Source of the DNA: Candidatus Marinacidobacterales bacterium
Lineage (GTDB): Bacteria; Acidobacteriota; Vicinamibacteria; Marinacidobacterales; SMYC01
NCBI GenBank assembly: GCA_965224085.1
Contig: CBDCYI010000004.1
Span: 1,280,001 to 1,344,000, forward strand
DNA length: 64,000 bases
Direction of reading: 5' to 3'
Each line of letters starts with the position of its first letter. The stretch's first letter is position 1. The position numbers and the translations under genes were made by a program. The notes beneath the pieces were generated by a model. That model made no database searches. It was not told where the DNA came from and was given only the letters and a program-made list of their open reading frames with translations. This document shows positions 1 through 64,000 of this stretch, in pieces.

Positions 1-39
1 CGCGGACGGTGTCGTCGGCGAGTCGAACCATGTCGCCGA

Positions 40-277
40 GGAGCGGTGGACAGGCCCAGGACATCTTCTCGCGCTGCCGCGTGAAAGGGTTCGTGTGCGA
101 CGTGGAAGTGCTCTACCTGGCGCGCCGACTGGGCTACCAGGCCCGGGGATGCCGGCTACCTGGGCTCCCGTCCCCGAAAGCCGAGTCCATCCGATCTCGG
201 ACTCCATGGGGATGTTGCTGGATGTTACACTCATTCGCCTGTCGCCTGGTTGGGCTTGTAATCGACGTGATCCATGA
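40..277 (+). pseudogene. C-terminal fragment of GT2 dolichyl-phosphate glucosyltransferase-like protein (frameshifted)
   Basis: AQDIFSRCRVKGFVCDVEVLYLARRLGY then frame change to MPATWAPVPESRVHPISDSMGMLLDV, a typical Alg5/DPM-like tail. Confidence 0.6.
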
Positions 278-304
278 CCGGCGAGTCGCACCGGCGCCCG
301 AGCC

Positions 305-2552
305 ATGATGCGTTTACGTAGCCTGCTGGTAGCGTTGTTTCTCTATACCCTCCTCCTCTTCGCTTCCTTTTATCCCGAATCCTTCAAGCCGGCGGATACG
401 ATCGCCTACATCGGCGACGCGCTGGAAAGCGTCTATCTCGTGGCCTGGAACGTTCATCAATTCTTCCGCTCGCCATTCGAGCTCTTCGAGGCGAATTTTC
501 TCTACCCCAATCCCCGAGCGCTCGCATTCACCGATCACCGGCTCCTCCCCCTCTCTTCTGGTCGCGCCGGTAATCTGGATCTCTCGGAACCCGGTGCTTG
601 CTTACAATGTCGCGTTGGCGCTCGGCTCGTTGCTGGCCGCTTTTGCCGCACGAAGCTTGGCGCGACAGCTGGGGGCGAACGATCTCGGAGCCTGGACGGC
701 GGGAGCGCTCTACGCGTTTCACACCTACCAGATACACGAAGCTCCTCGGCTCAATATCATTTTTCATGGATTTCTACCCCTCGCCCTCGGGCAGTTGTTG
801 CTCCTACTTTCGACGGGGAAACGAAAGCACGCTCTGGGAACGGGCGCGTTCATGCTCTTACAGGGTTTGAGCGCTAACTATCATCTGCTTTATGGGTCCT
901 TGTTATTGGGCCTTACGTTTGTCGTCTTTCTCATCGCAAGACCGGGCCCGACCCTTCGTCGTCTCCCCAGCTTGTTCCTGGTCGCTTTTTTGGCCGGGAT
1001 GCTTTATTTTCCGTTTGCCTGGCCCTATCTCGAAAACTCCACCGCCCACGACTATCACCGCGAGCTACCGCGGGGCATCGACCTCCAGCACTATGTGACC
1101 ACTCGCCCGACGAATTTCGTGTACGGTCCCATGGGCGCCGAGTTTCGCCTCCAGCAGAGAGGGCCGCACTTCGTCGGGTTTGTTTCGCTCGCTCTGGGAT
1201 TGCTCGCCCTTGGGCTCGTGAGTCGACGTCAAAAAGAAGCATCGTCCGGGCTGTTGCCGGACAAGCTCTGGGTGCCGGCGGCGGCCGGTTTTTTTCTCCT
1301 CTTTCAGACGTTGGCCCTGGGAAGAGATATCGAAGCCTGGGGGATGACGCTCGGACCCGGACCTTATCGTATTTTGTATCACGTGGTGCCCGGCTTTCAG
1401 CTGGTGCGCATTCCCGAGTGGCTGAGCCTCCTCGCCATGCTGTTCCTCGCTCTGCTGGTGGCGGGGGCACTCAGCCGAATCAGCCGGGCCGGCTATCGGT
1501 CGCTCGGCGTGCTGCTCGCGGCCCTGGTTCCCCTCGAGCACCTGTCGACTATGCCGCATATCGATCGAATTCCGATTGGCGAGGATGTCCCAGCCGTCTA
1601 TCGATGGCTCGAGGGCGACCGGGCCCAGGCCATCGCCGAAGTACCGGTTCATGGCCAAGGGTTGGTCCGCAAGGAAACACTCGAGATGTACTTCTCGACC
1701 TATCACTACAAACCGCTCATCCATGGCTACACGGCTTTCCCTCCCGCCTTGTCCGGCTTGCTCCGAAAGATGGGCAAGGATTTCCCGTCCGAAGCCAGTC
1801 TGCAAGTTTTCCAGCGAGTTGGAGTAGATACGATTATTCTACACCGGGGTCGAGACGCGGAGCTCGATCGGCGTGTCCGTGATTGGGTCGAGGCAGGACG
1901 ATTGAGGCAAGAGGCCCGGTTCGCCGGGAGTCGGGCCAGGGTCTACGAGGGAACCGAAGACATCGTCTACCGGCTGGTGCCCGGCCCAGCTGTCGACCCG
2001 GCACCCTTCCCGGGAGGGCGTCGACTGCGAGCGGCGAACTTCCGCTACCGCACGAAAGTCGGCGATCCGGCCCCGGCCGCCGACGGCGATGTGACGACCG
2101 CCTGGGAAGTGCGACGGCCGCTGAACGGCGACGAGTTCTACGAGATCACCTTTGACGAAGCCCGTCCGGTGAGTGGCCTCGTGATGGTACTCGGCCGGAA
2201 CAGCGCTTTTCCCAATCGTTTCAAGATCGCCGGGCGGCAACCGAACGGTGAGTGGCTCTCTCTGCGCTGGTTCGACGCGGCCCATGCGCTACAACTTCTG
2301 GAATCTCTGAGGGCTTCCCCTCCTCGGCTGCGTTTGGGGTTCGATCTCGGAGGCCGGGAGCTCACCGGTTTACGGATCATGATAGAAGAGGGCGGGAAGA
2401 GCTTCTTCGGCTGGTCGATCCCGGAGATTGAGGTCCGGGTCCCGGACGCATCCCAGTCGGCTCTCTTACTCGGTGCCGCTCGGAGTCGGTCCGTCAAGCC
2501 GATAGATGATCCAATCCAGGTTCTCGTAGAGTCGAGGGAGCGGCGCGATTGA
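305..2552 (+). CDS. Polytopic membrane protein (GT-C/YfhO-like) with C-terminal discoidin-like domain; one frameshift
   Basis: ORFs 305..877 and 594..2552 join if one C is removed from the CCCCC run at ~547-551 (RLLPSLLVAPVIWISRNPVLAYN); many TM helices; AADGDVTTAW discoidin-like motif. Confidence 0.65.
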
Positions 2553-2591
2553 AATTATGTCCTCGCTGGACCCACGGTGAAAGAACCCCGC

Positions 2592-2620
2592 TTGATATAT
2601 ATCTGATCAAGATATATAAT
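2592..2620 (+). promoter_or_regulatory. sigma70 promoter with overlapping palindromic operator
   Basis: TTGATA-17bp-TATAAT; inverted repeat TATATATCT-N5-AGATATATA at 2596-2618. Confidence 0.75.
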
Positions 2621-2626
2621 AAATGT

Positions 2627-2854
2627 ATGAAACAGATATCTATTCATGTCGCGGAAGAGGAATACGAGGAGCTCAAGCTATTGGCGGCGACTCGACGCGA
2701 GCCCGTGGCTCAACTCATACGCAAAGCGATGCGAGCCTTTCTCGAGTCTGAGAGAGCGAGCGAATCGATGCGGGGCCTCCGGGCGCACGACAGTGGCAAT
2801 CTGCTCAGGAAATGGAGCCGAGACGAGATATACGACGAGATGCTCGACCGATGA
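2627..2854 (+). CDS. CopG/RHH antitoxin (VapB-like)
   Basis: MKQISIHVAEEEYEELKLLA...VAQLIRKAM ribbon-helix-helix; ATGA overlap with the PIN gene. Confidence 0.8.
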   Translation: MKQISIHVAEEEYEELKLLAATRREPVAQLIRKAMRAFLESERASESMRGLRAHDSGNLLRKWSRDEIYDEMLDR

Positions 2855-3300
2855 GCCGCGACACGGTCGCGCTCGATACCGATGTGCTCGTTCATTGGTC
2901 CATGAGCGGGTGCGAGCATCATCGCGCCATGCGCCGTTGGGTTGACGCAGGCCTTGAGCGAGGACAACGCCTCGGGCTCACACACCAAGTGCTTTACGAG
3001 TTCATCCACATTGCTACCGATCCACGACGTTTTGAACGTCCCATGGCGATGCAGGCAGCCGTCGATTTCGTACGACGCCTCTGGACCGCGAGGGAGGTTG
3101 CACGACTGATTCCGCTGGTCGCCGTCGTGCCACGAGTTTGCGAGCTGGTCGAAACGTTTCAACTGGGTCGCAAGAGAGTCCTCGATACCGCGCTCGCAGC
3201 GACCATCGACGCGGCCGGTGTCACACGGATCGCAACCTTCAACTCGAGTGACTTTGCGGTCTTCCCTTTCTTGCAAGTCGAAGACCCGTCCACCGATTGA
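2851..3300 (+). CDS. vapC: PIN-domain toxin (VapC family)
   Basis: VALDTDVLV, VLYEF, VLDTALAA and TFNSSDF acidic PIN motifs. Confidence 0.85.
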   Translation: MSRDTVALDTDVLVHWSMSGCEHHRAMRRWVDAGLERGQRLGLTHQVLYEFIHIATDPRRFERPMAMQAAVDFVRRLWTAREVARLIPLVAVVPRVCELVETFQLGRKRVLDTALAATIDAAGVTRIATFNSSDFAVFPFLQVEDPSTD

Positions 3301-3320
3301 GTCGCTGCAAGTGACTCGGC

Positions 3321-3494
3321 ACTTATCCGCTCGCGGATTTCTTGACGAGAATTTGGGCGCTCAAGGACAATGTTTCAGCCTATGACGGCGCCTACGTGAG
3401 TCTCGCCGAGGCGCTCGGCGCCACTCTGTTGACTGGAGATCACCGACTGACCAAAGCCACGGGCACCCGAGCCGTTATCGAGCTACTCGAATAG
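3321..3494 (+). pseudogene. C-terminal fragment of a second VapC/PIN toxin
   Basis: TYPLADFLTRIWALKDNVSAYDGAYVSLAEALGATLLTGDHRL; no start or N-terminus. Confidence 0.7.
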
Positions 3495-3737
3495 TCTCGA
3501 CACGTCAGCGTGGATCACCGAATCGGCGAGCGCCGAACGGAACACCCCCGTTCGCGTGAAGGACGTCTATTCGATGAAGAGCTTCACTTCGCCGCTTTCT
3601 TTCAGCGAAATAACCGTTTGGATGCCGGTCTGAATCTCTTCCTGTTTCAAGTGATGGGATGGACTCCTCCGCTGACATAGACGGCATCGATGTGCCAAAG
3701 TCAGTCGAAAGAACGCATCGAAAAAGGAGGAGTCCGA

Positions 3738-4772
3738 ATGAAAGATACGACGATCGCTGTGGGTCTTGCAAAGAACGTCTTCGAGATTGCCATCTCGCGC
3801 GAAGCGGGGAAGGTGTCCAAGCAACTCCGTGTGAGTCGACCCAAGTTGGTGTCGTTTTTTGCGAAACAGAGCGCTGCCACCGTGCTTCTTGAAGCCTGCG
3901 GCTCGGCTCACTTCTGGGCAAGGACGTTGCAACGGTTGGGACACGACGTCGTCCTGCTCCCACCTCACCTCGTAAGGCCGTATCGACGCGGGAGCAAGAA
4001 CGACCGCGCGGACACCAAAGCTTTGCTCGAGGCTTACCGGAACGAGGAGATTCTTTCGGTGCCCATCAAGTCCGTGCGCCAGCACACCCTCGCCGCGCTC
4101 CATCGCCTACGCTCAGGATGGCTCTCCACACGGACCGCACGCATCAATGCCGTACGCGGGATCCTGCGCGAGCTCGGACTCTTCATCCCCAAGGGCGCTC
4201 ACTTCGTCGTGCCCGCCATCTCCGAACTCGTCGAAGACGCTGATTCTGATTTGCCCGACGTGCTCCGTCCGCACCTGCGTGATGCGTGCTCCGAGATTCG
4301 AGAGCTCAAGGACAAGTGCGCTGGCATCGAGCACGAGCTCAAGGCGCTCGCCAAGCAGCTTCCTGAGGTGCAACGACTTCTCACCATTCCCGGCATCGGA
4401 CTTCTGACCGCGACCGCCATCGTCGGCTTCGTTGGGGATCTGCGCCGCTTCCCATCGGGACGCCGCTTCTCGAGTTACCTCGGCCTCGTTCCCAAAGAGA
4501 ACTCCAGTGGTGACATTCGCCGCCTCGGGCGCATCACCAAGCGTGGCGACTCCTACCTCCGTACGCTCCTCACGCAGGGCGGACGCGCCGTGCTCCGAGC
4601 GGCCAACGTCAGCAAGAGCCCGCCCGACAAGCTCCGCGCCTGGGCGCGGAAGGTCCACCGCTCGCGGGGACACAACAAAGCCGCGATTGCTGTCGCCAAC
4701 AAACTCGCCCGGATAGTCTGGGCCGTCTCCACCCGCGAGAGTGAATTCCAGTCGGTGCCCGCGGCCGCATAG
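3738..4772 (+). CDS. IS110/IS1111 DEDD recombinase (transposase)
   Basis: RBS AGGAGG; LEACGSAHFW, KNDRAD, IPGIG, SYLGLVPKENSSG, GRITKRGD, AVANKLAR; the first catalytic Asp reads Gly. Confidence 0.92.
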   Translation: MKDTTIAVGLAKNVFEIAISREAGKVSKQLRVSRPKLVSFFAKQSAATVLLEACGSAHFWARTLQRLGHDVVLLPPHLVRPYRRGSKNDRADTKALLEAYRNEEILSVPIKSVRQHTLAALHRLRSGWLSTRTARINAVRGILRELGLFIPKGAHFVVPAISELVEDADSDLPDVLRPHLRDACSEIRELKDKCAGIEHELKALAKQLPEVQRLLTIPGIGLLTATAIVGFVGDLRRFPSGRRFSSYLGLVPKENSSGDIRRLGRITKRGDSYLRTLLTQGGRAVLRAANVSKSPPDKLRAWARKVHRSRGHNKAAIAVANKLARIVWAVSTRESEFQSVPAAA

Positions 4773-4799
4773 AGGCTCCACTTTCGTGTTTTCCTTCTT

Positions 4800-4995
4800 C
4801 CCTTCCAACAGAGGCTGCGACGATACCCATCCAACTGATGGCGTACCGGTCGGACCGGCGCGGGGTCAAGCCGATAGCAACACTGGCCCTCAGAGGTCGC
4901 TCAAAGTGATTGGCTCCTCGCGCGCGGATTTTCCGTCATGGCCCGGAGCACCCAAGACGCTCCTCACTGAGGCCGTAGATATGTTTGCAGTCTGA
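4800..4995 (+). ncRNA. Putative bridge/seek RNA (target- and donor-binding loops)
   Basis: Two stem-internal loop-stem modules (4869-4915, 4924-4988) whose loops match the target and donor junction sequences; RNA ends are approximate. Confidence 0.75.
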
Positions 4996-5099
4996 CCCAC
5001 TCGTCACCGATTTGGACGAGCAGCTCTGAGGAAGACTTTTTTGAGAAAGGTGTTGATTGAGGAGTCCAGATATGTTGCTTGATCCGCGGCTTGGCGTCT

Positions 5100-7088
5100 T
5101 CATGGCTCTCCCGTGACTTGATCGCGAGGGAGGGCGAACGCGGTAAGCTTCGCGCCCTCACCGACTCCGTTCGCGATGACGACATATTGCTTGCCCGAAC
5201 GGCTGAGATAGGTCATGGGATTGGCGTTGCCCCGCTGCCCCAAGTCTCCTTCCCAGAGCTCCTCACCCGTCGCCTTGTCGAACGCGTAGAGTGTCGTACC
5301 ACCGCCGGTCAGGAACACCAGCCCGCCGCCGGTCACGATGGGGCCCGGCGCGCCGACGACTCCGAGCCGCTCGGGAAGTTCGATACCCCGAAGCGCTGGA
5401 TGGTTGCGCACTCGCGGCATGTCGCCCACCGGCACCTGCCAGAGGTGCTCTCCCGTGTCAAGATCGATCGCGGTCAATGTGCCGTAAGGCGGCTTGTGGA
5501 TGGGCAGCCCGTTTCGGAAGCTCAGACCCCGGCGTGCTCGGTCGATTTCGTAGTCGCCCTCGGTTCGGGCCGGATTCGCTTCCCTGATCGCGAGAAGGCT
5601 GGGCGTGTTGGAAGCTTTCACGTAAAGCACTCCAGTGTCTGGATCCGCGGCGGCACCACCCCAGTTCGCCCCGCCCACGACTCCCGGCATGATGATCGTG
5701 CCTTCTTGGGACGGCGGAGCGTACAGGGGACCGTAGTGGTAGTTCTTGATGAGCTCCTGCGCTTCGGCCTCGAGCTCGGGTGTAAAGTCGATGAGCTCGT
5801 CCTCGGTAAAACCTTGTCGAGCGAACGCGAGGGGTTTCGTGGGAAACGGCTGCGTCGGGGAGCTCTGCTCCCCAGGCACGTCGCTCTGCAGAACCGGACG
5901 CTCCTCGATCGGCCACACGGGCTTTCCGCTCACGCGGTCGAAGACATAAACGAACCCCATCTTCGAGGGAGCGGCCACAGCGTCGATGGTCCGCCCGTTC
6001 ACTTCGATCGTAAGGAGCGTCGGCGGTGAGCCGAGGTCGTAGTCCCACAGCCCGTGGTGCACTGCCTGAAAGTGCCAGAGGTGCCGGCCGCTGCTCGCGT
6101 CCAGACAAAGGAGGCTTTCGGCGAACAAGTTGTCCCCTTTGCGGTGCCCCCCGTAATAGTCGTTGCTCGGCGTCCCCACGGGGAGATAGAGAAGGCCCCT
6201 AGTCTCGTCCAGCGTGAACGGAGCCCAGACGTTGGTGTGCCCCGTGTAGCGCCACGAGCCGTCCTCCCAGGTCTCGTTGCCGAACTCTCCGTCCTGCGGG
6301 ATGAGATTGAAGCTCCACGCCAGCTCCCCGGTGTGGACGTCGAAAGCCATGACGTTCCCTGGAGGATCCCGGCGGTAGACAAAACCGTCCCACACGCCGT
6401 TTCCGAGGATAACGAGATCTTCGTAAACGACCGGCGGTGACGTCTGTGTGTAGTGGAGGCGGTTGGTGTGCCACGTCGCGTGCTCGGTGAGATCGATTTC
6501 CCCTCGATGACCGAAGCTTCGAATCGGCTCACCGGTCGACGCATCGAGAGCGATCAAGCGCCATCGGCTGTTGAGGAAGATGCGTCGCTCGTTCCCGCGC
6601 GTCCAGGCCGCCACGCCGCGATGGACGAATCCCATTCCGTTCGGCACTCGGCCCCAATCATAGGCCCGCGGATCGTAACTCCAGATTTCTTCCCCGGTAT
6701 CGCTATCGAGTGCCACGACCCGGTTGTAAGGAGTACTGAGATACATCACGTCTTCCAGGACGAGGGGTGTCGCTTCGAAGCCTGCCGGCCGGACGGCCTG
6801 CCCGGGAATCGGCTGCTGGGGCCCAGGAATCGGCTTCTCTCCCGTGTCCCACGTCCAAGCGACTTCGAGACTGCTGACGTTCTCACGGTTGATCTGGGTG
6901 AGAGGAGAGTATTTCTTGCCGCCCGCATCTCCTCCGAAGACGGGCCAATCGCCCTCTTCCACACTGGCGCGCGGCGCGGCGCAGGCCGCGAGCGTGCCGG
7001 TCAGAACCCAGAAGAGCGGTCTTTTTAATCGCGAGCGTAGATTCCAAGTTACGGCGTTCCTCGTTCGGTCTTTGGCATCGACAGACAT
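5100..7088 (-). CDS. PQQ-dependent (glucose/quinate-type) dehydrogenase, lipoprotein
   Basis: YSPLTQIN, FEATPL, HHGLWDYD, GGANWGG, ANPMTY..GKQYVVI; LAAC lipobox; ATG 7088 follows the upstream stop. Confidence 0.9.
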   Translation of the reverse strand: MSVDAKDRTRNAVTWNLRSRLKRPLFWVLTGTLAACAAPRASVEEGDWPVFGGDAGGKKYSPLTQINRENVSSLEVAWTWDTGEKPIPGPQQPIPGQAVRPAGFEATPLVLEDVMYLSTPYNRVVALDSDTGEEIWSYDPRAYDWGRVPNGMGFVHRGVAAWTRGNERRIFLNSRWRLIALDASTGEPIRSFGHRGEIDLTEHATWHTNRLHYTQTSPPVVYEDLVILGNGVWDGFVYRRDPPGNVMAFDVHTGELAWSFNLIPQDGEFGNETWEDGSWRYTGHTNVWAPFTLDETRGLLYLPVGTPSNDYYGGHRKGDNLFAESLLCLDASSGRHLWHFQAVHHGLWDYDLGSPPTLLTIEVNGRTIDAVAAPSKMGFVYVFDRVSGKPVWPIEERPVLQSDVPGEQSSPTQPFPTKPLAFARQGFTEDELIDFTPELEAEAQELIKNYHYGPLYAPPSQEGTIIMPGVVGGANWGGAAADPDTGVLYVKASNTPSLLAIREANPARTEGDYEIDRARRGLSFRNGLPIHKPPYGTLTAIDLDTGEHLWQVPVGDMPRVRNHPALRGIELPERLGVVGAPGPIVTGGGLVFLTGGGTTLYAFDKATGEELWEGDLGQRGNANPMTYLSRSGKQYVVIANGVGEGAKLTAFALPRDQVTGEP

Positions 7089-7089
7089 G

Positions 7090-7575
7090 TTAACGGCCTC
7101 TGAGCCCGGACCGGAGGCGGAGAGCCTGTTTCCTTCCTTCCGCCGCATCCGCTACGGGAGCATCTTCCCATTGGTAGGTTCGCTCGTTGGCGTATTCTTC
7201 GAACCATTCCAGCTCCGCGTTCATCTTGAACAGCTGATGACGTAGCTCCCTCCAGCCGTGCGGCTCCCTTGGCGCGATGTAGAGACGCGTTGGAACCCCG
7301 TTTGCTTTGAGCGCCCGGTACAGCTCCACCGATCGGGGCGACGGGACGCGGACGTCTTTCTCGCCCACCAGGATTAGAATCGGCGTCTTGATCTTCGCGA
7401 CGTCCTTTAACGGGGACTGCTCCCAGTAGAGATCGGTCGGCGCATCTTTCTGCCAAGGAGTACCTCGAAACCAGGGTGTGCGGTAATAGCGCACGTCACT
7501 CTGCGCGTACATGGACACGAAGTTCACGATGCCGGCCCCCGAAGAAGCGGCCTTGAAACGATCGGTCATGGTAAG
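7090..7575 (-). pseudogene. C-terminal fragment of S9 prolyl oligopeptidase
   Basis: TDRFKAASSGAG, TPILILVGEKDVRVP, PREPHG; the nucleophile GxSxG region is missing. Confidence 0.8.
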
Positions 7576-7677
7576 AGCCGCTCGGTTGAGATCGTACTCC
7601 GTAGGACAGCCGGAAGTCGAGAGCGAGGCGATGCGCTTTTCTCGGGGGGTCCGGGCGATGGTCCTCTCCACTTCCAT

Positions 7678-7793
7678 TTGCGGGCTGGATCGTCATGCTG
7701 AGTAGCGTCGTCCAAACCCAATGGGTGACTGAAGGGGACCACACGTACGTCGAAATCGAGGGGCTAGGAACGGCGGACGCGCGTTTCGTGTGA
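7678..7793 (+). pseudogene. C-terminal fragment of FAA-hydrolase/2-keto-4-pentenoate hydratase-like protein
   Basis: IVMLSSVVQTQWVTEGDHTYVEIEGLGTADARFV*. Confidence 0.45.
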
Positions 7794-7941
7794 GGTCGCC
7801 GCCCTCGGTTGTCACGGCGGGCGGTTGGTGGCACAGTTCGAGGCGCCATGGCTATCAAATTTTCCTCCGTCCCGTCGTCGGCTGTGAATCCGAACCCCTA
7901 CCTCGTTTTACTTGCGCTTTTAACCCTAATCGAACAATAAT

Positions 7942-8240
7942 TCATGACGCTAGCGCGAGTTCGATTCTTTCAAAGAGTGTCTGAGTGGAGGAGTTTGTGG
8001 CCATTCGGAGCGCGTTTCGACCACTAACGCGAACGAGGCGGCCGGCTTTGTTGATGATGCGGAAGCGGATGGTGCGGATGGTGTGCAGCAGATGGGTGCA
8101 TGTACGCTTTCGAGAGATGCCTTTCGTTTCGGCGATGGTGTCGAGCTGAAAGCTGCGACACAGGTTGTGTGCGAGCACGTTCAACTGTTGCCAGGCGCTA
8201 TTGGCGGCATAGCTTTTAGTGGGCACGACGTCGAGAGCGA
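7942..8240 (-). mobile_element. IS1380-family transposase C-terminal remnant
   Basis: PTKSYAANSAWQQLNVLAHNL...TIRFRIINKAGRLVR. Confidence 0.8.
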
Positions 8241-8249
8241 ACTAGTGCG

Positions 8250-8654
8250 CGTTCGATCTTTGCGATGGATAGGCTCGAGCTCGTGCACAACGGGGAAATC
8301 ATCCGCACCGTCGAGTCGGACGGCGGCAAGACCATCGAGGGAAGCTGGGAGCTCACGGTCGAGTCGAGCGGATGGCTCGCGGTGCGTGTTCTCGGCCCAC
8401 CGCAACACGGAGCGATGGATAGCTACCTCTTCGCCCATACGAACCCGGTATACGTGGTCGCTGACGGCGCGCCGATCCGCTCATCGAGCGACGCCCTCTT
8501 CTTCGTGAATTGGATCGACGACACGATCCGTCAGCTGCAGTCGTTGGATCGATGGGACGACCCAGCGCACAAAGCCGAGGTGTTGGCTACGTTCGAAAAG
8601 GCTCGTGACCTCTATCGCGACCAGGCAGGGACGGAAGCGTCGAACTCCCGTTGA
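8250..8654 (+). pseudogene. C-terminal fragment of CehA/McbA-like metallohydrolase
   Basis: LELVHNGEII...SGWLAVRV...FAHTNPVYV...DALFFVNWID. Confidence 0.65.
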
Positions 8655-8738
8655 CCCGCGACGGGTGGCCGCCGTCCAACGCGATGGGACAACCATAGAA
8701 AAAACACCGCCGCTGCCGAGGGTCGGTGGCGTGCTGCA

Positions 8739-10349
8739 CTACTCGTCCCAGCTTTCTAGCGACATGGGAAAGGCTTCTCCCGTCCGCTCGGCGAACCGAC
8801 GGTTGATCTCATCAGCTTGCCTCGCCAGCTGCTCCTCGTCGAGGCCTGGGATACGCCCGCGTTCCACGACCTTCCTCCCGTCCACGATCACCGTTTCGAT
8901 ATCCCGCTGGCTCGCGAAGTAGACCATGGTTCGGATCGGGTCAAACGTGAGTGCCGTGTGGAGCCCCGTCAAGTCGACGATCACGATGTCGGCCTTGGCG
9001 CCAGGAGCGAGGCGGCCCAGGTCGGGTCTGTCGAGCGCAGCCGCTCCTCCCAAAGTCGAAGCGTTGAAGACGTCGCCCGCGGTGACCGCGGCCCGTTCCC
9101 TCTCCACGGTCTTGCCCATGATAGCTGCGACGCGCATCTCCATGAACATGTCCATGGGAAACGCGTCGGTGCCGATGGCGATGTTCACCCCGGCATCCAT
9201 GAACTTCGCGTAGGAGTGGAGCGGTAGGCCGTATCGTGCCCAGATCGCCGGCGTATGTCCTAGTGTGGTGCCGGTAGCTGCGAGCATCTCCGCGTCCCTA
9301 GGGTCTCGGATGGCGGTGTTAGGGGCGGGAGAGATGGGGTTGAGGCTCGTGTATAGGAGGTGGGTAAGGATCGTCTTTGGCCCGAGAAAGCCGATGTCGT
9401 GGAGGTAGTGCACCGGGGTCTTCCCGTATCGTCTTACGATCTCGTGATACTCGGGAAGGTATTGGGAGGTGTGCATGTGGATCGGAACATCTAGCTCCGA
9501 CGCCTTCTCCTTGGTCTGCCTGAGCAAACGCTCGGAGCAGTGGTCGAAGCGATATGGAAACAACATGGTGCGGATGCGGTCGTCGTCCGTTCCTTCGTAC
9601 TCGTTTACGAACCGAACCGCCTCGTCGAGGGCCCTCAAGCCTGCCTCCTCGTCGAAGTGGTAGCGGTCTCCGCTCTCGTCGGTGTAGCGCTTTGCGTCCA
9701 AGTAGGGATGCGAGAGGTACACCCGCGCTCCCATCTCGACGGCGGTTTCCGCGAGCGCTTCTACTTGTTCCCGTGGCGGCTGCAGCGCGGTGGAGCCGAA
9801 CGCGGTGATCTCGCCAATGGTCGTGGCACCGCCTTTTAGGAGCCCGGCGATCGAGAATCTGGCGCTGGTCCGGATGTCGTCGCCCTCGAAATACGCTCTC
9901 GGATTGGCGATGCCGTCGAGCATTCGGGCGCGGGTAACGGGAGAGGCTCCCGTGCCGAGTCCATCGATGCGAAAGTGGACGATGTCGATATTCGAGACCG
10001 CGTGGATGTTGATGAGCCCGGGAAGGATCAAGCGTCCTTCGGCCTCGATGACCTCGTCGGCGTTCCCGTCGTAGCTCTTCCCGACGTGGACGATCCGGTC
10101 GCCCTCGTAAACGACGACTCCGTCATCGATGAGGCGATGCTCCTGTCCGTCAAATCCAACGACCCAGCGACCGCGGACGAGCGTGCGCTTGGTCCCAGAC
10201 TGTTCGGACGAACTCCGCGGCGCGGACGAACTCCCTTCGCCACCCTCCACGGTGCCGCTACCCTCGTCACGCAGGGGATCCCAGCTCGCGAACATCCCCG
10301 CACCCGCCATGCCGGAGGCCGAGGTGGAAAGGAATCGTCGCCGGTTCAT
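8739..10349 (-). CDS. Amidohydrolase (AtzA/MTA-SAH deaminase-like) with Tat signal
   Basis: NRRRFL Tat motif; PGLINIH, IHMH, AIGTD, GRLAPGAKADIV; start 10349 or 10370. Confidence 0.85.
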   Translation of the reverse strand: MNRRRFLSTSASGMAGAGMFASWDPLRDEGSGTVEGGEGSSSAPRSSSEQSGTKRTLVRGRWVVGFDGQEHRLIDDGVVVYEGDRIVHVGKSYDGNADEVIEAEGRLILPGLINIHAVSNIDIVHFRIDGLGTGASPVTRARMLDGIANPRAYFEGDDIRTSARFSIAGLLKGGATTIGEITAFGSTALQPPREQVEALAETAVEMGARVYLSHPYLDAKRYTDESGDRYHFDEEAGLRALDEAVRFVNEYEGTDDDRIRTMLFPYRFDHCSERLLRQTKEKASELDVPIHMHTSQYLPEYHEIVRRYGKTPVHYLHDIGFLGPKTILTHLLYTSLNPISPAPNTAIRDPRDAEMLAATGTTLGHTPAIWARYGLPLHSYAKFMDAGVNIAIGTDAFPMDMFMEMRVAAIMGKTVERERAAVTAGDVFNASTLGGAAALDRPDLGRLAPGAKADIVIVDLTGLHTALTFDPIRTMVYFASQRDIETVIVDGRKVVERGRIPGLDEEQLARQADEINRRFAERTGEAFPMSLESWDE

Positions 10350-10428
10350 CGCAGCTTCTTGGTCTCTCATGACGTTTGCCCCCAGTGAGAAGTGGTCGCG
10401 ATGGCGATACAGCCCTGTGCGCGACTCA

Positions 10429-10713
10429 TCATTCACTATATACGCTCGAAACAACCGTGTTTCCTGAAATCTCGATGGCGCAGTTAGAAGCACCAAGATT
10501 GTAGACACTATCGACATACATGCGCTGTCCTGTGTCCGTTCCCGCAGTTCGGTATCGCAGGTAGTCCCCGGTATCTAGGACTTCCTCGACATGCGCGGCG
10601 TTGTGCCCTGAATGGAAGTTGGAACACAGCACCCTTAGCTCCTTCTCCGCCTCGAACCATGAGAAGGCGAGCCAAACGGCTGATACAGTGGCAACGATGA
10701 TTCCGGCCACCAA
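10429..10713 (-). CDS. Small hypothetical membrane-anchored protein (possibly 5' truncated)
   Basis: N-terminal TM helix then a soluble domain with 2 Cys. Confidence 0.4.
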   Translation of the reverse strand: MVAGIIVATVSAVWLAFSWFEAEKELRVLCSNFHSGHNAAHVEEVLDTGDYLRYRTAGTDTGQRMYVDSVYNLGASNCAIEISGNTVVSSVYSE

Positions 10714-10779
10714 CTCAAAGACTCTCGTCGCCGACCTAAGAGTCCGATCTCCGCTGCCGTCGATTCTCCGCTCAACACG

Positions 10780-10920
10780 GCGCCTAGCGCGAGAAGAGGC
10801 AAGTGTTCGGCCCTGACGAAACGATCGGCATCGAGGACGCTCTTCGATCGTACACGTGGAACGGTGCGTACCTCACCTACGAAGAAGATTTCAAAGGAAG
10901 TCTCGAAATTGGCAAGGTGG
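10780..10920 (+). pseudogene. Amidohydrolase_3 (YtcJ-like) fragment C
   Basis: VFGPDETIGIEDALRSYTWNGAYLTYEEDFKGSLEIGK. Confidence 0.8.
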
Positions 10921-11646
10921 CCGTGCAGCTGGTCGAGCGTTCGGTACCATTGCTTGAGTTGGCGAGACTCCACGCGAACCCGCGGGGAGCGACTCGCTCG
11001 CCGCTCCCCATCATCGCGCCACTGCGGCACCCACCGCCGCCCCTGCCGGTCGCAGACGAAGTCGGTCTCGAGCCAGCGCGCCAGACCGTGCTCGCTTGAC
11101 GGAGCACATAGCCGGTTGGCGACCAGCACCAAAGCTCGCTCGCTTAGCGCCACTCCGTCGCGCTTGCCGCGGCCTCCGAGCCGGTCGAGAATCTGCTCCA
11201 GTCCGAGCTCGCGCCACAGCGTCGCCGTCACCACCATCGGACCCCAATCCCACGCGTCTGCCCCCGCGATCTGCTCGGCTGCTCGCTCGGTGTCGGCCGG
11301 TTCACCGGCCCCAAGCAACCGATTGAGGGAGTCGAGATTGGCAACTAGGAGATCCTTGCGCCCCAAGTTGCACACTACGCGTTGCTTCGGCTTGCCGTGC
11401 TCCCGATACGACTCGACCAGGCGGACATACTCATGTTGAACCCCTTTGCCGCCTGCGGCCCGAACGATGCGGAAGAACATAACCTGTCCTCACGCATACT
11501 ACATATCATTGTCCACGATTACAACGTATTAATGGCGCTCAAAGCACAATATCTGTCTCTACGTTTTGGGCAAATTCAACCCCCGTTCCTTTGAATTCAG
11601 TCACTTACGAGCGTTAGGGTGCCCATAAAGGGTAAACATGGGCTAG
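10920..11646 (-). mobile_element. IS1634-family element, left half (transposase N-terminus, ATG 11480), inverted
   Basis: YVRLVESYREHGKPKQRVVCNLGR, LVANRLCAPSSE, WYRTLDQL; end repeat AAACATGGG next to CTAG at 11643-11646. Confidence 0.8.
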
Positions 11647-11806
11647 GCTGGGATCTGCACACGCACAACACGGGCGATCAGGCCATGCGTCAGACCGTCG
11701 ACCTCTATAAGGAGCTTCTCGACGAAGCGCGGGCGAGTCGACCAGACGCCGACCTGCGTTGGAGCATCATCCACGCTTACTTTCCCATCGAGCCGAAAAC
11801 GAAGAT
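11647..11806 (+). pseudogene. Amidohydrolase_3 fragment B
   Basis: GWDLHTHNTGDQAMRQTVDL...RWSIIHAYF. Confidence 0.8.
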
Positions 11807-12172
11807 GCGTCCCGTTTACCACCAGACCGATGAGCGTGTGGAGGCACATCTTTTCGTAGCTACGCTGGCCTTCCTTGTGCATCGGGCTCTTGAGAAAAAG
11901 CTCAAGGTCGCCGAACTCGACCTGTCCGCAACCGAGGCACTACAAGCGCTACGCTCGGTCCGGCTCGTCGACTTACAGCTGGGTTCTGGGCGGACCAAGC
12001 GCGTCGTCACGCGCGGCACCGCTCGCGCCAACTCGATCCTGACTGCACTCGGAATCGTTGAACGCGACCCGCCAGCCTTCTCCGAGGAGGTGCTGTCAGC
12101 GTAGAGACAAACCGCGGATCTCAGTCCTTTGTTTATGATGACTTAGAGACCTAAAAGGGAAACATGGGCTAG
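11804..12172 (+). mobile_element. IS1634-family element, right half (transposase C-terminus to 12104)
   Basis: MRPVYHQTDERVEAHLFVATLAF; end repeat AAACATGGG + CTAG (12169-12172). Confidence 0.8.
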
Positions 12173-12590
12173 CTCGAGCGCGGCGCGATACTGTGCCTCG
12201 CGAACATCGTTGTCGGCGACGACGGGGTAGCCGAAATTCCGTTCGCCCTCGAGCTCTTCCCACATCTCGAAGGGCTCGGAGACCCAGGCGCTTCTCGTGC
12301 CGACGCCACCGTCACTGTAGACCTTGATGCCACGCCATCTGAGAAAACGATCGCCGATGTTGTTGATCTTGAGACGGTCCAGATGAGCTCGGATATCGGC
12401 TGGGGAATGCCGATTGAACGTGCCTTCGTAGACGGCGCCTATGCGCAAATCGAGATAGCCTCGGTTCTTCGCTTCCTGATACACCTGAACGTTGTGGCCC
12501 ATTCGGGATGACGGATCGATGATGCTCGTGACGCCCAGCCGCAGCATCTCTTGCACACCGAGTCGAACACTTTCTACATCGTCGTCGAAC
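12173..12590 (-). pseudogene. Amidohydrolase_3 fragment A
   Basis: LGVTSIIDP, GIKVYSDGGVGTRSAW, REAQYRAALEL. Confidence 0.8.
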
Positions 12591-12611
12591 GAGAGCGACG
12601 GCGGCCGTTTC

Positions 12612-14186
12612 GTGACCAAGCGGCGCATGCTTTGGGTACCGCTCGTCTTGACGCTCGGTCTCGCGATGCTGTCCTTTGCACCTCGGGTGCAGGAGAGCCC
12701 AGTGCTGATCGGATCGTTTTGGGCTGCGGCCATGGTGTTGGTCGCCTGGCAGGCCGCGATGTTTCTGCGACACAAGGGCGAGCCTGCCCGTCGTTTCCTC
12801 CGCGTCGAGTTGCGCTCGCAGCACTATCTTCAGGCGACGGTCCAGCTGGCGGTGTTCGCGTACTGGGGTTACTACTGGCGACCCGTCTATGACTATTTCT
12901 GGCTCCTGGTGGCGCAGCTGTTGTTCGCGTATGCCTTCGACATGCTGCTCAACTGGTCGCGCCGCGAGACCTACGTTTTTGGCTTCGGTCCGTTCCCCAT
13001 CATCTTCAGCACGAACCTCTTTCTGTGGTTCAGGGATGACTGGTTCTACCTCCAGTTCGTGATGATCGCGGTCGGGTTCCTGGGGAAGGAATTCGTTCGC
13101 TGGAACCGCGACGGCCGGCGGGTGCACATCTTCAACCCGTCCGCCTTCTCGCTGGCGTTGTTCTCCCTCGTGTTGGTCGCGACGAACACGACGGACCTCA
13201 CGTGGGGCCGGGAGATCGCAACGACCCTGAGTCTCGCGCCGAATATTTATCTGTTTCTGTTCCTGACCGGCCTGGTCGTCATGTACTTCTGCTCGATCAC
13301 GCTGGTTGCCGCCTCGGCGGCGGTCGTCCTGTTCGGTGCGAGCGGGGTGTACTCGGCGGTGACAGGCGTGCCCTATTTCATCGATTCGGAGATTCCGACT
13401 GCCGTGTTTCTCGGTCTGCATCTGCTCGTTACCGATCCGTCGACCTCGCCGCGAACGCCGCTAGGCAAGCTCGTCTTTGGCGTACTGTACGGGCTTTTTG
13501 TGTTCGTGCTGTATGCGCTCCTCGGAGCGGCGGGAGTCCCCACCTTTTACGACAAGCTTCTCTGTGTGCCGCTCTTGAATTTGAGCGTTCAAGGGATCGA
13601 TCGCCTGGTGAGCGTAGTGCGTCGGACGCCTGCCATTCAGGATACCCCTCGTGGTCGTCTGCGCCTAAACCTAAACGGGAAACCCGCCCGCGCGAACCTT
13701 GCCTACATGGCGATCTGGGCGGCGTTTTTTGGCGTTATGGCGACCGTCGGGGCAACAGATGCGACGCATCGTGGTGACACGATTCCGTTCTGGGAGCAGG
13801 CGTGTAACGACGGTCGTCGGAACGCGTGCGAGCACTTGGTACAGATCGAGTCCTCATATTGCGGGGACAATTCAGGATGGGCGTGTAACGAGCTCGGCCG
13901 TCACTACATGGAAGGGAAGTTCACGGCCGCAGACTCCAGGCTGACGCTGGGCTACTTTTCGCGAGCCTGCGAAGCGCGGTTTTCGGCTGGCTGTTTCAAC
14001 CTGCTGGCTCCGGAGAGCCTCCGCCAGGCAAACCCGCGTGAACTCGACCTCCGGCTGTTGCTGCGTGAGGGCGGCACGAATCTGATGGAGATGCCGGAGC
14101 CGGACCTCTACGCTCGGGCCTGCGACCATGGATGGACGTTCGCGTGTCAAACAGCCCCGGGTGTCGAGTCAGGTGGAGGGTCTTAG
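12612..14186 (+). CDS. RnfD/NqrB-like (UnbU-like) membrane protein with C-terminal Cys-rich Sel1-like repeats
   Basis: HIFNPSAF and LLVTDPSTSPRT motifs, >10 TM helices; repeats such as ACNDGRRNAC, ACEARFSAGC, ACDHGWTFAC; start uncertain. Confidence 0.65.
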   Translation: MTKRRMLWVPLVLTLGLAMLSFAPRVQESPVLIGSFWAAAMVLVAWQAAMFLRHKGEPARRFLRVELRSQHYLQATVQLAVFAYWGYYWRPVYDYFWLLVAQLLFAYAFDMLLNWSRRETYVFGFGPFPIIFSTNLFLWFRDDWFYLQFVMIAVGFLGKEFVRWNRDGRRVHIFNPSAFSLALFSLVLVATNTTDLTWGREIATTLSLAPNIYLFLFLTGLVVMYFCSITLVAASAAVVLFGASGVYSAVTGVPYFIDSEIPTAVFLGLHLLVTDPSTSPRTPLGKLVFGVLYGLFVFVLYALLGAAGVPTFYDKLLCVPLLNLSVQGIDRLVSVVRRTPAIQDTPRGRLRLNLNGKPARANLAYMAIWAAFFGVMATVGATDATHRGDTIPFWEQACNDGRRNACEHLVQIESSYCGDNSGWACNELGRHYMEGKFTAADSRLTLGYFSRACEARFSAGCFNLLAPESLRQANPRELDLRLLLREGGTNLMEMPEPDLYARACDHGWTFACQTAPGVESGGGS

Positions 14187-14187
14187 A

Positions 14188-15136
14188 GTGACCACGGCAA
14201 AAGACCCACCCGAGCCTTCGGCGTCCCCGAGTGACGCCAAAGGGGTTGCGGTTATCGCGGCAATCACCGTTGCGGTGACAGGGTGGATGTATTCCCAGCG
14301 ACCACAGGGCGCGGCTCAGTCGACTCCCATATTCGCATCTGACTTTGCTGCTCTCTCGGGGTTCCGCCCGGACGCCTGGTTCCTCCCCGACGATGATCTT
14401 CTGGGATTCGTCGAGATTCCGGCCGGGCCGTTTCGGATGGGAAGCGACCCAAACATCGATCCACGCGCCGTCGACAACGAGCGATGGTCAGCGTCCAGCG
14501 ACCAGGGTACGGTGGACCTCCCGGTCTACTACATCGGTCGGTACGAGGTCACCGTCGCCCAGTTCCGCACGTTCGTCCAGGCGACAGAATTCAGCGTCGA
14601 TGCCCAGGCGCTCGGAGGGCCACCCGGTCGCCGCCGTGTCGTGGCCGGACGCACTTGCGTATTGCCGATGGCTCGAGACGACGTTGCGGGAATGGCCGCA
14701 CACGCCGCCGCCGCTGAGCCGTTTACTCAGCGATGGCTGGCGCGTGACCCTACCGAGTGAGGCGCAGTGGGAGAAGGCGGCGAGGGGAACAGACGGTCGT
14801 ATCTTTCCCTGGGGCAATGAACCCAGGCCGGACCGCGCAAACTATCGACGCTCGAGTGCGGCGCCCGTCGGCAGCTTCGCGTGCCCGGAGTGTCCCTTCG
14901 AGCTGTCCGATATGAGTGGGAACGTGTGGGAGCTGACACGAAGTCCGAATCGGCCTTACCCGTACGATCCGACGAACAAAATCGACCTCGATACGGATGC
15001 GCTCTGGGTGATGCGCGGTGGGTCATACGCCGATCCCGACCAGAACATCCGCGCCGCCATCCGTGGCGGAGCCGATCCGGGCGCGCGTCGTCCTTTCATC
15101 GGATTCCGTGTCGTCCTCACGCGTATCGTGCCCTGA
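14188..15136 (+). CDS. FGE-sulfatase (SUMF1/EgtB/PvdO) domain protein, frameshift near 14620
   Basis: IPAGPFRMGS, IGRYEVTVAQF, LPSEAQWEKAARG, DMSGNVWE, RGGSY, IGFRVV split across two frames. Confidence 0.85.
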
Positions 15137-15459
15137 GTTCGATGACGAATCTCGCACGCTGATTTTGGAATGTCGTCTCTAAGTTGCGGAAGCTCGATCG
15201 CTATATCGGGCTCGTCGAGGGTGGCGGCGATCCGGTGGAGGCGTTCGTGACCGTTTATGGCGCGGTCGGGGCGATAGAGCGCAAGCTCGCCGATCACGTC
15301 TAGGCGGTGGTTGTTCACTTACTTTTTGTCCGAAAATAGTGACTCAGTGGCCACGAAGGCGTTCGCGCCTGGAGCAAACGAAGTAGAAGTTACATCTAAC
15401 ATAGTCTAATTAACATATATAATAGGTTGATAACACTAAAATAGGTGTACAGTATTTTC

Positions 15460-15792
15460 ATGGTTCTGGAAACGCTTTTTGGTGGTAGCACCGCCGCCAA
15501 GGTTTTGATGTACCTGCAGAATTACGAGGAGGGGTACGCTAGTGGTATCTCAAAGACCTTCGGCATCCCCCAATCAATGGTGCAAAAGCAGCTCAAGAAG
15601 TTCGAGGCTTCAGATATACTCACGAGTCGTTCAATCGGCAACGCTCGGGTGTTTACGTGGAATTCCCGTAATCCAACCGTAGCTCCCCTGAGAGCTTTGC
15701 TTGCGGACTCTTTCAAGTACGTTCCGCGGGACGACATCGTTCGGTTCTACCGAGAGCGACGTCGGCCACGCCGAGCGAACAAACCTCTGTGA
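15460..15792 (+). CDS. Winged-helix DNA-binding protein (putative antitoxin/regulator)
   Basis: LETLFGG...YASGISKTFGIPQSMVQKQLKKFE HTH; GTGA overlap with the next gene. Confidence 0.75.
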   Translation: MVLETLFGGSTAAKVLMYLQNYEEGYASGISKTFGIPQSMVQKQLKKFEASDILTSRSIGNARVFTWNSRNPTVAPLRALLADSFKYVPRDDIVRFYRERRRPRRANKPL

Positions 15793-16358
15793 GTCGAATC
15801 CACAGAGGACTCAGCGTCGCCGAGTTGGCAGCGATGGTATCGGAGGCTCTCAACTCTGCCGGGATAGAAGCTGTGTTGGGCGGTGGCAGCGTTGCCACGA
15901 TCTACGCCGACAGCCAATGGGAATCAAAAGATCTTGACTTCATCGTCGCTCGGGTCGATCGAAAGCGAATCGTTGAAGTCTTAGCGAAGCTTGGCTTTCA
16001 ACAGGAATCGGCCGGCTGGTTTTCTCACGCCGACCATTCGCACTACGTCAATACATCATCTTGGCCAGTAGTGATCGGCGAGGAGCAAGTCGACCATTGG
16101 ATCACCCTGACTACCGAAGTAGGAGAGCTTCAAATTTTCACGCCGACCAAATGTGTGAAGGATCGATTGACGGGGTTCTACCACGATCACGATCGACAAT
16201 CTCTAGATCGCGCCGTCGCGGTATGTATCAAGCAAGACGTGGACCTGAAAGAGATCGAGCGTTGGTCCGAGCATGAGCGAGCACCCGAGAAGCTGAAAGA
16301 GTTTCTGGAAACCGTTCGCCGAGCGAAGGCTGCGCAGAAAAGGGAATCCCGCTCGTAG
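15789..16358 (+). CDS. Pol-beta-like nucleotidyltransferase (DUF6036/AbiEii-like)
   Basis: VLGGGSVATIY...SKDLDF motif. Confidence 0.7.
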   Translation: MSRIHRGLSVAELAAMVSEALNSAGIEAVLGGGSVATIYADSQWESKDLDFIVARVDRKRIVEVLAKLGFQQESAGWFSHADHSHYVNTSSWPVVIGEEQVDHWITLTTEVGELQIFTPTKCVKDRLTGFYHDHDRQSLDRAVAVCIKQDVDLKEIERWSEHERAPEKLKEFLETVRRAKAAQKRESRS

Positions 16359-16464
16359 TCGTATCGTTCCTGCCCGTCATGGTAGTGGTAGTGTCGATGC
16401 CGGAGATCTCCGGAACACTGCTCAGTCGCAACATCATTAAGGGATCAGGATTAACGGATGGCTC

Positions 16465-17796
16465 TCAATTCTCCGAAATCCGGTACAGGTGACGATAGCC
16501 CCGGAGATACATCTCGTCACCGACGATCGCGGGAGACGCGTCGAAGCCGTCGTCCAGGGAGTTCGTTGCGAGGATCTCGAGCTCGGGGCCATTGTCGAGA
16601 ACGAGTGCGTTGCCGTCGCGGCCGAGGATGTAGACACGGCCGTTCACCCCGACGGGCGACGAGTAGATCTCGTAAATGCCTTCGAGCCGTACCGGACCGT
16701 AATGCGCTTCGCCCGTCTTCGCGTCGCGAGCGGTCAGGATTCCGTTGTTGCTCTTCACGAGATACAGGATGTCCTCGTAAAGAAGAGGAGAGGGGACATA
16801 GGGTGTATCCCGGTCGACTTGCCAGAGAATGGCCGAGGTGTCCGTGATGTCGCCTTTGGCCTCGGATAAACGAGCGGCGAAAGCGGCGTTGCCGCGAAAG
16901 CCGCTCGTAACGTACACGATACCGTCCTTTTCGACGGGCGACGGGATGGCGTTCAAGGTGAGACCCGGTCCGGACCAGACGATCTCGCCGGTCTCCAAGT
17001 CGTAGCTCGTCACGTTCTTCGTTCCTGTGGCGATGACTTGAGAACGGCCGGCGTGATCGACGACGAGGGGCGTGCCCCAAGAGCTGACTTCGTCGCGAGC
17101 TTGGTGCCAAACCTCCTCGCCGCTGTTCTTGTCGAGCGCGGCGATGAAAGACTCGCGTTCGTGGTCCCATTGGACGACGACGACGTCTCCATGAAGCGCC
17201 GGTGACGCGCCTTCGCCGAAGCCGCCCCGCGTGTACAAGTCGCCGAAATCTTTGCTCCACTTCAAGTTGCCTTCCATGTCATAGGCGTAGAGGCCCCAGG
17301 AGTTGAAATAAGCGAGAAGGATCTCGCCGTCGGTCATGGCGGAGGCGGAAGCGTAGCTGTTATTGGCTTGCTTGCCGTCGTGTGGCATGGCTTTCGTCGC
17401 GGTCCGCTCCCAAGCGAGGCTCCCGTCGGCGCGGTTCAGAACGAGAAGCTTGAACTCCTGCTCGATCGATGTGGGCGGCGGCCCGCCGCGGCGACGCCTT
17501 TGCCCTTGCGGCGCGTTCGGGTTCGCGTGCGGCGCCAGCGGAGCGACAGATCCGTCGGTCGGAATCGCCGTCAAGATGTAGAGGTGCTCGCCCCAAATGA
17601 TGGGCGTCGAAGAGCCCTGGCCCGGCAGCGCGACTTTCCACTTTACGTTTTTTTCCTCGCTCCACTCGATGGGTGGGTTGGCGTCCTTCGCGATCCCGTC
17701 CATGCGCGAGCCTCGCCAACGCGTCCAATTGCCGTCCTCTGAAAAAAGCGTCGTCGCCACGAAACAGAGACAGATGCCAATGCCTAGCCTTTTCAT
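16465..17796 (-). CDS. Secreted PQQ-like beta-propeller (BamB-like) protein
   Basis: Signal peptide, NWTRWRG, SSTPII, YVPSPL, ASPAI repeats. Confidence 0.85.
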   Translation of the reverse strand: MKRLGIGICLCFVATTLFSEDGNWTRWRGSRMDGIAKDANPPIEWSEEKNVKWKVALPGQGSSTPIIWGEHLYILTAIPTDGSVAPLAPHANPNAPQGQRRRRGGPPPTSIEQEFKLLVLNRADGSLAWERTATKAMPHDGKQANNSYASASAMTDGEILLAYFNSWGLYAYDMEGNLKWSKDFGDLYTRGGFGEGASPALHGDVVVVQWDHERESFIAALDKNSGEEVWHQARDEVSSWGTPLVVDHAGRSQVIATGTKNVTSYDLETGEIVWSGPGLTLNAIPSPVEKDGIVYVTSGFRGNAAFAARLSEAKGDITDTSAILWQVDRDTPYVPSPLLYEDILYLVKSNNGILTARDAKTGEAHYGPVRLEGIYEIYSSPVGVNGRVYILGRDGNALVLDNGPELEILATNSLDDGFDASPAIVGDEMYLRGYRHLYRISEN

Positions 17797-17909
17797 CCGA
17801 TGGAACCTCCATCGCGAATTGTAGCAAAGTCGATGTAGCTCCCCGGGAGCTCACTTGGAAAATAGCGCGCCCTGTGGGCGGAGCAACGGCGTACGTGTAC
17901 ACACGGCGC

Positions 17910-18650
17910 TCACGACGGCAACAGCCCGAGGTGTTGGCACGCCAGGACGTATTTCGACGACCGGGTTACCCAGGGTTCGAGGGGGTGGAGGAGATCACGG
18001 ATGCGCTCTTCGTGACCAAACGGAGCTTTCCCTTCGAGGATCGTTAAGCCGGGGACACGCGCGGGGAAGCGGCGGCTCGGATACAGCCCGCCCTGTCCCC
18101 AGCAGGTGAGGTCGCGGTCGAGCGTGATGCGGATGGGGCCATCCAATGCTTCGTAGTACGTGCGCTCGTACTCGATCAGGAGCTTGGGCTCCGAGCGGGC
18201 TCGCAGGTGCTCCCGTAGGCGCGCCGGAAGAACGCGCGCGAGTCCGACGACGATCTCGTGAAAGGGCATCGAAGCGAGCGAGGCGCCAGGTACTATCGGC
18301 GCTCTCTCTTTGAAGATCCCGTCATCCTCGCGACGTTTGACTTCGAAAAAGAACCTCTTTTCCGGAAACGGGGTATCGTACCAACGGATGCGGGTCTTCG
18401 TGCGCCGCGACGTTCCGTCGAGGTTGGCGCGGCAAGCGCTCAGGGCCGCGTCGTCGAAATAGATGCTGCACACACGCGACCTCGCGCCTCCGTAGCTTAC
18501 GCGGCGGCAATTGACGTCCAGTATGGAGCGAAACTTCCCGGCGTCCACATTCGGAAGCGAGAACTTTAGCTCACGGCGCCCAGGTGCGGCGGCGCTCGCT
18601 GCCTCGAGAGCAAACGACAACGCGTCAGGGGATCTCATCAGCCTCGACAA
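17910..18650 (-). CDS. VTC (polyphosphate polymerase/CYTH-like) domain protein
   Basis: RRELKF, SIYFD, RTKTRIRWY, FFEVKRR, IRITLDRDL, SSKY. Confidence 0.85.
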   Translation of the reverse strand: MSRLMRSPDALSFALEAASAAAPGRRELKFSLPNVDAGKFRSILDVNCRRVSYGGARSRVCSIYFDDAALSACRANLDGTSRRTKTRIRWYDTPFPEKRFFFEVKRREDDGIFKERAPIVPGASLASMPFHEIVVGLARVLPARLREHLRARSEPKLLIEYERTYYEALDGPIRITLDRDLTCWGQGGLYPSRRFPARVPGLTILEGKAPFGHEERIRDLLHPLEPWVTRSSKYVLACQHLGLLPS

Positions 18651-19845
18651 ACGAGAACTGGAACGCGGGGAGCTTTTTTCGTATGTCTGCGACGAGGCGG
18701 GCCACGCCGCGAGGGCCCGTGACCGTAACCACGGCCGAGAGCTCTACGCGGTCGCCTTCCTGCTCGAGTCTCCGCATCCGGAACTCTTGGACGACGGAAG
18801 GTATCTGCTCGAGAGCACGCTGCTCAAAGAACCGATCGGCATCGCCGGAAACGACGAGAAGGAGCGTCCTGTCTGGCATCCGCGGCCACAGCCGTTGTCG
18901 CACGACCACGAAAAGGGAGACGAGCACGACGACCGCGACCGCCAGAGGGCGTTGGCGCGCCCCGAGGGCCACACCCACGGCGATGCAAAACAACAGATAG
19001 GCGATCTCGTCTGGCGTCTTGATGGCGGTGCGAAAGCGAACGACCGAAAGTGCACCGATGAGCCCGAGCGACAGAGCGAGTGACGACTCCACGACGACGA
19101 TGACCAGAACGGTCGTGAGGGTGAACACGGGAAACAGCTTGCCGAACGCGTGGCGATTCGATGGGACGGGGGCGAAGCCGATATAGAGACCGCGTATAAC
19201 GAGCGCCAAAAAGCCAGCCAGGATGAGATTCGTGGCGAGACTCACGCCTTGGTTGTAGTCGGCTCCACCTTGTTCCAGAAGCCAGGATTCCGCATCGAGC
19301 GTGAGATCGCCCGCCGCTTTCGCGAGCATACGTCCCGGGCTCGAGACGAGCGCGAGCTCCCCCCAGACCGTCCGGACCCGGTCGGCCCACAGAATATCGA
19401 CATTACGATCCTCGGGCGTACGCGTGACGAGCACGAGCACGACCCGCTCTTCCGACCACGCGCTCAAGTCCACAACGCGCGAGTGCCAGCGGTTGGCGTC
19501 GCCGAATCGAAAGACCTCGTTGAAAACCTCGACGGAGTCGTCTTCCGCTTCGACGATGACCCCAAAGGAAACGCGGGCGCGGCGGACGTTCTGCTCGGTG
19601 ACGAGCGCCGGCGAAACACGGAGAAAAGCCGCACTCGGGAGATCCACCTCGAAACGGCGCTCGGCGGGAAAAGGAAGCACCAAGGCATCATGTGCAGCAC
19701 CCGAGAGCTCGAACCGCGCGCGCTCCGCCAGATCGCCGCGCTCGACGAGCGATGTCCGAGGTTCCTCACATCCGGAAAGCGTCAGGACGATGAGGATGAC
19801 TGCCCGATTCACGAGGTCTCCGTAATAGCGCGCAATGCGCTCCAT
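18625..19845 (-). CDS. DUF4956 membrane protein with N-terminal lipoprotein beta-sandwich extension
   Basis: SSLALSLGLIGALSVVRFRTAIK signature; LTLSGC lipobox. Confidence 0.8.
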   Translation of the reverse strand: MERIARYYGDLVNRAVILIVLTLSGCEEPRTSLVERGDLAERARFELSGAAHDALVLPFPAERRFEVDLPSAAFLRVSPALVTEQNVRRARVSFGVIVEAEDDSVEVFNEVFRFGDANRWHSRVVDLSAWSEERVVLVLVTRTPEDRNVDILWADRVRTVWGELALVSSPGRMLAKAAGDLTLDAESWLLEQGGADYNQGVSLATNLILAGFLALVIRGLYIGFAPVPSNRHAFGKLFPVFTLTTVLVIVVVESSLALSLGLIGALSVVRFRTAIKTPDEIAYLLFCIAVGVALGARQRPLAVAVVVLVSLFVVVRQRLWPRMPDRTLLLVVSGDADRFFEQRALEQIPSVVQEFRMRRLEQEGDRVELSAVVTVTGPRGVARLVADIRKKLPAFQFSFVEADEIP

Positions 19846-21848
19846 TCCATTCCGTCCCGGGCGCGCGTCTTGAGCTTCGTCGTGCCTTCGAGCGCGATGC
19901 TATCACCGCTTCGCAGGCGTTTTGCCTGGCTCGAGACAGCTCCGCCGATCGCGCGAGGGTCGCTACCATCGCGGGTCACATAAATCTCGACGCCTTGGGT
20001 TTGGACCAGCGTAACCGACGATGTGGAAATCCTCGTGGGCTCGGGCGGGTCGATCCGCGGGTAATAGTCCTCTTGTCTCAAGACTTCGATGAAGTGCGAG
20101 ACGTTTCCCGTCATCACTTCTTCGACCCTTCTTACCTGTGGCAAGAAAGTGTCGTTCCGCGTCCTTGTCGGCTCGCCGAGCGCCTTGCGTGCATCGCCCC
20201 AGCGGGCAGATTCCGCGACCACGGCTGACTCGATATAAGCCACAAGTCGCCTCCAACGCGCAATCGAGCGCTCTTCGGTGAGCGCACCATGGAAACAGTG
20301 TTGATAGACTCGATCGGCGAATAGCGTCATGAACTCGCGACTCTGCGCGAGCGCGTGCCAGATCCCGACCATGTCCCCCGATCGCGTGGCCGCGGCCCGG
20401 GTGAAGAGTCCGTGCACCCACGCCATGGGCGTGTCACCCGAGAACAAAGTATATTCCGCATCCCACATGAAGTAGCGGAACGGGCCCGGCGGGTTGTTTC
20501 TATTACCCCCATACCAGTTTCGATCGGGTCCCCAGTCGTAGAGTCTCGAGTACCACGCGAGAATGATGTAGTCGACGAAATGCTCGACGTCCAAAGATTG
20601 CTGAAGTTCCCGATAATTCTGGAGGACCCGCATGTCTTTGTTTTTCAACGGTCCGCGAAGGTAATGCCATCGCCTATCGTCACCGTGCAGTACGCCGTTG
20701 TGATTCACAGCCATCCAGTCCGACTGCTCACCTCCTAAATGTGCCGATGTGAACCATCCGTCCGGACGCTCGGCCGCGTTGTAGAGACCCCAGTAGAAAC
20801 CATTCAGATACAGATGGACGAACGTCCCGTGCGCGCCGAGCTCGGTCATCGCGATCTCCGTATCGCGTGTCCACTGATCCCTCGCGTAGGTCGTCTCGCC
20901 GGCGTCGTGGCCCGCGAAGGAGCGCGTGTGGCCCGAGCGCAATACGAGCCGATCGAACTTGGTCGTGGCCGATTTTCCGTTGAGAGGAGCGTCCTGCATG
21001 AGCTTCGAGCGGAGTTTGCCAACCCCATACTCATTCTTGAAAACGAGTTTGAGCGCTCGTTTGGCGCCGTAGCCTGCATGCGACTCGACGGCGCAATCGA
21101 CCTGGAAACCGCGATCGGGTAGGTGCGGATAGATGAGCTCAACCGATGCGGGGCCCCTCCCGGGCTTCGCTTGGCTCCGGAAATAGACGCCGCTTTCCGA
21201 GCGCTTCAGATTACCATCATCGGAGAACACTTGGCCGAATAGATCTTGCTTGTCCATCACGACGGAAAGCGACGGAATCGCTTTCATAGCGGAGAAGATC
21301 TCGCGACGATAATCCACGTGATCCACGATTGCGGGGTCCATCTCGTAGTCGAATTCAGTCAAACCGCCCATGCCGATCCCGCCTATCGAGGTCGGAAATC
21401 CGCTCGGGTAGCGGGGCTGTCTGACGACGTGCTTCGGAAAAATGTAGGTGTGGGTGTCGACATTACTCGGCGTGAGCCCTCTCTTGTACGCCATCGCGCG
21501 CAGCGTCGTCGTGCTATCGATCCTCACGACAACGGGGTTCTCGTCGCCGAGACCGTGCGTCGGGCTCGGCGCGCTTCCATCGGTAGTGTATCGAACACGG
21601 GCGCCTTCGGTGCCGGACTGGATGACAACTGCAAAACCCGAATCGTAGAAACCGCGCTCCCGGTTGAAACGCGTATCGGCCACGACGTTTTGAGCGGCGG
21701 CGCCAGCGAGTGACGACAGGACGACGGAAACGAAAGCCGCCATCGTCCTAGGAAGAAACGGATGCATATCGATCGACCCAGCGAGTTTAGCGGTTGACAT
21801 GGCCGCTGGCCAGCAGGACTGTTTGGAGGAACTCAAGGTGAGATACAA
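19809..21848 (-). CDS. CotH kinase family protein with FN3/CHB_HEX-type domains
   Basis: RYTTDGSAP, FVHLYLNGFYWGLYNAAERP, DWGPDRNW, MWDAE, AESARWGD; likely start 21767. Confidence 0.85.
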   Translation of the reverse strand: MYLTLSSSKQSCWPAAMSTAKLAGSIDMHPFLPRTMAAFVSVVLSSLAGAAAQNVVADTRFNRERGFYDSGFAVVIQSGTEGARVRYTTDGSAPSPTHGLGDENPVVVRIDSTTTLRAMAYKRGLTPSNVDTHTYIFPKHVVRQPRYPSGFPTSIGGIGMGGLTEFDYEMDPAIVDHVDYRREIFSAMKAIPSLSVVMDKQDLFGQVFSDDGNLKRSESGVYFRSQAKPGRGPASVELIYPHLPDRGFQVDCAVESHAGYGAKRALKLVFKNEYGVGKLRSKLMQDAPLNGKSATTKFDRLVLRSGHTRSFAGHDAGETTYARDQWTRDTEIAMTELGAHGTFVHLYLNGFYWGLYNAAERPDGWFTSAHLGGEQSDWMAVNHNGVLHGDDRRWHYLRGPLKNKDMRVLQNYRELQQSLDVEHFVDYIILAWYSRLYDWGPDRNWYGGNRNNPPGPFRYFMWDAEYTLFSGDTPMAWVHGLFTRAAATRSGDMVGIWHALAQSREFMTLFADRVYQHCFHGALTEERSIARWRRLVAYIESAVVAESARWGDARKALGEPTRTRNDTFLPQVRRVEEVMTGNVSHFIEVLRQEDYYPRIDPPEPTRISTSSVTLVQTQGVEIYVTRDGSDPRAIGGAVSSQAKRLRSGDSIALEGTTKLKTRARDGMEWSALRAITETS

Positions 21849-21857
21849 TCGCTCGTC

Positions 21858-22529
21858 ATGTGGCCCCAGAATCTAGGACCGGAGCTTACCATGGTCCTCA
21901 ACTGCGCGGTGAACATGCTCATCGGTGGAGCTCTCGCGCTCTACATCCGAGAGCTCTATAAGCGCTTCGGCACCTCCATCTCCAACCGTGACAATTTCTC
22001 CGGTGTGTTCCCGATGCTCACCATGGTGACGGTCGTCATCATCTTCGTCGTGAAGTCCTCGCTGGCACTTTCCTTGGGTTTGGTCGGGGCGCTCTCGATC
22101 GTCCGCTTCCGCGCGGCGATCAAGACATCGGAGGAGCTCGTTTATCTCTTTTTGTGCATCGGGGTCGGGCTCGCGCTCGGCGCCGAGCACCGATTGCTCG
22201 CCGCGGTTGCCGTGGTCATCGTCACGATCTTCGTCGTCGGCCGGCGCGTTCTCGGGTGGAGCGCGTCGCGGCAGAACCTTCTCCTGACCGTCATCGGCGA
22301 TGCCGAGCGCTTTGTCGAAACCGCTGACGAGGCCAGTATTGTCGAAGCTCTCGAGCGATTGACGGGCGGGCTGACGATTCAGAGATTTGATCTCGAGGAT
22401 GGCCAAGTGCAGATTCGAGCCAGAGTCACCCCGGGCGGCCCCAAAGAAACGACCCAGCTGATAACCGAGATCAAGAAGGAGTTCCCCCACCTCCAGGTTT
22501 CCTATGTGAACTTGGACTCGCTCGTGTAA
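21858..22529 (+). CDS. DUF4956 membrane protein
   Basis: VKSSLALSLGLVGALSIVRFRAAIK. Confidence 0.85.
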   Translation: MWPQNLGPELTMVLNCAVNMLIGGALALYIRELYKRFGTSISNRDNFSGVFPMLTMVTVVIIFVVKSSLALSLGLVGALSIVRFRAAIKTSEELVYLFLCIGVGLALGAEHRLLAAVAVVIVTIFVVGRRVLGWSASRQNLLLTVIGDAERFVETADEASIVEALERLTGGLTIQRFDLEDGQVQIRARVTPGGPKETTQLITEIKKEFPHLQVSYVNLDSLV

Positions 22530-22546
22530 GAAGCGGACGCCACGAT

Positions 22547-23887
22547 CTAACGAATCGTTTCGGCTGAGGAAGCGGCTACGGATTCCCGGTAGCGAGCAAT
22601 CCGCTCCTCCAACACACTCGAAGAGCGCTCAAAGGATTGGCTCAATCGCTGCACGGTGTCTCGTATCGTAGCCTCCGCCGTCGCCCGGTCTGACTCGGGT
22701 GAGCCGTTTCCGTTCGGGAAGAGCTCTAACATTGCCGAAGCCACGTTTTCGCGCGCCATGAAAGGCAACAGCGCGTCGCTCGTTTCCCGAAGGATGTCGT
22801 CGAATATTCGAGGTTTGAGCCGGGTCTCGACGAGGTCCTCGAGCACGTCGACATATAGCGCGTAGCCAACCGGGTCGCCCAGCAGGATGTGGTCCCACTC
22901 CGCTTCGGCGCAGTAGGTGAGCTCGTAGGGGTCGCGAAACGCATATCGACCATCCAAATGGCACACGTTGAAGACGTCGTCTGGGTCCCAGGCGAAGAAC
23001 GTGTAATAGGGTCGGGCGCCGGCCTGCGGAGTCGGGTTGTCCTCCGCGAGCAACCACAGCTCGTCAACGGAATCTCCGTTCTGGAGGAGTGCGTTCGAAG
23101 CGATCCACAACAGATACTGGTCTAGATTCATGCGCTCGCGAAAGCGGGCCACGAGTCGCTCTCCTGAAAGCCCCACGAATTCCTCGAGCGTTTTCTCGTA
23201 ATCAGCTCTCGCTTCCTGCTCACCCGTCCTCGAATATTTCACCTCCACTAGCGTCCTGACGGAAGAGAAGTTACGCCTCAGAAGCGCCCGTAGCCCGCTT
23301 CGCGAGAAGCGGATCCGATCCAATTTCTCAACGAGTAGATACACGCCTCGCGAGCTTCCGTTCAGCGTCAGCTCCACGTAGCGAAGCTGCATTGGAAAGA
23401 GTCCAAGTTGACTCCAGAGCTTGAGCACCGTGTGTTGGCGTACATAGCCGTGATCAAGGCACATGCTCAAAAGATAGAATTCGTCGGTCACCGAGTCGAG
23501 AGAGGCAAAGCGAGGCCGCTTCCCGTACAGGTTGAGCGTGTAGTTTCTTCGTGCGCAGCCAAACGAACCTTTGCCGCGCAGATGTGCCGTGGCTCTCGCC
23601 GCCTCCCAGTGCTCGCCCATCCGCACGGAGAGCGAGAAGTCACTCCGGTTCGATTGCTTGATTCTCCGCCCATACTCCTTCCATTCGGCGTCCGTGAAGA
23701 GAAAGTCCACCCGGTCTCGATTTGGCTCTTCAACAGTGCAAGCAGACTGAATAGCCGTCGCCAGCGTCAATAGCATCCCGGCTATTCGACGCCGTTTTTG
23801 CGCTTTCACTTTGGTTACTTCCGATGGCCCATGTAGTCGGGACCACCGGTTATCGTACTCCACGGCGCGGCCCGACGTCTCGCCCAA
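22547..23887 (-). CDS. CotH kinase family protein (possible lipoprotein)
   Basis: HLRGKGS, YVELTLNGSSRGVYLLVEK, NGDSVDE, AWDPD. Confidence 0.75.
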   Translation of the reverse strand: MGETSGRAVEYDNRWSRLHGPSEVTKVKAQKRRRIAGMLLTLATAIQSACTVEEPNRDRVDFLFTDAEWKEYGRRIKQSNRSDFSLSVRMGEHWEAARATAHLRGKGSFGCARRNYTLNLYGKRPRFASLDSVTDEFYLLSMCLDHGYVRQHTVLKLWSQLGLFPMQLRYVELTLNGSSRGVYLLVEKLDRIRFSRSGLRALLRRNFSSVRTLVEVKYSRTGEQEARADYEKTLEEFVGLSGERLVARFRERMNLDQYLLWIASNALLQNGDSVDELWLLAEDNPTPQAGARPYYTFFAWDPDDVFNVCHLDGRYAFRDPYELTYCAEAEWDHILLGDPVGYALYVDVLEDLVETRLKPRIFDDILRETSDALLPFMARENVASAMLELFPNGNGSPESDRATAEATIRDTVQRLSQSFERSSSVLEERIARYRESVAASSAETIR

Positions 23888-24019
23888 GTCGTTTCTATGG
23901 CGATTCGCCGACTCGGCATGAGATTCGGCACGCTTTGCGCCGCCAGCAGCTCGGGGCGCGCTCCGAAGCGTTGGATCACACGCTCTTCTCCTGCCGTTGA
24001 TATCGCAACGAGCGTCCTT

Positions 24020-24170
24020 CGCCCTTCGTGGCTATACCCATCGAACGACCTACGCGCGCGACCAGTGGGCGCGTGACGGCCTGATCGCGATGACGGGCTC
24101 TGGTTCGCGCAGTCTCTTCGTGCATTGGTACATCAACGGTCTCTATTGGGGCCTCTACAACGCCGTGGCA
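24020..24170 (+). pseudogene. Internal fragment of a third CotH paralog
   Basis: TTYARDQWARDGLIAMTGSGSRSLFVHWYINGLYWGLYNA, parallel to the 19809..21848 protein. Confidence 0.75.
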
Positions 24171-24215
24171 AGAGGGACAACAGTGAGTCCTATACTGCGG
24201 TATATTTAGCGCTTC

Positions 24216-25436
24216 GTGTCTTTGAAATTCCTCATCTTGTTCGCGCTTCTCACAGAGCCCCAAGCGGAGCATGCGTTTCTGCGCGACAAGATCCTCGGCA
24301 TGCTCGTCGGCTCCGCGATCGGCGATGCGATGGGCGCGCCGAGCGAGATGTGGACACGCGAGCAGATCCAGGCCGAGTACGGGTTCGTAAAGGACCTTCA
24401 TCCCAGGATGACGAAGCCCTCACCCGAGGGAACGTGGGAGCTCAACGTCCGCGCCGGCACTACCACTGACGACACGCGTTGGAAGGCGCTAGCTATCGAT
24501 TACTTGAGCGGAGCGGGTGACGGCGAGCTCCACGCGAAAGACTTTGCCGCCTATTTGTCCTCGCGCTTCGCGGCCGAGATCGAAGAGCTGCGCCGACTCA
24601 CCATGGACGACCCCGCCCCGGCGCTGATCGAAGGCGTCATGCGCTTGCAGTGGCTCGAGGAGTGGGAACGGGTTGCACGCGCGTATACGGACGGCGATAT
24701 CGACGAGTACTCGAGCGCGCTCAACCGATTCTACGGTGGTGAGATGGTGTGTGCCGGCATCCTGTTCGCGCCGGCTCTGGGCACGTTCTATCCAGGGGAG
24801 CCCGAAGCCGCGTATCGCAACACCTTCGCCGTCGACATCTACGATCTCGGCTACGCGAAGGACGTGAGTGCCATCACTGCGGCGATGATCGCTGCCGCGA
24901 TTCCGGAAGGCTCGACGCCGGAGTCGATCCTCGCCGTGCTATCGGAGGTCGACCCTCAGGGTTTTTTTGAGAGCCGCCTCATCGGGAGGCAGGCGTTCAA
25001 CATTCTCCGCGATGCCCGTGCCATTGCACACAGGGCGCGCGAGGTAGGGCTGACCAAAGATGCGCTGGCGCACGACCCGTGGGTTGACAGCGGGCACGAG
25101 CCTATCGAGCGCGCGCAGCTGAATGAAGCCTATCGGTTGCTCGACGAGCGGCAACAGCGCATGCCGTTTCATGCGGGCGAGATCCATCTCGTGAACTTGA
25201 CCGCACTCCTCTATAGCGATTTCGATTTTCGCGGCGCGCTCGAGTTCGTCGTCAACTATGGGCGCGACAACGACACGACGGCCGCTGTCGCCGGTGCCGT
25301 GGTGGGCGCGTTTTTGGGCGCCGAGCGGCTTCCGGGGAAGTGGGTGTCGACCGTCCTCGAGAGGAATCGCGCCATCGGGATCGACCTCGACGAACTGGCT
25401 GATCGCCTCGTCGCCGCGGTCGAAAACCGCCGATAG
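24216..25436 (+). CDS. ADP-ribosylglycohydrolase family protein
   Basis: GSAIGDAMGAP, TTDDT, GRDNDTTAAVAG. Confidence 0.88.
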   Translation: MSLKFLILFALLTEPQAEHAFLRDKILGMLVGSAIGDAMGAPSEMWTREQIQAEYGFVKDLHPRMTKPSPEGTWELNVRAGTTTDDTRWKALAIDYLSGAGDGELHAKDFAAYLSSRFAAEIEELRRLTMDDPAPALIEGVMRLQWLEEWERVARAYTDGDIDEYSSALNRFYGGEMVCAGILFAPALGTFYPGEPEAAYRNTFAVDIYDLGYAKDVSAITAAMIAAAIPEGSTPESILAVLSEVDPQGFFESRLIGRQAFNILRDARAIAHRAREVGLTKDALAHDPWVDSGHEPIERAQLNEAYRLLDERQQRMPFHAGEIHLVNLTALLYSDFDFRGALEFVVNYGRDNDTTAAVAGAVVGAFLGAERLPGKWVSTVLERNRAIGIDLDELADRLVAAVENRR

Positions 25437-25558
25437 TGGCCATCTCATTTCGAAAGAGCCACTACTTGTACATATACAATATATACAGTGGTCACGGAGG
25501 GGAGTGAAATCCCGGATGACCGCTTTTCGAAAAGTGACATGGGGATAAGCTAGGCGAT

Positions 25559-26554
25559 ATGGCGACCAGGCGTCTTCTCTCCACAGAAGAAAGAGCCCGC
25601 CGCATCCGGCGCTGGATCCGGCGCGGTGAGGACCGGCTCCTCGAGCGATTCGCGGTCTTGCGACATCAAAACGCGATAGGGGCCACGCTTCTCGTTCTAG
25701 CTGCTTCGGGTATGGTCGTCTCGGGCTGGCTCTATTGGACGGGATGGATCCCCGGCTATGTCTGCATATTGCAGTGCGCGTTCTCAGCGTCGATTCTTCA
25801 CGAGATCGAGCACGATCTGATTCACTACCTCTACTTCCGAAAACGCCCGATCGTTCACAACGCGATGATGTTCTTCGTGTGGGCTTTCCGCGGAAACGTG
25901 CCGCACGGCTGGTACCGTCGGAAGATCCACTTTCATCATCACGGGGCGTCGGGAACGCACACGGATGTCGAAGAGAGGCTAGTGGGGCTCGGCACTCCCT
26001 GGGGCTTCCGTCGCTTCGTCATCTCCGTCGACGGCTTGATGTCGGTCCTTCTGAACGGGCGCGACCTCCGGTGTGAGATCCCGGCCTTTCGTCGCCGGAA
26101 CCTGGCTCTCGCTTGTCTTCCGTTCTATCCCTTGTTCCTTCTCGTGCTACTCAGCTTCACCATCTACCACGCCGCGATCTTGATGGGCATCACCCCTTCG
26201 GCCACGATGCAGCACGTCTATCCGTGGCTGGATTTGCTCGCGATTGCGTGGGTCTTTCCAAACTACTTGCGCCAAGCTGCACTCCAAATTGTCTCCTCCA
26301 ACTGTCACTACTATGACGACATCGGGAACATCACCGAAGAGACACAGGTACTGCGCCCTTTCTACTTGTGGCCGCTCCAGTTATTGTGTTTCAACTTCGG
26401 GACGACACACTGCTTCCATCACTACGTCGTCGAGCAGCCTTTCTATATTCGCCAGCTCATCACTCCTTGGGCCCTGCCCGCGATGAGGAAATACGGCGTC
26501 CGCGAGAACGACACCGGAACCTTCTGGCGCGCCAACCGGTTCCGGACTTCCTAA
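25559..26554 (+). CDS. Fatty acid desaturase family protein
   Basis: His boxes HEIEH, HFHHH, HCFHH. Confidence 0.88.
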   Translation: MATRRLLSTEERARRIRRWIRRGEDRLLERFAVLRHQNAIGATLLVLAASGMVVSGWLYWTGWIPGYVCILQCAFSASILHEIEHDLIHYLYFRKRPIVHNAMMFFVWAFRGNVPHGWYRRKIHFHHHGASGTHTDVEERLVGLGTPWGFRRFVISVDGLMSVLLNGRDLRCEIPAFRRRNLALACLPFYPLFLLVLLSFTIYHAAILMGITPSATMQHVYPWLDLLAIAWVFPNYLRQAALQIVSSNCHYYDDIGNITEETQVLRPFYLWPLQLLCFNFGTTHCFHHYVVEQPFYIRQLITPWALPAMRKYGVRENDTGTFWRANRFRTS

Positions 26555-26735
26555 CGCTTCCGACGTACAGCGTTTGCAGCGCGCGGCCGATCGGACCGCG
26601 CACGTCGTGCAGCACCGTTTCCGTGATACCTATCCCCGTCGGCTCGACATGAGAGCGTCGGGAAATTTGTAGAAAACCAAGCTCATGCTGGGAGGCTATC
26701 GCGTTTCGTCTTCATGGCATAATCGGCGTCTATTC

Positions 26736-27650
26736 ATGAGCGAAGCCATCGTTCTCGACAACGTGACCAAGTCCTTCGGTTCGAAGGTCGCAGTCGCTTC
26801 GATGGGGCTCGCCATCCCTCGCGGCGGCCTCTATGGATTCATTGGCCCGAACGGCGCGGGCAAAACCACGACGATCCGCCTCGTGATGTCGATTCTCTTT
26901 CCCGATGACGGGCGCGTCTCGGTGCTCGGTGGCTCGGCGCTCGAAGTCAAAGACCGTATCGGCTACCTTCCCGAGGAGCGCGGGCTCTACCGTAAGATGA
27001 AGGTCGGTGCTTTTCTCGCCTACCTGGCGCGGCTCAAAGAAGTCGACGAAGCTGACGTGATGCAGCGGGTGCGCTATTGGCTCGAGCGGGTCGGTCTCGC
27101 GGAAGTCGAGCGCAAGCGTTGCGAGGAGCTATCGAAGGGGATGCAGCAGAAAGTGCAATTCGTCGCGGCCGTCTTGCACGAGCCGGAGCTTCTCATCTTG
27201 GACGAGCCCTTCAGCGGCCTCGACCCTGTCAACATGCGTCTTTTGCGGGAGCTCGTCCTCGAGCAGCACGCGCGCGGCGCGACCATCCTGTTCTCGACGC
27301 ATGTGATGCCCCAGGCCGAGCAGATCTGCGAGCACATCGTGATGATCCATGACGGCGTTGTCGTCCTCGACGAAAGCCTCGACGCCGTCCGCTCCCGCTT
27401 CGATCCGAGAACCATTGAGCTCGATCCCCTCGCGGAGACGCGGGAAGCGGACGAGGTCGCTCTAGGAGCCCTCCCCGGTGTCGCAGCCGTCGAGCGGGAG
27501 GAGCGCGGGTACACGATACGTCTCGACGAGGGCGCCGAGATTTCGCACATCATGGGTCGGGTCGCCGAGCGCGTAGCGCCGCGGCGACTCGAGCTTGCCC
27601 GGCCGACCCTCGAAGAAGTGTTCTTCGAGCTCGTGGGGGCCGAACGTTGA
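26736..27650 (+). CDS. ABC-2 transporter ATP-binding protein (NatA-like, DUF4162)
   Basis: GPNGAGKT, LSKGMQQK, ILDEPFSGLD. Confidence 0.92.
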   Translation: MSEAIVLDNVTKSFGSKVAVASMGLAIPRGGLYGFIGPNGAGKTTTIRLVMSILFPDDGRVSVLGGSALEVKDRIGYLPEERGLYRKMKVGAFLAYLARLKEVDEADVMQRVRYWLERVGLAEVERKRCEELSKGMQQKVQFVAAVLHEPELLILDEPFSGLDPVNMRLLRELVLEQHARGATILFSTHVMPQAEQICEHIVMIHDGVVVLDESLDAVRSRFDPRTIELDPLAETREADEVALGALPGVAAVEREERGYTIRLDEGAEISHIMGRVAERVAPRRLELARPTLEEVFFELVGAER

Positions 27651-28567
27651 GAAAGCTGTTTCACGTTGCGTGGCGCGAGTTCGTCACGACCGTTGCCACC
27701 AAAGGGTTCATCATCGGGGTTCTTCTGACGCCGGTCCTGATGGGCCTTTTCATACTCGTGATGCCCGCGCTCATGAACGAAGCGGCCCCGCCGATCGCGG
27801 GTGAGATTCTCCTTCGCGACCCTACGGGAGTCGTCTTCCCGGTCGTGCGGGACTATCTCGAGCCTGAAGCGATGGCCGAACGGCGTCGGCATCTACTGGA
27901 CACGGCGAGCGAAGTCGCGCCCGACACTGTTTCGGAAACGACGATGCGAGGTCTGATGGGCGAGGTGCCAGAACTCGATGTTCAGCGGCTCGAAGGCGGG
28001 CTCGAGGATGCGAAAGCTTCTCTTCTAGCGGACCCGAATCGGTTGGCGGTGGCGATCGTCGAGCCGAACGCCATCGACGAAGCGGAAGGAAGTTACGAGC
28101 TCTTCGTCCGCGAGAAGCTCGACGACCGCGTGGAGAGCGAGCTCCATGACGCGCTGCGGGAGGCCATTGTCGACGCGCGGATCCGAGCGCGGGGCCTCGA
28201 TCGCGGCGAGATCGACGCGATTACTCAGGTCGCGTATCGGCGCTCGACGACCGTGACGGAAGAAGGGGGAGCGCGAGACGCTCGGGGTCCTGAACATGGT
28301 GATGCCCCTCGCTTTCATGGGCCTCGTGTTGATGTCGGTGATGGTGAGCGGCCAATACCTTCTGACGACGACGATCGAAGAAAAACAGAGCCGTGTCGTC
28401 GAAATGCTGCTCTCCGCCGTCTCACCGATGGAGCTCATGACGGGGAAGATTCTCGGCCAGTTCTGCGTAGGCCTCGTCGTCCTCGTGCTGTATTCCGGGA
28501 TCGGCCTGGCGCTCGTCTCCTTCGCGGTCTCCGGCGTCCTCGACTCGTCGCTGGTTCTCTACCTTTT
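27647..28567 (+). pseudogene. ABC-2 permease (NatB-like), frameshifted in G-run ~28265 and truncated by IS5
   Basis: AWREFVTTV; IEEKQSRVVEMLLSAVSPMELMTGKILG in the second frame; ends at the IS IR. Confidence 0.8.
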
Positions 28568-29660
28568 CGTTGCCTTGGTGCACAACTCCGATAGAGGCCG
28601 AGAGCTCGCTTGGCCCCGACTCCCATCATCCGATCATCTCGCTATCAGGCATCCCGAGCGCCGTCATGGTGTTGAGAATCTTGCACCCGATCCTTGCCTC
28701 GACTCTCTGTGCCGCCAACCCTCTCGCTCGCATCGCTGAGCCCACGATAGCCTTGTAGCGATGGAACGTTGTCTCGACTTTGCTCCGTTTGCTGTAGCCC
28801 GATTCTGTGTGCCACTTTCGTTTGCCGAGCCGAGCTTGTGCTGCAATGTTGCGATTGCGCTGTCGGCTGCTCGCCGGCCCCGATGCGAGCAGGGCGCCCT
28901 TGCGCGGCGGTATCAGCACCCTCGGCGAGCGATGAGCGCTGTGATTCTCGATTGCCTCATAGACGCCGCTGGCGTCGTATGCGGTGTCAGCTCTGGCCGA
29001 TGAGATGGGACTGTCGCTCTGTCCGACAAGCGATGCAACCCGCGATGAATCGCGGGCTCTTTTGCTCGTCAGCTCGCCGGCGACGACTTCGCCACTCTGC
29101 TCGTCGACACACAGATGGAGCTTGCGATAGTCCCTGCTATTTGGTGCTCTGCGCAGCTGGCCGGCGTGGACAGCGAGACCGCTGCTGTCGATCAAGATGT
29201 GCAACGGCGTCTTCTGCTTGTCTTGGTAGAAGGGGACCTTACCCAGCTTCGCCTTGCGCCTCGAGATCGTGGTGTGATCGGGCACATCATTGTCTAGCTT
29301 CATCAGAGCGAACAACGATCGCAGCAATCCCTCGCTCTGCCTAGACGACAGATGAAACACCATGCCCAGGGTGACAGCCGTCTCGATGGCGTGGTTCGAG
29401 TACTTGCGTTGACGGCCCGGTTTCCTCCTCCTTGGCCGGGGCGCGTCCCAGTTCACAAGCTTGCCGGCGGTGAGCGAGATCCAGACGGTCAGGCTCCCAC
29501 GGTTGCGTAGACCCGCCTCATATTCACGCCAATTCCTCACGCGATAGGCCTTCTTCACATACTTCCGCTGAGTGCGTTTGAAAATGCTCATGGGGAACCT
29601 CGTATCCGCGAGTACAGGACAATTGTGGACCGAGATCGCGAGTTGTGCACCAAGGCAACG
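28568..29660 (-). mobile_element. IS5-family (IS903-group) element
   Basis: Perfect 21-bp inverted repeat CGTTGCCTTGGTGCACAACTC at 28568-28588 / 29640-29660; no TSD. Confidence 0.9.
28626..29591 (-). CDS. IS5-family transposase
   Basis: YRVRNWREYEAGLRNRGSLTVW, PDHTTISRR, IDSSG, ADTAYD, GYSKRSKVET. Confidence 0.92.
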   Translation of the reverse strand: MSIFKRTQRKYVKKAYRVRNWREYEAGLRNRGSLTVWISLTAGKLVNWDAPRPRRRKPGRQRKYSNHAIETAVTLGMVFHLSSRQSEGLLRSLFALMKLDNDVPDHTTISRRKAKLGKVPFYQDKQKTPLHILIDSSGLAVHAGQLRRAPNSRDYRKLHLCVDEQSGEVVAGELTSKRARDSSRVASLVGQSDSPISSARADTAYDASGVYEAIENHSAHRSPRVLIPPRKGALLASGPASSRQRNRNIAAQARLGKRKWHTESGYSKRSKVETTFHRYKAIVGSAMRARGLAAQRVEARIGCKILNTMTALGMPDSEMIG

Positions 29661-30465
29661 GATCGGTGTATTTCGATGTTTCCTCCCGAGTCATAAAGGG
29701 CCGATCCGCGAGCTCGATGCGGCGGATCCATTTCACGTTGGAGCTCCCTTCATAGCCAGGAAGAAAGAGCCGGGCTGGATACCCTTGCTCGGGTCGAAGC
29801 GCTTCCCCGTTCTGCCCGTAAGCAATCATCGCATCATCCCAAGCTTTGGACATGGGAATGCTACGCGTCATCACCGCCGCATCCATGGCTTCCGCGAGAA
29901 ACCAGGTTGCTTTCGAGCTCGCGCCCACTTCCTCGAAGAGCGTCGCTAACGGTACGCCGGTCCATTCGCTGGTGCTGGTGAGGCCGTCGGCGTGTTGCGG
30001 CGTCATCTCGCGCCGCCTGCTGTCGAGACGGTAGGAGCGCCCACCGTTTCCCGAGCACTCGAGGAAACGGATCATGGATTTCGCAGGAAAGCGCTTCAAG
30101 TTGGCGAGAGTATAGACGGTCGGTCGTTCCACCATGCCGTGGATCAGAAGCGAATAGTTTTCGGGGTCGATCTCCGGTATACCCGCATGATGCCGCTCGA
30201 AGTGAAGGTCGGACGGAGTGATGATGCCCTCGAGATCCTAGAGTGGCGAGTGAGACGACGTGCGGGTCGAGCGGAACGGGATCCGTTGCGGCTGCTCGTG
30301 CGGCGAGCGCTGGCCGATCTCGCTCGCGAGGCGTCCCTGAACTTTGGTCGGATCCGAGGGCGCGGTCGTCTGGGTGTTGGCTTTGCTGGATAAAACAGCC
30401 GTTCCCAAGACGCCAGCGGCCCCCGCCAGGACCTTGCGTCGACTTACTTTTCTTGATTTCGACAT
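29661..30465 (-). pseudogene. soxC: Sulfite dehydrogenase SoxC-like molybdoenzyme; internal TAG (30238-30240) and IS-truncated
   Basis: Tat signal SRRKVL; ITPSDLHFERHH, FLECSGN, LRPEQGYPARL, TREETSKYTD. Confidence 0.82.
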
Positions 30466-30526
30466 TTCTCCTCCATAGATCGGCAGCGAGTATAACGCGA
30501 TCGCTATGGTTGCGGATCTGGCTGTG

Positions 30527-30865
30527 CTAATCGGAAGCCAGGCGTCCGAAGAGCGCGATCGTGCTCGTTATCACGGCACCAAAAAGCAAGACGGAGCCAA
30601 CGGCGACCCGATGCATAGCCTTCAACGTCGATTTCAGCTCGCGGATGTCCCTATCGTCGAAGTCGACTTCATCGTACAGGTATTTGGTCGACGGCAGATT
30701 GGTACGCGGCTCGTCGTGCACCTCCCTAACGCGATGGGCGCGCCCCTTGTCCTTCAACAGCTGCCACAGCTCGGGGATGCGGACATTGAATCGCCACACC
30801 AGTTTCACGCAGCTGAGGAACAAAGCAGCGTTCAAAACCACCGCAACGATCAGGGCAGCAGTCAT
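30527..30865 (-). CDS. Small hypothetical two-TM protein
   Basis: Hydrophobic termini; lies directly downstream of the dienelactone hydrolase. Confidence 0.45.
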   Translation of the reverse strand: MTAALIVAVVLNAALFLSCVKLVWRFNVRIPELWQLLKDKGRAHRVREVHDEPRTNLPSTKYLYDEVDFDDRDIRELKSTLKAMHRVAVGSVLLFGAVITSTIALFGRLASD

Positions 30866-30881
30866 GACGCTTTCATCGTTG

Positions 30882-31760
30882 TCACTCTGCGGCGGCGCGG
30901 CCGAGTAGATCGAGTAGACGCTTCCAAGCCTGCTGGCTCCCGAGCGCGGCCAAGCGAGCGCCTTCCGGGTCCAAGATCCGCCGGTCGCCCATGCCTGCCT
31001 GCACGAAGCCGTGGCCGACGTCCTCGTAGATGACGGGCTCGAAGCGTTTGCCGGCCGCCGCCATGCCCGCCACTGTGTCCTCGAGCGTCGCGTTGATGCG
31101 GAAATCGTTCTCGCCGTAGAAGCCGTAAACGGGCGCCGTGATCTTCGACAAATTCTCGTCTGCCTGAGCATTGCTCCCGTAGAACACGAAGGTGGCTGCG
31201 AGGAAGCGCGCGTGCGACGCAAAGCGGAACGCTTGCGTGCCGCCCCAGCAGAAACCGACGACGCTGACCGTGGTCGTCGTCGACGCGAGTCCGCGCGCGT
31301 AGCGGACCGCCGCTTCGAGGCGGCGCGTAATCTCGTCGGGGTCGAGCTTCCCCATAGCGCGCCGTACATCATCGGCTTCGTCGAAGCGCACCGGAGTGCC
31401 TACGCGGTGCGCAACATTGCTGGCGAAGCTGTCGCTTGCGCCGCCATCGGGTCCGTGGCCGGAAAGAAGATCAGGCACCACAGCGACGTAGCCGTTTGCC
31501 GCGAGCTCGTCCGCGACCGTTCGAATCCACGGCGTCATGGCGAGGCCCGTGTGGATTACGACGACGGAATCCGTCGCGTGGCTTTGCTCAGGGTAGACGA
31601 CGAAAGACGTCACGGAATCGTCGGATTCGTCAGTATTGGCAGGCACGTCAACATATTCCATGTGCCTCGGCGAGCGCGCGAGCTTCTCGCGGCTCGCGGC
31701 CGTTTGTTCATATGGCGGCGTCTGGATCGCCGCGAGAAGAAACATTGCCAGCCACCGCAT
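30882..31760 (-). CDS. Dienelactone hydrolase family protein
   Basis: VGFCWGG, YGEND, GHGF. Confidence 0.88.
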   Translation of the reverse strand: MRWLAMFLLAAIQTPPYEQTAASREKLARSPRHMEYVDVPANTDESDDSVTSFVVYPEQSHATDSVVVIHTGLAMTPWIRTVADELAANGYVAVVPDLLSGHGPDGGASDSFASNVAHRVGTPVRFDEADDVRRAMGKLDPDEITRRLEAAVRYARGLASTTTTVSVVGFCWGGTQAFRFASHARFLAATFVFYGSNAQADENLSKITAPVYGFYGENDFRINATLEDTVAGMAAAGKRFEPVIYEDVGHGFVQAGMGDRRILDPEGARLAALGSQQAWKRLLDLLGRAAAE

Positions 31761-31795
31761 TTCACACCTCTCGTGCGCGCCAAGTACCGCTTCGC

Positions 31796-32080
31796 TTAGC
31801 GATCCGCTCCGACGGTCATGGCTGCTTCTTTAGATGTCGTCTTCGCAGCTTCCACAGCGGCCTTAGCGGCCTTTTCTGCGGCGCGCGCTCCCTGGAGGAG
31901 ATTGAACATGCTGTGTTGCCTTCGTGACAGGCATACTCGAACATCGGACCGTCCGTCTTTACCATAGGAATCGCCGCAGACCAAGTTCGCTCGAACGACT
32001 CCGGATCGTCGATCGTATATTCGTAGAGGAGCTTGTCGGTCTCGACGCGCGTGAAGCGCTCGACAAGATGCACCCCCGGC
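31796..32080 (-). pseudogene. C-terminal fragment of conserved hypothetical protein (frameshifted)
   Basis: HLVERFTRV...TIDDP...MFEYACHEGN tail. Confidence 0.6.
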
Positions 32081-32138
32081 CACAAAATTGGGCCCGGCCG
32101 AGGGTGTTTCGACGAGCAGCTTCGATGCAGGTCCTTGC

Positions 32139-32590
32139 TCAATTGCTCGAGCCTAGCCACGTGACTTGAATCCCGGCCCCCCTGGAACCAACATGGGGAG
32201 AACAGCGAAACGATTCTTCGCGGCCTCAACGGTCACGGTGCGGCCGACGAGGATTCCCACCGCGGCACCGAAGACGACATCGCTCAAGTAGTGTTTGTTC
32301 TCGCTCAAACGCGAGCAAGCGATGTAACCGGCGAAGGCGTATGCGGGGAACCCGACTTTCTACCCGTAATGCCGTTGCAATACAGTGGCCGTCGCAAAAC
32401 TTCCCGAGGAGTGGCCGGAGGGGAAGGATTTGTTGTTCGAGCCGTCCGGTCTCTCGCGCTGTCCCGAATACTTCAGCACTTGAGTGAGTGTCTGCGTCAC
32501 GATCTGGGCCCTGACGAGATCCCGCCCGCGCCTTTCGAGGCTCGGCTTCGAGAAGACTTTACCCAATCCGTAAGCCGCGAAGGCGCTTCC
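32139..32590 (-). pseudogene. PAP2 phosphatase C-terminal fragment with internal TAG (32360)
   Basis: KYSGQRERPD, SFPSGHS, SRLSENKHYLSDV. Confidence 0.8.
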
Positions 32591-33324
32591 AATTGATGAG
32601 ATGCGACAGAAAGGGTTGGCGCCCGATCGACCGGCGCTCGGAGAGCCCGCTTTTGGAGCCATAGGACTCCGAGCAGATCGATGATGCCGGACCAGAGTCG
32701 ATCTTGGACGCCGTACTTGGACCGTCCGCTTCGTCGAGGTCGATGACGCACTTCAACCGAAGAGACGGCACCTCCTTGCATTTCCACCAATGCGGGCAGG
32801 AATCGGTGCATGTGATCGAAACTGGGCAATTTCAGAAGAGTGTCTCGGCGAAAGAGCTTGATACCGCAGCCTATGTCGGGCGCGCCGCTCCCGACGATCG
32901 CTCGGTATGCGATATTCGCCAGTTTCGAGGATACCCGTTTGACCCAGGGATCCTTTCGATTCTTACGCCATCCCATTACGATCGCCGGCGTGGGGGACGC
33001 GCGCTTCGCCGCACGGAACAGAACGAGAATGTCGGCGGGATCGTTCTGCCCGTCGCCGTCAAGAGTGACGATCCACTCTCCCCGTGCGGCGCACACGCCG
33101 GTTAGGATCGCCGCGCTTTGCCCCCGGGACCACTCGTGCCTGACCATCCGGACGGGAGGAAAACGAGTCACTACCGACTGCAATATGTCCCCGCTTCCGT
33201 CGACGCTCCCATCGTCCACGCAAACGATCTCGAAGCGGCGGTCAGCCAGGGCTTTGTGCACCGCCACCACGAGTGGCTCGATGTTGTCGCGCTCGTCTCG
33301 GATCGGGACGACGACGGAAATCAC
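32497..33324 (-). CDS. GT2 polyprenol-phosphate glycosyltransferase (C-terminus runs into the PAP2 fragment)
   Basis: VVVPIRDE, VDDGSVDG, LDGDGQNDP, HRPRRSGRSKYG. Confidence 0.85.
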   Translation of the reverse strand: MISVVVPIRDERDNIEPLVVAVHKALADRRFEIVCVDDGSVDGSGDILQSVVTRFPPVRMVRHEWSRGQSAAILTGVCAARGEWIVTLDGDGQNDPADILVLFRAAKRASPTPAIVMGWRKNRKDPWVKRVSSKLANIAYRAIVGSGAPDIGCGIKLFRRDTLLKLPSFDHMHRFLPALVEMQGGAVSSVEVRHRPRRSGRSKYGVQDRLWSGIIDLLGVLWLQKRALRAPVDRAPTLSVASHQLEAPSRLTDWVKSSRSRASKGAGGISSGPRS

Positions 33325-33570
33325 GCTCGAGACTATACTCAGGCTTTCTGACGAATCTCTGAAGCTCCAAGACGTTGTTTCAGCTGTAGCTCCACTCGTT
33401 TCATCTCCTCTCGAGCTCGCGTCGGTCTCTCACCGATTCCTGCTCCCTGTCGGGCACCCAAACCCACGTCAACTCTCCAGAACGAAATAGCGACGCTAAC
33501 TTCACCGCATCCTGTCGATCCGTCTTCATTCGAATATCTCAGATAGGTTTACGGTACCCGCTCATTACAG

Positions 33571-33599
33571 TTGACAACTCCTCTGCTCCTTACTATCGT
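33571..33599 (+). promoter_or_regulatory. Candidate sigma70 promoter of the nuo operon
   Basis: TTGACA-17bp-TATCGT upstream of nuoJ. Confidence 0.5.
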
Positions 33600-33664
33600 C
33601 CCCCGGGCACAGGCAAGATTCGGAAAGGGAAGAGGAGCTTGGGCGACCTCGCCTGCGCGAGGCA

Positions 33665-34210
33665 TTGTCGTCACTCCGGTTTCTGACGTTGCTTATCGCA
33701 CAGGCAGTTTTCTACTACATGGCGGCCGCCAGCGTCGTGAGCGCCCTGCTGGCTGTCACCCGCAAGAACCCGGTCCACAGCATGCTCTGGGTGCTGGCGC
33801 TCTTCCTCCACATGGCGGGCATGTTCCTTCTCTTGGACGCTGAGTTCCTGGCGGCCGTGCAGGTCATCGTCTACGCCGGAGCCATCCTGATCTTCTATCT
33901 CTTCGTGGTGATGCTGCTCGACCTGCCAGATGAGGAGGCGCGGCCGCGCTTCGGACAGCACTGGCCGTTCGCCGCTTTTGTAGGGCTCTCCTTCGCAGCA
34001 TGGGCATGGCTCGCCCGTTCGGACATGGACCTCTTTGAGGTCGGCATCGCCGCCGCGGCCGTGGATGGCCCGCCGCCGGGGAGCCTCGAGGACCTCGGCA
34101 TGGAGCTCTTCGGTCCGTTCGCGCTGCCCTTCGAGATGGCCTCGCTGGTGCTCCTGGCGGCCATCGTCGGCGCTATCGTCCTCGCCCGTAGGAGGGGGGC
34201 AAGGGCATGA
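33665..34210 (+). CDS. nuoJ: NADH-quinone oxidoreductase subunit J
   Basis: NPVHS, AEFLAAVQVIVYAGAI, PFEMASLVLL; start uncertain. Confidence 0.92.
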   Translation: MSSLRFLTLLIAQAVFYYMAAASVVSALLAVTRKNPVHSMLWVLALFLHMAGMFLLLDAEFLAAVQVIVYAGAILIFYLFVVMLLDLPDEEARPRFGQHWPFAAFVGLSFAAWAWLARSDMDLFEVGIAAAAVDGPPPGSLEDLGMELFGPFALPFEMASLVLLAAIVGAIVLARRRGARA

Positions 34211-34512
34211 TCGTTCCGTTGGGAACGATTCTCGGATTAAGCGCTGTCCTCTTCGGGATCGGTGTGTTCGGCTTCCTGGCCCGGCGCAACATCATCCTGA
34301 TGCTCGTCTCGGCCGAGATCATGCTCAACGCGGTCAACCTCAGCCTCGTCGGCTTTAGCAGGCATCTCGAAGACCCCCGAGGTCAAGTTCTGGCCCTCTT
34401 CGTCATCGCCGTGGCCGCCGCGGAGGCGGCGGTCGGTCTCGGGCTCGTGATCGCCTTGTACCGGAACAAGCCCGGGGTCAGAGTCGGCGACCTGACCGAG
34501 CTCAGATGGTGA
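34207..34512 (+). CDS. nuoK: NADH-quinone oxidoreductase subunit K
   Basis: EIMLNAVNL, AVAAAEAAVGL. Confidence 0.95.
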   Translation: MIVPLGTILGLSAVLFGIGVFGFLARRNIILMLVSAEIMLNAVNLSLVGFSRHLEDPRGQVLALFVIAVAAAEAAVGLGLVIALYRNKPGVRVGDLTELRW

Positions 34513-34521
34513 TGGCTCGAG

Positions 34522-35997
34522 ATGGGTGAGTCTGTGATACCGCTGCTCGCGGTGCTGGCGCCCGCCGTCGGCGCCCTCTTCATCGCCTTCACGGGTGAGC
34601 GTCGCACCAACTTGAGAGAGCTCTGGTCGTTCGCCGCGGGAATCGCGATGCTCGCTCTCGTTGCCAGCATGGTGCCGGAGGTTCTTTTGGGCGGCGGGCC
34701 CGGGATCGTGCTCTTCCGTCTCCTCCCCGGTATCGAGCTCGCGTTTCGCGTGGATGCCTTCGGCCTTCTTTTCGCCATCGGAGCGTCGGTCTGTTGGATT
34801 CTCACCTCGGCCTACTCGATCGGCTACATGCGTACTCTCGAGGAGCACGCGCAGACCCGCTACTTTGCTTGTTTCGCTCTAGCCCTCGCAGCCACTGTCG
34901 GTGTCGCCCTCTCCGCCAACCTCTTCACGCTGTTTCTGTTCTACGAAGGCTTGACGCTGGTCACCTACCCGCTCGTGGGTCATCACGAAGACGCCGAGGC
35001 CAGGGCCGGCGCTCGCAAGTACGTCATTTACCTGCTGGGTGCCGCCAAGGTGTTCCTGCTGGCGGCCATCATCCTGACCTACAACCTCGCTGGGACCCTG
35101 GAGTTTCGCGCCGGCGGCATCCTGCCCGCGGACAAGCTCGCCGAGCACCCCACGCTTTCTCTCGTGATCTTCGCTCTCTTTCTTTTTGGATTCGCAAAAA
35201 ACGCGCTCATGCCGCTGCACAGCTGGCTGCCGGCGGCGATGGTGGCGCCCACTCCGGTGAGCGCGCTCTTGCATGCGGTGGCCGTGGTCAAGACGGGGGT
35301 CTTCTGTACCGTTCGGGTCTTTCTCTTCGTCTTCGGTCCCGACGCCATGCGCGAGATCGGTGCCGATCAAGTCGCCCTGGTGGCCGCCTCGGTGACCATC
35401 CTCGTCGCCTCGCTGCTGGCGCTCAGTCAGGACAATCTGAAAGCGAGGCTGGCCTTCTCCACGGTGAGCCAGCTCTCCTACATCGTCCTCGGAGCAACGC
35501 TCTTGAACGCCAGTGGTGTCATGGGCGGCGTCGCGCATATCACCAACCATGCGGTATCCAAAATCACTCTCTTCTTCTGCGCCGGCTCGATCTACGTCTC
35601 TACCCGCAAGACCGAGATTAGCCAGCTCTCCGGCCTGGCCACGCGCATGCCGTGGACTGTGGCGGCGTTCTCGCTGGCCTCACTGAGCATCGTAGGGATT
35701 CCGCTCACCAGCGGCTTCGTCTCCAAATGGTACCTCGTCCTCGGCGCGGTGGAGCTCGAAAGCCTCGTCGTACTGGGCGTGCTTCTTGGGAGCTCGCTCC
35801 TCAGCGCGGCCTACCTGGGTCCGATCGTCTTCAAGGCCTATTTCGAGCCGGAGCCCCCGAAGAAAAACGACGGCGACGAAATCCGCGAGGTTCCCTGGAT
35901 GGTGGTGCCCCTTTTGATCACTGCCGCCTTTAGCCTGCTCCTGGGCCTCTTTCCCGGACCGGTGCTCGAGTTGGCCGGAAGAGCGATGCTGCCATGA
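34522..35997 (+). CDS. MrpD-family monovalent cation/H+ antiporter-like subunit
   Basis: NLFTLFLFYE, PLHSWLPAAMVAPTPVSALLHAVAVVK, LAFSTVSQLSY. Confidence 0.85.
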   Translation: MGESVIPLLAVLAPAVGALFIAFTGERRTNLRELWSFAAGIAMLALVASMVPEVLLGGGPGIVLFRLLPGIELAFRVDAFGLLFAIGASVCWILTSAYSIGYMRTLEEHAQTRYFACFALALAATVGVALSANLFTLFLFYEGLTLVTYPLVGHHEDAEARAGARKYVIYLLGAAKVFLLAAIILTYNLAGTLEFRAGGILPADKLAEHPTLSLVIFALFLFGFAKNALMPLHSWLPAAMVAPTPVSALLHAVAVVKTGVFCTVRVFLFVFGPDAMREIGADQVALVAASVTILVASLLALSQDNLKARLAFSTVSQLSYIVLGATLLNASGVMGGVAHITNHAVSKITLFFCAGSIYVSTRKTEISQLSGLATRMPWTVAAFSLASLSIVGIPLTSGFVSKWYLVLGAVELESLVVLGVLLGSSLLSAAYLGPIVFKAYFEPEPPKKNDGDEIREVPWMVVPLLITAAFSLLLGLFPGPVLELAGRAMLP

Positions 35998-36257
35998 GCT
36001 TCCTTACGAAACAGCTGGAAGATCCGGTCCGCTTCAAGCGGGTCAAGCTCTGGTTCTACGTCGGCCTGGTCGTGGTCGTTGCGACCGAGATCGTTCTGCC
36101 GCTTGTGTTCCACGGAGGCGACCACCACTTCTCGTTCGAGAGCTGGCCTGCCTGGGGCTCTCTCTATGGGTTGATCTCTTGCGTAGCGATCATCGTGGTG
36201 TCCAAGCTCATCGGAAAAGTGTGGCTGACGCGCCCCGAGGACTACTATGACGATTGA
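35994..36257 (+). CDS. Small two-TM accessory protein of Mrp-type clusters
   Basis: HFSFESWP...L.RPEDYYD; overlaps both neighbours. Confidence 0.75.
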   Translation: MSFLTKQLEDPVRFKRVKLWFYVGLVVVVATEIVLPLVFHGGDHHFSFESWPAWGSLYGLISCVAIIVVSKLIGKVWLTRPEDYYDD

Positions 36258-38019
36258 GTGGATCCACCCGGGGCTCATCCTCATTCTGGGCGCCTTTGTG
36301 TTGCCGTTGCTCAGCGGCCGGATCAAGCGCGTCGCCATGGTCGTCCTGCCGGCCGCGGCGGTGGTCGATTGCCTTTTTTTAACGACTCCCGGGACCCATG
36401 GCGAAGTCAGCTTCCTCGGCCAGGAAATGGTGTTCGGCCGGGTGGACAGCCTGAGCCTGATCTTCTCCTACGTGTTTTCGATCATGGCCTTGCTCGGGAT
36501 GATCTACGCGCTCCATGTCAAAGAAGATTCTCAGCACGTAGCTTCCTTGGTTTATGCAGGAAGTGCCCTCGGCGTGACGTTTGCCGGCGACTTCCTCTCT
36601 CTCTACATCTTCTGGGAGCTTTTGGCGATCGCTTCGGCGCTCTTGGTTTTGCTGCGCCGCGAACGAAGTGCGCTTCTAGCCGGGTTCCGCTACCTCTTGG
36701 TTCACGTGTTCGGCGGGCTCCTCCTATTGGCGGGAATTGTGCTCCATTGGGCTCAGACCGGCTCGATCGCCTTCGGGGACATGGGAGACTTCTCGGGCAG
36801 CCTCTCTTGGGGCTTGATCCTCGCGGCCTTTCTCCTCAACGCCGCGGTTCCGCCGCTCGGGGCGTGGCTTCCCGACGCCTATCCCGAGGCCACGGTCACC
36901 GGCGCCATCTTCATGACCGCGTTCACGACCAAGTCGGCGGTCTACGTTTTGATTCGCGGCTTCGCGGGCACGGAGCTCTTGGTGTGGCTGGGCGCCATCA
37001 TGGCGATCTACGGCGTGGTGTACGCGGTGCTAGAGAACGACGCTCGCAGACTGCTGGCCTACCACATCATAAGCCAAGTCGGTTACATGGTCTGCGGCGT
37101 AGGCATCGGGACGGCGCTGGCCCTAAACGGTGCCACCGCCCACGCCTTCGCGCACATCCTCTACAAGGCGCTGCTGTTCATGGGCGCCGGCGCCGTTTTG
37201 CAGATGACCGGGTTGCGAAAGCTGAGCGACATGGGTGGGCTCTACAAGACCATGCCGGTCACACTCGGGCTCTACATGATCGGAGGCTTTGCCATCTCGG
37301 CAGTGCCACTCTTCAGCGGCTTCGTGAGCAAGTCGATGGTGGTCTCCGCCGCCGGCGAGGAACACTTGACCGTGATCTTTCTCATGCTCACGCTAGCCTC
37401 CGCGGGAACCTTCCTGCACACCGGCCTCAAGCTTCCCTACTACATGTTCTTCGGCAAGGACTCGGGGCTCAGAGCCAAGGAGCCGCCCGTGAACATGCTC
37501 GTGGCCATGGGACTGGCCGCGGCCGCCTGCATCGTGATCGGAGTTTTTCCTCGACGCGTCCTCTACCCATCCCTTCCGAACGCCGCGGACTACGTTCCGT
37601 ACACACTGCCGCACGTCACGAGCACACTCGGGATGTTGGCCTTCACAGCGCTCGGTTTCTTCCTGCTGCTCAAGCAGCTCGATCCCGAGCGCACGGTAAG
37701 CCTCGACACCGACTGGTTCTACCGCCGTGGTGTGACGCGTCTCATGAACCTGATCCTGGGTCCCGTGGCACGTCTCGAGTACGGTTACATCGGTGAGTAC
37801 TATGAGCTCGTGATCCGGCGGCCCGTTTTGGGCGCAGCGAGTCTGTTCCAAAAATTCGACAGCCGGGTGGTCGATGCGGCGCTCGTGGGTGTGGGGCGCT
37901 CGACGCGGAGCTTGAGCCAGCACCTCAAGACCGTCGAAAGCGGCCATGTCCAACACTACGGACTCATCATGGCCGCCGGAATCCTGGCTCTAGTGGCCTT
38001 GTTGATGCTCGCCCTATGA
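36247..38019 (+). CDS. Na+/H+ antiporter subunit D-like protein with NuoL-like C-terminal helix (probable NuoL substitute)
   Basis: WLPDAYPEAT, AFTTKSAVY, LLAYHIISQVGYM, LDTDWFYR, then FDSRVVD...SGHVQHY tail. Confidence 0.8.
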   Translation: MTIEWIHPGLILILGAFVLPLLSGRIKRVAMVVLPAAAVVDCLFLTTPGTHGEVSFLGQEMVFGRVDSLSLIFSYVFSIMALLGMIYALHVKEDSQHVASLVYAGSALGVTFAGDFLSLYIFWELLAIASALLVLLRRERSALLAGFRYLLVHVFGGLLLLAGIVLHWAQTGSIAFGDMGDFSGSLSWGLILAAFLLNAAVPPLGAWLPDAYPEATVTGAIFMTAFTTKSAVYVLIRGFAGTELLVWLGAIMAIYGVVYAVLENDARRLLAYHIISQVGYMVCGVGIGTALALNGATAHAFAHILYKALLFMGAGAVLQMTGLRKLSDMGGLYKTMPVTLGLYMIGGFAISAVPLFSGFVSKSMVVSAAGEEHLTVIFLMLTLASAGTFLHTGLKLPYYMFFGKDSGLRAKEPPVNMLVAMGLAAAACIVIGVFPRRVLYPSLPNAADYVPYTLPHVTSTLGMLAFTALGFFLLLKQLDPERTVSLDTDWFYRRGVTRLMNLILGPVARLEYGYIGEYYELVIRRPVLGAASLFQKFDSRVVDAALVGVGRSTRSLSQHLKTVESGHVQHYGLIMAAGILALVALLMLAL

Positions 38020-39479
38020 CGGCCTACCCCGTACTCACCGTCGCGACTTTCCTCCCAGTGGTGGGTGCTGCTCTTGTGCTTCTCGGCGGCGAGCAGCGCG
38101 CGCGCTTCATTGCGCTGGCCACTGCCTTTATGACTCTGGCAGCCTCGGCCCCCCTCTACCTGAATTTCGACAAGGCCTCGAGCGGTCTACAGTTCGCAGA
38201 GACGCGAGAGTGGATCCCGTCCTGGGGCATCACTTACGGCATGGGCGTGGATGGCATCAGCGTGCTGTTCATCTTCCTCGCTTCAGTCTTGATCGTCTTG
38301 TGCATCGGAGCCTCTTGGATTGCGGTTGGCACCAGAGCGCGGGAGTTCTACGCTGCCTTGCTGGTCGCGGAAACGGCGATGATCGGGCTCTTTGCCGCAT
38401 CCAACCTGTTTCTCTTTTTCATTTTCTGGGAGCTCATCGTCGTTCCCCTCTTTCTGCTGATCGGCATCTGGGGAGGGGAAAAGCGCGTCTACGCCTCCGT
38501 CAAGTTCCTGATCTTCACGCTAACGGGTAGCGTCTTGATGCTGGTGGGCATGATGGCGCTCTACAACCTTTGCGGCACGATGGACTTCAAGGCCCTCACT
38601 CTCGCCCGAGCGAGCCTTGAGCCGCATCATCAGGCCTGGCTCTTTGCAGCTTTTCTAGCTGCCTTCGCCGTCAAAGTGCCCATGTTCCCGGTGCACACTT
38701 GGCTACCGGACGCCCACACCGAAGCGCCCACGGCAGGCAGTGTCATCCTGGCCGGAATCCTCCTCAAGATGGGCGCCTACGGTTTCTTGCGGGTCTCCAT
38801 TCCGATTCTTCCAGACGGCGTCGAGTTCTTTGTAAAACCCATGCTCGCCATCTCCGCAGTAGCCATCGTCTACGGCGCCTACGTGACGTTGGTTCAGAAG
38901 GACATCAAGCGCCTCGTCGCCTATTCCAGCGTCAGCCACATGGGCTTCGTGACTCTCGGCATCTTCACTCTCGACGAGCGAGGAGTCGAGGGCGGGATCC
39001 TCCAGATGATCAATCACGGAATCGTCACCTCGGCGCTCTTTCTGTGCGTTGGCATGATCTACGAACGCACCCACACGAGAGAGATCAAGGACTATGGTGG
39101 CGTTTTTAAGGTCGCGCCGGTCTACGCGGCATTCTTCGCGCTGTTTTGTTTGGCTGCTGCGGGATTCCCGGGTCTGAATTCTTTCGTGGGGGAGTTCCTG
39201 ATCGTCGGTAGCGCCTTCGAGACCCAGGCTTGGCTCGGCGCGATGGCGATCTGGGGCGTAGCCCTGGGGACCACCTACCTGGTCTGGCTCTACTACCGCG
39301 TGGTGATGGGTGAGACCAACGCGGGGTTGCACGGGCTCGAGCTCGAGCTCAACCCACGCGAGGTGGCAACGCTTTTGCCACTGGCCATCCTCACTGTGAC
39401 TCTCGGTCTCTATCCTGAGCTCGTCCTCTCCTATCTTCGTGCTCCCGTGGCCGAGCTCCTAGCCGGAGTCGTGCCATGA
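38016..39479 (+). CDS. nuoM: NADH-quinone oxidoreductase subunit M
   Basis: GVDGIS, KVPMFPVHTWLPDAHTEAPT, YSSVSHMG. Confidence 0.95.
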   Translation: MTAYPVLTVATFLPVVGAALVLLGGEQRARFIALATAFMTLAASAPLYLNFDKASSGLQFAETREWIPSWGITYGMGVDGISVLFIFLASVLIVLCIGASWIAVGTRAREFYAALLVAETAMIGLFAASNLFLFFIFWELIVVPLFLLIGIWGGEKRVYASVKFLIFTLTGSVLMLVGMMALYNLCGTMDFKALTLARASLEPHHQAWLFAAFLAAFAVKVPMFPVHTWLPDAHTEAPTAGSVILAGILLKMGAYGFLRVSIPILPDGVEFFVKPMLAISAVAIVYGAYVTLVQKDIKRLVAYSSVSHMGFVTLGIFTLDERGVEGGILQMINHGIVTSALFLCVGMIYERTHTREIKDYGGVFKVAPVYAAFFALFCLAAAGFPGLNSFVGEFLIVGSAFETQAWLGAMAIWGVALGTTYLVWLYYRVVMGETNAGLHGLELELNPREVATLLPLAILTVTLGLYPELVLSYLRAPVAELLAGVVP

Positions 39480-40915
39480 GAAGTGTCACCGTCTCTGACC
39501 TGGCCCTCGTCATACCGGAGCTGATCCTGATCGGCACGGCGCTAGCGCTCATTCTTTTCGCGCCTCGCATCCGGCAAGGAACCACCGCCGCCGTCGCGAC
39601 GGTTCTAGCAGCGCTCACCGCCGCTCTGGCCTCGGCCGGGGTCCTGCGTTCGGACACCGTAACAGGCTTCGGAGGAATGATCACCCAGGATGGCTATTCC
39701 GTATTCTTCAAGATTCTGATCGCCTCCGCCTTGGCTCTAGCCGCGCTTCTCTCAGTGCGAAGCACCAAGGAAGACGAAGACGAGGACGAGGACGAGGTTC
39801 CGCGCGGCGAGTATCACGCCCTGCTGCTCCTCGCTTCGACAGGAATGATGCTCGCGGTCTCTACCGTGGATCTGCTGACCCTCTACCTGGGCCTGGAGTT
39901 GATGACCATCTGCTCCTACATCCTCGTGGGGATCCACGTGCAGAGACCGACATCGAACGAGGCGGCGATCAAGTACTTCCTCGTGGCTTCCTTCTCCTCG
40001 GCCCTGCTCCTCTTCGGCATCAGCCTGACCTACGGTTTCGCGGGCAGTACCGACTTCGCCGCCGTGGCGTCGGCCTTTGCTGAGCACGGCACGGCGACAA
40101 GCCCGCTTCTCTTGGCGGCCATCTTGCTGGTGCTGGGTGGCCTGGCCTTCAAGATCGCGGCAGCCCCGTTTCACTCCTGGGCGCCGGACGCGTACCAGGG
40201 TGCGAGCGCACCAGTCGCCGCCTTCTTGGCAGCCGGATCCAAGGCGGCGGGCCTTGCAGCTCTGGGACGCGTGACACTGGTCGCGTACGGCTCGGCGGCC
40301 GAGGTCCTGTCGATGCTTCTGGCCGGTCTCGCCGCTCTCTCCATTGTGGTTGGCAGCATCACCTTGTTGGCGCAGACCGACATGAAACGCCTCTTGGCCT
40401 ACTCCTCCATCGCGCATGCAGGCTACGCCATCCTGGGCCTCATCGCCGGCACTCCCGAAGGGGCGTCGGCGACGATGACTTACGCGTTCTTTTATGTGTT
40501 CATGACTCTAGGCGCCTTTGGCATTGTGATCGCCCTTGGCGAGCGGGGAGCTACCCTCGATGGCTATCGGGGCCTGGCCGCACAGCGGCCCGTCGCGGCC
40601 TCGCTCATGCTGCTCTTCCTATTGTCATTGACGGGGTTCCCTCCAACCGCCGGTTTCGTCGCCAAGTTCGTCGTCATCCTGAGCGCCGTGCGCGCCGGGC
40701 ACGTAGCACTCGCGGTGCTGGCCGTGGCCTGCAGTGTGATATCGGCCTTCGTCTACATGCGCGTGGCCGTGTACATGTTCATGAGGGAGTCCGAGGAGCC
40801 CGCACCGTCACGCTGGCCGGTGGCGGTGTCCGCGGCACTCACGGTGGCCGCGCTGGTCACTCTGATCGGCGGCATCTCACCCGCCACTCTCATGTCCTGG
40901 GCGGTGTCGCCATGA
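39476..40915 (+). CDS. nuoN: NADH-quinone oxidoreductase subunit N
   Basis: SNEAAIKYF, FKIAAAPFHSWAPDAYQGA, KRLLAYSSIAHAGY. Confidence 0.95.
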   Translation: MRSVTVSDLALVIPELILIGTALALILFAPRIRQGTTAAVATVLAALTAALASAGVLRSDTVTGFGGMITQDGYSVFFKILIASALALAALLSVRSTKEDEDEDEDEVPRGEYHALLLLASTGMMLAVSTVDLLTLYLGLELMTICSYILVGIHVQRPTSNEAAIKYFLVASFSSALLLFGISLTYGFAGSTDFAAVASAFAEHGTATSPLLLAAILLVLGGLAFKIAAAPFHSWAPDAYQGASAPVAAFLAAGSKAAGLAALGRVTLVAYGSAAEVLSMLLAGLAALSIVVGSITLLAQTDMKRLLAYSSIAHAGYAILGLIAGTPEGASATMTYAFFYVFMTLGAFGIVIALGERGATLDGYRGLAAQRPVAASLMLLFLLSLTGFPPTAGFVAKFVVILSAVRAGHVALAVLAVACSVISAFVYMRVAVYMFMRESEEPAPSRWPVAVSAALTVAALVTLIGGISPATLMSWAVSP

Positions 40916-40955
40916 ATATCGGCCGTCCTGTATATTGGCATCGAGGCAATCACCA

Positions 40956-41309
40956 GTGACCGAATATATCGGAATCGCAGTGAGCATCGTCATGGCCGCA
41001 GGGATCACGGGGATGTTGGTGCTTCTGGGCTCTACGCTTGGGAAAAAGAATCCGAGCGCCGTCAAGCTGGCGCCGTTCGAGTGCGGCCAACAACCCTTCT
41101 CCCTGCCGATGGGCAGGTTGGTGATCAAGTTCTATCTCGTCGCGATCCTGTTCATCCTGTTCGACGTCGAGCTCGTCTTTCTCTACCCGTGGGCGGTCGT
41201 GTACCGCACGCTCGGGACCTTGGGCCTGGTCGAGATGGGAGTTTTTCTCGGGGTGCTGATGGTGGGCTTTGTCTACGCGTGGGCCAACGGTGCCCTAGAT
41301 TGGAAATGA
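40956..41309 (+). CDS. nuoA: NADH-quinone oxidoreductase subunit A
   Basis: PFECG, FILFDVELVFLYPWA, GALDW. Confidence 0.95.
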   Translation: MTEYIGIAVSIVMAAGITGMLVLLGSTLGKKNPSAVKLAPFECGQQPFSLPMGRLVIKFYLVAILFILFDVELVFLYPWAVVYRTLGTLGLVEMGVFLGVLMVGFVYAWANGALDWK

Positions 41310-41318
41310 AGACTGGAA

Positions 41319-41843
41319 GTGAATATGCCGGAAATGCCGTCTTTTCTCACAAGTCGACTCGATGAAGCCCTGGGCTGGGCTCGGAAGTTCTCGATTTTCC
41401 AATACCCGTTCGTGACGGCTTGCTGCGGGATGGAGTACATGGCAACGGCCTGCTCTCACTACGATGTCGACCGCTTCGGAGCCGGCCTCCCCAGATTCTC
41501 GCCGCGCCAGTCCGACGTTCTCTTCGTGGTCGGTACGATCAGTCACAAGATGGCTCCGGTCTTGGTGCGCATCCATGAGCAGATGGCCGAGCCCAAGTGG
41601 GTGGTCGCCTTCGGCGTCTGCACCTGCACGGGCGGTTTCTACGACAACTACGCGACCGTGATGGGCATCGATACGGTCATGCCGGTGGACGTCTACATAC
41701 CAGGATGCCCGCCGCGGCCGGAGATGGTCCTCGACGGCCTGATGAAGCTCCAGAACAAGATCCAGAACGAGCGCACGAGCGGCAAGCGGCCGACGCCCGA
41801 AGAGCGCCCGGAGGAGCTATTGAAAGGGCGAATCGAGGTATGA
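41319..41843 (+). CDS. nuoB: NADH-quinone oxidoreductase subunit B
   Basis: TACCGME, SPRQSD, VDVYIPGCPPRPE. Confidence 0.95.
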   Translation: MNMPEMPSFLTSRLDEALGWARKFSIFQYPFVTACCGMEYMATACSHYDVDRFGAGLPRFSPRQSDVLFVVGTISHKMAPVLVRIHEQMAEPKWVVAFGVCTCTGGFYDNYATVMGIDTVMPVDVYIPGCPPRPEMVLDGLMKLQNKIQNERTSGKRPTPEERPEELLKGRIEV

Positions 41844-42424
41844 ATACCTCTTCCCTGATCGAGTCGGTGACCAAGCGCTTTCCCGATGGCGTGTCGGCTT
41901 CCCACAACTACCGGGGCGACGCGACCGTCGTTGTGCGGCCGGGCTCGCTTCTCGACGTGGCTCGCTTCCTCAAGGAAGACCCGGACTTCTCGATGAACTT
42001 CCTCGTGGACGTGACCGCCGTCGACTACTCGGCTTTCGGCAAAGCGCCGGCTCCAGCTTTCTTCGCCTCCTCCGGAGTAGCCGTGACACCCATGTCTCAG
42101 ATTCCGGATCTCGACCCGTGGCCCGGGCCGCCGGACAAAGCGCGCTTCGTGGTCGTCTACCACTTCTACTCGATGGCCAAAAAGCACCGGCTACGACTGC
42201 AGATTCTGATAGAAGACGAAACCTCCCCGGAGGTGGATTCTCTGACGTCGCTCTGGCCCGGAGCCAACTGGCTGGAGCGCGAGGTCTGGGACATGTTCGG
42301 GATCGGTTTTCGCGGGCATCCCGACCTCAAGCGCATCCTCATGTACGAAGAGTTCGAAGGCCACCCGCTGCGCAAGGACTATCCCGTCAGCAAGCGCCAG
42401 CCCCTAATAGGACCCGTCAACTAG
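41840..42424 (+). CDS. nuoC: NADH-quinone oxidoreductase subunit C
   Basis: WLEREVWDMFGI, GHPLRKDYP. Confidence 0.95.
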   Translation: MNTSSLIESVTKRFPDGVSASHNYRGDATVVVRPGSLLDVARFLKEDPDFSMNFLVDVTAVDYSAFGKAPAPAFFASSGVAVTPMSQIPDLDPWPGPPDKARFVVVYHFYSMAKKHRLRLQILIEDETSPEVDSLTSLWPGANWLEREVWDMFGIGFRGHPDLKRILMYEEFEGHPLRKDYPVSKRQPLIGPVN

Positions 42425-42426
42425 AC

Positions 42427-43785
42427 ATGACCACGCACACGACTCCCAACAAGGCCGCGCGTCTCGAAACACGGGAAATGATGCTCAACATCGGTCCCGC
42501 ACATCCGGCCATGCACGGCATCGTCCGTCTCGTGACCAGGCTCGAGGGCGAGGAGATAAGAGGGGCCGAAGTGGAGATTGGCTACCTCCACCGCGGCTTC
42601 GAGAAGATGGCGGAAACCGTCGACTATAACGGCGTCATGCCCTACACCGACCGGCTCAACTATGTATCGCCGCTGATCAATAACATGGGCTACTGCATGA
42701 CGATGGAGAAGCTCTTGGGGATCGAAGTCCCTGAGCGCTGCCACTACATTCGGGTCATTCTTTCGGAGATCTCGCGGATCGGGGACCATCTCACCTGCGT
42801 GGGTGCGACCGCCATGGAGCTCGGGGCGTTCACTGTCTTTCTCTACATGATCAAGGCCCGGGAATACCTCTGGGATCTCGTGGAGAAGGTGACCGGGGCA
42901 AGGATGACCGTGAGCTACTGCCGCGTCGGCGGCGTAAAGGCAGACCTGCAGGACGATTTCGCCGAGCCCTGCAAAAAGGCGTTCGTGGAGACCCGCAAAG
43001 TCCTTGAGGAAACGCACGGGCTCTTGACGCGCAACCGCATCTTCACCGATCGTATGAACGGCACCGGGGTGATTTCCGCCGAAGACGCCATCTCTTACGG
43101 GATCACGGGCCCCTTCCTTCGCGCCACCGGCGCGGAGTACGACGTCCGCAAAGACTGCCCGTACGCTGTCTACGATCGCCTGCCCTTCGACGTGCCGGTA
43201 GGGACCCGAGGCGACAACATGGATCGCTACCTCGTCCGCATGGAAGAGATGGAGCAGTCGATACGCATCGTGGAGGCCGCTCTTCGCGACCTGCCACCTG
43301 GACCGGTGCTGACCAACCCGGAAACCGGGCGCCCGATCCCCGCCGCCGAGATGGTCGACCTCGCCAAGGTGGGGAACATCGACGCCATCTCGGGCGGTTG
43401 CGCCGTCGCCGGTCCGACGCTCGAAGGTTCCGGTCGGGCTCAGCATCCGTCGATTGCAGCGGACCAGAAACAAGTCTTCCTGCCGGCAAAGGAGGACACC
43501 TACGGGAACATCGAAGGGCTGATGCAGAATTTCAAGCTGGTCATGTACGGCCACGGCGTGCGGGCGCCGAAGGGTGAGGTCTATTTCCCGGTGGAAGGGG
43601 CCAATGGGGAGCTGGGGTTTTACGTCGTGAGTGACGGAAGCGGAGGGCCCTACCGATTGCGTTGTCGCCCGCCCTGCTTCGCCATCATGTCGGCGCTGCC
43701 CATACTCCTCGAGGGGGACATGGTGTCCGACCTCATTCCTACTTTCGGCTCAGTGAACATGATCGGTGGGGAGCTCGACCGTTGA
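42427..43785 (+). CDS. nuoD: NADH-quinone oxidoreductase subunit D
   Basis: NIGPAHPAMHG, GYLHRGFEK, DRLNY, GGELDR. Confidence 0.95.
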   Translation: MTTHTTPNKAARLETREMMLNIGPAHPAMHGIVRLVTRLEGEEIRGAEVEIGYLHRGFEKMAETVDYNGVMPYTDRLNYVSPLINNMGYCMTMEKLLGIEVPERCHYIRVILSEISRIGDHLTCVGATAMELGAFTVFLYMIKAREYLWDLVEKVTGARMTVSYCRVGGVKADLQDDFAEPCKKAFVETRKVLEETHGLLTRNRIFTDRMNGTGVISAEDAISYGITGPFLRATGAEYDVRKDCPYAVYDRLPFDVPVGTRGDNMDRYLVRMEEMEQSIRIVEAALRDLPPGPVLTNPETGRPIPAAEMVDLAKVGNIDAISGGCAVAGPTLEGSGRAQHPSIAADQKQVFLPAKEDTYGNIEGLMQNFKLVMYGHGVRAPKGEVYFPVEGANGELGFYVVSDGSGGPYRLRCRPPCFAIMSALPILLEGDMVSDLIPTFGSVNMIGGELDR

Positions 43786-45575
43786 AACTGTCTGATCTCG
43801 AAGGCAAAGCTGCGGAGATTCTCGAGCGCTACGAGTACCCCAAGGCGGCCATGCTGCCTCTCTTGTGGCTCGTTCAAGAGCATCAAGGCTACGTCGCACC
43901 GGACGCAGAGGACTGGGTCGCAGGTATCTTGGGAGTGTCCCGCTCCAAGGTGCGCGAGGCCGTCTCCTTCTACAACATGTTCCACACCAAGCCGGTGGGC
44001 CGGCGCGAGCTCCGCGTCTGCACGAGCTTGCCGTGCATGCTGCGCGGCTCCGGCAATCTGCTCAATCGAATCGAGAAAGCGTTGAACATCCGCCCCGGCG
44101 AGACCACCCCTGGGGGCGAGGTGACCCTCACCGAAGTCGAGTGCTTGTGCGCCTGCGAAATGTCGCCCATGGCTCAACTCGACGAACGCTTCGTCGGTCC
44201 TCTCGAAGGCGAAACGGTCGGCATGATCGTCCACGACGCGCTGACAGAGCCCGCTAGCCCGGAGTCGACCCCGGAGCCCACGCCCTACATCTCTACGGAT
44301 GGGCCGGTGCTTTCTCTGCACTTCGAGAATCCCGATGGGACATGGATGGATAGCTACGTGGCCGATGGCGGGTACGTCGCGGCCAAGAAGGCACTCACCT
44401 CGTTGACGCCGAAGCAGGTGACCGACGAGGTTCTTGGTGCCAATCTACGCGGACTGGGCGGCGCAGGGTTCCCCACCGGTAGGAAGTGGTCGTTCATCCC
44501 CGCGGACACGGACAAGCCAAAATACCTCGTTGTCAACGCCGACGAGGGCGAGCCCGGTACCTTCAAGGACCGCTACCTCATGGAGCGCGACCCACACGCG
44601 CTGCTCGAAGGCATGCTTATCGCCGCTTACGCCATCGACTGTCACAAAGCCTATGTCTATATCCGCGGTGAGTACTTCCGATCGGCACATCGCCTACAGC
44701 GCGCCATCGACGAGGCCCACGAAAGCGGCTGGCTTGGCAAGGACATAAAGGGGACGGGTTTCGATCTGGATGTCGTCATCCACCGCGGCGCGGGGGCGTA
44801 CATTTGCGGCGAAGAGACGGCGCTTCTGACCTCGCTCGAAGGGGGGAAGGGCTTTCCACGGCTCAAGCCCCCCTTCCCTGCGATCTCGGGTCTCTTCTCC
44901 TGCCCTACGATCGTTAATAATGTTGAGACCCTGTGCTGTGTGCCGTTCATTCTGCGCCAAGGAGTCGATCGATTCAAGGAGATCGGCACCGAGACTCAGG
45001 GCGGCACGCGTCTGTTCTGCGTCAGCGGGCACGTGGTCACGCCCGGCGTCTACGAGGCGCCGGTCTCTATCACACTACGAGAGCTGATCGAGAGGGCCGG
45101 TGGTATCCGCGACGGCAACCAGCTCAAGGCCGTTATCCCCGGAGGCATCTCGGCCAAGATCCTGACCGCCGATGAGATCGACGTTGCCATGGACTTCGAT
45201 TCCCTCCGCGCCGCAGGCACCATGGCCGGGTCCGGAGGTGTCATCGTCATGGACGATACCACGTGCATGGTGGAGGCGCTGGCGTCGGCCGCCAAGTTCT
45301 TCGCGGACGAGTCGTGCGGACAGTGCTCGCCGTGCCGTGAAGGAACCGGCTGGGTACTTCGTATCGTGCACCGCATCCTCGAAGCGCGGGGGAAGGTTCA
45401 GGACCTGGATGACCTGCTCGCCATCGCCGGCGACATGGAAGGAAAGACCATCTGCGTTTTCGCGGATGCGGCCGCATGGCCGGTGCAATCCTACATCGTG
45501 AAATTCCGGAGCGAGTTCGAGGAGTACATCCGCACGGAGCGTTCCATCCGAAGCACCCAGGCCGCCCATGCCTAG
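43782..45575 (+). CDS. nuoEF: Fused NADH-quinone oxidoreductase subunits E-F
   Basis: NuoE VCTSLPC/ECLCAC followed in frame by NuoF GLGGAGFPTG, NADEGEPG, YICGEETA, CGQCSPCREG. Confidence 0.92.
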   Translation: MKLSDLEGKAAEILERYEYPKAAMLPLLWLVQEHQGYVAPDAEDWVAGILGVSRSKVREAVSFYNMFHTKPVGRRELRVCTSLPCMLRGSGNLLNRIEKALNIRPGETTPGGEVTLTEVECLCACEMSPMAQLDERFVGPLEGETVGMIVHDALTEPASPESTPEPTPYISTDGPVLSLHFENPDGTWMDSYVADGGYVAAKKALTSLTPKQVTDEVLGANLRGLGGAGFPTGRKWSFIPADTDKPKYLVVNADEGEPGTFKDRYLMERDPHALLEGMLIAAYAIDCHKAYVYIRGEYFRSAHRLQRAIDEAHESGWLGKDIKGTGFDLDVVIHRGAGAYICGEETALLTSLEGGKGFPRLKPPFPAISGLFSCPTIVNNVETLCCVPFILRQGVDRFKEIGTETQGGTRLFCVSGHVVTPGVYEAPVSITLRELIERAGGIRDGNQLKAVIPGGISAKILTADEIDVAMDFDSLRAAGTMAGSGGVIVMDDTTCMVEALASAAKFFADESCGQCSPCREGTGWVLRIVHRILEARGKVQDLDDLLAIAGDMEGKTICVFADAAAWPVQSYIVKFRSEFEEYIRTERSIRSTQAAHA

Positions 45576-47208
45576 CCTGAGCCGCTTGACCATTGACGGC
45601 CGCGAGATCACCGTTCCCGAAGGAACCACGGTCATCCAGGCGGCGGAGCAGCTCGGGATCTTCATTCCTCGCTACTGCTACCACCCCGGCCTATCGATCG
45701 CCGGCAACTGCCGCATCTGTCTCGTCGAAGTCGAGAAATCCCCCAAGCTGGAGATCGCCTGCAACCTGGCGGTTCGGGAGGGGATGGTCGTGCACACCCA
45801 GAGCGACGAGGCCGAGGACGGGCGCCGGTCCGTGCTGGAGTTTCTCCTCGCCAACCACCCGCTCGACTGCCCGGTCTGCGACCAGTCCGGTGAATGCGAC
45901 CTGCAGAACTTCTACATGAACTTCGGGCTCTACGACCCGAGGTTCCGGGAGCAGAAGGTCAAGAAGAAAAAGGCCGTGGAGCTAGGCCCCCATGTGATGC
46001 TTGACCAGGAGCGCTGTATCCTGTGCTCCCGCTGTGTGCGCTTCACAGACGAGATTACCGAGACCGGTGAGTTCGGCATCTTCAACCGCGGCGACCGGGC
46101 GGAGCTTGGGATCTATCCTGGTGAGGTGCTCGACAATCCCTACTCGGCGAACGTGGTGGACATCTGTCCGGTCGGCGCCCTAACCGAGAAGGACTTCCGC
46201 TTCGCGGCCAGGGTCTGGTACCTGTCGAGCGCCCCAACCGTCTGCAACGGCTGCAGTCAAGGCTGCAACGTCGATCTACACTTCGTGCTCGACAGGCCTC
46301 ATCTGAACGACGGGGCTAGGCTCGTGCGCATCAAGCCCCGCTACAACCCGGACGTCAACCAATGGTGGTTGTGCGACGAGGGGCGCTACGGCTTCGGCTG
46401 GCTGGATCAGGCACGGATCACGAAAGTGCGGCAGGGGCCGGCGGCGGACGGAGCGAACGGAGATGCAACCTGGGAGCAGGCCCTCACCGCAATCTCGATG
46501 ACCCTGGCGGAGTTGGACAAGGGCCGGATCGCCGTGATGGCCTCGGCTCAGCTCACCAACGAAGAGCTCTTCCTGATCCGAGAGATTCTCCAGAATTCCC
46601 TGGGAGCCCGAGTCAGCGCCTCCGTTTCAGACAAGCCCGGCTCGGCCGACGACTTTCTCATCAAGGGCGACAAGAATCCCAACACTCGGGGAGCGACGCT
46701 GTTGGGTTTGGCCGGCCCCGAGGCACCGGATGCCGAACAGATCATGGACGAGGCCGCCTCTGGGAACCTCGGTGCCCTATGGGTCTTCGGGCACGATCTG
46801 GTGGAGCTCTTTGGCGAGGAAAGAGTTCGGGAGCTCGCAAAGAAAGTGGGTCTCTTCGTCTTGTCGGGCACCAACGACAACGCGACCGTGCCGTTCGCCC
46901 ATTGGGTACTGCCGAGCGCCGCCTACATGGAGAAGGATGGCACCTTCGTCAACTGTCACGGCCGCGTCCAGCGCATCGGCCGGGCCTTCGCACCTCTCGA
47001 GGACGCGCGTGAGGATTGGCGCGTTCTCCTGGATTTAGCCGGGCGGTTGGGTCAGTCGCTGAACTGGCGCGGACCGCAAGAGATCTTCGACGGCTTGGCC
47101 AAGGCGTCTAGCCTCTTCGGGGGATTGAGCTACGACGCCATCGGCGCGCAAGGGGCTGACATTACGACAGCCGCTCCCGCTACTGAGCTTGACGCGGTCG
47201 AGCCATGA
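45568..47208 (+). CDS. nuoG: NADH-quinone oxidoreductase subunit G (short form)
   Basis: GNCRIC, HPLDCPVCDQSGEC, RCILCSRC, CNGCSQGC. Confidence 0.92.
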   Translation: MPSLSRLTIDGREITVPEGTTVIQAAEQLGIFIPRYCYHPGLSIAGNCRICLVEVEKSPKLEIACNLAVREGMVVHTQSDEAEDGRRSVLEFLLANHPLDCPVCDQSGECDLQNFYMNFGLYDPRFREQKVKKKKAVELGPHVMLDQERCILCSRCVRFTDEITETGEFGIFNRGDRAELGIYPGEVLDNPYSANVVDICPVGALTEKDFRFAARVWYLSSAPTVCNGCSQGCNVDLHFVLDRPHLNDGARLVRIKPRYNPDVNQWWLCDEGRYGFGWLDQARITKVRQGPAADGANGDATWEQALTAISMTLAELDKGRIAVMASAQLTNEELFLIREILQNSLGARVSASVSDKPGSADDFLIKGDKNPNTRGATLLGLAGPEAPDAEQIMDEAASGNLGALWVFGHDLVELFGEERVRELAKKVGLFVLSGTNDNATVPFAHWVLPSAAYMEKDGTFVNCHGRVQRIGRAFAPLEDAREDWRVLLDLAGRLGQSLNWRGPQEIFDGLAKASSLFGGLSYDAIGAQGADITTAAPATELDAVEP

Positions 47209-48299
47209 TCGAAATCCTGGCCATAAAGGTCGCTCTGGCGGGAATGGTCTTTCTCGCGGTCCTGAATCTGGCCGGGTTTCATACCTGGGTGGAGCGCAAG
47301 CAGTCAGCCCTCATCCAGGACCGCATCGGGGCCAACCGCGCTAGCATCTTTGGCTTTCGGGCGCTGGGACTCTTCCATGGCCTCGCCGATCCGATCAAGA
47401 TGTTCACCAAGGAGGACATCGTCCCGACCGGAGCGGACAAGGTCCTCCATACTCTGGCCCCGTTCTTCTCGGTCTTTTTCGCCTTGGTGACCTTTGCCGC
47501 GATTCCCTTCGGTGACCAGCTCATCCTTTTCGACCGCGTCATCGACCTGCAGGTGGCTAAAATCAACGCGGCGCTGCTCTACGTCTTCGCCATGCTCTCC
47601 CTCGGAGTCTACGGCGTGATCCTCGCCGGCTTCGCTTCGCGCAACAACTACGCGATCATGGGCGGGCTGAGAGCAACCGCGCAGATGATCTCGTATGAGA
47701 TTGCTCTGGGCATCTCCATCGTCGGCGTGATCATGGTCTACGGGACCATGGACCTGGCCGAGCTGGTGCGGGCCCAGGGATACATGATCGGCGGGTGGAT
47801 CCCGATGTGGGGAATCGTCACCCAGCCTGTCGCTTTCATCGTCTTTTTGACCGCGGCCCTCGCTGAGACCAAAAGAGTCCCCTTCGACCTACCGGAAGCA
47901 GAGTCGGAGATCATCGGGTACTTCGTCGAGTACAGCGGCATGAAGTTCGGAATGTTCTTCCTCACCGATTTCCTCGAGACCATCGTGGTGGCGTGCCTCG
48001 CAACGACCCTCTTCTTCGGCGGATGGCAAGTGCCCTTCCTCTTGCCGGACGGCTTCCACTTCCCCTGGGGAGGAGAGCTCCAGCTCGCCAACTGGTTCTA
48101 CGCGCTCCTCGGAGTGACGAGCTTCTCGATCAAGGTCTTGATCTTCTGCTTCGTGTTCATGCAGATACGATGGACCCTGCCGCGCTTCCGCTACGATCAG
48201 CTCATGAGCCTCGGCTGGAAAGGGCTCTTCCCGATCGCAGTGGCCAACACCGCGCTCACCGCAGTCGTGCTAGTTATCTTCTTCGGGGAGAGCACCTGA
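47205..48299 (+). CDS. nuoH: NADH-quinone oxidoreductase subunit H
   Basis: ERKQSALIQDRIG, AQMISYE, PFDLPEAESE, PRFRYDQLM. Confidence 0.95.
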   Translation: MIEILAIKVALAGMVFLAVLNLAGFHTWVERKQSALIQDRIGANRASIFGFRALGLFHGLADPIKMFTKEDIVPTGADKVLHTLAPFFSVFFALVTFAAIPFGDQLILFDRVIDLQVAKINAALLYVFAMLSLGVYGVILAGFASRNNYAIMGGLRATAQMISYEIALGISIVGVIMVYGTMDLAELVRAQGYMIGGWIPMWGIVTQPVAFIVFLTAALAETKRVPFDLPEAESEIIGYFVEYSGMKFGMFFLTDFLETIVVACLATTLFFGGWQVPFLLPDGFHFPWGGELQLANWFYALLGVTSFSIKVLIFCFVFMQIRWTLPRFRYDQLMSLGWKGLFPIAVANTALTAVVLVIFFGEST

Positions 48300-48928
48300 T
48301 GGCCGTCAAAGTCGTCCGCAGGCCTGAGCTGACCTTCTGGGAGAAGACCTATCTCCCCCAGATCCTCTCCGGCCTCAAGATCACCTTTTCGCACTTCTTC
48401 CGTAACCTCTTCCTCCATATCGCCCACCTCTTTGGCCGTCTCCTGCATCTTCGCGCCAGCGCCACCATCCAGTATCCCGAAGAGCTAAGGCCACTCATGT
48501 CGAGGTACCGAAGCCGCCACCGACTCACCGTACGCGAGGACAACACCCCGCGCTGTGTGGGCTGCATGCTCTGTGAGACGGTGTGTCCGGCCAAATGCAT
48601 CACCATCGTGCCGGACGAGCACCCAGACCCAAACGTCGAGAAGTACCCGATCCGCTTCGACATCGACCTGGGCGTCTGCGTCTATTGCGGATACTGCGTC
48701 GAGGTCTGCCCTGAGGACGCGATCCGCATGGACACGGGAATCCTCGACCTAGCCGCCTACTCGAGGGAAGCCATGCGGCTCGATATCCATGAGCTGATGG
48801 ACCCATCGCTGCGCAAACCGATCACCGACTGCAGCCTGGACTTCCCGCACCAGTGCGCGCCGACAGGGGGAAAGATGAAGGGCAGCTGGAGCGTCGACAG
48901 GGCGCAAACCGAGTCTGTAGAACGATGA
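48299..48928 (+). CDS. nuoI: NADH-quinone oxidoreductase subunit I
   Basis: TIQYPE, CVGCMLCETVCP, CVYCGYCVEVCP. Confidence 0.95.
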   Translation: MAVKVVRRPELTFWEKTYLPQILSGLKITFSHFFRNLFLHIAHLFGRLLHLRASATIQYPEELRPLMSRYRSRHRLTVREDNTPRCVGCMLCETVCPAKCITIVPDEHPDPNVEKYPIRFDIDLGVCVYCGYCVEVCPEDAIRMDTGILDLAAYSREAMRLDIHELMDPSLRKPITDCSLDFPHQCAPTGGKMKGSWSVDRAQTESVER

Positions 48929-49929
48929 GCCGCCTACATCTGGCCAAGGAGATCATGGTGACGAAGCTCGTCACCGTAGGTCCGGAAGACGACGTGCTAT
49001 GGGGCATTGGTCGACTTCTTGACCGTCGCATCAGCGGCGCCCCAGTGGTCGGTAGCGGCCGGCGCTATCTCGGCATGCTTTCGGATCGCAGTTGCATGAA
49101 AGTCCTCTACGAGACGGCTCGCGAGGCTCGGGTGGAGACGATCCATCTTCCCCAAGCGCGCGCGTTCATGTCGAAGAAGCTCTTCACTCTGAGCCCGGAA
49201 ACCGACGCCATCGAAGCGATCTCGAGGCTGCTCAAGCAACGTTTCTCGGGGGCTCCCGTCGTCAACGAGAAGGGGAATTTTTTGGGGGTCTTCTCCGAAC
49301 GCTACATCATGCGATTGCTGATCAACTCGGCCTACGAGCAGGTACCGTCCACCCGAGTGGACGCGTTCATGAACACGGACCGCGGCCGACTGATTGAAGG
49401 GACAATGGACCTTCTCGAGGTCGCTCGGATGTTCCACGACACGTATTACCGGCGGCTACCCGTCATGAAGGACGGAAAATTGATCGGCCAGATCAGCCCG
49501 TTCGACGTTCTCAGTGCCGAGCATCACCTGGCCCGCTCCGTCAAGGGTCGCTGGCGGAGCCTGCTGGACCATCGTCTGGTACGGACCCTCGCCGAGCTAT
49601 GGCGTGGCGGCGGAAAGCCACCTTCGATGCAGATCTCCCAGTTCATGGACACCTCCGCCGAGACGATCGAGGAGGACTTGGATCTCCTGGCGATCGCCAG
49701 AATCTTCCTCGACTCCAACCGTCGTCGCCTCCCGGTTCTGCGCGAAGGCGAGCTGGTCGGCCAGATCAGCCGCCGCGATCTACTGCACGAGGTGCTCGAC
49801 CTGCTCTCGGAACAACCGCACCGCGAGCGACCCGGCCTATTCCTGAGCGCTGTCACGAACCCTGCTGAGAACCCGATCTTGCGGGACAGTCAACATCCGA
49901 GCGCCGGATCGTCGCAGCACCGCTCCTGA
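48925..49929 (+). CDS. Multi-CBS-domain protein
   Basis: Four internal repeats (ISGAPVV, FSGAPVV, YRRLPVM, RRRLPVL); ATGA-coupled to nuoI. Confidence 0.85.
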   Translation: MSRLHLAKEIMVTKLVTVGPEDDVLWGIGRLLDRRISGAPVVGSGRRYLGMLSDRSCMKVLYETAREARVETIHLPQARAFMSKKLFTLSPETDAIEAISRLLKQRFSGAPVVNEKGNFLGVFSERYIMRLLINSAYEQVPSTRVDAFMNTDRGRLIEGTMDLLEVARMFHDTYYRRLPVMKDGKLIGQISPFDVLSAEHHLARSVKGRWRSLLDHRLVRTLAELWRGGGKPPSMQISQFMDTSAETIEEDLDLLAIARIFLDSNRRRLPVLREGELVGQISRRDLLHEVLDLLSEQPHRERPGLFLSAVTNPAENPILRDSQHPSAGSSQHRS

Positions 49930-50016
49930 GCCTGCGAGCCGGGTTGTCCCTCGTCGAAATGAGTCTTTGGACAAAACGGATCTAGCAAGATTTCCACTAT
50001 TGTTATATGGATATTC

Positions 50017-50040
50017 ATAGCTTACAATTGTAGCTATAAT
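50017..50040 (+). promoter_or_regulatory. Palindromic operator and -10 of the mazEF-like operon
   Basis: ATAGCTTACAATTGTAGCTAT near-perfect palindrome overlapping TATAAT (50035-50040). Confidence 0.6.
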
Positions 50041-50072
50041 TATACTCACAAACGTCACCTATAGGAGAGGCG

Positions 50073-50303
50073 ATGAAGACCGTTCAGATGACGCTTGACG
50101 CGGACCTGCTGCAACAGGTCGATGAGGTCGTCGCGCAACGCGGTACGACGCGGTCGGCGTTCACGAGAGATGCCTTGCGAAGCGCTCTTAGTCGACTGCG
50201 TACGCAAGCGCTCGAGCAACAGCAAAAACAAGGCTACGAGCGACATCCCGTGGAGCCTGCGGAGTTCGATGACTGGGAGGCCGAGCAGGTATGGCCGAGC
50301 TGA
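50073..50303 (+). CDS. CopG/RHH antitoxin (MazE/EndoAI-like)
   Basis: MKTVQMTLDADLL...RSAFTRDAL; overlaps the toxin. Confidence 0.85.
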   Translation: MKTVQMTLDADLLQQVDEVVAQRGTTRSAFTRDALRSALSRLRTQALEQQQKQGYERHPVEPAEFDDWEAEQVWPS

Positions 50304-50611
50304 GACGCGGTGAAGTGCGCTGGTACAAGTTCAGGATTCCGGATAAAAGGCGGCCGGTAGTCATTCTCACACGATCCTCCGCGCTCGCGTTCCTCGGGCA
50401 GGTTACGGTAGCTCCCATTACCTCTACGACCCGAGAGATTCCCTCCGAAGTGGCGCTCTCCTCGAACGACGGGATGAACCGGGACTGTGCTATCAATCTG
50501 GACCACGTGCAAACCGTCTCGAGGGGCAAGATCGGAGCGTTGATCACGACCCTCGCGGAAGAGCGCATGCTCCAGGTTCGAGACGCCATCAGTTTCGCGC
50601 TGGATCTATAG
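50291..50611 (+). CDS. mazF: MazF/PemK family toxin
   Basis: RRGEVRW, KRRPVVIL, TVAPITST, NLDHVQTV. Confidence 0.9.
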   Translation: MAELRRGEVRWYKFRIPDKRRPVVILTRSSALAFLGQVTVAPITSTTREIPSEVALSSNDGMNRDCAINLDHVQTVSRGKIGALITTLAEERMLQVRDAISFALDL

Positions 50612-50713
50612 CTACTCTCGAACGCCCTACGGCGGAAGCGGTCTCGCGGACAACTCACCCGCATTTGCTTACGCGGTCAAAATTCCTATAAGTCGGATAG
50701 ACTGCTCGGCATC

Positions 50714-51628
50714 GTGCGCTTTTGGGTCTCGCGTCGTAGCGAAGTTCCGGTGCGGGAGCAGCTCGTTACCCAAATCTTGCTGGCGGTCAGCAGCAAAGAG
50801 CTCAAGGCCGGGACGAAGCTTCCGAGCACGCGCGCTCTGGCGCGGCAGCTGGGTATCCATCCGAACACCGTGAGTGCCGCCTATCGCGAGCTTTCGTCGC
50901 GGGGCTGGGTCGAGCTCCGCCAAGGTAGCGGCGCGTACGTGTCGCGGATGGCCGAGCGTCCGTGCCTCTCCGGCGATTTGGAGCTCGACGGGCTCATCAA
51001 CGAGTTCATGCAGAAGGCGCGGCGCCGAGGATTCTCGCTCGCCGAGATTCGCTCACGTGCGAAGCACTGGCTCGAGCTCCAACCGCCCGATCATCTATTG
51101 GTGGTGGAAGACGACGAGGAGCTTCGGACCATCCTCATCCGCGAGATCGAGGACGCGACGAGCTTCCCTGTGCGCGGCGTCTCGCAGCGCGTTTGTCAAG
51201 ACGACGGCCACTTCGTCGGAGCGCAGCCAGTCGCGCTCTACGGTCGAAGCGCGGATCTGCCCGGGCTCTTGCCCACGGATTTGTCATGTCTCTGGCTTCA
51301 GGTGCGCTCGGTGCAGCAAGAGCTCGTCAAGAGCTTCAAGCCGCTTCCCGCGGGCGGGAGTATCACCGTCGCGTCCCGGTGCTCAGAGTTCTTGGAGCGG
51401 GCACGCACCATGCTTCTCGCCGTGGGGTTCGATCCCGATGCTCTTCACTTCCTGGATGCGCGTAAGAAAGGTTGGGAACGAGGGCTGACGGTCGAGGATT
51501 TCTTGATCACCGACGCCGTGACCCAGGCGTCGCTCGTCGAAAAAAGACGCTTACGCGGCGTCACGTTCACCTTGCTGTCGGCAGAGGCTCTCGAGACGCT
51601 TCTAAAGTTCGTGAAGGGGATCCGGTAA
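50714..51628 (+). CDS. GntR-family (YtrA-like HTH) transcriptional regulator with extended C-terminus
   Basis: KLPSTRALARQLGIHPNTVSAAYREL...GSGAYV. Confidence 0.85.
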   Translation: MRFWVSRRSEVPVREQLVTQILLAVSSKELKAGTKLPSTRALARQLGIHPNTVSAAYRELSSRGWVELRQGSGAYVSRMAERPCLSGDLELDGLINEFMQKARRRGFSLAEIRSRAKHWLELQPPDHLLVVEDDEELRTILIREIEDATSFPVRGVSQRVCQDDGHFVGAQPVALYGRSADLPGLLPTDLSCLWLQVRSVQQELVKSFKPLPAGGSITVASRCSEFLERARTMLLAVGFDPDALHFLDARKKGWERGLTVEDFLITDAVTQASLVEKRRLRGVTFTLLSAEALETLLKFVKGIR

Positions 51629-51735
51629 TCCTGTAAGCGACGTCGAGCGGCTCTTCTTTCTCGACGAGCTGACGCATGAGTTTCTTGACGCTACGCGCTC
51701 GGTCCCGTCCGTTAGTGAGAGCGGCAGACCGGCGC

Positions 51736-53310
51736 TTACGCGATCACGGAAGCGACCAGCCGCTGCGCTTCGCTCTGGATGAGGTGCAAATGGTCCTCGT
51801 CACGGAAACTCTCGGCATATAACTTGTAGATATCCTCGGTCCCTGAAGGCCGCGCGGCGAACCAACCATGCGCCGTCGAGACTTTGAGCCCACCGATCGG
51901 CGCACCGTTTCCGGGTGCTTCGCTCAGCATCTGAGTGATCGGATCGCCCGCAAGCTCCTGCGCATCCACTTGCTTCGGCGAGAGGCGCTCGAGCTTGGAC
52001 TTTTGCTCGCGCGTGGCCGGGGCGTCGATGCGCCCGTAAATGGGCTCGCCGAACTCCGCCGTCAAAGCACGATAGAGCTCGCCCGGGTCCTTCTCCGTCC
52101 GCGCCATCATCTCGGCAGCGAGAAGCCCCATGATGATGCCATCCTTGTCCGTCGTCCAGACGCCGCCGTCCCGTCTCAGGAACGAGGCCCCCGCGCTTTC
52201 CTCGCCTCCGAAGCCGAGCGAGCCATCGAGAAGACCGCTCACAAACCACTTGAAACCCACAGGCACTTCGACGAGCTGACGGCCGAGCCGCGACGCCACC
52301 CGGTCGATGATGGCGCTCGAGACGAGCGTTTTGCCGATCGCCGTTTCGTCCTTCCAGTCGCGACGGCCAAAAAGATAGTCGATGCTCACGGCGAGAAAGT
52401 GATTCGGGTTCATGAGCCCCATACTCCGCGTCACGATGCCGTGACGATCGGTGTCGGTGTCATTCGCGAAGGCGACGTCGAACCGATCGCGCAGCTCGAT
52501 GAGCTTCGCCATGGCATAGGGCGACGAGCAGTCCATGCGAATCTTCCCGTCACGATCGAGCGTCATGAAACCGAAAGTGGGGTCGACAGCATCGTTCACG
52601 ACTTCGATGTCTAGCTTGTACTTATCCGCGATCGGCGCCCAGTAGCCGACACCCGCACCGCCGAGAGGATCGACACCGATGCGGATACCGGCACCGCGGA
52701 TTGCGGCCATGTCGACGACGGCCCCGAGCTCGCTCACATAGGCATCGACGTAATCGTACACCTGTGCATTGATGTCCGTCCGTCGAATCTCGTCGTTCAA
52801 CAGTTGATTCGCGCGCTTTTCGACCCAGCTCGTCACGTCAGTGTCGGCCGGACCGCCATGCGTAGGATTGTACTTGAAGCCGCCGTCTTCCGGCGGGTTG
52901 TGCGACGGCGTGATGACGATACCGTCGGCCCCGTCGGCCCCGAGAATGGCGTGCGAGATGACGGGCGTCGGCGTGAAGCCACCGTCGCGATCGACCCGCA
53001 CATCCACCCCGTTCGCGGCAAGCACTTCGAGGGCGCTCACGCGGGCGGGCTCGGAGAGCGCATGGGTATCGACGCCTAGAAAAAGAGGCCCATCGATGCC
53101 TTGCGCCGAGCGGAACTCGCAGATCGCTTGGGACGTCGCGAGAATATGTGCCTCGTTGAAGCTTCCTTTGAGGGAGGAGCCGCGGTGGCCCGACGTGCCG
53201 AAAGCAACAGGCTCACTCGGGGTCGCTTCGTGATAAGCGGACACGAGCTCGTCGACATCGACGAGGTGCGACGGGTCCGCCGGCTTTCCCGCCCCCGGAT
53301 GAACGCTCAC
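51736..53310 (-). CDS. pgm: Phosphoglucomutase
   Basis: [33 protein letters not shown]. Confidence 0.96.
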
Positions 53311-53538
53311 CGACTCACCAAGCTCCCGCACCGATCTCGAAAATTAGATATGTGTCGCCGAACGTATCGCTCCAGCGCAACGGCGAGCAGAGTGAGGACC
53401 GAGAACCGCATTCGAAGTGATCTTACAGCAACAGGCTCCAGATGGGCCGCGCATTCGGGACGGTCTCGAGCTGTCTCGATCGTGACTTCGTGAGAGCTGG
53501 CGAGATCGCTAGACAGATGAGCGCAGGGACCTATCGAG

Positions 53539-55053
53539 CTACCGAGCTTTCATGTGCAGGTCGACATTGTCCAGGTCGATCTTTGCCGCCTCCGCGTAGA
53601 GTACGCGAGCGCGGTGGGCGAGACCCATCCTCTCGTAGAGCTCCGCGAGCCCCGTCAGACATTCGACGTCGAACCGGTCCGCGCCGAGCGCCGTTTTGAA
53701 GTGCTCTTCGGCGCTCTTTCTCCACCTCGGGTTCCTCGCGAGTGCCTGGGCAAGGAGGCAGTGGTAGCGAACCTTTCCCGGATCAAGCTCGACGGCCTCT
53801 TCCATGAGCTTCACCACTTCGTGGAAATCGCGTTTCGCGAAATACCTCCTGGCCTCCCGGTAGTAGCCATCCGCCACCTTCTCGGACCGGCTCGGCGGCG
53901 CCGTTGCCTCGGAGGGTAGCACTCTGAGGGTTGCGGGGACCGCTTCGCCCTTGGGGGCCTCCGTTCGGAGGGAATTGTCATAACGACGCCTGGACGGGAG
54001 CTTACCGAGGGTTTCGTGTGCACGCGTCACTTTCGCGACGATGTCTTCGAGCTTTTTGCTCAAAGTGTCGAGGAGCTTCGAGCGATGCCGATCGGGGTGG
54101 TACTTCTTGAGGAGCCTTGAAAACGCCTTCTTGATGTGGCGGGTGCTCGCGGTCTTGCCAACTTCGAGCCAGTCGTAAAAGGTCCCCGTCGAGAGCGACG
54201 CGTGCTTCGCTTCGATCTCTTCTCGAACCCACTGCTCTTCTGTGCTCAAAGCGCCGGCTTCTTCGGGGGCAGGCTTGCTCAGCGCGATCGCCGGCTTTTC
54301 ATGAAAGAGCTCCAGCGGCTGGAGCCGCTGCTCCGAAGGAGCGACTTCGCGCGTCTTGCTCCCGAACTCGAGGAATCCGGCCGAAAGCAGACCGTGGAGG
54401 CAACGAAGCGTCTTGTCCTCCGTGAGGGGCGAGATGCATACAATCTCGTCGAGCGAAGCAGCACCGTCGACGCGCGAGAGCACGAAGCCCTCTTGGGGTG
54501 TCAGTTTCGCGTAATGAGCGATCACGTACGGATCTTTCGAATAGCTCACGGGGCGCCCCCGATCGCCCAAGGCCTTGCGCACCGCCTCGGGCTCCATGCG
54601 CCGCGTGCCCTCGAGAATGATGGGCACGGTGGGCAGATCCAGAAGCGCCTCCCGCTTGACGGGGCTCCGCTGGGACTCGAATCGAAACGCGCCCTCTTCC
54701 CAAGTGAACAACGAATGGATGATCTCCCGGATCTGTTCTTCGAGCCGGGCCTTCACCTGAACCGCCGACATGAGACCGAGTGAGACAACGGTCATGCCGA
54801 GCCGCTCGCGACGCGCTCTCATCTTGTTCGACACGAGTGCGAGATTGGCGCGCGAAAGCTCCCCCTTTCGTACGAGCAGCTCGCCCAGCCGATCGGTGTA
54901 AAGGGTCGAACGCGCGAAAACCATCGAGCCGCGGCCGAAGTAGATCTGCTTTTTGACGTCATCCTGCGTCACTTGCAAGATACCGTTTCCTCGCTCGCGG
55001 CCGAACGTCTGTAGCAGGTCGGGTAAGCAAGCCTGAGAGAGATTTCCATGCAT
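53539..55053 (-). CDS. DUF4388 - DnaJ - TPR protein
   Basis: HGNLSQACLPDLL, LFTWEEGAFRF, KYHPDRH J-domain, C-terminal TPRs. Confidence 0.82.
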   Translation of the reverse strand: MHGNLSQACLPDLLQTFGRERGNGILQVTQDDVKKQIYFGRGSMVFARSTLYTDRLGELLVRKGELSRANLALVSNKMRARRERLGMTVVSLGLMSAVQVKARLEEQIREIIHSLFTWEEGAFRFESQRSPVKREALLDLPTVPIILEGTRRMEPEAVRKALGDRGRPVSYSKDPYVIAHYAKLTPQEGFVLSRVDGAASLDEIVCISPLTEDKTLRCLHGLLSAGFLEFGSKTREVAPSEQRLQPLELFHEKPAIALSKPAPEEAGALSTEEQWVREEIEAKHASLSTGTFYDWLEVGKTASTRHIKKAFSRLLKKYHPDRHRSKLLDTLSKKLEDIVAKVTRAHETLGKLPSRRRYDNSLRTEAPKGEAVPATLRVLPSEATAPPSRSEKVADGYYREARRYFAKRDFHEVVKLMEEAVELDPGKVRYHCLLAQALARNPRWRKSAEEHFKTALGADRFDVECLTGLAELYERMGLAHRARVLYAEAAKIDLDNVDLHMKAR

Positions 55054-55251
55054 GGCACCACCTCGTAACGGTGATCGAACTCACTGTTGTAGCTCGATCT
55101 TAAGGCTGGGCCGGCGAAAAACCTGTGACGCACGGCGTGGGGATTAAAGGACAGGAAAATGGGGGACAAACCACCCGAGGGTAATGTGTCGACGTCGACG
55201 AGCTGCAACTGTTCCGCCGGCTTTCCCGCCACGGATGAACGCTCACCGACT

Positions 55252-56454
55252 CTAAGCGAAACGGCTCAACAAGAAGAGCGCGTCCTTGTTGCGCTCACGC
55301 AGTACTTGGGAAGCGACGCGTTCGCCAAAAGCGGGGCCGTGCTTGAAGCCGTGGCCCGAGCCTCCACCGAAGATCCAGACATGGTCCGCTTTCGGATGCT
55401 GGTCGACGATGAAATCGCCATCTAGCGAGCTCTCGTATTGGCACACTTTGGAGCCGACGAGCGGCGCGCCTTTTAGCGCCGGGAAACGCTGATCCATGTA
55501 ACGACGGGCCTGGTCGACGAGCTCGGGGGTGACGCTGCGGTTGCCATCCGTCGGGTCGAAGGTCGGCGCGCTCGGCGTCCCGCCCGCGACTTTGAACCCG
55601 CGCCACTCGTTCCCCGGAATGCCGTAATAGCTCGGGCTGAGCGCGCCGTCGAGAAAGCAAGGCATCTGTGACTCGCCGAAGCGTGCATCGCCCGCGGCCG
55701 TCCCGAAGAAGAAAACTTCTTGCCGGTTGGGCCGGATGCGCTCGCCGATGGTCTCGGGGAACAGCTTCCCGAGCCATGGGCCGCAGGCAAAGACATATTG
55801 GTCCGCGAGCTGGTAGGTACCGTCGGAGAGAAACAACCCTTCCGGGAGCCCGACTTCGAGATCGGTCGGCTTCACCGCGAGCTGGCGATAGGTGCCGCCC
55901 TCTGCGATGAAGGACTCGAGCACTGCTTGGCACGCGCGCCGCGCCAGCAGGTAGCCGGCGTCGTGCTCGTAAAGAGCCCAGCCGACACCGTCCATGTTGA
56001 TTTGCGGGAATCGCTTCCCCGCTTCGGACGGCGTAAGCTCTTCGATCTCGAGACCCGCGCCTTTGAGAAGCGGCACTGCGCTCTTTGCGTAGGACGCATC
56101 TTTTCTCAGACGCAGCGAGCCGCATTGGAAGAGCAGCTTCTTGTTCCACCGCTTTTCGTTGTCACGCCAGAGCTCGAGCGCACGCGCCACGAGCTCGACG
56201 TACATTTTCTGGTCACCGTAGGAGGCACGGATGACCCGCGTCTCACCGCCCGAGCTCGCGCGGGCGTGTCCCGGGCCCCACGCGTCGACCAGGGTCACGC
56301 GCGCACCTCTTCGAAGAAGCGACAGCGCCGTCCACCCACCAAAGACGCCGGCCCCGACGACCACGATATGCTGCGCCTGCGCCGCTCGGACGCGCACGCT
56401 CCCGACTGCGACGAGCGCCCCGCTCGATTTCAAGAAGCTCCGTCTCGTGATCAT
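55252..56454 (-). CDS. FAD-dependent sarcosine oxidase-like oxidoreductase with Tat signal
   Basis: TRRSFLK; VVGAGVFG; SSGGETRVIR; GSGHGFK. Confidence 0.88.
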   Translation of the reverse strand: MITRRSFLKSSGALVAVGSVRVRAAQAQHIVVVGAGVFGGWTALSLLRRGARVTLVDAWGPGHARASSGGETRVIRASYGDQKMYVELVARALELWRDNEKRWNKKLLFQCGSLRLRKDASYAKSAVPLLKGAGLEIEELTPSEAGKRFPQINMDGVGWALYEHDAGYLLARRACQAVLESFIAEGGTYRQLAVKPTDLEVGLPEGLFLSDGTYQLADQYVFACGPWLGKLFPETIGERIRPNRQEVFFFGTAAGDARFGESQMPCFLDGALSPSYYGIPGNEWRGFKVAGGTPSAPTFDPTDGNRSVTPELVDQARRYMDQRFPALKGAPLVGSKVCQYESSLDGDFIVDQHPKADHVWIFGGGSGHGFKHGPAFGERVASQVLRERNKDALFLLSRFA

Positions 56455-56518
56455 GTCGTCCTCCGGACGCAACCTAAGCTATTATGAGTCGTTTGCCAAG
56501 CGTCCAGGAGGAAAGTGA

Positions 56519-57670
56519 ATGCGTTTCGCCACCAAGCAGATTCATGCCGGCGTCGAGCCCGATCCCACTACGGGATCCATTCTTACACCCATCTACCAAT
56601 CGACGACTTATGTGCAGGAATCTGTCGACCGGTATCTCGAGAAAGGTTATTCGTACTCGCGCTCGGGAAACCCGACGGTGCAAGCGCTCGACAAGAAACT
56701 CGCGGAGCTCGAAGGGGGGGCAGCCTGCGCTAGCTTCGGGACGGGCATGGCCGCGATCCAAGCAGTGCTCCTCGCCTTTCTGAACGCCGGAGACCACGCG
56801 GTTGTCTCCGACGTGGCCTATGGCGGCACCTACCGCCTGTGCACGAAAGTCTTCACCCGCTTCGGCGTCGAGTTCACGTTCGCGGACACGTCCGACCCCG
56901 AAGACGTGAAGAAGAGCATGCGCGACGAAACAAACCTCATCCTGACCGAGACCCCGGCCAACCCGACTCTCAAGCTCACGGACATCGCCGCAGTCTCCGC
57001 GATCGCAAAGGAGCACGGCGTCCCCCATGCGATCGACAACACGTTCTTGACACCTTACTACCAGCGCCCCATCGAGCTCGGCGCCGATCTCGTCGTCCAT
57101 AGCACGACGAAATATCTCGACGGCCACAACGCTACCGTGGGCGGCGCCGTCGTGAGCGCGACCGACGAGCTTCACGAGAAAGTGGTTTTCGTACAAAACG
57201 CGTCCGGGGCGATCATGTCGCCGCAAGTTGCTTGGCTCACACTCCAAGGATGCAAAACGCTCACCGTGCGCATGGACGCGCAGTCCGCAAACGCATTGGC
57301 TATCGCGAAATTCCTCGAAGCACATCCCAAGGTCGGAACGGTCCGCTATCCGGGACTTCCATCCCACCCGCAGCACGAGCTCGCGACGCGCCAGGCGAGC
57401 GGCTACGGTGCGATGGTGTGGTTCGAGGTGGAAGGCGGCGTGGCCGCTGGAAAGGCCATCATGGATTCTCTCGAGCTTTGGACACTCGCGGAGAACCTCG
57501 GCTCGGTCGAGTCACTCGTTACCCATCCGGTCACGATGACCCATGCCGATGTCGAGGAAGCCGAGCGCAAGCGCGTCAGGATCACGGACGGTCTCGTGCG
57601 GCTTTCCGTCGGTCTCGAAGATGCGCAGGACTTGATCGACGACCTCAAAAAGGCGCTCGAGAAAGTCTAG
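56519..57670 (+). CDS. metB: Cystathionine gamma-synthase/lyase (PLP trans-sulfuration enzyme)
   Basis: PIYQSTTY, YSRSGNPT, ETPANP, HSTTKYLDGH, RLSVGLED; exact specificity not resolvable. Confidence 0.85.
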   Translation: MRFATKQIHAGVEPDPTTGSILTPIYQSTTYVQESVDRYLEKGYSYSRSGNPTVQALDKKLAELEGGAACASFGTGMAAIQAVLLAFLNAGDHAVVSDVAYGGTYRLCTKVFTRFGVEFTFADTSDPEDVKKSMRDETNLILTETPANPTLKLTDIAAVSAIAKEHGVPHAIDNTFLTPYYQRPIELGADLVVHSTTKYLDGHNATVGGAVVSATDELHEKVVFVQNASGAIMSPQVAWLTLQGCKTLTVRMDAQSANALAIAKFLEAHPKVGTVRYPGLPSHPQHELATRQASGYGAMVWFEVEGGVAAGKAIMDSLELWTLAENLGSVESLVTHPVTMTHADVEEAERKRVRITDGLVRLSVGLEDAQDLIDDLKKALEKV

Positions 57671-57733
57671 TAGGGTGCTGAAAAAGTCACCTGCACCCTG
57701 CTGCTCGCAACGCTCCCCCGGCCCGCCCCTTAA

Positions 57734-59674
57734 GCGGAGCTTCCGCCGGCTAGACGCATGTAAACCCGTACGTTTAAAGCAGATGTGGCCGTTCTAAGTG
57801 TAATCAGTACGCATGTAATAATAACGGTATGGTTGATAATGCTGATTAGATCCTGTATAGTCGGCGCATGTACATCGCCAAGGTGCCGAACCGTAACTCG
57901 CCCCCAGCGATTCTCATTCGCGAAAGCTACCGCGAAGGCGGTAAGCCCAAAACGAGGACCGTCGCCAACATCTCGAAGTGGAAGCCCGCTCGAATTGAAG
58001 CTCTTCGCCAGTTGCTGAAGGGCAACGTGGATTTGGGTGAGGCTCAGCAATTCGAGATCACCAGAAGCAAACCTCACGGACATGTTGCGGCCGTGCTGGG
58101 AACGCTGCGCAAAGTTGGCCTCGAGCGAATCATCCATAGCCGCCAGCGCCGAGAGCGTGACCTCGTGGTGGCGATGATTGTGGCGCGAATCGTAGAGCCG
58201 GGCTCCAAGTTGGCCACGGCCCGTGGTCTATCGAAACAGACCTTGACTTCGTCTTTGGGTGAGTGTGTTGGAGTTGAAGACTCCAACGAGGATGAGTTGT
58301 ATGAGGCCCTGGATTGGCTTTTGAGCCGCCAAGCTGCCATAGAGAAGAAACTGGCGAAACGCCATCTGCAGCAGGGCAGCTTGGTTCTCTACGACTTGAC
58401 GTCGACTTGGGTGGAAGGTCGGTCGTGCCCTCTGGCGAAGCTCGGTTACTCGAGAGACGGCAAGAAAAACAAACTGCAGATCGTGTTCGGCTTACTGTGT
58501 GAGCGTAATGGTCGGCCGGTCGGGGTAGAGGTGTTCGAAGGCAACACCGGAGATCCCGCAACACTGGGGAGCCAAATTCGCAAAGTCCGAGAACGTTTTG
58601 AGCTTGACAATATCGTCTTCGTAGGTGACCGAGGGATGATCACCGAAGCTCGGATTCGCGAGGAACTTCGACCAGAGGAAGGTCTCGAGTGGATCAGCTC
58701 ACTTCGTGCCCCGCAGATTCAGCGACTTGCAAAAGACGGAATGCTACAGCCTTCTCTGTTCGATGAGGTCGACCTAGCGGAGATCCATCATCCTAACTTT
58801 CCTGGTGAGCGACTCATTGCTTGTCGCAACCCTCTTCTTGCTGCCGAGCGGGCACGGAAACGGGAAGAGATGCTTGTGTCGACGGAGTCGAAGCTAGAAG
58901 TGATTCGCAAAGCGACGAAGCGAGACCAGCGTCCTTTGCGAGGCAAAGATACCATCGGCATACGATTGGGTCGAGTGTTCGCTCGGAGCAAGATGGGCAA
59001 GCACTTTCGCTACACCATTACGGACGACAGCTTCGACTTCGAGCGCGACAACGATAACATCGAGCGTGAGGCGACCCTCGACGGTATCTATATCATTCGT
59101 ACAAGCCTCACCGAAGAGGCCATCTCCGCAGACGAAGCTGTCAAGACCTACAAAGGCTTGGCAGTCGTTGAACGCGCTTTTCGTTGCTGCAAAACCGTGG
59201 ATTTGAAAGTACGGCCCATCTATCACTACAACGCTGAGCGAGTTCGAGCTCACATCTTTCTTTGCATGCTCGCCTACTACGTGGAATGGCACATGCGAAA
59301 AGCCCTCGCCCCGATCTTGTTTGACGACGACGACACTGACGGTGCCCAAGCCAAACGCTCATCCATCGTCAGCCCAGCAACGTCTTCAGACTCCGCCCAG
59401 GCAAAGGCTTCTACCAAGAAGTCTCCCGATGGGTTGCCCGTCCACAGTTTCAGAACGCTTCTTTCTGATCTTGCTACGGTCACGAAAAATCAAGTCGAAA
59501 ACGACGCCCGCGGCCTGTCCTTCGTCAGCGTTACTCGCCCTACACCCTTGCAGCACAAAGCATTCAACCTCCTCGGAATCAATCCCCGCACGATGTAAGC
59601 AGTACACACGCCTCTCTTAAAAAACAAGACTAATGATGCCAACACTTACGCTTGTTCATCTGTGGAAGTTCCGC
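57734..59674 (+). mobile_element. Intact IS1634-family element
   Basis: IRs GCGGAGCTTCCGC / GTGGAAGTTCCGC; TTAA duplicated at 57730-33 and 59675-78. Confidence 0.88.
57868..59598 (+). CDS. IS1634-family transposase
   Basis: LYDLTSTWVEG, GYSRDGK, VGDRGMI, VERAFR, RVRAHIFLCMLAYY. Confidence 0.93.
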   Translation: MYIAKVPNRNSPPAILIRESYREGGKPKTRTVANISKWKPARIEALRQLLKGNVDLGEAQQFEITRSKPHGHVAAVLGTLRKVGLERIIHSRQRRERDLVVAMIVARIVEPGSKLATARGLSKQTLTSSLGECVGVEDSNEDELYEALDWLLSRQAAIEKKLAKRHLQQGSLVLYDLTSTWVEGRSCPLAKLGYSRDGKKNKLQIVFGLLCERNGRPVGVEVFEGNTGDPATLGSQIRKVRERFELDNIVFVGDRGMITEARIREELRPEEGLEWISSLRAPQIQRLAKDGMLQPSLFDEVDLAEIHHPNFPGERLIACRNPLLAAERARKREEMLVSTESKLEVIRKATKRDQRPLRGKDTIGIRLGRVFARSKMGKHFRYTITDDSFDFERDNDNIEREATLDGIYIIRTSLTEEAISADEAVKTYKGLAVVERAFRCCKTVDLKVRPIYHYNAERVRAHIFLCMLAYYVEWHMRKALAPILFDDDDTDGAQAKRSSIVSPATSSDSAQAKASTKKSPDGLPVHSFRTLLSDLATVTKNQVENDARGLSFVSVTRPTPLQHKAFNLLGINPRTM

Positions 59675-59759
59675 TTAAGAATGCCCCGACGACACGCCGG
59701 GCGAGCTCGGCGCAAGTTCAAGAGAGAGCGAGCATTAAGCACTAGAAAAGCCAACAGCT

Positions 59760-60236
59760 TTATTCGATGCGTTCGGTTCGCGTCTTGTTGCCTTCGGCAT
59801 CCCTCCAGAAGCGCTCGCCTTCGGCTTTGACGAGACCGATGCCACGGGCGTACCACTCGATAACGTCCTCGCCATATTCGGTGCCTGAATAGTCCATGCG
59901 CAGCATGTACCGGCGGATCTTCAGACAGTCCTCGTAGTCTTTCCAAGCTTCCACGACGAGAAGCTCTGCTTCGAAGTAGTGGGCGCCCACGTCCCGCTTC
60001 TCGCCGTCGACGCGCAGGACGAAGCGACGCTGGCTCGTGTGCACCTCGCCTACCGTCATGATGACGGGAAGGAGCACCACCGGCCTTTCGTAGTGGAGGG
60101 TGCCACCATCTGGCGAGGCGCTTTCTCGAAGGAGCAGGCCTACCTCCGGGTCGAAGTCCGGGGCCTCTCCGACATAGAGCGCGAGGGAGACGTCTACGAG
60201 GGCGAGAACAAGGGCGGCGGCAATCACGCGCTTCAT
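59760..60236 (-). CDS. Hypothetical secreted protein
   Basis: Signal peptide; EWYARGIGLVK tail seen in uncharacterised beta-rich exported proteins. Confidence 0.55.
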   Translation of the reverse strand: MKRVIAAALVLALVDVSLALYVGEAPDFDPEVGLLLRESASPDGGTLHYERPVVLLPVIMTVGEVHTSQRRFVLRVDGEKRDVGAHYFEAELLVVEAWKDYEDCLKIRRYMLRMDYSGTEYGEDVIEWYARGIGLVKAEGERFWRDAEGNKTRTERIE

Positions 60237-60493
60237 TTTACCCCGTTGCCGGAGCGTGTGCGAGGCTAGCGGGCTACCGATGCGGCAGCCAACGCCATTC
60301 TAGATCAGCTGAACCAGTGGGGAGTGAGGCGGCGTTGGACACTCGATGAGAACCTCCGTCCGATCGACGTGCGCTACCGTGACAAAAGGTAGTTCATCTT
60401 GACGACAAGGCGGCGATCTTGCTCGGGCGTCACTTTGGTTTCGATCGATTCATCAGGAGCTGATAGAATTCCGCGCCAGAGATCGAGAGGTCA

Positions 60494-61532
60494 ATGACCA
60501 TGCACAGCACTCTTTTTAAAACCGTGGGTGTCGTCGCGACGATTCTCGTTGCAGCCTGCACCGACCGAGTCCGTTCAATGCGTGACGACGAATCCAGAGA
60601 CGAAAGCAATATCTTGTTGACGGAGAGTTACGGACAAGACGTCCGGCGAGCATATCGGCGTCTGGTATCTCGACCCCTATGCTCGACCAGGAAAACGCTC
60701 CGGAGCCTGGGCGACCACCTATCGCAGCCACGAGACGTTCGACGGCAAGAAGACGGTGCTCGGTTCGAACAACTCGAACTTTATCAAAGGAGCACTTGGG
60801 GAGCCGGTGCTCGTTTCCTGGGACGATGCCGAAACGCTGTTCCACGAGTTCGGCCACGCGCTGCACTATTTCTCGTCGACCGTCGAATATCCCACGCTCA
60901 ATAGCGGCGTGCGGGACTACACGGAGTTTCAGTCGCAGCTTCTGGAGCGGTGGCTACTGACGGACGCGGTGATCGAGACTTACCTCGTTCACCATGAAAC
61001 GGGCGAGTCGATCCCGGAAGAGCTCGTGGCGAAGATCAAGAAGGCTTCGACGTTCAACCAAGGCTTCGAGACGACGGAGTATCTCGCTTCCGCGCTCGTG
61101 GACATGAAATATCACACCACCGATCCGACGGGCATCGACCCCGACGCTTTCGAGCGCGATGCGCTTTTGGAGCTGAGCATGCCGAGCGAGGTCGTGATGC
61201 GGCACCGAAGCCCGCATTTCGGGCACATCTTCTCCGGCGAGGGCTATTCGGCCGGCTACTACGGCTACCTATGGGCTGACGTGCTCACGTCCGATGCTGC
61301 TGAGGCCTTCCAAGAGGCGCCGGGCGGCTTTTACGACAAGGACATGGCGAAGAAACTCGACGACCATTTGTTTGCCGTACGCAACGCGGTCGACCCGGAC
61401 GACGCCTATCGCGCTTTCCGCGGTCGCGATGCCCGGATCGACGCGCTCATGAGAGACCGCGGCTTTCCCGTCCCGGGCGAAAAGGGGAACGCATCCACAG
61501 AGTCGCAGGCCGGACCGATCTCAGGACGCTGA
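60494..61532 (+). pseudogene. dcp: M3 peptidase (Dcp-like) with large internal deletion
   Basis: Lipoprotein N-terminus (LVAAC) joined out of frame at ~60625 to WYLDPYARPGKRSGAW...FHEFGHALH...YSAGYYGYLW. Confidence 0.8.
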
Positions 61533-61650
61533 GCGACGCTTCTGAATACCATCGGCTTGGTAACACTATCCTCAAACAACTCGTTCCGGGAAGAGTCGCT
61601 CGCTCGAGGCGCTGATAGATTCACGTGACCGCCGCGCGTCGGCCTACGAG

Positions 61651-62214
61651 CTATTCCAACACCTTTCGGATCATTTCCTCGAGCTCGATCCTGTAGAAAA
61701 ATCGCTCCGGATCCTCGTCAAGCCTTTGATGCAGCCAACCAACGGGTGGGCTCGGCTGAGCGTCCCATTCGGCATTCGCATCGTAAACGAGATAGACGTC
61801 CCACGCCATGTCCATCTTCGTTCCGAGAACGGGAGCGAGAGCGTCCCCGACGGCCTGCGAGCCATCGAAGTAATGCGTTGCGCGCTCGTCGGGGATCAGA
61901 TTCTTCGCCTCGATCGCCGCTTCGTAGCTGTCGTTGTGAGTCGCATCGATCCAGACCGCGAAGACCTCGAGCCGATCATCGTCTATCTCGCTCAACACCT
62001 TCTGCACCGCACGGGCGCCTCGCACGCACGAGCCTCACGTGGGGGAGAGAACGGTGATGAGTCGCGGGCGGCCTTTCGACGTGTTGAAATCGGAAACTAG
62101 AGGCGCGAGCGCGCGATCGATCTGCTTCACCGCGTCCTCGGCGTGGACGTGAGACGGTGACGGCGCCGAGAGCATGGCCGCGGCGAGACCGACACTAACA
62201 CGGATTCGATTCAC
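61651..62214 (-). CDS. Exported thioredoxin-fold selenoprotein (UxxC), 187 aa
   Basis: AGGAGG RBS + GTG 62214; in-frame TGA at 62037-62035 in VLSPT-U-GSC; frame open on both sides. Confidence 0.8.
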
Positions 62215-62387
62215 GAGTGCCTCCTTCTAAACTGCGGACCTTCCAGGGCCATATATAGCTGCCCCGCGCCTTCCAGCTTGTCGTCTTTCGCTGCTGGTGG
62301 TCCCGACCCTCATGCACTATAACGCTCCACATGGAAGTGTCACGTTGACATTCATATGATGAATGCACGCAACCTCTTTGCCTTGGG

Positions 62388-62844
62388 TCACGGCCCTCGT
62401 CCGAGCAGTCGAAGAAAAATCATGGCGTGCGTTACCAAGAGTAGCGGCACAACGAATGTCGGGATGTACCAAGTCGTCTGAAGATGCGGGACAGCTTCCG
62501 CATGGCGCAGTGCGTTTAGAAGGTCTACTGTGCCGACAGTGTTGAAAAGCCAAACCAACGGAAGCGTCCTCGAAGGGCTGCGAGACACAATAGTGCGAGC
62601 AGGCCGGTGACAAAGTCGCCATAGGCAGCCGGGGGGCAAAAGAGCTCGGCAGAGGTTGAGCCACCAATCCCGGGACCAAAAACGCCAGTCCTAAATGCCG
62701 GAACGCATGGGGGACGATCAGGGGGATCAATCCCTCGTCGATGGTTTTCTCGGCCAGCCACGGCGTCACGTACCATTTCGCCAGCAGAGCGTACACAATA
62801 AGGCTCAAGACAAGCTGCAGACCAAAAATTGTTAGCGTATCCAT
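62388..62844 (-). pseudogene. Conserved membrane protein, frameshifted
   Basis: PHAFRHLGL...AYGDFVTGLLA...FNTVGTVDLLNA...IPTFVVPLLLVTH spread over several frames. Confidence 0.6.
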
Positions 62845-62871
62845 GGGATCACCTTTAGCTCCACATCTCCG

Positions 62872-63590
62872 TTAGTGCGGCGTCACTGCGTCGGCCGACC
62901 AGCCTTCAGCTTCCATGCGATCTCGGCCGTCGTCGATACCGCGTTCGAGATGACCGGATGTCGGCAGAAGCAGAAGCTTCTTCTGCTCCGCCGCTTCGCG
63001 CCAGTCACTACTGTCGTGGGCGAGCACGGGCTCCCGCAACATCGGATGACCGCGGTCCCGCTCCCAGCGATCGAGATCCGGCGCGCGGGTCAGCATCATC
63101 TTGACCGTGAAGGCAAGAGCTCCGAGCTTCGTTCCTGCTCGCAGGCCAGGTGCGATCAGATCAGGCTGGGCGATGTATCGTCGAGCGATCGACTCGAAAG
63201 GCTCCGGCGGCCTGCCGCAGACCTCTTGAACGTGTTCGGTCGGCGCTCCGACCGCAAACGTACCACCACGAAGCTCCTCGAAGTAGAAACGAAGATGGGC
63301 GATCTCGAAGGCCGAGACTCCCTGCGCCGTCGCTGCCTTCTGAAACATCTTGAGGGACGCGTCCTGGTACTTGACCTTGCGACCGACCACTTCGGTGAGA
63401 ACGTTGGCCACGTCGGAAGGCGAGATGAGCTTGGGACCCGTTGGACGGTAACACATGCCAATATGAGCAGATGGTTCAGCGAGCACTCCTGCCGCCACAC
63501 TGCCAATGTCTTCGCTGGAGGGCGGAGCGTTGAGCCCATCACCCCAGGGCCCAACGAGCATCCCAAAGTGCACGATCAGCGAGAATGTAA
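62872..63590 (-). pseudogene. NmrA-family NAD(P)-binding protein, C-terminal part
   Basis: NAPPSSEDIGSVAAGVL...YRPTGP; N-terminal Rossmann motif absent. Confidence 0.7.
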
Positions 63591-63799
63591 CTCGGTCCGC
63601 TACTCATGAGCTTCTTGGTGATCCACGTCACATGATGCACATCACAGCGAGCGTTGAAGGTCGGGGCCCAGATGGATACCTTCTGAGGTGCAGGTTACGA
63701 GCCACATGAATCATTTTCCCGCCGTCGGCCTCGTCGCGCTGTCGGCAAGTTCCGTAGAACTGAAAAAGACGCCCCCACCCGAGCGAGCATCACGACACG

Positions 63800-63935
63800 C
63801 TAATGTTCGGTGCGCAGCGCTTCGACCGGATCGATCTTCGTCGCGCTGAGCGTCGGCACAAACGCGGCGGCGAGCGCCGTCGCTGCGAGCAGAACGGCCA
63901 CGGTGAGATAGGTCGCGGGGTCGGTCGCGGTCATC
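63800..63935 (-). pseudogene. ADOP/MacB-FtsX permease C-terminal tail
   Basis: TDPATYLTVAVLL...VPTLSATKIDPVEALRTEH*. Confidence 0.7.
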
Positions 63936-63937
63936 GG

Positions 63938-64000
63938 CCGCGACTATGCCTGGCCTGGAAACGTGCGCGAGCTCGAGCAATGTGTGCGCAACATCGTTAT
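63938..64000 (+). pseudogene. sigma54-dependent activator AAA+ fragment
   Basis: DYAWPGNVRELEQCVRNIV. Confidence 0.65.

Follow-up and report, generated by a model that had tools for sequence, protein, structure and literature searches.

The window, which is the whole 64,000-nucleotide stretch analysed here, contains at 3652-5074 a 1,423-bp unit (1.42 kb) with TG at each tip, best read as a single copy of an IS110-family insertion sequence of the IS1111 group that carries no name (Table 1). A transposase gene separates a left non-coding end of 86 nt (3652-3737) from a right non-coding end of 302 nt (4773-5074). The protein has an N-terminal DEDD RuvC-like domain (PF01548, DEDD_Tnp_IS110, 1.4e-09) and a C-terminal PF02371 domain (Transposase_20, 9e-26) with a conserved Ser-Gly, the combination by which the IS110 family is recognized, and it scores 301 bits against the NCBIfam model NF033542, 'IS110 family RNA-guided transposase' (cut-off 140). 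In an alignment of homologs, Glu53, Asp93 and the S-x-G of the GL-P----SG motif are invariant and Asp90 is nearly so. Among plasmid records, the best named relative is an ISPa25-family transposase (47.1% identity over 99% of the protein); ISPa62 and ISPpu25 follow at 43% identity.

The IS1111 group is told from the IS110 group by subterminal repeats and a long right end (PMC11187229; PMC11208160, in the parts of these papers available to us), the repeats being 7-17 bp long in the available text of PMC11208160. The window element has a right end longer than its left and 9-bp subterminal inverted repeats situated 9 nt (left) and 7 nt (right) inward of the outer, TG-inclusive tips; the repeat is kept in relatives down to ~45% protein identity. 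Pairwise identities along the full length of the transposase point to the same group, as ISPa25 is treated as an IS1111-family member in the accessible portion of PMC11187229. The window copy begins 26 nt beyond the stop codon of a convergent gene for a protein of 682 aa.

Table 1. Position, strand and supporting observations for the features of the window element.
Feature	Position	Strand	Pairing or support
Left TG dinucleotide ('core' copy adjoining the left end)	3652-3653	+	TG at 46/46 unique left junctions
Left-end terminal extension ATGGGAT, read by the donor loop 5' segment	3654-3660	+	Complement of CCGUCA (4933-4938), one G-T wobble
Left subterminal inverted repeat GGACTCCTC, 9 bp	3661-3669	+	Reverse complement of 5059-5067
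IS110-family DEDD transposase gene, 344 aa, Gly replacing the first catalytic Asp (residue 9)	3738-4772	+	Pfam, NCBIfam
Conserved bridge/seek RNA region, ~158 nt (model R1)	4838-4995	+	R1 match 139.5 bits; covariation
5' hairpin CCGGU-CGG-ACCGG (helix 1)	4846-4858	+	Compensatory changes at 5/5 pairs
Target-binding module (module 1)	4859-4922	+	
Module 1 outer stem	4859-4865/4916-4922	+	Compensatory changes at 7/7 pairs
Module 1 closing stem AGCCGAT/ATTGGCT	4869-4875/4909-4915	+	Compensatory changes at 5/7 pairs
Target guide 5' segment, DNA AGCAACACT, RNA AGCAACACU	4876-4884	+	Pairs with top strand AG-TG-TTGCT
Module 1 inner hairpin	4885-4898 (stem 4885-4888/4895-4898)	+	Compensatory changes at 3/4 pairs
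Target guide 3' segment AAGUG (DNA AAGTG)	4904-4908	+	Pairs with bottom strand of AAG-TG
Donor-binding module (module 2)	4924-4988	+	
Module 2 closing stem (GCGGA 4924-4928/TTTGC 4984-4988)	4924-4927/4985-4988	+	Compensatory changes at 1/4 pairs
Donor guide 5' segment CCGUCA	4933-4938	+	Pairs with TG-ATGG of the left end, one G-T wobble
Module 2 stem GGCC/GGCC	4940-4943/4971-4974	+	Compensatory changes at 3/4 pairs
Module 2 hairpin GGAGC/GCTCC	4945-4949/4959-4963	+	Compensatory changes at 5/5 pairs
Donor guide 3' segment AGAUAUG	4977-4983	+	Equals right end AGATA-TG
Right subterminal inverted repeat GAGGAGTCC, 9 bp	5059-5067	+	Reverse complement of GGACTCCTC
Right-end extension AGATA and right TG dinucleotide	5068-5074	+	

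Conservation and covariation of the right-end RNA

A first-pass annotation, made from the window alone, had proposed that the right end encodes an IS1111-type bridge RNA at 4860-4990, with two stem-loop modules holding four guide segments that match the element's own target and donor. Every coordinate and string of these stems and loops agrees with the sequence, and so does the target that it had rebuilt, as excision of 3652-5072 joins ...TTTCAAG to TG-TTGCTTGA. The two target guide segments overlap on TG, and the segment complementary to the top strand is placed 5' of the one complementary to the bottom strand. In some relatives the donor guide 5' segment reads CCAUCA and its pairing is perfect.

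Among mononucleotide shuffles of 4773-5045, the 9-nt target match was reached by 31/2000, the 7-nt donor match by 533/2000 and both jointly by 10/2000, so that the window taken alone is suggestive and not decisive. Such modest statistics are what might be expected of an ordinary 3' UTR element (a terminator, stability or attenuator structure) whose matches to the flanks arose by chance. The thermodynamics are likewise null: the folding energy carries no signal relative to shuffles, with z = -1.33 for 4773-5074, where folding had been proposed as a check of the RNA, and z = +0.11 for 4838-4995. Folding of the single sequence returns module 1 together with the GGAGC/GCUCC hairpin and misses both outer stems of module 2. 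Even at E <= 10, 4773-5074 has no match among the families of Rfam 15; a scan of 3500-5300 returned three weak matches, all outside 4773-5074 and far under their gathering scores. It is the comparative evidence that decides in favour of a bridge RNA.

Across the nine genomic copies compared, 4830-5011 is identical in all nine, and 4838-4963 is the only non-coding DNA still detectable by BLAST in homologs of 45-63% protein identity. Thirteen diverse right ends were aligned to build a covariance model, R1, whose structure adds to the two modules of the first-pass annotation a hairpin on the 5' side and an outer stem that encloses module 1. The modules stand as originally drawn, and the boundaries shift outward to 4838-4995. 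Searched over the window and 99 genome or metagenome loci (100 sources; relatives of 38-99% identity), R1 gave 96 matches at E <= 0.001, of which 95 lie on the strand of the transposase gene. In the resulting alignment standard pairs occupy 90.3% of cells and compensatory changes occur at 29 of the 36 pairs (476 cells), with support for all seven helices; because the alignment is fitted to the structure of the model, these pair counts are biased in its favour. Covariation scores 0.417, compared with 0.142 for shuffles (0/500 reach the real value), and the score falls to 0.04-0.07 when partners are slid by 1-3 columns. The drop on sliding and the many distinct pair types, which include a change from C-G to A-U in 17 rows of the module 2 GGCC/GGCC stem, are hard to account for without the R1 structure. 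Long-range pairs proposed by RNAalifold from the 13 seeds (columns 3-15 with 139-154) clash with the local 5' hairpin and were set aside, since that hairpin has compensatory changes.

R1 also matches the right end of an ISPa25-family element, at 89.4 bits and E 3e-21, and scores 80.1 bits at the right end of a related element borne on an integron. The RNA of the window element is therefore homologous to that of the studied IS1111 subgroup.

In four sponge metatranscriptome runs, contigs at low depth cover parts of 3647-4793 and, in one run, 4946-5079; in none of the four does a contig cover 4816-4913. The contigs give neither strand nor ends and may stem from DNA carry-over. No sigma-70-like promoter was found in the linear element or across the computed end-to-end junction, where the scan gave no more than an 8/12 match inside the left end; the promoters of the host may differ from the sigma-70 consensus.

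Insertion sites and guide-flank covariation

The window assembly holds seven full-length copies of the element, two that are nearly full and many fragments, 98-100% identical to one another, with flanks of the form (A/T)TCAAG-TG ... TG-TTGCT(A). The same element is present in two related Candidatus Marinacidobacterales genomes, in one at 99% DNA identity and in the other at ~93%, with at least 17 full copies in the latter. Junctions were pooled over the three genomes, excluding those internal to another copy, to give 46 unique left and 28 unique right junctions. On the left, positions -5 to -1 read T44 C42 A40 A44 G45 followed in every case by TG (n = 46); on the right, the core reads T23 G26 and positions +1 to +6 read T21 T24 G21 C20 T25 A17 (n = 28). 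Five left and three right junctions in this pool belong to related elements with other guides, and dropping them would sharpen the logo. The consensus site, ATCAAG-TG-TTGCTA, is as the target loop predicts. It confirms and extends the specificity AGCAA-CA-CTT forecast from the window alone, and the other copies, whose insertion at unrelated sites had been named as grounds for abandoning the RNA, share the same motif.

The site occupied by the window copy, TTTCAAG-TG-TTGCTT, does not follow the consensus at -6 and +6. A tenth pair is open to U4875 at +6, a position that is A in the consensus and T in the window's own site. The conserved TC at -5/-4 suggests that the left guide may read UCAA(A)GUG with one bulged A, as an extension from 4901.

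The majority of sites lie inside one genomic repeat that starts GGTGCTTCCGCCATCAAGTG, and because most sites share it, agreement outside the positions covered by the guides reflects the repeat and not recognition. Six of the ten left junctions in the window's genome fall outside the repeat and read TCAAG (three times), TCGAG, GAAAG and ACGAG. The repeat, with a unit of ~55 nt and ~30 intergenic copies, behaves as a REP-type intergenic repeat and unlike a transposon end. The possibility that it is the terminal repeat of another transposon was considered and ruled out, both by the ~30 intergenic occurrences and by the two inverted copies that flank the host GCS2 glutamate-cysteine ligase gene. 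No unoccupied copy of the exact consensus site CCATCAAGTGTTGCTA is present in the genome, which has near-cognate units (TTGGTG or TTGGCG) only.

Behind a full copy there is often a tandem partial 3' copy, broken on its left side at an internal TG. Five distinct breaks have TG, one lacks it and one case is complex. Such full-plus-partial arrays would result if an element inserted into a sibling copy and a homologous deletion then took place.

Among relatives the stems are kept and the loops vary, and the variation follows the flanks. For this comparison guides were taken from the covariance-model alignment and ends were located independently of them, from the longest inverted repeat shared by the sequence upstream of the gene and the sequence downstream of the RNA. 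The 95 plus-strand rows yielded 80 with a repeat of at least 8 bp and 68 with a credible subterminal repeat; 52 of the 68 had complete junction strings and guides, reducing to 46 distinct target-guide pairs. Each guide was scored by its longest Watson-Crick run with its own junction, against the junctions of the other 45. The target loop 5' segment scored 6.93 on the top strand of its own right junction and 3.80 on those of others, the target loop 3' segment 4.96 and 3.44 on the left-junction bottom strand, and the donor loop 3' segment 6.54 and 4.40 on the right-end bottom strand; none of 10,000 permutations reached any of these three values, counts that overstate independence because relatives inherit guide and target together. 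The covariation of loops with flanks that the first-pass annotation had anticipated in homologs is therefore evident for three of its four segments. For the fourth, the donor loop 5' segment against the left end, it was not significant among the 46 guide pairs (own 5.11, cross 4.97; 1677/10,000 permutations, Watson-Crick only), and this comparison is powerless because both partners are almost invariant in the family.

Among four controls that paired guides with the wrong strand or the wrong side, two were clearly flat under both scorings. In the other two a weak signal was left, for the target 5' segment on the left junction (23/10,000 permutations, Watson-Crick only) and for the target 3' segment on the left-junction top strand (555/10,000; 89/10,000 with wobble). 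Their own-minus-cross gaps are at most 0.4, compared with 1.5-3.1 for the real pairings, and the first may reflect the two pairs that the guide makes left of the core.

Independent cases show the same correspondence. In L164 the guide AACGCGACAU stands next to ...TG-TCGCGTT, in L056 UAACAACCG stands next to CG-GTTGTTA, and in L064 UAGCAGGGU stands next to ACCCTGCTA. Closest of all is L030, which has 90% DNA identity and comes from the same genome as the L031 type; its target loop segments are AACAAUCGU and GCAGCG, it is inserted at CTCCAG-TG-ATTGTTA, and it is a naturally retargeted variant. Its genome holds no L030-type copy beyond this one; the flank CG-ATTGTTA also adjoins four distant elements that share its 5' guide. 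From such natural variants and by analogy with its relatives, the window element is probably programmable as well.

Loops that vary over kept stems and match their own flanks on the correct strand and side, the weak residual signal of two controls notwithstanding, together with a right end in which no terminator-like site was found, make an ordinary 3' UTR structure extremely unlikely despite the modest statistics of the window alone. Covariation between loops and flanks fails by itself to separate RNA from DNA, and the same guide segments could in principle act as single-stranded DNA of the right end, in the manner of IS200/IS605 guide DNA. This too we consider very improbable. G-U pairs are kept at two helix positions, in 63 and 64 of 89 rows; such pairs are stable in RNA, and the opposite strand would have A-C mismatches in their place, so the plus strand is the one that folds. 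In addition, R1 matches the right end of a relative from the group studied in PMC11187229, and according to the available text of that paper RNA derived from the non-coding region of such relatives co-purifies with the transposase and is essential.

Proposed mechanism and relation to known systems

We conclude, with a probability of about 0.9, that the right end of this IS1111-group element encodes a bispecific guide RNA of ~158 nt (a bridge RNA, or long seekRNA). The conclusion brings together the anatomy of the element, its insertion motif, the covarying fold, the covariation of guides with flanks and the homology of the RNA to that of ISPa25-type elements. By analogy with experiments on relatives, the RNA would be produced, bound by the enzyme and used to direct recombination. 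It would be transcribed together with the transposase gene or after it, and would be held by a DEDD/Ser recombinase tetramer, as in relatives. Module 1 would read the target, through pairing of AGCAACACU with the top strand AG-TG-TTGCT and of AAGUG with the bottom strand of AAG-TG, and module 2 would read the joined ends of the element, AGATA-TG-ATGGGAT, in which CCGUCA pairs with TG-ATGG of the left end. The complex of recombinase and RNA would then bring the donor and ATCAAG-TG-TTGCTA together, and strands would be swapped at TG.

The closest described systems are the IS1111 elements ISEc11, ISPa11, ISKpn4, ISPst6 and ISPa25 which, in the available text of PMC11187229, likewise have a transposase of ~340 aa with DEDD and G-L-x-P-x4-S-G motifs, subterminal inverted repeats, a long non-coding region 3' of the gene, the same guide order (top-strand segment 5' of bottom-strand segment) and repeat-type targets. 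That text reports that RNAs of ~80 and ~150 nt from the non-coding regions of ISEc11, ISPa11, ISKpn4 and ISPst6 co-purify with the transposase, and that the non-coding region of ISEc11 and its RNA are essential and reprogrammable (Siddiquee et al., 2024). The conserved ~158 nt of the window element lie within the 145-170 nt given there for long seekRNAs, and module 1 alone fits the short form. The window element differs from the elements in that portion of PMC11187229 in its host lineage, Candidatus Marinacidobacterales, and in its target, ATCAAG-TG-TTGCTA in a ~55-nt genomic repeat, known here from sequence alone. It also has a readable donor-matching loop, whereas the matches described in the same portion are to the target only, in the short seekRNA.

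The bridge RNAs of IS621 and ISCro4 (PMC11208160, available text; Durrant et al., 2024; PDB 8wt6, 9t56) likewise divide target and donor between two internal loops, each with two opposite-strand segments that overlap on the core dinucleotide, and work with a recombinase of the same superfamily. In contrast to these elements, as far as they are described in that text, the window element places its RNA in the right end and not in the left, has long subterminal repeats and, relative to IS621, reverses the strand order within the loops. Similarity to the IS621 and ISCro4 proteins is weak and limited to the C-terminal domain (residues 192-303; E 4e-8 and 1e-7). ISPpu9 of Pseudomonas putida, another IS110-family element, is similar in having repetitive extragenic sites, a small-RNA gene 3' of the transposase gene and stand-alone copies of its RNA module (PMC12288879, available text); the window genome has RNA-only right-end fragments, both apart from and beside full copies. 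In the same account the RNA of ISPpu9, Ssr9, is not needed for transposition, whereas the RNA loops of the window element match both target and donor.

The core is less uniform in the relatives than in the window type. Left and right junction dinucleotides are equal in 8 of 47 guide sets (distinct sets with both junctions readable), and the commonest left/right pairs are TG/CG (13) and TA/TG (9). The core spelled by the bottom-strand target guide agrees with the right-junction dinucleotide in 29 of the 47 and with the left one in 7, and one uninterrupted near-cognate site has CG where occupied left junctions have TG. The CA/TG core proposed by the first-pass annotation therefore holds for the window type, which has TG on both sides and is a minority among relatives, and as a symmetric core it may fail for the clade. 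IS621 has CT as its core and the window element TG. It is possible, and in our estimate rather doubtful, that the two-base core of this clade is not a symmetric shared overlap, the left dinucleotide travelling with the element and the right one coming from the target. If true, cross-over would occur 5' of the core, or one strand would be transferred and then replicated, and the junctions would be a natural footprint of IS1111-type recombination that differs from the Holliday-junction model of IS621. Copy-out with top-strand insertion, which the available part of a preprint (10.1101/2025.10.25.684509) proposes for an IS110 element, offers a possible frame for unequal cores.

Programmable DNA-insertion tools are being developed from RNA-guided IS110/IS1111 recombinases, and the window element contributes, from an uncultured lineage of acidobacteria, an IS1111-type system that reads cleanly: all four guides and both ends are known, as are dozens of natural insertion sites. 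The ~46 natural guide variants on one conserved scaffold amount to a natural mutagenesis table of free positions and required base pairs. The system introduces no new principle; the unequal left and right dinucleotides of most relatives are the one point that may bear on mechanism.

State of the family in the window genome

The first-pass annotation had noticed glycine at the position of the first catalytic Asp, and comparison bears this out: residue 9 is Gly in two of the nine genomic copies compared, one of them the window copy, and Asp in the remaining seven and in all nine aligned homologs. The D9G change is likely to disable the enzyme of the window copy, which is probably non-autonomous because Gly replaces the first catalytic Asp, and there may be no activity at the window locus. 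Since its ends are perfect and its RNA gene is identical to those of its Asp-bearing siblings, the copy could be mobilised in trans. The Gly-to-Asp repair that had been proposed for a recombination assay is unnecessary, as natural sibling copies carry Asp.

These defects raise the question of whether the family, taken as a whole, is in this genome a relic in decay, with guides and sites that record past activity and no copy active now. Besides the two copies with D9G, one of the nine has a premature stop at codon 59 and one has a deletion with an altered C-terminus, and many copies are truncated or rearranged. We nevertheless regard a relic as unlikely. Five of the Asp-bearing copies have an intact 344-aa frame, and three of these five have both ends complete; the near identity of the copies and the invariance of the RNA region in all nine argue in the same direction, and the tandem full-plus-partial copies joined at TG suggest that the recombinase acted after the copies arose.

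Junction dinucleotides and guide cores in relatives of the element

The dinucleotides at the two junctions of the insertion sequence were tabulated for relatives at loci L030-L170, which yielded 47 distinct guide sets; the corresponding positions in the window copy are listed in the table. Left and right dinucleotides are identical in only 8 of these sets, and the most frequent left/right pairs are TG/CG (13 sets), followed by TA/TG (9 sets). The core carried by the 3′ guide of the target loop matches the right dinucleotide in 29/47 sets and the left dinucleotide in 7/47. One near-cognate site without an insertion has the sequence GCAG-CG-CGTGTTAG.

A sister element, 93% identical and represented by copies from OZ250169.1 (L031-L049), carries AGAUACG as the 3′ segment of its donor loop, whereas its own right end reads AGATA-TG. 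CG is present at the right end in two cases, namely L041 and contig C5 of the window's own genome, near 1163745.

Target-guide motif and landing places

In the right-end alignment fitted to the RNA covariance model (A5), the 5′ segment of the target loop opens with UAACA or UAGCA in most members of the clade. Members with this guide start, among them integron-borne ISPa25-type relatives, are inserted next to TGTTA(G) or TGCTA(G). This motif may be similar to the GTTAGGC-type ends seen in integron attC sites.

The element usually lands in a repeat of ~55 nt found at about 30 places in its own genome. The repeat reads GGTGCTTCCGC(C/A)AT(C/T)AAGTGTTGG...GCTAGAGTTTGAGCC, a second variant of the tail also exists, and a GCS2 glutamate-cysteine ligase gene lies between two inverted copies. 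The TTGCTA of occupied sites is replaced in unoccupied repeat units by TTGGTG or TTGGCG, with one mismatch to the guide.

Tandem partial copies

Partial 3′ copies that include the RNA region sit in tandem after full copies in the own genome and also at L031, L032, L040, L041, and L047. The tandem joints run from the right end plus TG to an internal TG at five distinct element positions (629, 857, 1040, 1342, and 1376); of two further joints, one lacks TG and the other is complex. These joints fit either insertion into a sibling copy and subsequent homologous deletion or the module-wise movement reported for ISPpu9.

Coordinates of the junctions, neighboring frames, tandem copies, and example repeats
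Feature	Sequence	Position	Strand
Junction dinucleotides of window copy (comparison for relatives)	window	3652-3653 and 5073-5074	
Open frame left of element	window	2812-3300	+
Open frame left of element	window	3342-3494	+
682-aa frame right of element, ending 26 nt from it	window	5100-7148	-
Full + partial tandem copies, own-genome examples	C9	651832-653820; 514573-517317	
Full + partial tandem copies, own-genome example	C5	1162059-1163745	
Full + partial tandem copies, own-genome example	C4	1230824-1232928	
~55-nt repeat, example places	L171	967-1017 and 3349-3399
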